From positions 310,001 to 374,000 of the forward strand of contig NIVC01000215.1 in assembly GCA_002269645.1 (NCBI GenBank): a stretch of DNA of 64,000 nucleotides. Direction: 5' to 3'. This stretch comes from Macrostomum lignano. Taxonomy: Eukaryota. Below the pieces are notes generated by a model. That model did no database searches and was not told where the DNA came from. It worked only from the letters and a program-made list of their open reading frames with translations. The position numbers and the translations under genes were made by a program. Below are positions 1 through 64,000 of the stretch, in pieces; within the stretch, counting starts at the first letter, position 1, and each line of letters starts with the position of its first letter.

Positions 1-3000
1 TACCCGGAGCGTCGCCACAGGCCGGGGTGGACAGGGGGGTAAGACATGTGTCGCCCCCCCCCCCAGTAAAAGCTATGGGGGACATGACTAAGTCTAATAT
101 GCTTTTGTCCCCAGCTCCACCCCACCTTGTGACGGCCGTTTTGGAAGGCTATAATTTTGTTTCAGGGCACGAAAATATAGCTATAGCATTTAAAATGAGT
201 GCCTGCGACGCCAAAATGAGCGCTGACAATCACCGATTCTCAAAATAATGTACATGCATGTAGTAATTTATAGTCATATATGGTACATGTATGCATGTAA
301 AATCCTTTGCTGTTGTCACTCCCGCACCATAAAATCCATGGCATAAAATCGACCACACTAAAAAGTACGTATAGTGTATATATTATGGCACTTACCAGGG
401 ACTACTTAAACTTTAAGTAGTTTAAGTAGTCCCTGGCACGTACGTGTAAACTTGCATGATGTACATGTAATTCTGCGCATATGGCTCCATAGAAACACTA
501 TGGTAACGAGATTTTATTATTGTATTAAGGCCGATCGAAGCCTGTGATTTAATTATGCTGCAGAAACATGATGCAGTCTGCAGCTTAATTCTAATGACTT
601 TTATTACATGTACATTCAATTAGTACCATCTTGAGTATATCCATAAGAGAACTTGACGTGTATTAAAAGGGCATGTGACAGCAGAGGGTCTCTTTACGTC
701 ACCCAGCAATTCTAATTATTAGCTGTGTAATTGTACATCTACTGCTTTACAGTACATGCAATGTATAATTATTTATAGTGCGTAAATTGTGGCTAATGGT
801 TTTATACGAAAAAAATTAGATAACCGAAGAGAACCGATCGAACAAAAAGCAAGGACGATTTAAGTAGACGACTTTAGTCGTCCTTGACAAAAAGGTGGAG
901 TTACATGTGCATCAGCTGGACAATTTTTTGGGGAAAACTTTGCAGGCCACTTTTACTGAGAAAATATCAGTAATTAACTAATGCCGGAGAGTAAACTCAA
1001 AGTTAGTGTTCGCATTCTCAGGTACTAAATTTCTAAAACAATTAACAGAAGTTTTTAACTTAAGCTGTATTTCTATACGAAACATTTTAAAGTACGTTTT
1101 TGTTAAGTTATGCATAATTGCATTCGTTTTTGACTTTGATATTTTTCGTAGAACTGTATTAAGACTTCTGCAGTCTGCTAGTACTGCTGCAACTGCATAC
1201 TACACTTGAAAAAGTCAAATATATTTATACTGTCAATCACCTTCCTGGTCTTGGTTAACTAGTAAATGAGTACTGTCAGTTCGTTAAAAGCCATGAGCTA
1301 TACTAAAAAAGTAATTAGGCAAAAGGTCCTATTAGGCTATGCCGCTATGGTATGTTCTTTGGCATTGGCACGACGGCACTGACTGACTCTGACTGTTTTT
1401 ATTAGTTAGGGACGTTGGAAATGCACTGAAGTCTACTGTAGTTTAATCGTTAAAGCTATTTTGATAGTTTTACTATTCAATCTCTATTCAAGACAATAGG
1501 TTTCAAGACAACCCAACCTGGCCCCTGGGTTTTTTTAAGGTTGGAAATCCAGTTGCCAGCTGGCCCTTGGGGCTCAAAATCCAGTTGCCAATGCCTATTT
1601 TTGGTTGCCCATTGGCATCTAGCCAAATTCTCGAGGATGGATATTTCCAAGGCTACATTTCAAGGCAGAAATTTGCTCTTTTAACTCCAAGGTTACTATC
1701 TATGCTGCAAAAAATAACAAGCTATCAATTCTATCATATGGTCATATTAATTCATATGGCACTTTTATTACACTTAAAAAATCATTTTTTTAAATTGGCA
1801 ACTGGCACAGGGAAAATAAAGTTGCCAGATTGGCCTCTGATACCAAAAATCCAGTTGCCAATAAGATTTTCAAGGGGCCAAAAACCCTGTATGGCCCAAA
1901 AAACCCAGAACCAAACATGTTAAAAATAACTTGATAGGCCTAGTGATTGCACTATAGATAGGGGGGCCTAGTATTGCTAGGCCCCCTATTACAATTCATA
2001 GCAACCTTAGTTTAGCTTAGTAGGCCTAATTCTAGTGATAGATATAAATAATAAAATATTTTAACATTTAACAAAATCATTTAACAACACATGTTTCTTA
2101 TTTATAGTGATACTATATTTGATTCTGTATTAAATGATTTGTTTTTTTATTAGGCCCTATAGGCTATAGCCTATATTAACTCAACTGTCTATATATTTTT
2201 ATAGTGTTTCACTATAACAGCATAAGGAGGGTCCATATACCTTAGCCATAGCCATAAGCAAAACTATAGCTTATTCCAATTCTCTGTATTCCATAGCCAT
2301 AGGGACCCCAATATTACCATATTCCTATAGTTCCTATAGCTATAGCCATAGTTTTAATAAAAAGTCTAGAAAAGTAGAAAACAAAATAGGCCTATTTTGA
2401 ATCAAGAAGATAACCTGGTGCTTAAACAACTGCAAATTAAGTTAGAAAATAAAAGAAACACTCAATTGCTTATCAGAGTACAAAGTAAGATTATATTTTG
2501 TCTTTTTATAGAACAACAATACTTAATTGCTACTGATAGTACTAATACTCAGCTTTTTCATATTAGGCCTAATAAAATTGGAGTTTGCTAGTGTTTTATT
2601 GTACTTCATTAGGTATATTCTATAAGTTTCTAAGTTGATAATATAGTTTACTAAAGTGAGGTAGGGTGGAGAAGATAAAACAAAATTTGATATTGGAGGT
2701 CAGCCGGTAATTCTTCAAAACCGGTAGCGTTGCATTCGCATAAATTAATCCAGAAAATCGCGCAGACGAATCACAACAAAATTCTTCTCCTTTTACTCCG
2801 ACTGCCGGGTTCTCAAGTCCGGGGGGAGGGTAGTTGTAATCGTAGTGGAGCAGTCGTAGAGCGACATGGTCGTTCAGTTGTAGGAACTCCAGAGTTTCTG
2901 CCTCCGTAAATTAATGCATCGAAGTGTTGAACTCATTACTTTTGGTAGGGTAGTTGCTGCCACCACCATAATTTACGTATTACGGAACATTTAATGGTCT

Positions 3001-5024
3001 CAGAGCTTTCTTTGAGTTGAGACTGATTGGTTATTTTATGCCCCACGGGCAAAGGATTCAAGATAGGCTATGGCTTATATTAACTGGATAAGTATTAACT
3101 GATTAATTGACTGTCTGTTTATTATTAACGCAAAGAAAGTTACTAATTCAAGCAGGTTATTATTGTTAAGAAAATTAAGCTACAGATGAAAATGAGTTCG
3201 TGGGCGCCAGTGTGCTAATAAGCTAAGGATGAATTAAACTGTAACTGAAACACACGAAAACACAAGCGCAAGCAAGAACAATGGAAACAAAAATGGAAAA
3301 CAAAAAACAGAAGACAAAAAAATGGGGGGAAGAGAAAGAGAGAGAGAAAGCATGAAGAAATTCAACCGAAAACACACTTATTTATACAATGAAATTATTA
3401 AATTCCCAGGTGTGGGGCCAGGACTTATTAACACCAGGGCCACACATGGGTCCACACTCAGGTTATAAAACAAAAGCCCCAAAAATACACACAAAATTAT
3501 TAAAACTCAACCGATGAAAATTTATATTGACCAACTAAGGAAAAAAACTATAACAACCAATGGTCCAAACACGGGGCCAACCGGGGGGGAAAGGGTGAGG
3601 TCACCGTCTGCCGTTGGCTGCAAGGGTTGGAAACTTACAAAAAGATGGCACACAATTAAAAATAGAAAAAAAATTATTAAAATATTATTAAATGGTGGCA
3701 ACCCCACTGCCACAAAAGTATCTTTGTTTTACTCAACCTGTTTCTAATATTTTTTCAATTTTTTAAATTAATAACTATGGCTATAGGAATCCATGGAATG
3801 TGACGGAATGGCCACACAACAAAATGGCCACATAAAACAAAATGTTTCAGACATCTATTGCATTTTATACTATTAGGACAAAAAATATAATAATTTGTAA
3901 TAGAAGTACAAAATATCTTTATAGCATTATCTAGCATATTATTATATCTTTATAGCATATTATTAGTAATAGTTATCCTAAAGATAACTATAATGGCTCC
4001 TAAAGAAACTAAAAATTGAGTTCTATTTATAAAAGCCCTAAAAATTGGTAGCATTCACTCATTTCCACTGCTATATCTTGCCATTAATGAAATCAAGGGT
4101 TCTGATAAGCATAGCCTAGTCTTTTATGTTTTTTAAGTCTCAATTATTAAATGGCCAGTAATAATTTTTTTAGATAGGCCTATAACAATTAAATATAGGA
4201 AGTATATGCTCTTATAGCCAAGTCCATGATCTATACTTTTTGCCTAAAAACTTTTATCTATAACTTCCTACAATATATTTGTATCCATAACTATTATAAA
4301 ACTAAATTTTGTGCTAAATAAAAATTTGAATCTTGGGATAGGTCTGTTTATATTATTAATGCCCTTATATTTTTAATGCAGAATTAAATATAAAAGCTAT
4401 TATTCATTATATACTTAATATAAGTATATTTATGTATCTAATTTTTTTGCCAAACAAAGAAATTGGCTTTCTGTGAGTTTTATTTTATATTAAGTTTTAA
4501 TTTTTAATCTTGCTAGACTATTTGTAAAAATATCTATTGGCTATAATATGGATTTAAGTGCCCATTTAAAGGACAATATTCTATTTGCCAATTTTATAGT
4601 AACATTAGGATATCATATATATCTATTTAACACTTCTTTGACAATATTCCTCAACTACAATCAGACAATTTGATCAATGCCTAAAAGGCTAAAAATAGAA
4701 AACCAAAATGATATGCACAGTGTACTTTTTCATTAGCTAAACTCTGTTGTTACATTAGTCCATAAGTCCACTCGCTCTGTAAACTAAGGGTTTTTTGTGT
4801 CAGCATCTGTCATGACTTATCAACTTTTATTTTGACATCCTTATAAAAGATTGGGAGTGTAGAGATGATGGTGTTTTACAAGTATCTGGTTTTGAACTTT
4901 TTGACTGATGCCAGCTGCCACTTAGGATGCCAAATGGCAATGCAATTCTTACACTTAAAGGCAAGACATAAGATACACCAAAAGACATTTCCTTGCTTTC
5001 AGTGACTCAGTTCAAGCATTCATC

Positions 5025-6358
5025 ATGCACCGGGTAGTGAAAATGCGACTCAGCCAGTTGAATCCGCACATCACTTGCCCACTCTGTGCTGGCTACTACA
5101 TTGATGCTACAACCATTGTTGAATGCCTGCACTCATTTTGCCGCTCCTGTCTATTGCGACATTTGGCTGGCAGTAAGTGCTGCCCAGTATGCGACATATT
5201 ACTGCACAAAACTGATCCTAGGAAGGCAATTAAAGCTGATCGAAGTCTGCAGTCGTTGGTGTACAAGCTAGTGCCTGGCCTGTTCAAGGCTGAGATGACG
5301 CGGAGGTGAGTCGCAAAAATTCTCTACCAATTCAGGGATATTTAAGTTTACGAAGCATCTTTTCCTAAAGCTGAAGGTTGTATAACCTCAAACCAGAGTT
5401 CCCAAATCCCTGGAACAAATATCTCATATCCCTGAATCCTAGATCCCATATTCCTGAAGCAAAGATCCCATATTCCTGAAGCAAAGATCCCATATTCCTG
5501 AAGCAAAGATCCCATATTCCTGAAGCAAAGATCCCATATTCCTGAAGCAAAGATCCCATATTCCTGAAGCAAAGATCCCATATTCCTGAAGCAAAGATCC
5601 CATATTCCTGAAGCAAAGATCCCATATTCCTGAAGCAAAGATTCCATATTCCTGAAGCAAAGATTCCATATTCCTGAAAGCCAAGGCCAGCAATCTTTTA
5701 CTCATTACGCAGATAAAAGTCTCCCAATCGGAAATCCCAAAAACTTATGTATATTACTAAATCCCCGCACGCCCGCAACCGCAGGCGCGAGTTCTACCGG
5801 GCAAACCCGAGCCGCGACCTCAGCCTTGGTCCCGAAGGCCGCGGCGAACTCGCCCACCCTGGCGACGTGGTCGACGAAACCGAGACTCTGTCCGTGTCGC
5901 TCGAACTAGTGGACCCCGGCGGTCGCTTAGCAACCACCGGCGAGCATCGAGAGCTTCGATCCGACTTTGTGGACTTAAAACGGCCCTGCTATCTGTTAAC
6001 TCCAGCCTGTTTGACTGTCGGGCATCTGTGCACTTTTATTCGACTCAAACTCGGCCTGTCGCCCAACCAGTCTGTGTCGATATTTTACACTGACGACTGC
6101 CTGAGCGCCGACTATTCCGTCATGGACATCGCCTACGTGTACTCATGGCGGCGTAGGGGCCCGCTGCGGCTTTTCTATGCCATTGTGGATAAGTCTAAGG
6201 CTCAGCAGCCGCCGCCACCGCCAGGATTTGAAGGCCGATTATCGACTAATAAACTGGCAGCGGATCAATTATCGGTTGGCAGCAGCGAAGCTATGGATGA
6301 CGATACTTCGGCTACAGAATCGGGATCGGAATCTGATGAGGATTCTGGGGGCAGGTAG
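5025..6358 (+). CDS. PCGF: Polycomb group RING finger protein (PCGF; BMI1/Psc-like), 2 coding exons: 5025-5305, 5785-6358
   Basis: Exon 1 encodes a C3HC4 RING: LNPHITCPLCAGYYIDATTIVECLHSFCRSCL...CPVC...DRSLQSLVYKLVPGLF. A phase-2 intron (GTGAGT at 5306, CAG ending 5784) restores EMTRR-REFY, matching BMI1 EMKRRRDFY. Exon 2 has a RAWUL-like region (DIAYVYSWRRRGPLRLFY). Exact paralogue not determinable. Confidence 0.93.
5440..5680. repeat. 22-bp tandem repeat (AGATCCCATATTCCTGAAGCAA) in the PCGF intron
   Basis: About 11 near-identical units read directly; explains ORFs 5348, 5365, 5439. Confidence 0.95.
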
Positions 6359-6376
6359 TTGATGCGCTCAAGCTAT

Positions 6377-6530
6377 CCATGATCTATTACAACTCATGGA
6401 TTGCTAATCTAGCCGTCCATGGTGTATTACAGCTCATAGATTGCTAATCTAGCCGTCCATGATGTATTACAGCTCATGGATAGCTAATCTAGACGTCCAT
6501 GATGTATTACCGCTCATGGATAACTAATCT
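6377..6530. repeat. 40-bp tandem repeat, about 4 copies, just after the PCGF stop
   Basis: CCATGATGTATTACAGCTCATGGATTGCTAATCTAGCCGT-type units start at 6377, 6417, 6457, 6497. Confidence 0.85.
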
Positions 6531-6777
6531 ATCTCTAATCCATAATCTAATAAAATGGATTGCAAATCTAGTTGCTAGGTAAAGTAGTATTAAAAGTTTT
6601 TTAACTTCCAATTATAAATGTTGAATGGTAACTTTGCCTCCCACCTCCCTTCTCTGTGTCTGTGCCCTTTGATTTTAATCTTTTAATTGAGAACTAACGG
6701 GCTTTGAAATCATCTCCTTCGTTACAAAATTATTTAAATAAATTTTATAGCTTACTGTCTCAAAAATTCAATTAGCG

Positions 6778-6972
6778 TCTCTAATCTCATCAGGTGAGAT
6801 TCTAACCAACTTCTCTAATCCTATGGGATGAGATTCTAACCAATGTCTCTAATCTCATGGGGTGGGATTCTAACCAACTTCTCTAATCCTATGGGATGAG
6901 ATTCTAACCAATGTCTCTAATCTCATGGGTTGAGATTCTAACCAATGTCTCTAATCTCATGTGGTGAGATTC
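6778..6972. repeat. 34-bp tandem repeat, about 6 copies
   Basis: TCTCTAATCTCATGGGGTGAGATTCTAACCAATG-type units start at 6778, 6812, 6846 and onward. Confidence 0.85.
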
Positions 6973-7731
6973 TTATAAATTTTTAGAACCAGTATGAAGT
7001 TAATAAACTTGTTTTATGTAAAACATACGTTACTTGAGCACACACCTGTTCCATGTAAGCAAGGTACATCTACCTCTAAATCGTTATCCAGTAGTTTGTG
7101 ATGCTTTAGTTCTACACAATTCTTCATCTTCTACTCGTCAATAATGCAATAATTTCGAATCGCGAAAATCATATTTATTTGATGTCAAACAGCATCTCTG
7201 CAAAGCGCTGTGTTGTGTTGAATTTGCTATAATTGTGTTCCTGGTTGGACTCAGTCTGTTTTTGCTGTTGTCATTTAGTATGGCTAGTCACATTTAAGAG
7301 TTTATCTACCAAAATCATATTAATTGTCTCTTATCTGACAATCGGTCTTTTTTCAATGCAATAGGCCCTGCGGTTCTAAGAGAGCAATAGTTTACGGTTA
7401 CGGATGGCCCAATGTGAAGTACAGTATAAACTTTTTATGTCTCCAAGTATTAACGCAGTTTTGTGAATTTGACCCCAAGTTTCCATTGTTTATTTGTTTA
7501 TTTCAATTTTTTATTTGATGATGAGATTTAAAATGATTTCGATCAATATTGTCTAGCGCTTGTGACACCTGTTTTGTATTTGTATTTCTAACACACTTTG
7601 CAATAAATTCGTTTATTAATAATTTTTGTTGTTACAGTAATGCTGAATTACTTATTTTACGTAATTCCATTTACCATAACTATATTATGTACTTTTTCGT
7701 TACGATATCGCTAAAATTTCTACAAATAGCT

Positions 7732-9561
7732 CTGGGAGTCTGGTTGAGTAGCTACCCTGGGGAGTGTTGGGGAGTCTGGTTGAGTAGCTACCCTGGGGAG
7801 TGTTAGGGAGTCTGGTTGAGTAGCTACCCTGAGGAGTGTTGGGGAGTCTGGTTGAGTAGCTACTCCAGGGAGTGTTGGGGAGTCTGGTTGAGTAGCTACC
7901 CTGGGGAGTGTTGGGGAGTCTGGTTGAGTAGCTACCCTGGGGAGTGTTGGGGAGTCTGGTTGAGTAGCTACCCTGAGGAGTGTTGGGGAGTCTGGTTGAG
8001 TAGCTACCCTGGGGAGTGTTGGGGAGTCTGGTTGAGTAGCTACCCCAGGGAGTGTTGGGGAGTCTGGTTGAGTAGCTACCCCAGGGAGTGTTGGGGAGTC
8101 TGGTTGAGTAGCTACCCTGGGGAGTGTTGGGGAGTCTGGTTGAGTAGCTACCCTGGGGAGTGTTGGGGAGTCTGGTTGAGTAGCTACCATGGGGAGTGTT
8201 GGGGAGTCTGGTTGAGTAGCTACCCTGGGGAGTGTTGGGGAGTCTGGTTGAGTAGCTACCCTGGGGAGTGTTGGGGAGTCTGGTTGAGTAGCTACCCTGG
8301 GGAGTGTTGGGGAGTCTGGTTGAGTAGCTACCCTGGGGAGTGTTGGGGAGTCTGGTTGAGTAGCTACCCTGGGGAGTGTTGGGGAGTCTGGTTGAGTAGC
8401 TACCCTGGGGAGTGTTGGGGAGTCTGGTTGAGTAGCTACCCTAGGGAGTGTTATGGAGGCTGGTTGAGTAGCTACCCTGGGGAGTGTTGGGGAGTCTGAT
8501 TGAGTAGCTACTCCAGGGAGTGTTGGGGAGTCTGGTTGAGTAGCTACCCTGGGGAGTGTTCGGGAGTCTGGTTGAGTAGCTACCCTGGGGAGTGTTGGGG
8601 AGTCTGGTTGAGTAGCTACTCCAGGGAGTGTTGGGGAGTCTGGTTGAGTAGCTACCCTGGGGAGTGTTAGGGAGTCTGGTTGAGTAGCTACCCTAGGGAG
8701 TGTTGGGGAGTCTGGTTGAGTAGCTACCCTAGGGAGTGTTGGGGAGTCTGGTTGAGTAGCTACCCTGGGGAGTGTTGGGCAGTCTGGTTGAGTAGCTACC
8801 CTAGGGAGTGTTGGGGAGTCTGGTTGAGTAGCTACTCCAGGGAGTGTTGGGGAGTCTGGTTGAGTAGCTACCCTGGGGAGTGTTCGGGAGTCTGGTTGAG
8901 TAGCTACCCTAGGGAGTGTTGGGGAGTCTGGTTGAGTAGCTACCCTAGGGAGTGTTGGGGAGTCTGGTTGAGTAGCTACCCTGGGGAGTGTTGTGGAGTC
9001 TGGTTGAGTAGCTACCCTGGGGAGTGTTGGGGAGTCTGGTTGAGTAGCTACCCTGGGGAGTGTTGGGGAGTCTGGTTGAGTAGCTACCCTGGGGAGTGTT
9101 GGGGAGTCTGGTTGAGTAGCTACCCTGGGGAGTGTTGGGGAGGCTGGTTGAGTAGCTACCCTGGGGAGTGTTGGGGAGTCTGGTTGAGTAGCTACTCCAG
9201 GGAGTGTTGGGAAGTCTGGTTGAGTAGCTACCCCAGGGAGTGTTGGGCAGTCTGGTTGAGTAGCTACCCTAGGGAGTGTTGGGAAGTCTGGTTGAGTAGC
9301 TACCCTGGGGAATGTTGGGGAGTCTGGTTGAGTAGCTACCCTGGGGAGTGTTGTGGAGTCTGGTTGAGTAGCTACCCTGGGGAATGTTGGGGAGTCTGGT
9401 TGAGTAGCTACCCTAGGGAGTGTTGGGAAGTCTGGTTGAGTAGCTACCCTGGGGAATGTTGGGGAGTCTGGTTGAGTAGCTACCCTGGGGAGTGTTGTGG
9501 AGTCTGGTTGAGTAGCTACCCTGGGGATTGTTGGGGAGTCTGGTTGAGTAGCTACCCTGGG
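7732..9561. repeat. 36-bp minisatellite (TGGTTGAGTAGCTACCCTGGGGAGTGTTGGGGAGTC), about 50 copies
   Basis: Head-to-tail units without spacers; the 12-aa periodic ORFs (SSYPGECWGVWL) are by-products. Confidence 0.97.
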
Positions 9562-9794
9562 TGTACTGCGTGTAAATACATGTAGACATAGGGACGTTGT
9601 CAGCTACTAGCTAATAAATGTATATCTTATTGCGTTCCTTTAGCTACCAGCTTATTCGATAATTCCCTGGGCCAGCACGGTTGTCAGCAGTTGATGCAGC
9701 AGTTTTCTCCAAGCCTGCTTGTCGGACTCGCTCAGGTGCAGCTCTGAGTTGAGAGCGTCCAGTAGGGCTGCCCGCATGCTCTGCAATTAGTTTG

Positions 9795-10560
9795 GACAGA
9801 TTGGGTTTCCAGTTAGGGCAGATTGGGTTTCCAGTTGGGCAGATTGGGTTTCCAGTTGGGCAGATTGGGTTTCCAGTTAGGGCAGATTGGGTTTCCAGTT
9901 GGGCAGATTGGGTTTCCAGTTAGGGCAGATTGGGTTTCCAGATAGGGCAGATTGGGTTTCCAGTTGGGCAGATTGGGTTTCCAGTTGGGCAGATTGGGTT
10001 TCCAGTTAGGGCAGATTGGGTTTCCAGTTAGGGCAGATTGGGTTTCCAGTTAGGCAGATTGGGTTTCCAGTTGGGTAGATTGGGTTTCCAGTGCAGGGCA
10101 GATTGGGTTTCCAGTTATGGCAGATTGGGTTTCCAGTTGGGTAGATTGGGTTTCCAGTGCAGGGCAGATTGGGTTTCCAGTTATGGCAGATTGGGTTCCC
10201 AGTGCAGGGCAGATTGGGTTTCCAGTTGGGTAGATTGGGTTTCCAGTGCAGGGCAGATTGGGTTTCCAGTTGGGTAGATTGGGTTTCCAGTGCAGGGCAG
10301 ATTGGGTTTCCAGTGCAGGGCAGATTGGGTTTCCAGTTATGGAAGATTGGGTTCCCAGTGCAGGGCAGATTGGGTTTCCAGTTGGGTAGATTGGGTTTCC
10401 AGTGCAGGGCAGATTGGGTTTCCAGTTATGGCAGATTGGGTTTCCAGTGCAGGGCAGATTGGGTTTCCAGTTATGGCAGATTGGGTTTCCAGTTATGGCA
10501 GATTGGGTTTCCAGTTAGGGCAGATTGGGTTCCCAGTGCAGGGCAGATTGGGTCTCCAGT
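9795..10560. repeat. 20-22-bp tandem repeat (GGGCAGATTGGGTTTCCAGTT) filling globin intron 2
   Basis: Directly visible; explains ORFs 10038, 10157, 10290. Confidence 0.95.
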
Positions 10561-10852
10561 GCAAAGCAAATTTGATTCGAAATTGGCATAGCAACCTCGA
10601 AGTGCATTCGTCGAACGCCCATTTCGGCGTGGGATCTGCCCACCATCCTTGGCACCTCCGAGTCGATGACGCCGTCTTATGAGTCGGCGAGGTCCCGGGC
10701 AGCAGCGCCGAGCACGCTGAGCACCCGAAGTCCGTGCGCTCGAAGGGCTGGCAGTTCTGCGAGGTTCTGCCTGGTGACACCTTTGAACCGGGGGAACAGA
10801 TCCTGGGCAGAGGGACTGAGCTCGAATGTCCTGCGATTGATGGGGATTAATT

Positions 10853-10990
10853 GGAGCTGGATTCTCATTGAAATTGAGCTGGATTCTCTCAGTGAGATTG
10901 GGCTGGATTCTCAGTGAGATTGAACTGGATTCTCATTGAGATTGAACTGTGTTCTCATTGAGACTGAGCTGCAGAACTCTCGGTGAGATA
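10853..10990. repeat. Short array of the 22-bp GAGATTGAGCTGGATTCTCATT satellite in globin intron 1
   Basis: Same unit as the large array at 13630-18150. Confidence 0.85.
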
Positions 10991-12562
10991 CTAATTAAGC
11001 AGAGCTCGGGAAATCTCACCTGAGAAACATTTGCACAGCAATCCGATCTCTCTGAGCATCTATAAGTGGCCAGTCGCGGGCAATGACGCTTCTCTCTGCT
11101 TCAGTGAGACTTGCTGCTTTTAGAGATTGGGAATCTTCGAAGACAGGGAAATTCATTGTCTCTGTACGCGCGGTGTCTTCTCTCTGTTTCCTCGCTCGAT
11201 CATTAAATACTCGATTGTCGGTGGCTGCTCACATAATGAAAAATAATTGGCCTTCCCAACCAAGATTCTGATGTAGCTATACATGTGCTAGGTGTGGGAT
11301 CGTTTTACAAGCGGGACACTTGGTAGCTAAATTACATGTACTAGGGCAGTTTGTACCTTCAGTAAGGACATTTCTTTATTGTTCTAGTAGGATCGTTCGT
11401 TAGTCGCGGCTCTGGGCTCAGGCTCATTACAGCTTACATGTATATTAACGATTGAACTAATTCCTTTCCTAATGTGTCATGACGTTTACGAAGTTCGACA
11501 AAAACTGTAAAAAGTAACATACGCTCGTAGCTGCAATATTATATGTTGCTGGATAAATTATGTTTGTTCTACATTCGCTAATCGATTCTTCTGTTTAAAT
11601 TAAAAAATAACGATAATGAACGATTTACATGCTGTCAGTTTAATAAAATTAGTGCGGTGTTTATATGTATACAGTGTACGTAAGTTGCTATGCACATTCG
11701 GTGGCATGTGTATCCATATGTTAAATAATAATGTACATGGTACATGTACATGAAATTTAGTTGTTTACTTTACAGTACTGAACTAAAATTGAGGGATGGC
11801 ATCAACTCTTGATTCTCAAAAAATGAAGTACATTTACATATTGAATTCAAAGCATACTATATATGTACAAGTCGAAGCTGGAATCGATGCTACACGTGCA
11901 TATTCATATAACATAATGTATATTACTCAGTGTACATGTACATATGTATGTTTGAGCAAGCGCATGTTTTGATCTATAAGTTAAATACATTTAAAAGTCG
12001 TATATAATAATTTAAGTTATGTACAACGGATCGCCAAGCACTTTTTTGCTAGATGTAAATCGTAGCAAAAGAAAGTATAGGGTTATACATGTAATTCAAA
12101 TTAAATAATAACGGGGTATCCATTTTAATTATTCTGACAGATATATGCAGACTGATATAGATGCCGAAATAATGTATCTGTAGCTAGGTGTATTATTCAC
12201 AACCACTACTACCAGCAACTGGACTGCAGAGCTCTGGACATTGTCAACGAGCAATAACTTTAGTAAACACGTAGGTACTGTATTTCGCGCGTAAAACCAA
12301 TTGTATTCAAAGTTAAACAAAATGGATTAATAAATTATAAAATTATCTTCTGTAATCGTACCTTTTGATAAATTTATATATAAAAAAATAAAATTCAGCA
12401 ACATTTATAAATTTAACTATAATCTAAGTAGCCTAAATTTGCTTTTTCTAAACAATTTGGTTTCTTAATGAAGCTCCTATTTTCTCAAATGTAAAAAAAA
12501 TTTCTACGCATTCCTGTTTATAAGCCAAAATCCTGGCACCTGGTACTGGAAACAAAACCGCT

Positions 12563-15500
12563 ATGCAAAAGCACTCGTCAGTTTCATTGGGTAGAAATGA
12601 AGCTGACGTTGTGGTAAGTAATTACCATTATTGGTTTGAATCGCATAAATAACATTAAATCAACCCAGCCCAGAAGAAACTGAAGCCCAGAAGCTTTTCT
12701 CCGAATTATCGACTGCTGATTTTATGGATATTACTTTACATGGTGACGAATTTAAATTGAATTTAAATTTGAATTTATATTCTTGTTCTACACAACAAAA
12801 CTTTACTTTTCCTGCATATTGTACAATTAATGTTATAGCTATCATCATTTAAACATCCGTGAATTATAAATTTATTGATTTACGTTAAAAAAAACTAACC
12901 GTTTTTCAGATGTTTCAAGAGCGTTGTGGGCTAGTAATGAAGTGGGTAAGTTAAAATCAATAATACTTTCAAAGACTGAATTTCTCAATGACATTATTTT
13001 CATATGATATAATCTTTCATTAAGAAATGCTTAAGTTGCTTCATAACATAATTTCACTTTATTAGGAAAAAAACTTTTTGGGATAAAATTAAATACTAAG
13101 CCTTTGTGTCTAACTGAATTAAGGTAAAATTTAGGTAATGCCACTTTGTTTAAATATTTATAACAAAAAAAGCTATGAAAATATTGCATTGTTTATATAC
13201 TACTACTTGGAATATTTCATAGTTAATTAATAAAATATTTTATCAAGTATCAATTTCAGTTAGATGACCACTAAGATAAAAAAAACCTGTATATATTTTT
13301 CCATTTTAGTTCAGCAAATGGAACCCGGAGCAGAGACAAGTGCTGCTTCACGAGCTGCTGGAGGACTGCACTATCCAGGAGTCAGACTTCCTGCACCAGC
13401 GCACTCGACGCTACGTTCCTCAGGTGCGCGTCGACATGACAGTGGAGCTGCCCAGACGGCTGAGTTTGAAGATCTTCTCCTACCTTGATCCGCGTAGTCT
13501 TTGCCGATGCGCTCAGGTAAAAAAGTTATTAAAACAGCTATTCAACTATTTGTTAATAAATTATTATTGCAATATTAATAAAATACTGAAATTTAGACAC
13601 TATGTTATACGAGTATGAAGCTTCAAGCCTTCGGAATGCTTTGAGAACGAGCTGGATTCTCGATGAGATTGAGCTGGATTCTCAATGAGATTAAGCTGGA
13701 TTCTCAATGAGATTGAGCTGGATTCTCAATGAGATTGAGCTGGATTCTCAATGAGATTGAGCTGGATTCTCAATGAGATTGAGCATTATTTTCATTGAGA
13801 TTGAGCTGGATTCTCAATGAGATTGAGCTTTATTTTCATTGAGATTGAGCTGGATTCTCAATGAGATTGGGCTGGATTCTCATTGAGATTAAGCTGGATT
13901 CTCAATGAGATTGAGCTTTATTTTCATTGAGATTGAGCTGGATTCTCAATGAGATTGGGCTGGATTCTCATTGAGATTAAGCTGGATTCTTAATGAGATT
14001 GAGCTTTATTTTCATTGAGATTGAGCTGGATTCTCAATGAGATTGAGCTTTATTTTCATTGAGATTGAGCTGGATTCTCAATGAGATTGGGCTGGATTCT
14101 CATTGAGATTGAGCTGGATTCTTAATGAGATTGAGCTTTATTTTCATTGAGATTGAGCTGGATTCTCATTGAGATTGAGCTGGATTCTCATTGAGATTGA
14201 ACTTGATTCTCATTGAGATTGAGCTGGATTCTCATTGAGATTGAGCTGGATTCTCATTGAGATTGAGCTGGATTCTCAATGAGATTGAGCTGGATTCTCA
14301 ATGAGATTGAGCTTTGTTTTCATTGAGATTGAGCTGGATTCTCAATGAGATTGAACTGGATTCTCAATGAGATTGAGCTGGATTCTTAATGAGATTGAAC
14401 TGGATTCTTATTGAGATTGAGCTGGATTCTCATTGAGATTGAACTGGAGTCTCAATGAGATTGAGCTGGATTCTTAATGAGATTGAGCAGGATTCTCATT
14501 GAGATTGAGCTGGATTCTCATTGAGATTGAGCTGGTTTCTCATTGAGATTGAGCTAGATTCTCATTGAGATTGAGCTGGTTTCTCATTGAGATTGAGCTG
14601 GTTTCTCATTGAGATTGAGCTGGATTCTCATTGAGATTTAGCTGGGTTAGGGGTGTTCGGGGTTCGGGGTCGGGATTAGGGGTCGGGGTTCGGGGTCCCG
14701 ATGAATGTTCGGGATGGGGTTCGGGGTTCCCGATAAATGTTCGGGATCGGGGTACGGGACGGGATTTTGGACCGGGATTTCGGGGTTTTCGGGGTTTCGC
14801 AAATTTTCTGAATTCCCATAGAACTACGAAAAAATCCTTATGAATTAGAATGTCGTCCTCTATGGTCTGCGGCAATTTCTTTCTGCTGATGTTGACGGCG
14901 TCGCTCGATCCATTCGGAGGCGTTTTATGGAGCAGCTGAACAAGTACACGTTTGAGTGCAAAGACTTCAACATCTTGTTCTACAAGACCGCTGCTTTTCT
15001 AGACAATACCATCGTCGCATCGCCTCATCTAAACCTGGGTGACATGGTGGACATCCAAAACCATCTCAAGAGTGAGGTCATCTGGAGCCTTGAGCAGGAG
15101 CTTTCTGGGCAAGATGCCGCTGCTGCTGCCAGCAGCGCAAATACAATGGCCGCTACCGAGGAGATGCACGATAATGTCACTTCGGGTACTGAAGACAGCT
15201 CTGGATGCAAGTTTTTGCAGTTCTGCAGATTATCTGGAATTACCACTCAGGAGTGCAATGCGACTGCGAGTGCATCGAACTCTGGCGCCAGAGGAGACGC
15301 GAGGAAGAAGGAAGCGAGGCGCAGAGCAGCTGATCAGCTTTCTCTGTACAGGAGTCTGGCGCAGCAGAATTTTCAGGTAGCAGTCAGCGAATTCTGGAAG
15401 CAGAACTCCGCTAATCTTCCAGAGCTGGCAGAGCTCGCCAAGCTTCACCTCACTGCCCCAGCATCATCTGTCCCATCAGAGTGCGCCTTCAGTGCTGCCG

Positions 15501-18500
15501 GTTTTCTAAAGCGCAATGAACGCTGCATCCTTTCCAGCTCATCGCTCAGCAAGTTAATGTTCTTGCGAGACAAGTTCGATTAGCTGTATGCCATATTCGT
15601 TGAGCCAGAGACTGTAAAGTGACTCGCGTTCTATTCTATTATCACTTGATAGTCTGATCATTTAGATTAGATGACATGAGAATTCAGATTATTTTTGTGT
15701 TTACTAGCGTCAACGTGCATCAATGGCAATGCCACCAAAGACTAAGTAAACGAGATTAAGAAAAAGAGAGATTGATTCTTGATTTATAAGATAGCTTCCA
15801 TCTCTGCAGAGAAAGAGACACATGATGTTTCACACATCAAACACATCAAAATTGTTGCACAATGAACACAACAGTTGAGTTCGTAAGTTCGTTAGTTCGT
15901 ATTTCGTATTCGTAATCGATGGAATTGAATAATATACTGAAAAAAATAGTGATTCACAATTGGAAAAAGAAAACAAAAGAAATGCAACCTGCCTTAAATT
16001 AATTTCACATAAATTTTAAGTTGAACTGAAAGTCTGAACAGACTAATAGTCGTAAGTAGCCGTCAATACCACTTTTTATTTCATGCTATTGCTTACTTCG
16101 GGTTTATCGGGGTTCGGGGTCGGGATTAGGGTTCGGGACGGGGTTCGGGGTTCCCGATAAATGTTCGGGACGGGGTTCGGGATTCCCGAAAGATGTTCGG
16201 GATCGGGGTTAACCCCGAACCCCGAAAAAAATGCCATCCCGAACACCCCTAAGCTGGATTCTCAGTGATATTCAAGAGCTGGATTCTTAATGAGATTGAG
16301 CTGGTTTCTCATTGAGATTGAGCTGGATTCTCATTGAGATTGAGCTGGTTTCTCATTGAGATTGAGCTGGATTCTCATTGAGATTGAGCTGGTTTCTCAT
16401 TGAGATTGAGCTGGATTCTCAGTGATATTCAAGAGCTGGATTCTCAATGAGATTGAGCTGGTTTCTCATTGAGATTGAGCTGGATTCTCATTGAGATTGA
16501 GCTGGTTTCTCATTGAGATTGAGCTGGATTCTCATTGAGATTGAGCTGGTTTCTCATTGAGATTGAGCTGAATTCTCAGTGATATTCAAGAGCTGGATTC
16601 TCAATGAGATTGAGCTTTATTTTCATTGAGATTGAACTGGATTTTCAATGAGATTGAGCTGGATTTTTAATGAGATTGAGCTGGTTTCTCATTGAGATTG
16701 AGCTGGATTCTCATTGAGATTGAGCTGGATTCTCATTGAGATTGAGCTGGTTTCTCATTGAGATTGAGCTGGATTCTCATTGAGATTGAGCTGGTTTCTC
16801 ATTGAGATTGAGCTGGATTCTCAGTGATATTCAAGAGCTGGATTCTCAATGAGATTGAGCTGGTTTCTCATTGAGATTGAGCTGGATTCTCATTGAGATT
16901 GAGCTGGTTTCTCATTGAGATTGAGCTGGATTCTCATTGAGATTGAGCTGGTTTCTCATTGAGATTGAGCTGGATTCTCAGTGATATTCAAGAGCTGGAT
17001 TCTCAATGAGATTGAGCTTTATTTTCATTGAGATTGAACTGGATTTTCAATGAGATTGAGCTGGATTTTTAATGAGATTGAGCTGGTTTCTCATTGAGAT
17101 TGAGCTGGATTCTCATTGAGATTGAGCTGGATTCTCATTGAGATTGAGCTGGATTCTCATTGAGATTGAGCTGGATTCTCATTGAGATTGAGCTGGTTTC
17201 TCATTGAGATTGAGCTGGATTCTCAGTGATATTCAAGAGCTGGATTCTCAATGAGATTGAGCTTTATTTTCATTGAGATTGAACTGGATTTTCAATGAGA
17301 TTGAGCTGGATTTTTAATGAGATTGAGCTGGTTTCTCATTGAGATTGAGCTGGTTTCTCATTGAGATTGAGCTGGATTCTCATTGAGATTGAGCTGGTTT
17401 CTCATTGAGATTGAGCTGGATTCTCATTGAGATTGAGCTGGTTTCTCATTGAGATTGAGCTGGATTCTCAGTGATATTCAAGAGCTGGATTCTCAATGAG
17501 ATTGAGCTTTATTTTCATTGAGATTGAACTGGATTTTCAATGAGATTGAGCTGGATTTTTAATGAGATTGAGCTGGTTTCTCATTGAGATTGAGCTGGAT
17601 TCTCATTGAGATTGAGCTGGATTCTCATTGAGATTGAGCTGGATTCTCATTGAGATTGAGCTGGATTCTCATTGAGATTGAGCTGGTTTCTCAGTGATAT
17701 TCAAGAGCTGGATTCTCAATGAGATTGAGCTTTATTTTCATTGAGATTGAGCTGGATTCTCATTGAGATTGAGCTGGTTTCTCATTGAGATTGAGCTGGA
17801 TTCTCATTGAGATTGAGCTTTATTTTCATTGTGATTGAGCTGGATTCTCATTGAGATTTAGCTTTATTTTCATTGAGATTGAGCTGGATTCTCAATGAGA
17901 TTGAGCTTTATTTTCATTGTGATTGAGCTGGATTCTCATTGAGATTTAGCTTTATTTTCATTGAGATTGAGCTGGATTCTCATTGAGATTGAGCTTGATT
18001 CTTAATGAGATTGAGCTGGTTTCTCATTGAGATTGAGCTGGTTTCTCATTGAGATTGAGCTGGATTCTCATTGAGATTGAGCTGGATTCTCATTGAGATT
18101 GAGCTGGTTTCTCATTGAGATTGAGCTGGTTTCTCATTGAGATTGAGCTGGGATCAGGCCGAGATCGCGCTAGTCAACAGAAGTTTCCTGTATTTTTATT
18201 TGCAGAAAAATTTTATTAACTGAACATTTAACTTTCGTTGCGTGCTACTTCTTTACTAGAAAACTAGTAGCGAGTCTTACCTTTAATTACTTTCGCTCTC
18301 CAAGGTGAATTCGCGCTGGCACTGGCTCTCTGAGGCCAACGAAGTTTGGCTGCCGAAGTGCAACAGGTTGCGCTGGCTGCTGCCGCCTGAAGGTCACGAA
18401 GACATTCAGCGTACCATGCGCTGGACTGGCGGCGCCCTCCTACCAGACGGTGTGTACAAGCGGCTGTACAGGGATAATCTGCTTAGTTTACAGGTGAGCG

Positions 18501-21500
18501 GGGTTTTGCATGATGCTTGATTTTATAGTCATTGAGAGTGGAAAAAATCTAAGTAATATAGCTAGTAGTATACTACTGAAGATCAGTATAATAGCTAGTA
18601 GTATAGAAGCTACTGCAGATACAGTTGTTTAGTAAATAGTAGTATATAAATGCTTTTTACGAGTATTAGTAATTTTTTCAAAAATATCTTCATGTACTAC
18701 AGTGTCAAAATATATAAATTAAATTGAATTTTCAATAGTCTCTATTTCTTTTCTTTGTTTAACATAGGACGGTCACCAGGTAATAATTATTTATTTGTGT
18801 GTTTTTCTTGGACCAATGCTTAAATCGCTACTTTAGGATTCTATATATTACCTATAATTGCACTGTCATTGTTATTGAAGTTTTACCATCACCATCTTTG
18901 CGTAGATTTGCTTGTTCATAACATAAAGGGAACATAAAAATGAGGAAAATTGGGGCCTAATGTGAAGTTCCTGCACACTGCACCGGCTGTACGGGCAGTA
19001 CGACTCAACGCAGTTGATTTGACTGGCTTCGTTGAGTGCTATAGTACATGTACATCCTTTGTCAACGGCGTCTTCAATCCTAGCAAGCCACCCGCTTGAT
19101 TGGTCAAAATCTTTGACGGTTGGACCAAGGCCAAAGTCACGTGACTGTTCCCGTGTTTTAACGGTTGGACCAAGGCCAAAGTCACGTGACTGTTCCCGTG
19201 TTTTAACGGTTGGACCAAGGCCAAAGTCACGTGACTGTTTTCGGGTTTAAACCGAGACCGCCCCGCCAGATTCAAGACTTAAATATTTATACTTCGAACG
19301 CAAAAAGGGGTGTTAAAAATCGATGAGAGTGCCCGCAGGGAGAGAGTGGCAGACAGATTAAACATGAACAAGGCTAGAGATAAGGACAGCCCTGGGAGTG
19401 GGGGTTGGTGGAAGGCCAAAACGCAGGGTGGAGATAAGAATTAAACACACAGTCAGCGAGACAGCCAGCCAATCAGAAAGCAGAAGGAGGGACGAACGGA
19501 GAGCAGAGGATTGCAAAAACACACACGAGCACCCAGCAGAGACAGGAATACCTATGCTTTCATTTGATAGCGTTCGCATTGTTTTTCAGTAGTATCTCAT
19601 CTGTATTTCTAATTCCGGATATGTTTAATTTTTTTCCTAAAAATTCAAAGCACGACGGAGTAGCACTGATGGAGCGCGACAGGCTGCTGGAGACGTCTCG
19701 CCGGCAGGATGCTCAGGTCGAAGCTGAGCGCCAGACCCGCCTGGAGACGTCCAGACGGAGGCAGCTGCCGCTGATGCAGGCGCCCTGGCACTCCAGTGGA
19801 GCCGCTCCACCTCACCGGTTCAACGTGCTGGATAGTCAGGATATTCAACGAATGGACTCCAGGAGGAGGGATCCGCCGCCGAGGAACACGTAAGTCTCCT
19901 CGTGTTGCGTCTTTGCTAATTATTTCCTTAGGAAAATCCCTGCTGCTTCCGATATTTGAGGGAAATCCCTGTTTCGTGTATCTAAGGGAAATCTCTGTTT
20001 CTTTGATCTAAGGGAAATCCCAGTTTCTTTGATCTAAGGGAAATCCCAGTTTCTTTGATCTAAGGGAAATCCCAGTTTCTTTGATCTATGGGAATTCCCA
20101 GTTTCTTTGATCTAAGGGAAATCCCAGTTTCTTTGATCTAAGGGAAATCCCAGTTTCTTTGATCTAAGGGAAATCCCAGTTTCTTTGATCTATGGGAATT
20201 CCCAGTTTCTTTGATCTATGGGAATTCCCGTTTCTTTGATCTATGGGAAATCCCTGTTTCCTCGATCTAAGAGAAATCCCTGTTTCACGTATCTAAGGAA
20301 AATCCCTGTTTCGTGTATGTAAGGTAAATCAGTGTTTCGTGTATGTATGGGAAATCCCTGTTTCGTGTATCTAAGGGAAATCCCTGTTTCGTGTATCTAA
20401 GGGAAATCCCTGTTTCTTTGATCTATGGGAAATCCCTGTTTTTTTGATCTATGGGAAATCCCTGTTTCTTTGATCTATGGGAAATCCCTGTTTCTTTGAT
20501 CTATGGGATATCCATGTTTTAAGTTATTGCTTATTTTCTCTGATGAACTAAAAGCGTAAACCGACGCTTATTATTGAGCCACATTTATTGTTATTTGGAT
20601 TTCCCTGCCCCAGAATGAGGAGCGTTGTGCAGGTGCCCTCCGGTCGACCATTCCGCTCCTCAATCAACATATCGGGCAGTTCGCCGGAGCGAGCCGAGCT
20701 CCGTGGAACCACAGCAACAATGCTGAACACATCGAGATCTTTTCACGCGACTGTAAGAATTATGGGCACTTTAAATAGCTGTGTACTCGTAAAATGATCG
20801 GACGCGATTAACTTTTCTAACTCCCCAATAATCCATTTGTCAGAGAGCTCTGTTCTCCGAGTCCACCACGCAGACACCTGCGGCTCTGTGGCAGGCCGCC
20901 TCAGCCGCCGCCGCCGCTGCCGCAGCCGCTTCTGATGAAGATGGCAATGACGAAAAGAAGAAGAAGGACAAGAAAAATAAGAAAAAGGACAAAGCCGGTA
21001 GCGGCGAAGATGGAAGCGACAGCGATGGAGGCGACAAGAAAAAGGACAAGAAGAAAAAGAAGAAGAAGGACAAAGCCGGAAGCGGCGAAGATGAAAGCGA
21101 CAGCGATGGAGGCGACAAGAAAAAGGACAAGAAGAAAAAGAAGAAGAAGGACAAAGCCGGAAGCGGCGAAGATGAAAGCGACAGCGATGGAGGCGACAAG
21201 AAGAAGGACAAGAAGAAAAAGAAGAAGAAGGACAAAGCCGGTAGTGGTGAAGATGGAAGCGACAGCGATGGAGGCGACAAGAAGAAGGACAAGAAGAAAA
21301 AGAAGAAGAAGGACAAAGCCGGTAGCGGTGAAGATGAAAGCGACAGCGATGGAGGCGACAAGAAGAAGGACAAGAAGAAAAAGAAGAAGAAGGACAAAGC
21401 CGGAAGCGGCGAAGATGAAAGCGACAGCGATGGAGGCGACAAGAAGAAGAAGGACAAGAAAAAGAAGAAGAAGGACAAAGCCGGAAGCGGCGAAGATGAA

Positions 21501-21710
21501 AGCGACAGCGATGGAGGCGACAAGAAAAAGGACAAGAAGAAAAAGAAGAAGAAAGATGGTAGCGAGGAAGAAGAGGACAGCGAGGGCGAGGGCAAGCAGA
21601 AGAAAAAGAAGAAGGAAAAGCAGATAGAGGAGTTCAAGCCGAGGAAGCTGAATCTGAAGGAGGGCGCGTCTGGTAGAGGCAGTCAGCCTCTGCTGACTCC
21701 AGACTCCTGA
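12563..21710 (+). CDS. FBXO16: F-box protein, FBXO16-like. Exons 12563-12613, 12910-12945, 13310-13516, 18305-18493, possibly 18768-18779, 19651-19889, 20614-20752, 20844-21710
   Basis: [12 protein letters not shown]|[20 protein letters not shown]...[24 protein letters not shown]|[19 protein letters not shown] parallels FBXO16 (FEERRALLGKWFDKW...[28 protein letters not shown]...LWMLKC), recalled from memory. APWHSS...RFNVLDS parallels its PPWRSS...RFNYLDN. All junctions are GT-AG and phase-compatible; AATAAA at 21818. True start, microexon and attachment of the last two exons are less certain. Confidence 0.8.
13630..18150. repeat. 22-bp satellite (GAGATTGAGCTGGATTCTCA[A/T]T) in the FBXO16-like intron, interrupted by the hAT element
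   Basis: Arrays at about 13630-14647 and 16252-18150. Confidence 0.97.
14648..16251 (+). mobile_element. Internally deleted hAT DNA transposon, 1604 bp
   Basis: 14-bp TIRs TAGGGGTGTTCGGG (14648) and CCCGAACACCCCTA (ends 16251). 8-bp flanks AGCTGGGT and AGCTGGAT match 7/8. GGGGTTCGGG subterminal repeats. ORF 14927-15583 ends in a hAT dimerisation domain (FWKQN...[26 protein letters not shown]); no N-terminal transposase portion. Confidence 0.9.
19114..19250. repeat. 45-bp tandem repeat x3, each unit containing the palindrome GTCACGTGAC
   Basis: ACGGTTGGACCAAGGCCAAAGTCACGTGACTGTTCCCGTGTTTTA-type unit read three times. Confidence 0.9.
19930..20520. repeat. 26-bp tandem repeat (AAGGGAAATCCCAGTTTCTTTGATCT), intronic
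   Basis: Directly visible. Confidence 0.93.
20988..21554 (+). repeat. Coding 81-bp repeat x7 ([27 protein letters not shown])
   Basis: Units start at 20988, 21069, 21150, 21231, 21312, 21393, 21474. The frame from 20844 is open to TGA at 21708-21710. Confidence 0.9.
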
Positions 21711-21852
21711 GCGATCGCTGCGGCAACCTAAAACTTGCATTTGTGCACAAGGACCGCTGGTAAATTATAACCCCGATTTCGTTTCGAAATGCATTAGCAA
21801 AACAGGAAGCTTGCACCAATAAAGTATTTTGATTGATGCTGGTTTGTTGGTC

Positions 21853-21995
<143 letters not shown>

Positions 21996-22565
21996 CTTAG
22001 TGTTTGCTCATGACTACAAAAGGCAAACCAGTGCAATCCTTCATCTTGTGAATGCTAGAAGCAGCTGTTACGTGGTATTGGAGCAGTCTACTGACATCTT
22101 TTCCAGCTATTTTTAATCTCATAATTTCGCTAGTGGGTCCTAAACGAAAGAGATTCATAAAGCCATGTAAAGCACTTAAGAGCTGTTTCACTGCGCTGAA
22201 CAATATAGATGATATATAATTTTTTTGTTTTTTTTCTAAAAACCTAACTCGCTTCTGTCTGTAACGCTTGCATCTGACGCATTCCATTAGAAAAATCATT
22301 TTCATTACTTTTTACTGTGTTTATCATTAATACAGCTTTTGCTCTTTTTTCAAGAGCGCTTTCTTTAGTTATAATTCTATTTTAGAACGAAAAAATACGT
22401 TACTTTTAATTTCTGCAGCGCTCGCCAGCACACCTTTGATTTCGTTGCAAATCGACTGTTTGATTAAATTTTTCTTTAAAAAACAACAGCTTTGCTCTGC
22501 GTCTTTCATAGTCTGCACTTTTTGCTTCTTCTGGCTGAGCGATTTGTCTTCCGTAGAATGGCGCG

Positions 22566-23210
22566 TCTGTGTGTGTCTGCCTTCCTGTCTGTGTGTGTCT
22601 GCCTTCCTGTCTGTGTGTGTCTGCCTTCCTGTCTGTGTGTGTCTGCCTTCCTGTCTGTGTGTGTCTGCCTTCCTGTCTGTGTGTGTCTGCCTTCCTGTCT
22701 GTGTGTGTCTGCCTTCCTGTCTGTGTGTGTCTGCCTTCCTGTCTGTGTGTGTCTGCCTTCCTGTCTGTGTGTGTCTGCCTTCCTGTCTGTGTGTGTCTGC
22801 CTTCCTGTCTGTGTGTGTCTGCCTTCCTGTCTGTGTGTGTCTGCCTTCCTGTCTGTCCGTGTCTGCCTTCCTGTCTGTGTGTGTCTGCCTTCCTGTCTGT
22901 GTGTGTCTGCCTTCCTGTCTGTGTGTGTCTGCCTTCCTGTCTGTGTGTGTCTGCCTTCCTGTCTGTATGTGTCTGCCTTCCTGTCTGTGTGTGTCTGCCT
23001 TCCTGTCTGTGTGTGTCTGCCTTCCTGTCTGTGTGTCTGCCTTCCTGTCTGTGTGTGTCTGCCTTCCTGTCTGTCTGTGTGTGTCTGCCTTCCTGTCTGT
23101 CTGTGTGTGTCTGCCTTCCTGTCTGTCTGTCTGTGTCTGCCTTCCTGTCTGTCTGTGTGTGTCTGCCTTCCTGTCTGTGTGTGTCTGCCTTCCTGTCTGT
23201 CTGTCTGTCC
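22566..23210. repeat. About 22-bp repeat (GTGTGTGTCTGCCTTCCTGTCT)
   Basis: Directly visible; explains the Cys/Val/Leu periodic ORFs 22436, 22492, 22569. Confidence 0.95.
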
Positions 23211-23839
23211 TGTTTTTGGCTGCCTGTCTTTTTCTGTATTTCTAATTTTTTTACTGTCTATGTTGTTACAAAACCTGAAGGAATTCAGCTTTCAAAAACC
23301 TAATGCTAATGAGCCATGGTCTCAGTAGTCATAATTGCTTACTGAAAAAATAGAATTTAAAAAGTTTATATTTTTAAATCGCCTAATTTTCTAATTTGTT
23401 AATATTGTGTTTCTGCGATTCTTTATTTATCGGCATACATAATTATCTGTGATGTACTCAATTTTGTTCACTGCAGCGCAGTGTTCAATTAGCAGATAAC
23501 AGCTAAAACTTGTGCATAGCGCGTTTATTTATCTAAGTTTTTCAAGATTAAAACAAAAGGCCGCCGATTTGATTCGTGGATCGACAAACTGCGGGTTATT
23601 AATTGTAATGATTTTTTCAAACAGCTTCTAGACTTCCCATTGTCAATTCTTTGACGGGCGTGCCGGTGAACAAAGGAATGAGTTTAACGAGCGTTTAATT
23701 AAACGCTAAATTTATTGCTTCTTCAGCTTGAAGATTTTAATTTTTCCGGAAATTAAGTTTTCCTGTCTTAATTTCGAACACAAATTTGTCATTAAATATT
23801 AGATTCAAGCGGACAAAGTCACGCAGTGAAGACCCGCTG

Positions 23840-26245
<2,406 letters not shown>

Positions 26246-26779
26246 TGTTAAACAGTTCTTTTTTGTGTAGCCGAGAATCGAACTTTGCTGTGTGTCTGTT
26301 TGATCAAAGAGTAATTTAGCCATTTTTAGCCTGTAATCTATGCAATTAGAGAGGCCATAATTATTGTTTCAGAGAACGTAATTGGTTAATTTAAAGCTGC
26401 CCTTAGAGAGTTGAATTTTAATAATTGCTTTTGAGTACAGAGATGAATTTTGCGATGGATGGGTTTTGAAAGGTTAGCATTTTAGGGTTTGGTAATTAAA
26501 TTTTTTAGGGAAGAAAACTGGAAACGGGCCATAATGGGAGTAGCAGGAAGAAATTGAGTGAGAGAGTGGGAGAGGGGCTAGGGAGAAGGAGAGAGGGAGA
26601 GGGATGGGAGTGAAAGGTAGAGTGTGAGAGATTGAGAGTTAAAGAGAGGGAGGGAGAGAGTGTGGGAGAGAGATAGAGGGGGTGGGGGTAGAAAAAGTAC
26701 TGTATTTAATTAAATTTGCCGGTATTTCGAGTTAGGTTACTATTCGTCAGGGCAATAGGTCTTCTTTACTCTTCTCAGG

Positions 26780-27770
<991 letters not shown>

Positions 27771-28732
27771 AAGCATGACTGTCATATTAAGGTAAAGAAG
27801 AGTGACCAGATAAATACCCTCTGCAGAAAAACAGTGAGCAAACAGATCGCAATGTTCACCTATTTACTGTCCACTTCTGCTGCTGTCCTTCAATTTAAAA
27901 TAAAGTTTTTGTGGATTTTTTCCTCCAACCTCTTTCGAATCTTGATAGCTTTTGTTATTACTGACAGCGAACTCGGCCGCAACCATCTCGGCAACTTTTT
28001 TATATTCCCTGAGGGAAGAGGAGGATGAAGAGCTGCAGCGTCCCCGATTCGACTGCCAATAAAACTGCTCAGTGGGACTCCAAGCCAATAAGGGGATTTC
28101 ACAGTTCAAAGGGATCTAGCTATAGATCTCGTTCAATACCGAACCTCTCTGTGACTGTCTGTGACAGCAACATGATTCACAAGCTAGCGACTAACTCATC
28201 CGTCATTCATTGGCGCAATCTGCATAAACAGAAACTGTTTTGCATTGCAGGAAAGATTCGCTTGCCTTTCCGAGCAACTCAGTCATTAGGTGGCAATAAA
28301 AGCAGTGCATTCTGTGTCTCTCCTATCTGTCCAATTCTTTCAAGTTGCAATAACGATATGGAAGACGTTTTGAGGAGTGCCATACATTTTCGTGTGCCTC
28401 TGTCACGAAGAGGCCATTTTTAATGCACGCAGCTGTTCTGCGGCAAAAAATTGACACAATAGGGCCCATCGAACACATATTCGACGTCTTCCAACTCTAA
28501 CCCCTTGCCCTCTCCAACTGGGTCTTTAGACTGGCAGGGAGTATTTACACAGAGAATCCGAGCTCCAATGCTTTCATTTTGTATCTGTTTCGCCTATACA
28601 AAAAGAAACTTATTAATTAAGCAGCTAACGACAAATATCCATGCAGTCGTGAGGCGTGCGTTTCTGAAGCAGAGAGCAGTCCAAAGTTGCGCGTCTAGCT
28701 CTTGATCCACTCTAAAGGAGCAACCAGCGGCC

Positions 28733-30203
28733 ATGTCGCAGCTGAATGGTGCTGACATAATTGACGCGGTTTATCTTGGCTGGCTGCCGATCGACACCGA
28801 AGCTCCAGCTCTGGCGGCACTCGACGAGCTGCTCAATCAACGATTGGCGATCAACCGATCAGCTGCTGGAAGACTTCGCACGCACCGACTGCAGATTGCG
28901 ACCGGCATAGAAGGCAGCGGCGGCTGTCTGCGAATGTCCGAGTTCAGCAACTCTGACCCTAATGGCATGCAGCAACGCCAAGTTTTGGTTCCGTTTGTCG
29001 ATATCGACTGGGTTGGGATTCATCCGAGAGATTCCATGACGTTCGGGATTGTGCTTAACGGTGAGGACAGGAGCTGACTGCTGTTCTGTGCTGGTTTTAG
29101 ATTGTCCTGAGTTTGACAGCTCTGACTTCTCGAGATTTAAGATCCATGTCAATGTCCTTACCTCAAGGTCATTTGGCAAGTGTGATCTCTCTATCCTCAA
29201 GGCCATTCAAAAATGGCAATTTCCATAACCCACAAGGTCATTCGGATAATGCCGTCTCTCTATCCTCAAGGCCATTCAAAAATCGCAGTTTCAATAACCT
29301 CAAGGTCATTTGGACAGTGGTCTCTCTGGGTGGGTTTCACAAACGCGAAATTTCACAACCGCTAAATTTTTTGCAGTCACTTTCACAAACGCTAAACTTC
29401 ACAACCGCGAAACTTCACAACCACTAAAACTTTTGTACTTACTTTCATATACGGCAGTCTTTTTAGCGGTTGTGAAGTTTCGCGTTTGTGAAAGCAACCC
29501 GTCTCTCTATCCTCAAGGCCATTCGAAAAGGGCAATTTCCATAACCCCAAGGTCATTTGGACAGTGTGATGCACTGTGATCTCTCTATCTTCAAGGCCAT
29601 TCGAAAATCGCAATTTCCATAACCCCAAGGTCATTTGGACAAAGTGGTCTCTCTATCTTCAAGGCCATTCGAAAATCGCAATTTCCATAACCCCAAGGTC
29701 ATTTGGACAAAGTGGTCTCTCTATCTTCAAGGCCATTCGAAAATCGCAATTTCCATAATCCCAAGGTCATTTGGACAGTGTGATCTCTCTATCTTCAAGG
29801 CCATTCGAAAATGGCAACTTCCAAATCCCACAAATTCGATAGTGTGGTCTCTCTTCTCTCATGGCCATTCAAAAATGGCAATTTCCATAACCCACAAGGT
29901 CATTTGGACAGCGTGGTCTCTCTATCCTCAAGGCCATTCACAGTTTCAATAATCACAAGGTCATTGTTGAGTGGTAATTCGTCAACAGACCAGGACTTGG
30001 TTTTGGTAAAATGACTGTTTTGACTTGTTTAAATCGGACCAATAGCTTTTCCAAATTCAAATTTAACCAACCCAGGCTACAACGAAGACTCCAACAGTTT
30101 TATGCACGTGCACGCCTGGCAGAGCCTCACTGGAGGTGCCGGAAACTTTGCTGCCAATTTAGCAGCAGCAGCCGACGCAGTCGAGGCGCAGCAGACACAG
30201 CAG

Positions 30204-30238
<35 letters not shown>

Positions 30239-31538
30239 GCAGCAGCAAAAGCCGCAACCGAATTTCAAGCAAAAGCCGAGTCACAGTCAGCAGCGGCAGT
30301 CAATACCAGTTCAGGATAAATTCTGTCGGCACAAGCACGCAGCTGAGAATGGTGGCGCAACAATTGAGAGCAGCCAGCACTCGGATAGGTGAGTCTTTGG
30401 CAACTCCGAATCCAACTCACGTTCTTTCGTGAGCCTGTCTCAACCGCTAAGCTATAGGACCTAGGCAATAAACAATCAATGAAAGGCTTGCTAATTGAGT
30501 TTTCAAGAACAACCAATAAACCAGTAAACAAACAACCAACAAACCAGTAGATAAACAACTAATAAACCAGTAGATAAACAACCAACAAACCAGTAGATAA
30601 ACAACTAATAAACCTGTCGATAAACAACCAACAAACCAGTAAATAAACAACTAATAAACCAGTAGATAAACAACCAACAAACCAGTAAATAAACAACTAA
30701 TAAACCAGTAGATAAACAACCAACAAACCAGTAAATAAACAACTAATAAACCAGTAGATAAACAACCAACAAACTAGTAAATAAACAACTAATAAACCAG
30801 TAGATAAACAACCAATAAACCAGTAAATAAACAACTAATAAACCAGTAGATAGACAACCAACAAACCAATAAATAAACAACCAATAAACCATGTAAATAA
30901 ACAACCAACAAACTAGTAAATAAACAACTAATAAACCAGTAGATAAACAACCAACCAACCAGTAAGTAAAAAACCAATAAACCAGTAAACAAACAACCAA
31001 AGAGCTAAACGAGCAAGTAACCTAGAAAACAAACAAACTAATTAAACTAAAATGTACTTAAATAACACACGTCCTAGAAAACAAAACATTTTTTTACCCC
31101 AGCAGCACCCAGCCGGCGCCAAACCTGGGCTCCCTGGCGCACTCTCTTGCCCACGAACTGCAAAACCGTTTGGATGCTGGCGGCGGCGGTGGAGCGCCAT
31201 TGCTGCATCCGCCCAGAGACTACGACACCCTGCGCCGGAGCCACGGCAACCCCCGGCACTGGCGCGCCGATCTGTCCAACCTATCCAGAAGTAGCCAGGC
31301 GCCAAATGGTGCCTACATTCGGCGCCAATCCGTGGTCCGACTGTCGGAATCGGCGCCAACAAAAGCCGACCAAGAAGAGCCGGCGCCAGATTACGACTAC
31401 GACGAGAATGACGACGAGGACTACCGACATCTTGACTACGCCGAGTCGGAATTTGAGCGACAGAAGCGTCACAGTGACGGCGGCGGCAGTGGATCAACCA
31501 GAGCGACGACTGGCGATGTCTGGGCTTGGCGGAGCTGA
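28733..31538 (+). CDS. PTB/PID-like domain adaptor protein with polyQ; exons 28733-29060, 30076-30388, 31103-31538; about 358 aa
   Basis: AVYLGWLPI...VLVPFVDIDWVGIHPRDSMTFGIVLN|GYNEDSNSFMHVHAWQS...NFAANLAAAADAV follows the PTB pattern (YLG strand, FG strand, HVF-like strand, C-terminal helix). Phase-1 and phase-2 GT-AG junctions are consistent. Domain call is by eye; upstream exons are possible. Confidence 0.7.
29150..29960. repeat. 68-bp tandem repeat in PTB-gene intron 1
   Basis: CTCTCTATCTTCAAGGCCATTCGAAAATCGCAATTTCCATAACCCCAAGGTCATTTGGACAAAGTGGT; units at 29581, 29649, 29717. Confidence 0.9.
29328..29500. mobile_element. 173-bp MITE with about 39-bp TIRs and 8-bp TSD (GTCTCTCT)
   Basis: Left GGGTGGGTTTCACAAACGCGAAATTTCACAACCGCTAAA; right TTTAGCGGTTGTGAAGTTTCGCGTTTGTGAAAGCAACCC. 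GTCTCTCT at 29320-29327 and 29501-29508. Confidence 0.88.
30510..31000. repeat. 23-bp tandem repeat (CCAGTAGATAAACAACCAACAAA-type), intronic
   Basis: Directly visible. Confidence 0.93.
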
Positions 31539-31660
31539 CTCTGATTCTAGGAAGTGATCAGAAATTGTGATTGTTTGCATGATTTCCGGAGCAGGATAAA
31601 ATTAGAAACATGTCAGGGACCAGACTTTTAAAACTTTTTTAGATAATTGGTTTATATATA

Positions 31661-31928
31661 CATGCAAAAATGCGCAACACCCAACCGAGCCGGCCGGCTT
31701 GAGAGGTGCGCCCAGCCAAGGTAAGCCGCAAAAATGCTCACCCAAAATACAGACGTAGTACTAATTAGATGCCGAGGCACTTGGCCTAATTGATACAGCT
31801 ACAGTTACTCCTGCAGTCTACCCAAAATTATGTTTAATTTTTGTTTAGGTTTCTTTAATAGGCGAGTCGCATTTTAAAAACTTAAGACGCACGGCCGGTG
31901 TAATTCGGGGGAGGGGGGTTGCGCATGT
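31661..31928. mobile_element. MITE-like dispersed repeat, copy 1 (CATG termini flanked by TA)
   Basis: TA|CATGCAAAAATGCGCAACAC...GGTTGCGCATG|TA; internal sequence clearly homologous to 37448-37678. Confidence 0.65.
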
Positions 31929-32289
31929 ATGATACATGTAATAATTACCTAAATTAGTCTTTTATCTTAAGGGCTTACTTTTAAAATGACCTACATTCTC
32001 TTATTGTTAACCTGATTCTTTGTTTCTCAGGGACTCTTAGGGGTAACAGCTGCGATTGTGTCTGTTCTCCATTCCAGATTTTCCATCGCTATATAGAAGT
32101 TTTGCGATATCATTATTAAGGAAGCTACAATATTGAATTTGGATAAAACTGTCAATTATATTATTAAACTATCACATAACATATTTGGTTGCTGCTGAAG
32201 TGTAAATACTTTTTTAAGTAGCAACAACCATTATTTTGTTCAGTATTTGTCTTTGTAAATATCCAACAGAAATTGACTTGAGATAAGCG

Positions 32290-33110
32290 GGGGAAGAGAG
32301 GGAGAGTGGGGACAGAAGGGTTAGAGAGAAAGGAGAGGGGAGAGAGAGGAGGGAGATGGGGGAGGGGAAAGAAGGGAGAGATGAGAGGGGAAAGAAGGGA
32401 GAGAGGAGAGGGGAAAGAAGGGAGAGAGGAGAGGGGAGAGAAGGGAGAGAGGAGAGGGGAAAGAAGGGAGAGATGAGAGGGGAAAGAAGGGAGAGAGGAG
32501 AGGGGAAAGAAGGGAGAGAGGAGAGGGGAAAGAAGGGAGAGAGGAGAGGGGAGAGAAGGCAGAGAGGAGAGGGGAAAGAAGGGAGAGATGAGAGGGGAAA
32601 GAAGGGAGAGAGGAGAGGGGAAAGAAGGGAGAGAGGAGAGGGGAAAGAAGGGAGAGATGAGAGGGGAAAGAAGGGAGAGATGAGAGGGGAAAGAAGGCAG
32701 AGAGGAGAGGGGAAAGAAGGCAGAGAGGAGAGGGGAAAGAAGGGAGAGAGGAGAGGGGAAAGAAGGCAGAGAGGAGAGGGGAAAGAAGGGAGAGAGGAGA
32801 GGGGAAAGAAGGGAGAGAGGAGAGGGGAAAGAAGGGAGAGAGGAGAGGGGAAAGAAGGGAGAGAGGAGAGGGGAAAGAAGGGAGAGAGGAGAGGGGAAAG
32901 AAGGGAGAGAGGAGAGGGGAAAGAAGGGAGAGATGAGAGGGGAAAGAAGGCAGAGAGGAGAGGGGAAAGAAGGGAGAGAGGAGAGGGGAAAGAAGGGAGA
33001 GAGGAGAGGGGAGAGAAGGGAGAGAGGAGAGGGGAGAGAAGGGAGAGGGGAGAAGAGAGGAGGGGAGAGAAGGGAGAGGGGAGAAGAGAGGAGGGGAGAG
33101 AAGGGAAAGA
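32290..33110. repeat. 21-bp polypurine repeat (GAGGAGAGGGGAAAGAAGGGA)
   Basis: Directly visible. Confidence 0.95.
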
Positions 33111-33779
33111 GTAGATGGTAGATGCGAGAGAGAGACAAAACGTGAATATTTCCAGCGATCCGATTAAAAAAACAATTTAAACTACAGCTAACCATAGCAA
33201 TTTTGCATGGTTACTGTTGAAATGAATCAATAAAGTAGGTTTTAAAAAAATCACAGACGGCTAGAGTTATTTACGAGTATTTGTTTATCTTAATTCCTGA
33301 AATTAGAAAAATAATAACCCTTATTTATTGATGTCCGATTCACAATAAAAATAGCGCAGTCAATCCGATTATAATTAATGTTAAAGAATTAACTTAAATA
33401 ATTACAATTAATTACTGATTAATGCTTTCAGTGTAAATTATTACAGAATAAATAGAATTCTTCAAAACGACAAATTATTAAGGAAACAGATAAATTCAAC
33501 TCTATTAGACAAAAAATGAAAATTCATTTAATAGATTTTCGGATGAAAAAATGCGAATTTAGTACTCAAACTTTCTCGCGCAGTAGTATTTCTGCACATT
33601 CAATAGAAGTACGAAGAAAAACTTTAATACATTTCTTACGCGATCACTAATTACGGAATAACCAAATTACACAACACCAACAATTACGAGCGTACATTTC
33701 AGCGACCGATTTGACTGGCCGATGTAAATAAAGCAACACTTTACTGTAAGTAATATGCAGTAGAGTAAATAAGTAGTTA

Positions 33780-34960
33780 TTTTAACAGAGAGATTTGAGG
33801 GCGATTATTTTAATAGAGAGATTTGAGGGCGATTATTTCAACAGAGAGATTTGAGGGCGATTATTTCAACAGAGAGATTTGAGGGCGATTATTTCAACAG
33901 AGAGATTTGAGGGCGATTATTTTAACAGAGAGATTTGAGGGCGATTATTTTAATAGAGAGATTTGAGGGCGATTATTTCAACAGAGAGATTTGAGGGCGA
34001 TTATTTCAACAGAGAGATTTGAGGGCGATTATTTTAATAGAGAGATTTAAGGGCGATTATTTTAACAGAGAGATTTGAGGGCGATTATTTCAACAGAGAG
34101 ATTCGAGGGCGATTATTTCAATAAAGAGATTTTTTGAGGGCGATTATTTCAACAGAGGTTTGAGGGCGATTATTTTAACAGAGAGATTGAGGGCGATTAT
34201 TTCAATAAAGAGATTTTTTGAGGGCGATTATTTCAACAGAGGTTTGAGGGCGATTATTTTAACAGAGAGATTGAGGGCGATTATTTCAACAGAGAGATTT
34301 GAGGGCGATTATTTCAACAGAGAGATTTGAGGGCGATTATTTCAACAGAGAGATTTGAGGGCGATTATTTCAACAGAGATGATTTGAGGGCGATTATTTC
34401 AACAGAGATGATTTGAGGGCGATCATTTCAACAGAGAGATTTGAGGGCGATTATTTTAACAGAGAGATTTGAGGGCGATTATTTTAACAGAGAGATTTGA
34501 GGGCGATTATTTCAACAGAGAGATTTGAGGGCGATTATTTCAACAGAGATGATTTGAGGGCGATTATTTCAACAGAGAGATTTGAGGGCGATTATTTCAA
34601 TAAAGAGATTTTTTGAGGGCGATTATTTCAACAGAGAGATTTGAGGGCGATTATTTCAACAGAGAGATTTGAGGGCGATTATTTCAACAGAGATTTGAGG
34701 GCGATTATTTCAACAGAGATGATTTGAGGGCGATTATTTCAACAGAGAGATTTGAGGGCGATTATTTCAATAAAGAGATTTTTTGAGGGCGATTATTTCA
34801 ACAGAGAGATTTGAGGGCGATTATTTCAATAAAGAGATTTTTTGAGGGCGATTATTTCAACAGAGAGATTTGAGGGCGATTATTTCAACAGAGAGATTTG
34901 AGGGCGATTATTTCAACAGAGAGATTTGAGGGCGATTAATTTAACAGATATTTGAGGGTA
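33780..34960. repeat. 28-bp tandem repeat (ACAGAGAGATTTGAGGGCGATTATTTCA)
   Basis: Directly visible, about 40 copies. Confidence 0.96.
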
Positions 34961-35165
34961 GCCATCAAACCTTATACGTCAGCTGGTTGAGGATTTTAAT
35001 TAAATTAGGGTGATTATTTCAGAAAGACAATTGAAATACTACTACTGTAATAAGAAATAATCAGTAGTAAGTTTGCATGGAAGTAGCAGAGAGAAGTTTA
35101 GTTGACTTTATTAGTTGAAAGCTCTCCAAGTTGAATTAGACAAGCCAGTTAAATTGTTGATTGAG

Positions 35166-38100
35166 TCAGGAGGAGGCGGCGCAGCCGCTGTGGTTCTCCT
35201 TATTGCCCAGACCCAGCTGCTCCGCCGAGGTATCCGAAGCTCCTCCCGCCGCCGCCGACGCACCCGACGAAGTCGACAAGTTGCTGAAGGTCAGTCGAAG
35301 AGCGCCGGACGCTGTCACAGTCGGATTAGCGGCGCCGCTGGCTACAGGCAAATCTTCAGTTGGTTCGCCACGACGGCGCCAGATGGCGGAGCGCCAGGCG
35401 ACTTGAAGGAGACGGTCGCCACCATCTGGTGCAGACCACTCGGCCGGGTGGCGGTCAGACAGGTGGTCCTGCACGGGGCAATTAGACTAACTACAACTGC
35501 TTTTTTAAACAACTCTATTGTGGCGCTAAACTTGGAGATGAATGTGGCGCAAAACTTAGAGGTGTGGCGCCAAACTTAGGGATGAATGTGGCGCCAAACT
35601 TAGAGATGAATGTGGCGCCAAACTTAGAGGTGTGGCGCCAAACTTAGAGATGAATGTGACGCAAAACTTAGAGGTGTGGCGCCAAACTTAGAGATGAATG
35701 TGGCGCCAAACTTAGAGGTGTGGCGCCAAACTTAGAAATAAATGTGTCGCCAAATTTAGAGATGAATGTGGCACCAAACTTGGAAATGTATTTGGCACCA
35801 AATTTGAAAATAAGTGTGGCGCCAAACCTGGGAGATGAATGTGGCGCCAAACCTGGGAGATGAATGTTGCGCCAAACTTGGAGATGAATGTGGCGCCAAA
35901 CCTGAGAGATGAATGTGGCGCCAAACCTGGGAGATGAATGTGGCGCCAAACTTAGAAAATAAAAGTGGCGCCAAACCTGGGAGATGAATGTGGCACCAAA
36001 CCTGGGAGATGAATGTGGCGCCAAACCTGGGAGATGAATGTGGCGCCAAACCTGGGAGATGAATGTGGCGCCAAACTTGAAGATGAATGTGGCGCCAAAA
36101 CTGGGAGATGAGTTTGGCGACACTTCTCCCTGTTTTGTCGCGAGAGCTTGGAGAATGTGGCGCCAAAGCCTGGAACAAAATTAGACACAAGAACGCACCT
36201 GCAGTTTGAGCGCAGACCTGGCCCAGCACCGCACGGGGCAGTACAGGCACGGCAGGTGGATGGCCACATCTGGGTGCTCGTCTTGAGCGTGCAGACTCGC
36301 TCCGCCTATGGTGATGAAGCTCGCCGCGCAGACTGGGCATTTGTGACCGCCCGGAGTTGGTCCCGTTGCTAATAGCAACGAGGAATGGGTGGCGGACAAG
36401 TGCTGCGGCTGTTCCCGGTCTCCGTGACTGCTGCCATTGCCAGCAACCGATGTAGAGGCTGCTGGGTCTCGTTTGCCTAGGAGTATCAACGAATGTTTGA
36501 AAGGATAAACTATGTCAGATTTCATTCTGGGAAAATGTCAGAAATGCTTTTTCGAAAATAGCAAAAGCGTTTCTAAGAAAATGCCAAAAAAGATTTTTCG
36601 AAAATAGCAAAAGCATTACGAGGAAAATGACGGAAATGATTTCTTGAAAATAGCAGGAGTGTTTCTAAGAAAATGTCAGAAATTATTTCTTGAAAATAGC
36701 AGGAGTGTTTCTAAGAAAATGTCAGAAATTATTTCTTGAAAATAGCAGGAGTATTTCTAAGAAAATGTCGGAAATAATTTCTTTGAAAATAGCAGAAGTG
36801 TTTCTAAGAAAATGTCAGAAATGATGTTTCGAAAATAGCAGGAATGTTTCTAAGAAAATGACAGAAATTATTTCTTGAAAATAGCAGGAGTGTTTCTAAG
36901 AAAATGTCAGAAATGATTTTTTGAAAATAGCAGGAGTGTTTCTAAGAAAATGTCAGAAATGATTTCTTGAAAATAGCACGTGTTTCTAAGAAATTTGATG
37001 ATCAAACAGCGATTCTCTAAGAGTGCAGTTCAAGTTGTCTTTACTAACCGACACTGTGCGCCAGGCGCCGTCCAGAGCGCGAGCGTTTCGAGCCGCCAAA
37101 GAAGGCCGATCTGGCATGCCGGCGCGGTGGCATTTTGCAGCGCTTTTTAGCCTGAGAGCAGCTCGAATCGCTAATGTTGTTATTATTATTGTTGTTATTG
37201 TTATTGTGGTGATTGACGTTACTTCCGGCGGAAGTCGGATCCGACAGTCTCACCCGATGATGCACACGTTCTCGCTCTCGCTGCTCAGCCAGTTCCATCT
37301 GTGAAATTTTGATTTGTTTTAATTCAAAGAAAAAATTTTTATAGTTGGCTTTAGTCGGTCATGTCTCTAAGCCTTGGTACTAAATCATTTGTCTTAAATT
37401 TTACATTTTGCTACATCCTGCACTTTAGTCCTAATACTCGTAATCATACATGCGCAACACACGGCCGAGCCGGCCGGCGAGAGGGCCCCAGCCTAGGTAA
37501 GTCGCAAAAATGCCAACCCAAACCCAAAAGTACTAATGAGATGACGAGGCATTTTGTCTTAATAATACAGTCATAGTTACTCCTGTCGTTTACCTAAAAT
37601 TTCGTAAGTGTTTTTTACAGGTAATTCGCATTTTAGGTCCAAAAACCGCACGGCCAGTGTAAATCAGGTGTTGCATGTATATTCGTAATATTAAATATAG
37701 TTTCACAGCCAGCCAGTGCTTGTTGAGTCGTTGACCACATAGTTCGTTCATTGTTTTTATCGGTTACTGTTTTTTCTAATATTATTTTTCAAAGCATTTT
37801 TGCTGACGAGTACTCAGCCGGGTTTTTTGGAAGGACATATACCCAATTATTGATTATCTATCAACTATGAGTATTGAGCAGCCAGTGCTAGTAGTGACAT
37901 CCAGCTACTCTTTAGTTTTGTCGGTCAATAACGAATCGACCTTCAGCTTAGTCGTTTTGGTCCCAGATTTATCGCTTGCTGTTTTTTTTTCTTTGCGACT
38001 CAGCGTCAAAAAACGCGCACTTGTGAAAGAAAGCGGCGACACAAGCAACTGTGCTCACTTTCAACAACAAATCGTTAGGAATTCTAGCGGTCTCAGGCGT

Positions 38101-39095
38101 TACACCGTGCCGCATTCGCAGATGCACCAAACAATCCGTGCTGGTTGGAAACACCAGTCTACAAGCTGGACAATGGCGAGCGGCTTTGGTGCTGCGCTGA
38201 GACGAATGCAACCATTCAAGATGAGTCTCCAGATGAAGCAGGCTCGGCAGCTGCAGAGAGCACAGACAGCAGACTAGACGCTTCACATCGCAGTCAGTTC
38301 GTTTACCCAGCCTCCTATAGGCTTCATCGTCAAATTCTGGAGCAGCGGAAGCGCTGTCGGAATTTTCTGCTGCATTGTTATCTTCATCGGTGGCGGCTGA
38401 TGGGAGACAGGCCTTCCTTCTGGTCTCCATGCGGACGTAACCGACTGGATCCCGGGGTTGAACAACAACTATGGGAGATGACGGCGGCTCCTGGACCTGA
38501 TGCTGCTGGTGGTGCGGCGGCGGGGCTGAAGACGGCCGAGCAACTTCCTCCGTTAGCGCTGCTGGCAGCTTTAAATGCAACGTTATCGGTGCTTCCTTCG
38601 ATCCCGACTGTTTTATCTGCTTGTCGTCTCGGCTTAACGTCTCTTGATGCTTTTGCATCAGCTGCTGCTGCATTCCCAGACTGTCCTTGAAGTCTTTGCC
38701 ACTCTCGTTGCAGAGTCTGCTGCAAAAGTCTACAAAGCCTCTGCAGGTTCTTTGTTGAGTTGTTGAAGTCTCAGACTGAGTTGCCATTGACTGCTGCTGT
38801 TGTTGTTGCTGAGGTTGCTGGTGACAAAACTGACGCCTGTGACAGATGAAGTTTGGCAAGCCCCGGAACAGACTTCGGCAGTCCTGGAATAATCAGAAAC
38901 AGGTTAAAATAAAAAACCTAAAAATATACATATTGCAGCACAATTGATACTTACACTGCACTCCAGAATAATATTGCAACCACTAGATAAGTACTTCTGG
39001 ATTTCTTCAGTGCCATCAATTAGTGCTGAAATCACCTGTTGTAGTAGTGGCTTCTCTGCATTCATTGGAGGCAATATTTGGGATGTGTCTTCCAT
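35166..39095 (-). CDS. ZNF800: ZNF800-like C2H2 zinc-finger protein; exons 39095-38955, 38883-38059, 37298-37049, 36476-36199, 35468-35166; about 598 aa
   Basis: Spliced N-terminus [52 protein letters not shown] matches the ZNF800 signature ([26 protein letters not shown], from memory). Further fingers: CCLC...HLEWLH, CPAC...HLRMRH, CPVC...HAQDEH. Intron phases 0, 0, 1, 0 are consistent. Confidence 0.85.
35525..36175. repeat. About 25-bp repeat (GATGAATGTGGCGCCAAACCTGGGA), last intron of the ZNF800-like gene
   Basis: Directly visible. Confidence 0.93.
36525..36995. repeat. 46-bp tandem repeat, intronic
   Basis: GTTTCTAAGAAAATGTCAGAAATTATTTCTTGAAAATAGCAGGAGT; units at 36661, 36707. Confidence 0.9.
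37448..37678. mobile_element. MITE-like dispersed repeat, copy 2, in a ZNF800-like intron
   Basis: TA|CATGCGCAACAC...GTGTTGCATG|TA. Shares CCGAGC...AGGTAAG(T/C)CGCAAAAATGC...AGTACTAAT...AGTTACTCCTG...CGCATTTT...CGCACGGCC(A/G)GTGTAA with copy 1. Confidence 0.7.
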
Positions 39096-41469
39096 TTCAA
39101 GACTGAAAATTATAGAATTTGATTGAAGAACTCTCTTGGTTATAATAGTTAAATATTAAAGAAAATATTTTAATACTTTTAAACTAGCTCAATACTACTA
39201 GCTGAGTATAAACCCTGAGAAAATTTTAATAAATTTAGCAAGTCATGCTATTTATTTTAATATATTATAAATTTTACAATAGGATTACAATACATATAGT
39301 AGACTTGGTAAAAAACAATGAAGCTTATGTCTATAAAATACTTCTCTAAATTATAAATTGTAAATTATATTTTTAAAACAAAAAACAAACTCTATTAGTT
39401 GTTTGTTCTTAATAGGCCTAACCTAATACAAAGCTATTTTAAATTATATAAAATAAATAATAATCAAATTTTAAATATAAAAATTTTAACCCAAATTTGA
39501 AATAAAATTTCTATTTAGAATTTTAAGTTGATTAAAATATATATGATTAGAGGAAGCATATTAAACTTGATAAGCATAGTTAGGCTTATAATAAGGCTTA
39601 GGGTTAGGCTTATTTTAATTTAAAACAAAGGCATAGGCCATAGGTCAGTTAAAATTAATTATTAGCTAATTAATATATCAATATCAAAGTTGCATTTGAA
39701 ATAGGCCCTAGTATATAAATATTAAAGCTTGAAGTTTAAATATATTTAAATCTATGACTAAATACTATGCCTATGGAATAGTATAAAAACTTAGCTTATT
39801 TATTTTATATTTATAATTTAAACTAACTATATAATATAGATAAATAATTTATTTTCTATGAATTTTGATAAAAGTTAAGAGTTAAACCCATAATTACTAT
39901 TGTGCACCTAGATTTTAAAGGCAAAGAAAGGCCTTGTACTCATTTAATTTTGCAGCCTCCCCTGCCTAAGTCTAGAATTTGTCAACTAAAACAAAAAGAT
40001 ACAATTTGCACTTGCAAGCAGTGCCAGTTATCTTAATTATCAACAGTAAAAAGTTGTAACCTGTGCTCCATTTTTACTAAGAAAGTAAAAATTTTGATTA
40101 TTGTTGTTGTTGTATTTGACATTATGTCATAGGATTATTAAGCACGAACATTATAAAAATGGCTACCAAAGATTAGGCCATGCAGCTATACATAATGATA
40201 TGTCACACATGCATAGGCTGATTATTATATAACGCAAGTATAACTAATTATTAGTAGGCCTAATCCTAGCAACATTAGTACGCCAAATAAGTAATTTATT
40301 TACGTGCTGTTAAAAAGCATTTAAAGTTAGCCACTATATTCTACACATATTCGTAGAAAACTCACAATACAAGATAGATATTGATTTATGATGATTACGT
40401 CGTACACTTCGCCGATTTAGCTATTCAACTAATAGAAAAAGTAGCTCGTTTCACTCCAATAGAATGTTTTCTTGATGCATAACTACCTAATTTATACTTA
40501 TGAAGCAACAGACAAACAGTTAATTCCTATTGAAGCTCTTGCCGGTAACAGATTTGTTTTTTGAGCTGTATGCGCAAATACTAGCGGCAGCGTTTCAAAA
40601 ATCTAGTCAAGACGTGGATCAATATAAACTTATACATTACCCAAACGAAGTTCGTTCAAAAAGGAGCTCGAAAAAGAGCCCTAATTAAAAGACTGAAGGA
40701 GTAGGTTTTATAGATCAATAGCCACTAAAGTCTCACCACAAAGCCAGCAGCAGACCGTCCTAGTTGTTAAAAATTTGTGTAAAAAGCTAGCGTCGGCAAA
40801 AAAGCAAGGTCCCAAACTTGGTAGCTTATATATGAACCTTGGTAATTCATACCATCCAATCATAACAGATAAACATACTGTAATACTATTTATATTGTTA
40901 AGCATTTACGCATCTTAGAATTTTTCGAGAGTTCATGGCTTCGAGTTGAAATTTATTTATTAATTTACTTGAGCATGAGTTATTGAGTGGTGCATTTCTA
41001 TGCTTGATTTTCGTAGTTTAAAGTAAGTTCGTGGATCAGGTAGCCAAGGTACACTGTCGGAGAAGGATATAAGCTAGTACTCGTAGGGTTTGAGCACGGC
41101 TGGGTTGAACTAGCTGAACATCCAGGCAGGTGGGAAATTCTTAAGGATGGAAGATTTTTTAGATGGAAGACTCTTTAAAATAGGAGATTCTAGAATCCAG
41201 AATTCAAGAAAATTCTTTCATTTACTGAAAAATGAACAGATTCTTGAAAATGGGGATCGGCTCCAATTGTCCCGAACTTGTCGATGAGCGGATCGATTCT
41301 TAAAGATCGGGCTCACTCAAACAGGATAGATTGAGGGATTATTGAATCTTGAATTATTGATTTAATAATAATATTGAATTATTATTGAATTGAGTGCAGC
41401 CCTCCGAGCTACTGTACTGCTGCGCTAGTCCATACGGGGTAACGCTAGAGACCGAAAGGCTCATCTAAA

Positions 41470-41940
41470 CAGAGCTTCCGCGTTGTCAGCAGTTCGTCTA
41501 ACCTCGGCGGCGTCGCCGCGGGCTTGCCTAGACTGCCTTTCGTTCTGTGAGGGCAGTCCTGCAATCCGAGGTTTTACCTGGACCGCTAGAGGGCGGCGTT
41601 GTTCCAGGCGGTGATCGAGACCGTCATGCTGTACAACGCCGAGACCTGGACGCTGATGGAGTCGCTCGAGCAACAAGTTGACGCGGCGCAAGCTGGCCTG
41701 CTGCGCGCTGCCTTCAAGATTGGCTACGAGCGAGTGACCGACGCGGCTTTTTATCACCGCGCCGGCCTGGTCCGTCCAAGCGACCTGTTGCGCCGTCGGC
41801 GACTCCAGCTTACAGGCCAGATCATCCGCACCGAGTCGTACCCGGCGCCCCGGATTGGGTCGGCGGCGTGGCGTTCGTTCGCGACCTGGTCTTGAGGCGC
41901 GCCCTGTGACGCTGAACGCGTATTCTGTTGTTGTTGTTGA
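41470..41940 (+). mobile_element. 5'-truncated, decayed non-LTR retrotransposon (LINE, RTE-like 3' end)
   Basis: LFQAVIETVMLYNAETWTL...LLRAAF...RRRRLQLTGQIIR is the typical post-RT C-terminal region; ends in a (GTT)n tail at about 41926-41939; upstream part has stops and frameshifts. Confidence 0.8.
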
Positions 41941-42529
41941 AAATAATAGACTATTGACGTCTTGATGAGATTTCAGATTAATCAATCCTAACAATGCAGG
42001 TTAATTTCATTCACACCAAATTGTTTAATTGAGCCCCGTAGTACGAGCCAAAGAGTTAGTTGCGTAATCCGCTACCGCAGGTCCTTAAGCCATATGCAAC
42101 TTTTTATTGGCAAACCGTACGAGTTGCGGCAGTGGCACCAGCAGCTGTACTTCACGAGTTTTAAAAAATTAGCATACATTATGTTACTCTGTAGTATTAA
42201 TTCTAAATGGTTGTGTAGTGAGACTTGTCGGGGACAAAACAAGGCGCAGCAGACACGCTCCAATCAGCGGTCTGCAGCCCCCAAAACAGGAACAGAAACT
42301 ATCAAAAGTCAGTGAATAGAATATGGTCGAGTTGCTTTAGAATAATCAGAACGTTTGTGACTGACCGTCTTCTAAACTTCATTAGAAGCCTTTTGAAACT
42401 ACTGCAGAGCCGAAACTGTGCTTCAGTCCTTTCAATGCATGTATTGCATAAGGGATTATATTATTTTTTATAGGCTAAAATACAGTAAACATTGAATTTC
42501 ATAAGATGAAGAAAAGCTTTCCACCTATC

Positions 42530-42557
42530 TACCTACGAGCTATCTATCTATCTATCC

Positions 42558-42605
<48 letters not shown>

Positions 42606-42634
42606 ATCTATCTATATATCTATCTATCTATCTC

Positions 42635-42675
<41 letters not shown>

Positions 42676-42698
42676 TTGTCTATCTATCTATCTATCTC

Positions 42699-42796
<98 letters not shown>

Positions 42797-42849
42797 CATC
42801 TATCTATCTATCTATCTATTTATCTATCCATCTATCTATCTATCTATCC

Positions 42850-42924
<75 letters not shown>

Positions 42925-42925
42925 C

Positions 42926-42971
<46 letters not shown>

Positions 42972-42972
42972 A

Positions 42973-43059
<87 letters not shown>

Positions 43060-43062
43060 TTG

Positions 43063-43097
<35 letters not shown>

Positions 43098-43098
43098 G

Positions 43099-43135
<37 letters not shown>

Positions 43136-43170
43136 TTGTCTGTCTATCTATTTATCTATCTGTCTATCTA
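42530..43170. repeat. (TCTA)n microsatellite
   Basis: Directly visible. Confidence 0.97.
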
Positions 43171-43415
43171 TCTTATCTCTTATCTTGTCGCGTTTATCAT
43201 CAAAATCTTGTGGTCAGAATTCTGAAAGCAGCATGTCTTATTTGCAGCTCTCATTGGTTGGAAGCGATCTCACAGCACTTCCACCAATAATTGGAAGCCA
43301 GCAGACCCAGCATCTCTTCTTCATCCATTCCCAGTCACTAAGGCCGTTATTTAAATAGTATTCTTTAAAAAGTCATTCCACCAAAGCAAATAAATCAACC
43401 CATCTAGGCGTAAAA

Positions 43416-59505
<16,090 letters not shown>

Positions 59506-59624
59506 CGGGTTGCTCTTTAATGGATCAACTCATAATGTGCAACGCATGACTTGTATTTAGCCATAAGGTTCCTGTCCTGAAGAAATATTTAACCTGACCC
59601 AACTTCTAGCTAGCAAAACATGCA

Positions 59625-62600
59625 GCGGCCATAGACTATTGCACGAGCGTATGTCATGTCTCCCTCCAGAAGGAAAGAGTTGAACTATGTCTCCGAACAA
59701 TGTAAACTTTATGTTAGGAACTCAACAGATAACTAATTCAAATTCAGCGTGTCAGGTTTCATTTTGGTTACTCGTAATGTGTAGCTAATGCGTTTTTTAG
59801 CAGTCATGAGGAGTAGCGGTCTGGTTGGCGACGCATCCGGGTGCTACGGCGAATTCCACCTGCTTCTTGTTCTTGCGCGCCTTGGTTCGAATTGTCGCTG
59901 GGGTTCCCTGCCTCCGTGTCTGCGGGATCTCCTGCCATTGATTCTTCATCGTCGTGTGGCAGTGGAGCAAGTTGGTTGTCGCTTGCCAAACGCAGTTCGC
60001 TCCCGTCCAACACGAAGGCCGTGTTGCGGCCTCGGTTCATCACGTATTCGACAGTGGAGGGTGGAACGTCCGAGGTTGGCTGATACAGAACGCGCTCGCC
60101 TTGGTTGAACGTGGAGACTACAGGAGCGCGTAGTTGGCGTCCGAAAACAATCTCAGCTGGCGTCTTGCCCCTACACGTAGATGAGTTTCGGTGATGAAAC
60201 AGCAATCGCTGTAGATAGGGAACAAATTCAGCGTGGGTGGTTCGTTCGTTCCAGGCCCGCAGAGCTCGTTTGACTGTCTGGACTGCTCGCTCAGCCGATC
60301 CATTGGCCTGGGGATAATAAGTTGGGGATTCCATCTTCTTTATGCCATTTTGGTGCAGCCAGCTCCTCAGTGAATCGCTGACGAACTCCGGAGCATTGTC
60401 CGAAACTAAAAGTTCAGGCACACCAAAGCGTGTGAAAACAGTTCTGAGGCATTTAATGATCTGGTCTGTGGATCGATCTTTACAGGGAAAGGCCTCGATC
60501 CAACCAGAGTGAGAGTCGACTGCTATCAGGATGTTTCCAACATTCTTTACGTACGCCCAGTCAACGTGAAGCTTTTGAAACGGGTATTCAGTCGATGGCC
60601 AGGTGTCTCTGGTCTTCCCCAATCTGGGCCGCAGCCTGTTGCATACATCACACTGGCTGACAAATCGCTCGATGTCAGCGCGCATTCCAGGCCACCAGCA
60701 GGACAAGCTCATGAAGTTGAGTGTCGCCAGAGACCCAGAGTGAGTGTCATGCGCTGCACGAAAAGCTTCTTTCCGCAGTCTTGGCGGAATGTAGACCTGG
60801 CGACCCTTGAACAGTAAGCCGTCCTCGATAGTTAGGCATTGCGATACGGCCTGGAATGGTTTCTCAGCCTGAGAACAGCCAGCCCAGTTTCCCGAGCGAA
60901 CTCGGTGCATCACTTTTTTTATGAGCTCATCCAACTCTAGCTCTGCGGCAACCCGGTTCCTGGAAATGACAGACGGCTCGAAGGCAACGCAATCAATGGC
61001 TTCGCAGACTTCCGCCGAATCGTTAGATGAGTCAGTGAAGCGTAGGCGAGAAAGCGCATCGGCATGTGGAATCTTCTCTCCTGGTATATAGCGTATGGTG
61101 TAGTCAAGGTGCATCATCGCGAGTGCCCATCTGCTAATGCGAGCGGAGGTGTTCAGCGGCACCCCGCGAGACTGGCCGAAGAGCTGTTCGAGAGGCTTAT
61201 GATCCGTCTGTATTGTAAAGTGGCGGCCCAGTAAATAGTGCTTCAGCCGGCTGACTGCCCAAAAAACGGCAAGGGCTTCTCGCTCTATGTTCGAATAGTT
61301 TTGTTCGGCAGTAGAAAGACACCGAGAAATATAGATCACAGGATGGCCATCTTGCGTGACCACTCCTGCAAGTGCTCCCTTGGAGGCATCTGTGGTAAGA
61401 GTGAGTTCCTTTTCTAATGAGTATGGCTGGACTATGGGTTGAGAGGCAATCTCCGTCTTGAGTTGTCTGAAGGCTCGGTCACACTCAGCTGTCCACTGAA
61501 AGTTGGCGTCCGCTCTGCGCAGTCGATTTAGCGGCTGGATCTTTCCAGAGAAATTGGGTACTAGCCTTCCAAAGAAGTTTATTAGACCAACAAATCGTTC
61601 CAGCTCCTTCTTGTCTTTAGGTTGTGCGATGCTGCGTATTTTCTCAACCAATCGATCATCGGGTTGGATGCCAGCAGCAGAAATTTTAAATCCCAGAAAT
61701 GATATTTCATCAGTCGCCTCGATGCATTTGCTTTCGTTGATGGTGACATGCTTTTCTGCCAGCCTAGTCTTCACAGCACGAAGTCTTTTCTGTAGTGAAT
61801 CACTGTTTTCGGCGAAAACTAATACGTCGTCTTGGTAGATGAGAACGCCCTTTAGGTCTGACAGAATACTTTCCATCGCGCGCTGAAAAATAAAAGATGC
61901 ATTCTTCATCCCCATCTGAAGTCTTTTCACGCGAAATAATCCTTTGGATGTGTTAATTATTGAGAGATCCTGAGCAGCCTCGTCCAATTCTATCTGCCAA
62001 TAGGCCGACCTCAGGTCTACTTTGGCGAACTTCTTGGCGTTTTTTAGTTTGGAAAATAGGTGCTCCACGCTAGGGATGGGATAGTCCTCTGATTTGATCT
62101 TTGCGTTGACGTGAACGCTGTAGTCAGCGCACATCCTTAGGGTTCCATCTTTCTTTTTGACCCAGACGACAGGAGAAGCATTGCTCACCGGGCCGTCAAC
62201 TGGTTCTATCACGCCCAGCTGCTGCAGCCTGTCCAATTCAGCGTTGATGGAGGATTCCAGGGCGACAGGCACGGGACGCGCACGGCAAAACCTCGGAGTG
62301 GCACCAGCGATGGTCTCCATTTTGGCCTTGATGCCTTTAATCACGGGTAGGGCATCCACGCTGTTACCGATGCTAGTGGAGCATGTGCTGTGGACTTGCG
62401 CTGAGTCCAATAAGTCACGGCCTAACAGACCGAATGTCTTAGAGGCCTGTACAACGATCAGTTCAGCAGGGTGAAACTTGCCGCGAAGCTCAATGGCGGT
62501 TGATAACTTGCCGAGGACTTTAAGCGTGTGGCCATCGTAGGCTTGAAGACGGCGATGACACTTCTGGAGGGCCGGGCGGCGGAGTGACTCCCAGAGAGTG

Positions 62601-63784
62601 CTTGAAATGACGCTCACCGCAGCACCGGTGTCTACTTGCATTGGGATTTGAGCACCATTGATGCCTATGTTTTCCAGTGTCGAGTCGATAGCGTGAATCG
62701 TGTCCGCGTCCCCAAGGTGAAGAAGGGACGTGGTATCTGGTTGCGGCGTGTCTGCGTTTGAGAGCTCCTCGACGTTGTGGAGCTGGCGTGGTCGGGAGGA
62801 TCGACATACTGATGCAAAGTGGTTTGGTTTTGAGCATTTGCTGCAGGTTTTTCCAAACGCTGGACACTTTCCAGCAACATGGACTTGACCGCAGTAGCCA
62901 CAATGTCCAGTGCGTGGTCCAATCTTGCGCGGAGTGGTAAAGTTGTTCTTTGTAGCCAAAGAGCCATGGTGAATCTCCGGAACAGTTTCCTTTGGTGGGG
63001 AGGTCGTGAACGGCGTGGAGGCTTGTTTGGACACGAACTCTTTCACTTGCTTGATCTGGGCAACAAAATCTACGATTTCCTCGACCGACAGCTCCTTGAT
63101 CTGCATAGCTTCTAGAACTTTTTGCTGTGTTGTGGGACAGTGCATGCCAGCGACTAACGCCAGTTGAATCATGACCTCTTCTGGGCTTTCTGCCTCTTTC
63201 AGCGAGTCGAATTTGCAATGTTGGGCGGCCTTTCTTAGGCGCGAGAGGTAATCCGGAAGAGACTCGTCGTGCTGTTGCCGGATGGTGTAGAAGCGAGTTC
63301 GCTCGGCAATGGTGATGCGCGTCTTTGGTTGAAGGTAACTTTGAATGGCGGCCTCGATTGCAGAAAACTCCAATTCGTCGATCTTCTTTGGGGCCACCAG
63401 AGATGTTAGCTTTTCAAGTGCTGGCAATCCGCATAGTGCTAGAAAGTTATCCGCAATTTCTCTGTTGGTGCCTTCATCTTTCCATTTCTTGGCTCGAGCG
63501 AGCGCACGGAATGCTGTTAGCCATGTCAGGGCGCGCTCAGGTTCTGAGAGTTCGATGCGTCCAAGTGCTTGCGACGCCATTGTGATGCTCTGCTGGCAAC
63601 TCTAGTGCTTGATGAATAACGAAGCTCGTATCTTGCTTTGCTTGTTTATTTGGCTTTAGGACCACATTAATGCTAGCGGGGCTTGTAACAAGATTATGAA
63701 ACTAGGACACTTATATATTAGGAAGGGATGAGGGAGGTGGCATTTGGGCGCAGCGGCCATAGACTATTGCACGAGCGTATGTCA
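59625..63784 (-). mobile_element. Ty3/Gypsy LTR retrotransposon with a complete 5' LTR (63784-63581) and a 3' LTR truncated to 35 bp (59656-59622)
   Basis: On the minus strand the 5' LTR runs TG...CA over 204 bp and contains TATATAAG and AATAAA. A PBS-like TGGCG follows after 1 nt. A polypurine tract GGAGGGAGA precedes the 3' LTR start. Perfect 57-bp direct repeats flank the element (59568-59624 and 63785-63841). Confidence 0.92.
59804..63580 (-). CDS. Gypsy gag-pol polyprotein, 1258 aa, single uninterrupted ORF
   Basis: Gag with a CCHC knuckle (CSKCSKPNHFASVC), protease DTGA, RT YQDD, RNase H TTDAS, integrase HHCC and D-D-E (VDWA, SDNAPEF, ERAVQT); PR-RT-RH-IN order. Confidence 0.97.
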   Translation of the reverse strand: MASQALGRIELSEPERALTWLTAFRALARAKKWKDEGTNREIADNFLALCGLPALEKLTSLVAPKKIDELEFSAIEAAIQSYLQPKTRITIAERTRFYTIRQQHDESLPDYLSRLRKAAQHCKFDSLKEAESPEEVMIQLALVAGMHCPTTQQKVLEAMQIKELSVEEIVDFVAQIKQVKEFVSKQASTPFTTSPPKETVPEIHHGSLATKNNFTTPRKIGPRTGHCGYCGQVHVAGKCPAFGKTCSKCSKPNHFASVCRSSRPRQLHNVEELSNADTPQPDTTSLLHLGDADTIHAIDSTLENIGINGAQIPMQVDTGAAVSVISSTLWESLRRPALQKCHRRLQAYDGHTLKVLGKLSTAIELRGKFHPAELIVVQASKTFGLLGRDLLDSAQVHSTCSTSIGNSVDALPVIKGIKAKMETIAGATPRFCRARPVPVALESSINAELDRLQQLGVIEPVDGPVSNASPVVWVKKKDGTLRMCADYSVHVNAKIKSEDYPIPSVEHLFSKLKNAKKFAKVDLRSAYWQIELDEAAQDLSIINTSKGLFRVKRLQMGMKNASFIFQRAMESILSDLKGVLIYQDDVLVFAENSDSLQKRLRAVKTRLAEKHVTINESKCIEATDEISFLGFKISAAGIQPDDRLVEKIRSIAQPKDKKELERFVGLINFFGRLVPNFSGKIQPLNRLRRADANFQWTAECDRAFRQLKTEIASQPIVQPYSLEKELTLTTDASKGALAGVVTQDGHPVIYISRCLSTAEQNYSNIEREALAVFWAVSRLKHYLLGRHFTIQTDHKPLEQLFGQSRGVPLNTSARISRWALAMMHLDYTIRYIPGEKIPHADALSRLRFTDSSNDSAEVCEAIDCVAFEPSVISRNRVAAELELDELIKKVMHRVRSGNWAGCSQAEKPFQAVSQCLTIEDGLLFKGRQVYIPPRLRKEAFRAAHDTHSGSLATLNFMSLSCWWPGMRADIERFVSQCDVCNRLRPRLGKTRDTWPSTEYPFQKLHVDWAYVKNVGNILIAVDSHSGWIEAFPCKDRSTDQIIKCLRTVFTRFGVPELLVSDNAPEFVSDSLRSWLHQNGIKKMESPTYYPQANGSAERAVQTVKRALRAWNERTTHAEFVPYLQRLLFHHRNSSTCRGKTPAEIVFGRQLRAPVVSTFNQGERVLYQPTSDVPPSTVEYVMNRGRNTAFVLDGSELRLASDNQLAPLPHDDEESMAGDPADTEAGNPSDNSNQGAQEQEAGGIRRSTRMRRQPDRYSS

Positions 63785-63865
63785 GTTCCTGTCCTGAAGA
63801 AATATTTAACCTGACCCAACTTCTAGCTAGCAAAACATGCACTCAAGTTTAAGTACTATCCGCTC

Positions 63866-64000
63866 TCCCAGATCCTCAGTTGCTGGGCCAGCCTCCCAGA
63901 TCCTCAGTTGCTGTGGGCCAGTCTCCCAGATCCTCAGTTGCGGGGCCAGCTTCCCAGATCCTCAGTTGCTGGGCCAGTCTCCCAGATCCTCAGTTGCGGG
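63866..64000. repeat. About 28-bp tandem repeat (CCAGATCCTCAGTTGCTGGGCCAGCCTC) running off the window
   Basis: Directly visible. Confidence 0.88.

What the first reader, a model, noticed from the sequence alone, without database searches (positions are those of the whole stretch)
59568..63841. Intact Gypsy element with one truncated LTR and a perfect 57-bp target duplication (A-B...B-A ends)
Seen: segment A (57 bp, GTTCCTGTCC...AAAACATGCA) is identical at 59568-59624 and 63785-63841. Segment B (35 bp) is identical at 59622-59656 and 63750-63784. B is the first 35 nt of the 204-bp 5' LTR, so the 3' LTR stops after 35 bp and joins A through a 3-nt microhomology (GCA). The other end is a clean TG terminus. 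Known: Gypsy integrases give 4-6-bp TSDs and two full LTRs; in retroviruses, one-ended integration finished by host repair gives large target duplications. Inference: this is a recent germline record of half-integrase, half-repair insertion (or cDNA capture at a staggered break). It lies antisense about 60 bp after the RDL-like stop codon and could alter that 3' UTR. Identical repeats and an intact ORF imply youth.
Basis: partly seen in the sequence, partly recalled or inferred. Interest (0 to 1): 0.8.

Follow-up and report, generated by a model that had tools for sequence, protein, structure and literature searches.

The report
Retrotransposon inserted with one repaired end
A jumping gene in a flatworm seems to have been joined to the chromosome normally at one end and patched in by cell repair at the other, leaving a long duplicated stretch, a rare outcome already known from retroviruses.

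Summary
A (57 bp) and B (35 bp) are exact, maximal repeats at the stated coordinates and the two longest of 6 dispersed exact repeats in 39,489 unmasked bases.

They flank a 4.16-kb minus-strand Gypsy (Mag-like) element with one open 1258-aa ORF, a 204-bp 5' LTR and a 3' LTR cut after 32-35 nt. The host is a Macrostomum flatworm.

The intact end starts at TG, 2 nt after the polypurine tract, with no microhomology, as integrase processing would give. The other end has 3 nt of microhomology (5% by chance).

This matches aberrant one-ended HIV/ASLV integrations and germline HERV-K loci with 13-450-bp duplications, so the kind is known. Best mechanism: one-ended integration plus host repair (0.55). 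A later exchange with an empty copy (0.2) or an assembly chimera (0.15) gives the same sequence. No reads, sibling copies or empty site were available.

Corrections: foreign DNA begins 119 nt after the channel stop codon, not 60, and the repeats alone bound divergence only to <3.2%. Extra lead: the flank resembles the polypurine-tract region (12/18, post hoc).

The parts
59113..59505 (+). Putative last exon (TM4) and TGA stop of an RDL-like GABA-gated channel gene; other exons from about 44126 to 56100
   Evidence: tblastn with named GABA-receptor proteins; Pfam Neur_chan_memb; acceptor AG at 59111-59112
59506..59567 (+). Host 3' UTR, single copy (62 nt); holds a minus-strand ATTAAA at 59521-59516
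59568..59624 (+). Segment A, left copy (57 bp); on the element strand, the copy joined to the truncated LTR
59622..59624 (.). 3-nt microhomology shared by A and the LTR stub
   Evidence: chance of 3 nt or more is 0.051-0.053
59622..59656 (-). 3' LTR stub B: first 32-35 nt of the LTR; ends before the TATA (LTR position 68) and AATAAA (135)
59657..59667 (-). Polypurine tract (59667-59659) and 2-nt spacer (59658-59657) before the TG
59804..63580 (-). Single gag-pol ORF, 1258 aa: two Cys-His knuckles, protease, RT, RNase H, integrase with D-D(35)-E
63568..63579 (-). Primer-binding site starting TGG (far end approximate); the Gag ATG overlaps its first two bases
   Evidence: 24 of 62 closest relatives begin with MAS; tRNA partner not identified
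63581..63784 (-). Full 5' LTR, 204 bp, TG...CA; termini match only 4 of 7 as inverted repeats
63785..63841 (+). Segment A, right copy; abuts the LTR TG with no microhomology; its 18 nt next to the LTR match the element's PPT side 12 of 18, one base out of register
63842..64000 (+). 22 nt of unique host DNA, then a 28-bp minisatellite to the window end

Best explanation
A complete cDNA of a Mag-like Gypsy element was joined to the chromosome by its integrase at the U3 end only: 2 nt were trimmed and the exposed CA was joined at the A boundary. The U5 end failed to join. Host repair then trimmed it back about 170 nt, paired its last three bases with the start of A, 57 bp behind the first joint, and copied A again before rejoining the chromosome. 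This could be template switching at a fork that ran off the free cDNA end, or priming followed by recombination. Shown: the repeats, the junction letters, the ORF and the PPT/PBS positions. Inferred: that A is single in the empty site, that integrase made the TG junction, and the order and enzymes of repair. Predicted consequence (inferred): the copy keeps its promoter and proteins but lacks the 3' R region and poly(A) signal. It would be immobile in cis and read through into the channel's 3' UTR, antisense.
For: The inserted DNA has U3 upstream of the PBS, so it is finished cDNA, not an RNA retro-copy. The TG junction lies exactly 2 nt after the PPT, lacks those 2 nt and has no microhomology; normal HIV integration also loses 2 bp per end. 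The other end is truncated, does not end in CA and has 3-nt microhomology. PMC5041404 describes that set: one normal end, the other often truncated with short homology, most commonly with a large host duplication. HERV-K has 8 listed loci with duplications over 10 bp among 451 putative TSDs. A has host-like GC (0.40, adjacent UTR 0.40, element 0.51) and no significant local match to the LTR or the element's 3' UTR (shuffle P 0.42-0.77).
Against: No empty site, sibling copy or read was seen. Two-step and assembly models give identical letters. Three nt of microhomology arise by chance 5% of the time, and nine longer (5-6 nt) shared words between the LTR and the flank were not used. Unperturbed HIV gave 0 of 99 and 0 of 85 aberrant proviruses, and I found no defect in the U5 terminus or the integrase motifs. 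The flank's resemblance to the PPT side is not predicted by this model.
Confidence: 0.55

Rival explanations
1. Two steps. A normal insertion (two LTRs, 5-bp duplication) came first. Later a break in the 3' LTR was repaired from an empty copy of the locus (homolog, homoeolog or an older tandem duplicate), crossing over at the 3-nt microhomology. That removed the rest of the LTR and brought in a second A.
For: It explains the canonical TG end and the microhomology equally well. Kahyo et al. raise such pseudo-TSD models for HERV-K. M. lignano carries three subgenomes 1.4-2.4% apart, and a 57-bp homoeologous copy would still be identical with probability 0.25-0.45.
Against: It needs a second rare event at a young locus (under about 0.9% change per site), landing within 57 bp of the insertion point on the empty template. 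Ordinary LTR-truncating deletions lose the duplication rather than gain one (general knowledge).
Confidence: 0.2
2. Assembly chimera. A filled haplotype broken inside the 3' LTR was joined to an empty haplotype or homoeolog starting at A.
For: 1,131 of 5,269 scaffolds of the M. lignano Mlig_3_7 assembly are chimeric between subgenomes; which assembly this window comes from is unknown. The window is 38% tandem repeat, and an array starts 22 nt beyond A.
Against: There are no Ns, and the 3.8-kb ORF and matched channel exons are open. The join would have to fall 57 nt from the insertion point and on a 3-nt match. A consensus step would be expected to keep the rest of the LTR (inference).
Confidence: 0.15
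3. Integrase-independent insertion guided by the primer tail, as for Tf1. A single-stranded PPT-side tail on the cDNA annealed to a PPT-like host site, and a distal part of the cDNA then recombined nearby, truncating the other LTR.
For: The 18 host nt next to the intact LTR match the element's PPT side 12 of 18; omnibus P about 0.003 over 10,911 window positions. Li et al. 2022 report PPT-like flanks upstream of intact 5' LTRs and speculate about distal truncation. The five bases after the LTR recur 3 nt into the far flank (308 of 69,226 positions, P 0.004).
Against: Both resemblances were noticed after the fact. The match is 1 nt out of register (in register 5 of 18, P 0.47). It is not significant within the purine tract (P 0.12), against dinucleotide shuffles (P 0.02-0.11) or by duplex energy (P 0.05-0.17). 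The 2-nt spacer that an annealed tail would carry is absent.
Confidence: 0.08
4. A belongs to the element family (part of a longer or permuted terminal repeat, like split-repeat elements) and is not host DNA.
For: The order A-B...B-A recalls permuted repeats (recalled, no call). The end of A resembles the PPT side.
Against: PPT and PBS bound an ordinary LTR that excludes A. The enzyme is a DDE integrase, not a tyrosine recombinase. A 54%-identical relative has a PPT followed directly by a TG-starting sequence. A has host-like GC.
Confidence: 0.02

Closest known systems
Aberrant one-ended HIV-1/ASLV proviruses (Varadarajan et al. 2016, PMC5041404; passages and one results section read)
   Same: One normal end; other end truncated, with short homology; large duplication of host DNA.
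   Different: Those were induced by drugs, integrase mutants or mutated ends in cultured cells, with duplications up to hundreds or thousands of bp. This is a natural copy of an env-less retrotransposon with a 57-bp duplication and no visible end defect.
HERV-K (HML-2) loci with long target duplications (Kahyo et al. 2017, PMC5488345; parts 1-3 of 4 read)
   Same: Germline LTR elements with 13-450-bp flanking duplications, including an exact 61-bp case and a 111-bp case beside a provirus lacking its 3' LTR; the same doubt between true and pseudo-TSD.
   Different: Those are mostly solo LTRs or decayed proviruses in primates. This copy has an open ORF, a 35-nt LTR stub and a readable microhomology.
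Integrase-independent Tf1 insertion by Rad52 annealing (Li et al. 2022, PMC11042837; parts 1-3 of 10 and passages read)
   Same: Intact 5' LTR with a PPT-like upstream flank; truncation of the far end proposed.
   Different: Tf1 flanks match the last PPT bases in register and most events hit existing copies. Here the match is off register and the 2-nt spacer is lost.
Mag-clade Ty3/Gypsy elements (Culex table in PMC3286476, passages; M. lignano families in PMC12801592, part 1 of 6, passages and supplements 1 and 5 in part)
   Same: Short LTR (Culex 119-304 bp), about 4-5 kb, no env, often a single ORF, PBS starting TGGCG after a 1-nt spacer as in Mlig-id115.
   Different: 20 of 21 listed Culex Mag copies have 5-bp duplications (one has 4 bp) and two LTRs. 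Here the Gag ATG overlaps the PBS.
Somatic opus, Tabor and mdg1 insertions in Drosophila gut (PMC8090852, passages)
   Same: LTR elements reported with unexpectedly long duplications (medians 23, 26, 25 bp).
   Different: Somatic, few events, end structure not described in the passages I saw; the authors call the relevance uncertain.

Membership tests
Ty3/Gypsy LTR retrotransposon | Domain order protease-RT-RNase H-integrase | tested here: met
   Pfam positions 305-391, 474-633, 696-823, 931-1089
Ty3/Gypsy LTR retrotransposon | LTR with TG...CA ends, PBS and PPT | tested here: met
   only one LTR is complete
Canonical integrase-made insertion | Two full LTRs and a 4-6-bp duplication | tested here: not met
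   3' LTR 32-35 nt; duplication 57 bp
Mag clade | Placement with reference Mag elements in an RT tree | tested here: inconclusive
   Tree of 39 rows (38 of 120 listed hits plus the query): the query lies in a 100/100 clade of 22 rows with three M. lignano proteins, but no labelled Mag reference was included
Mag clade | Short LTR, no env, small size, paired Cys-His knuckles in Gag (knuckle pattern recalled, not from a call) | tested here: met
   204-bp LTR, 4.16 kb, knuckles at residues 227 and 246; ranges
Mag clade | PBS complementary to tRNA-Ser, -Leu or -Arg | not testable with these tools
   No tRNA gene in the window (0 found); no host tRNA set
Aberrant one-ended integration | One end at the processed terminus | tested here: met
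   TG junction 2 nt after the PPT, no microhomology
Aberrant one-ended integration | Other end truncated, with short homology to the appended DNA | tested here: met
   169 nt missing; 3-nt match, chance 0.05
Aberrant one-ended integration | Duplicated segment single in the pre-insertion site and formed at insertion | not testable with these tools
   No genome, reads or other alleles available
Tf1-type integrase-independent insertion | Flank matches the last PPT bases in register | tested here: not met
   2 of 5 and 5 of 18 in register; 12 of 18 only at a 1-nt offset
LINE-driven retro-copy of an LTR element | 5' U3 missing and a poly(A) tail present (recalled) | tested here: not met
   U3 present, no A tail at either junction

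The most novel reading that the evidence does not exclude
This is a natural animal germline record of primer-tail-guided insertion. A PPT-side single-stranded tail on the cDNA picked a PPT-like host site, that end was fixed at the exact LTR terminus, and the other end was rescued by microhomology repair. If so, the Tf1 pathway, or a hybrid of it with integrase, operates in metazoan Gypsy elements. This family, whose termini match only 4 of 7, would then make such one-ended insertions repeatedly.
Probability: 0.08. Interest if true: 0.7.

Novelty: new member of a known kind. Interest (0 to 1): 0.38.

Why it matters
If real, it is an unusually clean natural example of an outcome studied mainly in drug-treated or mutant retroviruses, with both junctions readable in a coding-intact invertebrate retrotransposon. 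Such copies are missed by finders that need two LTRs or a short duplication, so their frequency is probably under-counted; a genome-wide count in Macrostomum would give a natural rate of failed concerted integration. One locus does not settle mechanism. The possible antisense read-through into a GABA-channel 3' UTR is a local, untested effect.

Tried and rejected
- Sibling copies: none elsewhere in the window (blastn; tblastn with 6 relatives hit only this element).
- Protein search: 349 hits among 7,999 scored candidates, best 62-67% identity, best named hit M. lignano 59%; no near-identical family member and no DNA context.
- Bacterial/archaeal genome scan: 1 of 120 candidate stretches was a relative (54%, 3' part only).
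- The cluster look-up could not be made. Metagenome and viral contig collections were not searched, so sibling copies there remain unchecked.
- Five short element or flank motifs were absent from the 5 supplements of PMC12801592. These hold only six families, and long alignment rows are cut.
- No Rfam match in 59000-64000 and no canonical heat-shock element in the LTR.
- No strong hairpin at the truncation point or in A (-1.9 to -6.1 kcal/mol, no shuffle control).
- No extended homeology around the microhomology (6 of 20 before, 1 of 20 after).
- A as a diverged LTR or 3' UTR copy: local alignments not significant.
- Literature: nine searches. None showed this structure for an invertebrate Gypsy germline copy, but the library lacks most subscription papers, and I saw the original ASLV and raltegravir papers only as citations.
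Full report
OBSERVATION. The repeats are as described. A (57 bp) is identical at 59568-59624 and 63785-63841, and B (35 bp) at 59622-59656 and 63750-63784; neither extends. After masking tandem arrays (38% of the window), 6 exact dispersed repeats of 16 nt or more remain in 39,489 bases, of lengths 57, 35, 20, 18, 17 and 16. Chance is excluded and the pattern occurs once in the window.

THE ELEMENT. On the minus strand the order is: A, a 204-bp LTR (63784-63581), PBS, one ORF (63580-59804, 1258 aa), a 147-nt 3' UTR ending in a polypurine tract and a 2-nt spacer, the first 32-35 nt of the LTR, then A again. Pfam gives protease, RT, RNase H, integrase zinc-binding and core domains in Gypsy order. 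The catalytic motifs are present, with integrase D1061 and E1097 spaced as D(35)E. The LTR has a TATA at position 68 and AATAAA at 135. The Gag ATG overlaps the PBS, and 24 of the 62 closest relatives begin with MAS, which supports the PBS position. The best relatives are 62-67% identical; the best named one is from Macrostomum lignano (59%). In a tree of 39 RT-RNase H rows (38 of 120 listed hits plus the query) it sits in a fully supported clade of 22 with three M. lignano proteins. No labelled Mag reference was in that tree, so 'Mag-like' rests on anatomy.

THE HOST. The neighbouring gene is an RDL-like GABA-gated channel with exons from about 44126 to the stop at 59503-59505. An M. lignano protein matches three of its exons at 98-100%, so the host is M. 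lignano or a close relative. A begins 62 nt after the stop, but if A is host DNA the first foreign base is 119 nt after it.

THE JUNCTIONS. At the intact end the LTR starts at TG, the position that lies 2 nt after the PPT in the other copy. Those 2 nt are absent and there is no microhomology. Normal HIV integration also loses 2 bp per end. At the other end 169 nt of LTR are missing, none of the possible break positions leaves a CA end, and three bases are shared with the start of A. Three or more shared bases occur in 5.1% of random joins and 5.3% of LTR-by-flank position pairs; nine shared words of 5-6 nt were available and not used. There is no wider homeology and no strong hairpin. Because U3 lies upstream of the PBS and there is no A tail, the inserted molecule was finished cDNA (inference).

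AGE. Zero differences in 92 repeated sites bound pairwise divergence to 3.2% (95%). Adding the absence of stops in 3,774 nt, under neutrality, bounds change since insertion to about 0.9% per site. That is young, but not necessarily very recent.

MECHANISM. Varadarajan et al. 2016 (PMC5041404; passages and section 10) report proviruses with one normal end and the other often truncated, usually with short homology, and most commonly a large host duplication. They explain this by host polymerase priming from the free viral end followed by recombination. This locus fits each point, and I give the model 0.55. The specific route I favour, a replication fork running off the free cDNA end and restarting 57 bp back on the intact sister, is inference. 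Against it: unperturbed HIV gave 0 of 99 and 0 of 85 such events, and I see no end or enzyme defect, only termini that match 4 of 7.

RIVALS. A normal insertion followed by a microhomology exchange with an empty copy gives the same letters (0.2). Kahyo et al. discuss such pseudo-duplications. M. lignano has three subgenomes 1.4-2.4% apart, from which 57 bp would still be identical 25-45% of the time. An assembly chimera also gives the same letters (0.15): 1,131 of 5,269 Mlig_3_7 scaffolds are chimeric between subgenomes, though I do not know the source assembly, and the local sequence is gap-free with open frames. I could not separate these three without reads or alleles.

The 18 host bases next to the intact LTR match the element's own PPT-side bases 12 of 18 at a 1-nt offset. 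Calibrated over nine lengths and five offsets on 10,911 window positions, P is about 0.003. Li et al. 2022 (PMC11042837; parts 1-3 of 10 and passages) found PPT-like flanks upstream of intact 5' LTRs in integrase-independent Tf1 insertion, and speculated about truncation of the far end. The evidence against is as strong. The test was post hoc, and in register the match is 5 of 18 (P 0.47). Within the purine tract P is 0.12, by duplex energy 0.05-0.17, and against dinucleotide shuffles 0.02-0.11. The spacer an annealed tail would carry is gone. I give it 0.08.

WHAT IS KNOWN. Germline precedent exists. Kahyo et al. 2017 (PMC5488345; parts 1-3 of 4) list 8 HERV-K loci with duplications of 13-450 bp among 451 putative TSDs, including an exact 61-bp case and a 111-bp case beside a provirus without its 3' LTR. 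Somatic opus, Tabor and mdg1 insertions in Drosophila had median duplications of 23-26 bp (PMC8090852, passages). The norm for Mag is 5 bp in 20 of 21 listed Culex copies. Nine literature searches showed no invertebrate Gypsy germline case with this full anatomy, but the library is partial. Supplements of the HIV and HERV-K papers, which I did not open, may list closer junction matches.

CONSEQUENCES (inferred). The stub ends before the TATA and the poly(A) signal, so transcripts from the 5' LTR would lack the 3' R region. The copy could supply proteins but not complete reverse transcription in cis. Read-through would run antisense into the channel UTR, where a minus-strand ATTAAA at 59521-59516 could end it near the stop codon. 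On the plus strand the first AATAAA or ATTAAA after the stop is at 61889, inside the element; only an AAGAAA variant lies in A. The channel's native poly(A) site is unknown. The two A copies could permit precise loss by recombination, as Kahyo et al. suggest for their locus.

VERDICT. A real-looking, cleanly readable non-canonical LTR insertion, and a new member of a known kind. Interest 0.38. Sibling copies, the empty site and read support all stayed unchecked.

Noticed in passing
window 63785-63802 vs 59658-59675: Host bases next to the intact LTR resemble the element's PPT side, 12 of 18 at a 1-nt offset; omnibus P about 0.003, post hoc.
   Followed up: yes
window 59560-59564 (minus strand): The five bases that follow the 5' LTR recur 3 nt into the far host flank, so the predicted empty site loosely mimics PPT-then-PBS (P 0.004, post hoc).
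   Followed up: partly
window 63578-63580: The Gag start codon overlaps the PBS; 24 of 62 relatives begin with MAS, suggesting a clade-wide arrangement. One search listed nothing on it by title or abstract.
   Followed up: partly
window 63581-63784: LTR termini are asymmetric (TGA... versus ...ACA; 4 of 7 inverted match), unlike the TGT...ACA of the published M. lignano Mag family.
   Followed up: partly
L001 1-2572: A 54%-identical Gypsy fragment sits on a 2.6-kb contig of a bacterial MAG, probably eukaryotic contamination.
   Followed up: no
window 4959-5306 (+): RING-finger (C3HC4) coding stretch, PCGF/Bmi1-like by recalled resemblance.
   Followed up: no
window 13310-13615 and 18287-18517 (+): F-box-like exon and a probable following exon; the second has no Pfam match.
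   Followed up: no
window 20951-21553: 81-bp tandem array rich in Lys/Asp codons, possibly a coding repeat.
   Followed up: no
window 10854-10971, 13641-14645, 16252-18151: The same 22-bp minisatellite unit occurs in three separate arrays.
   Followed up: no
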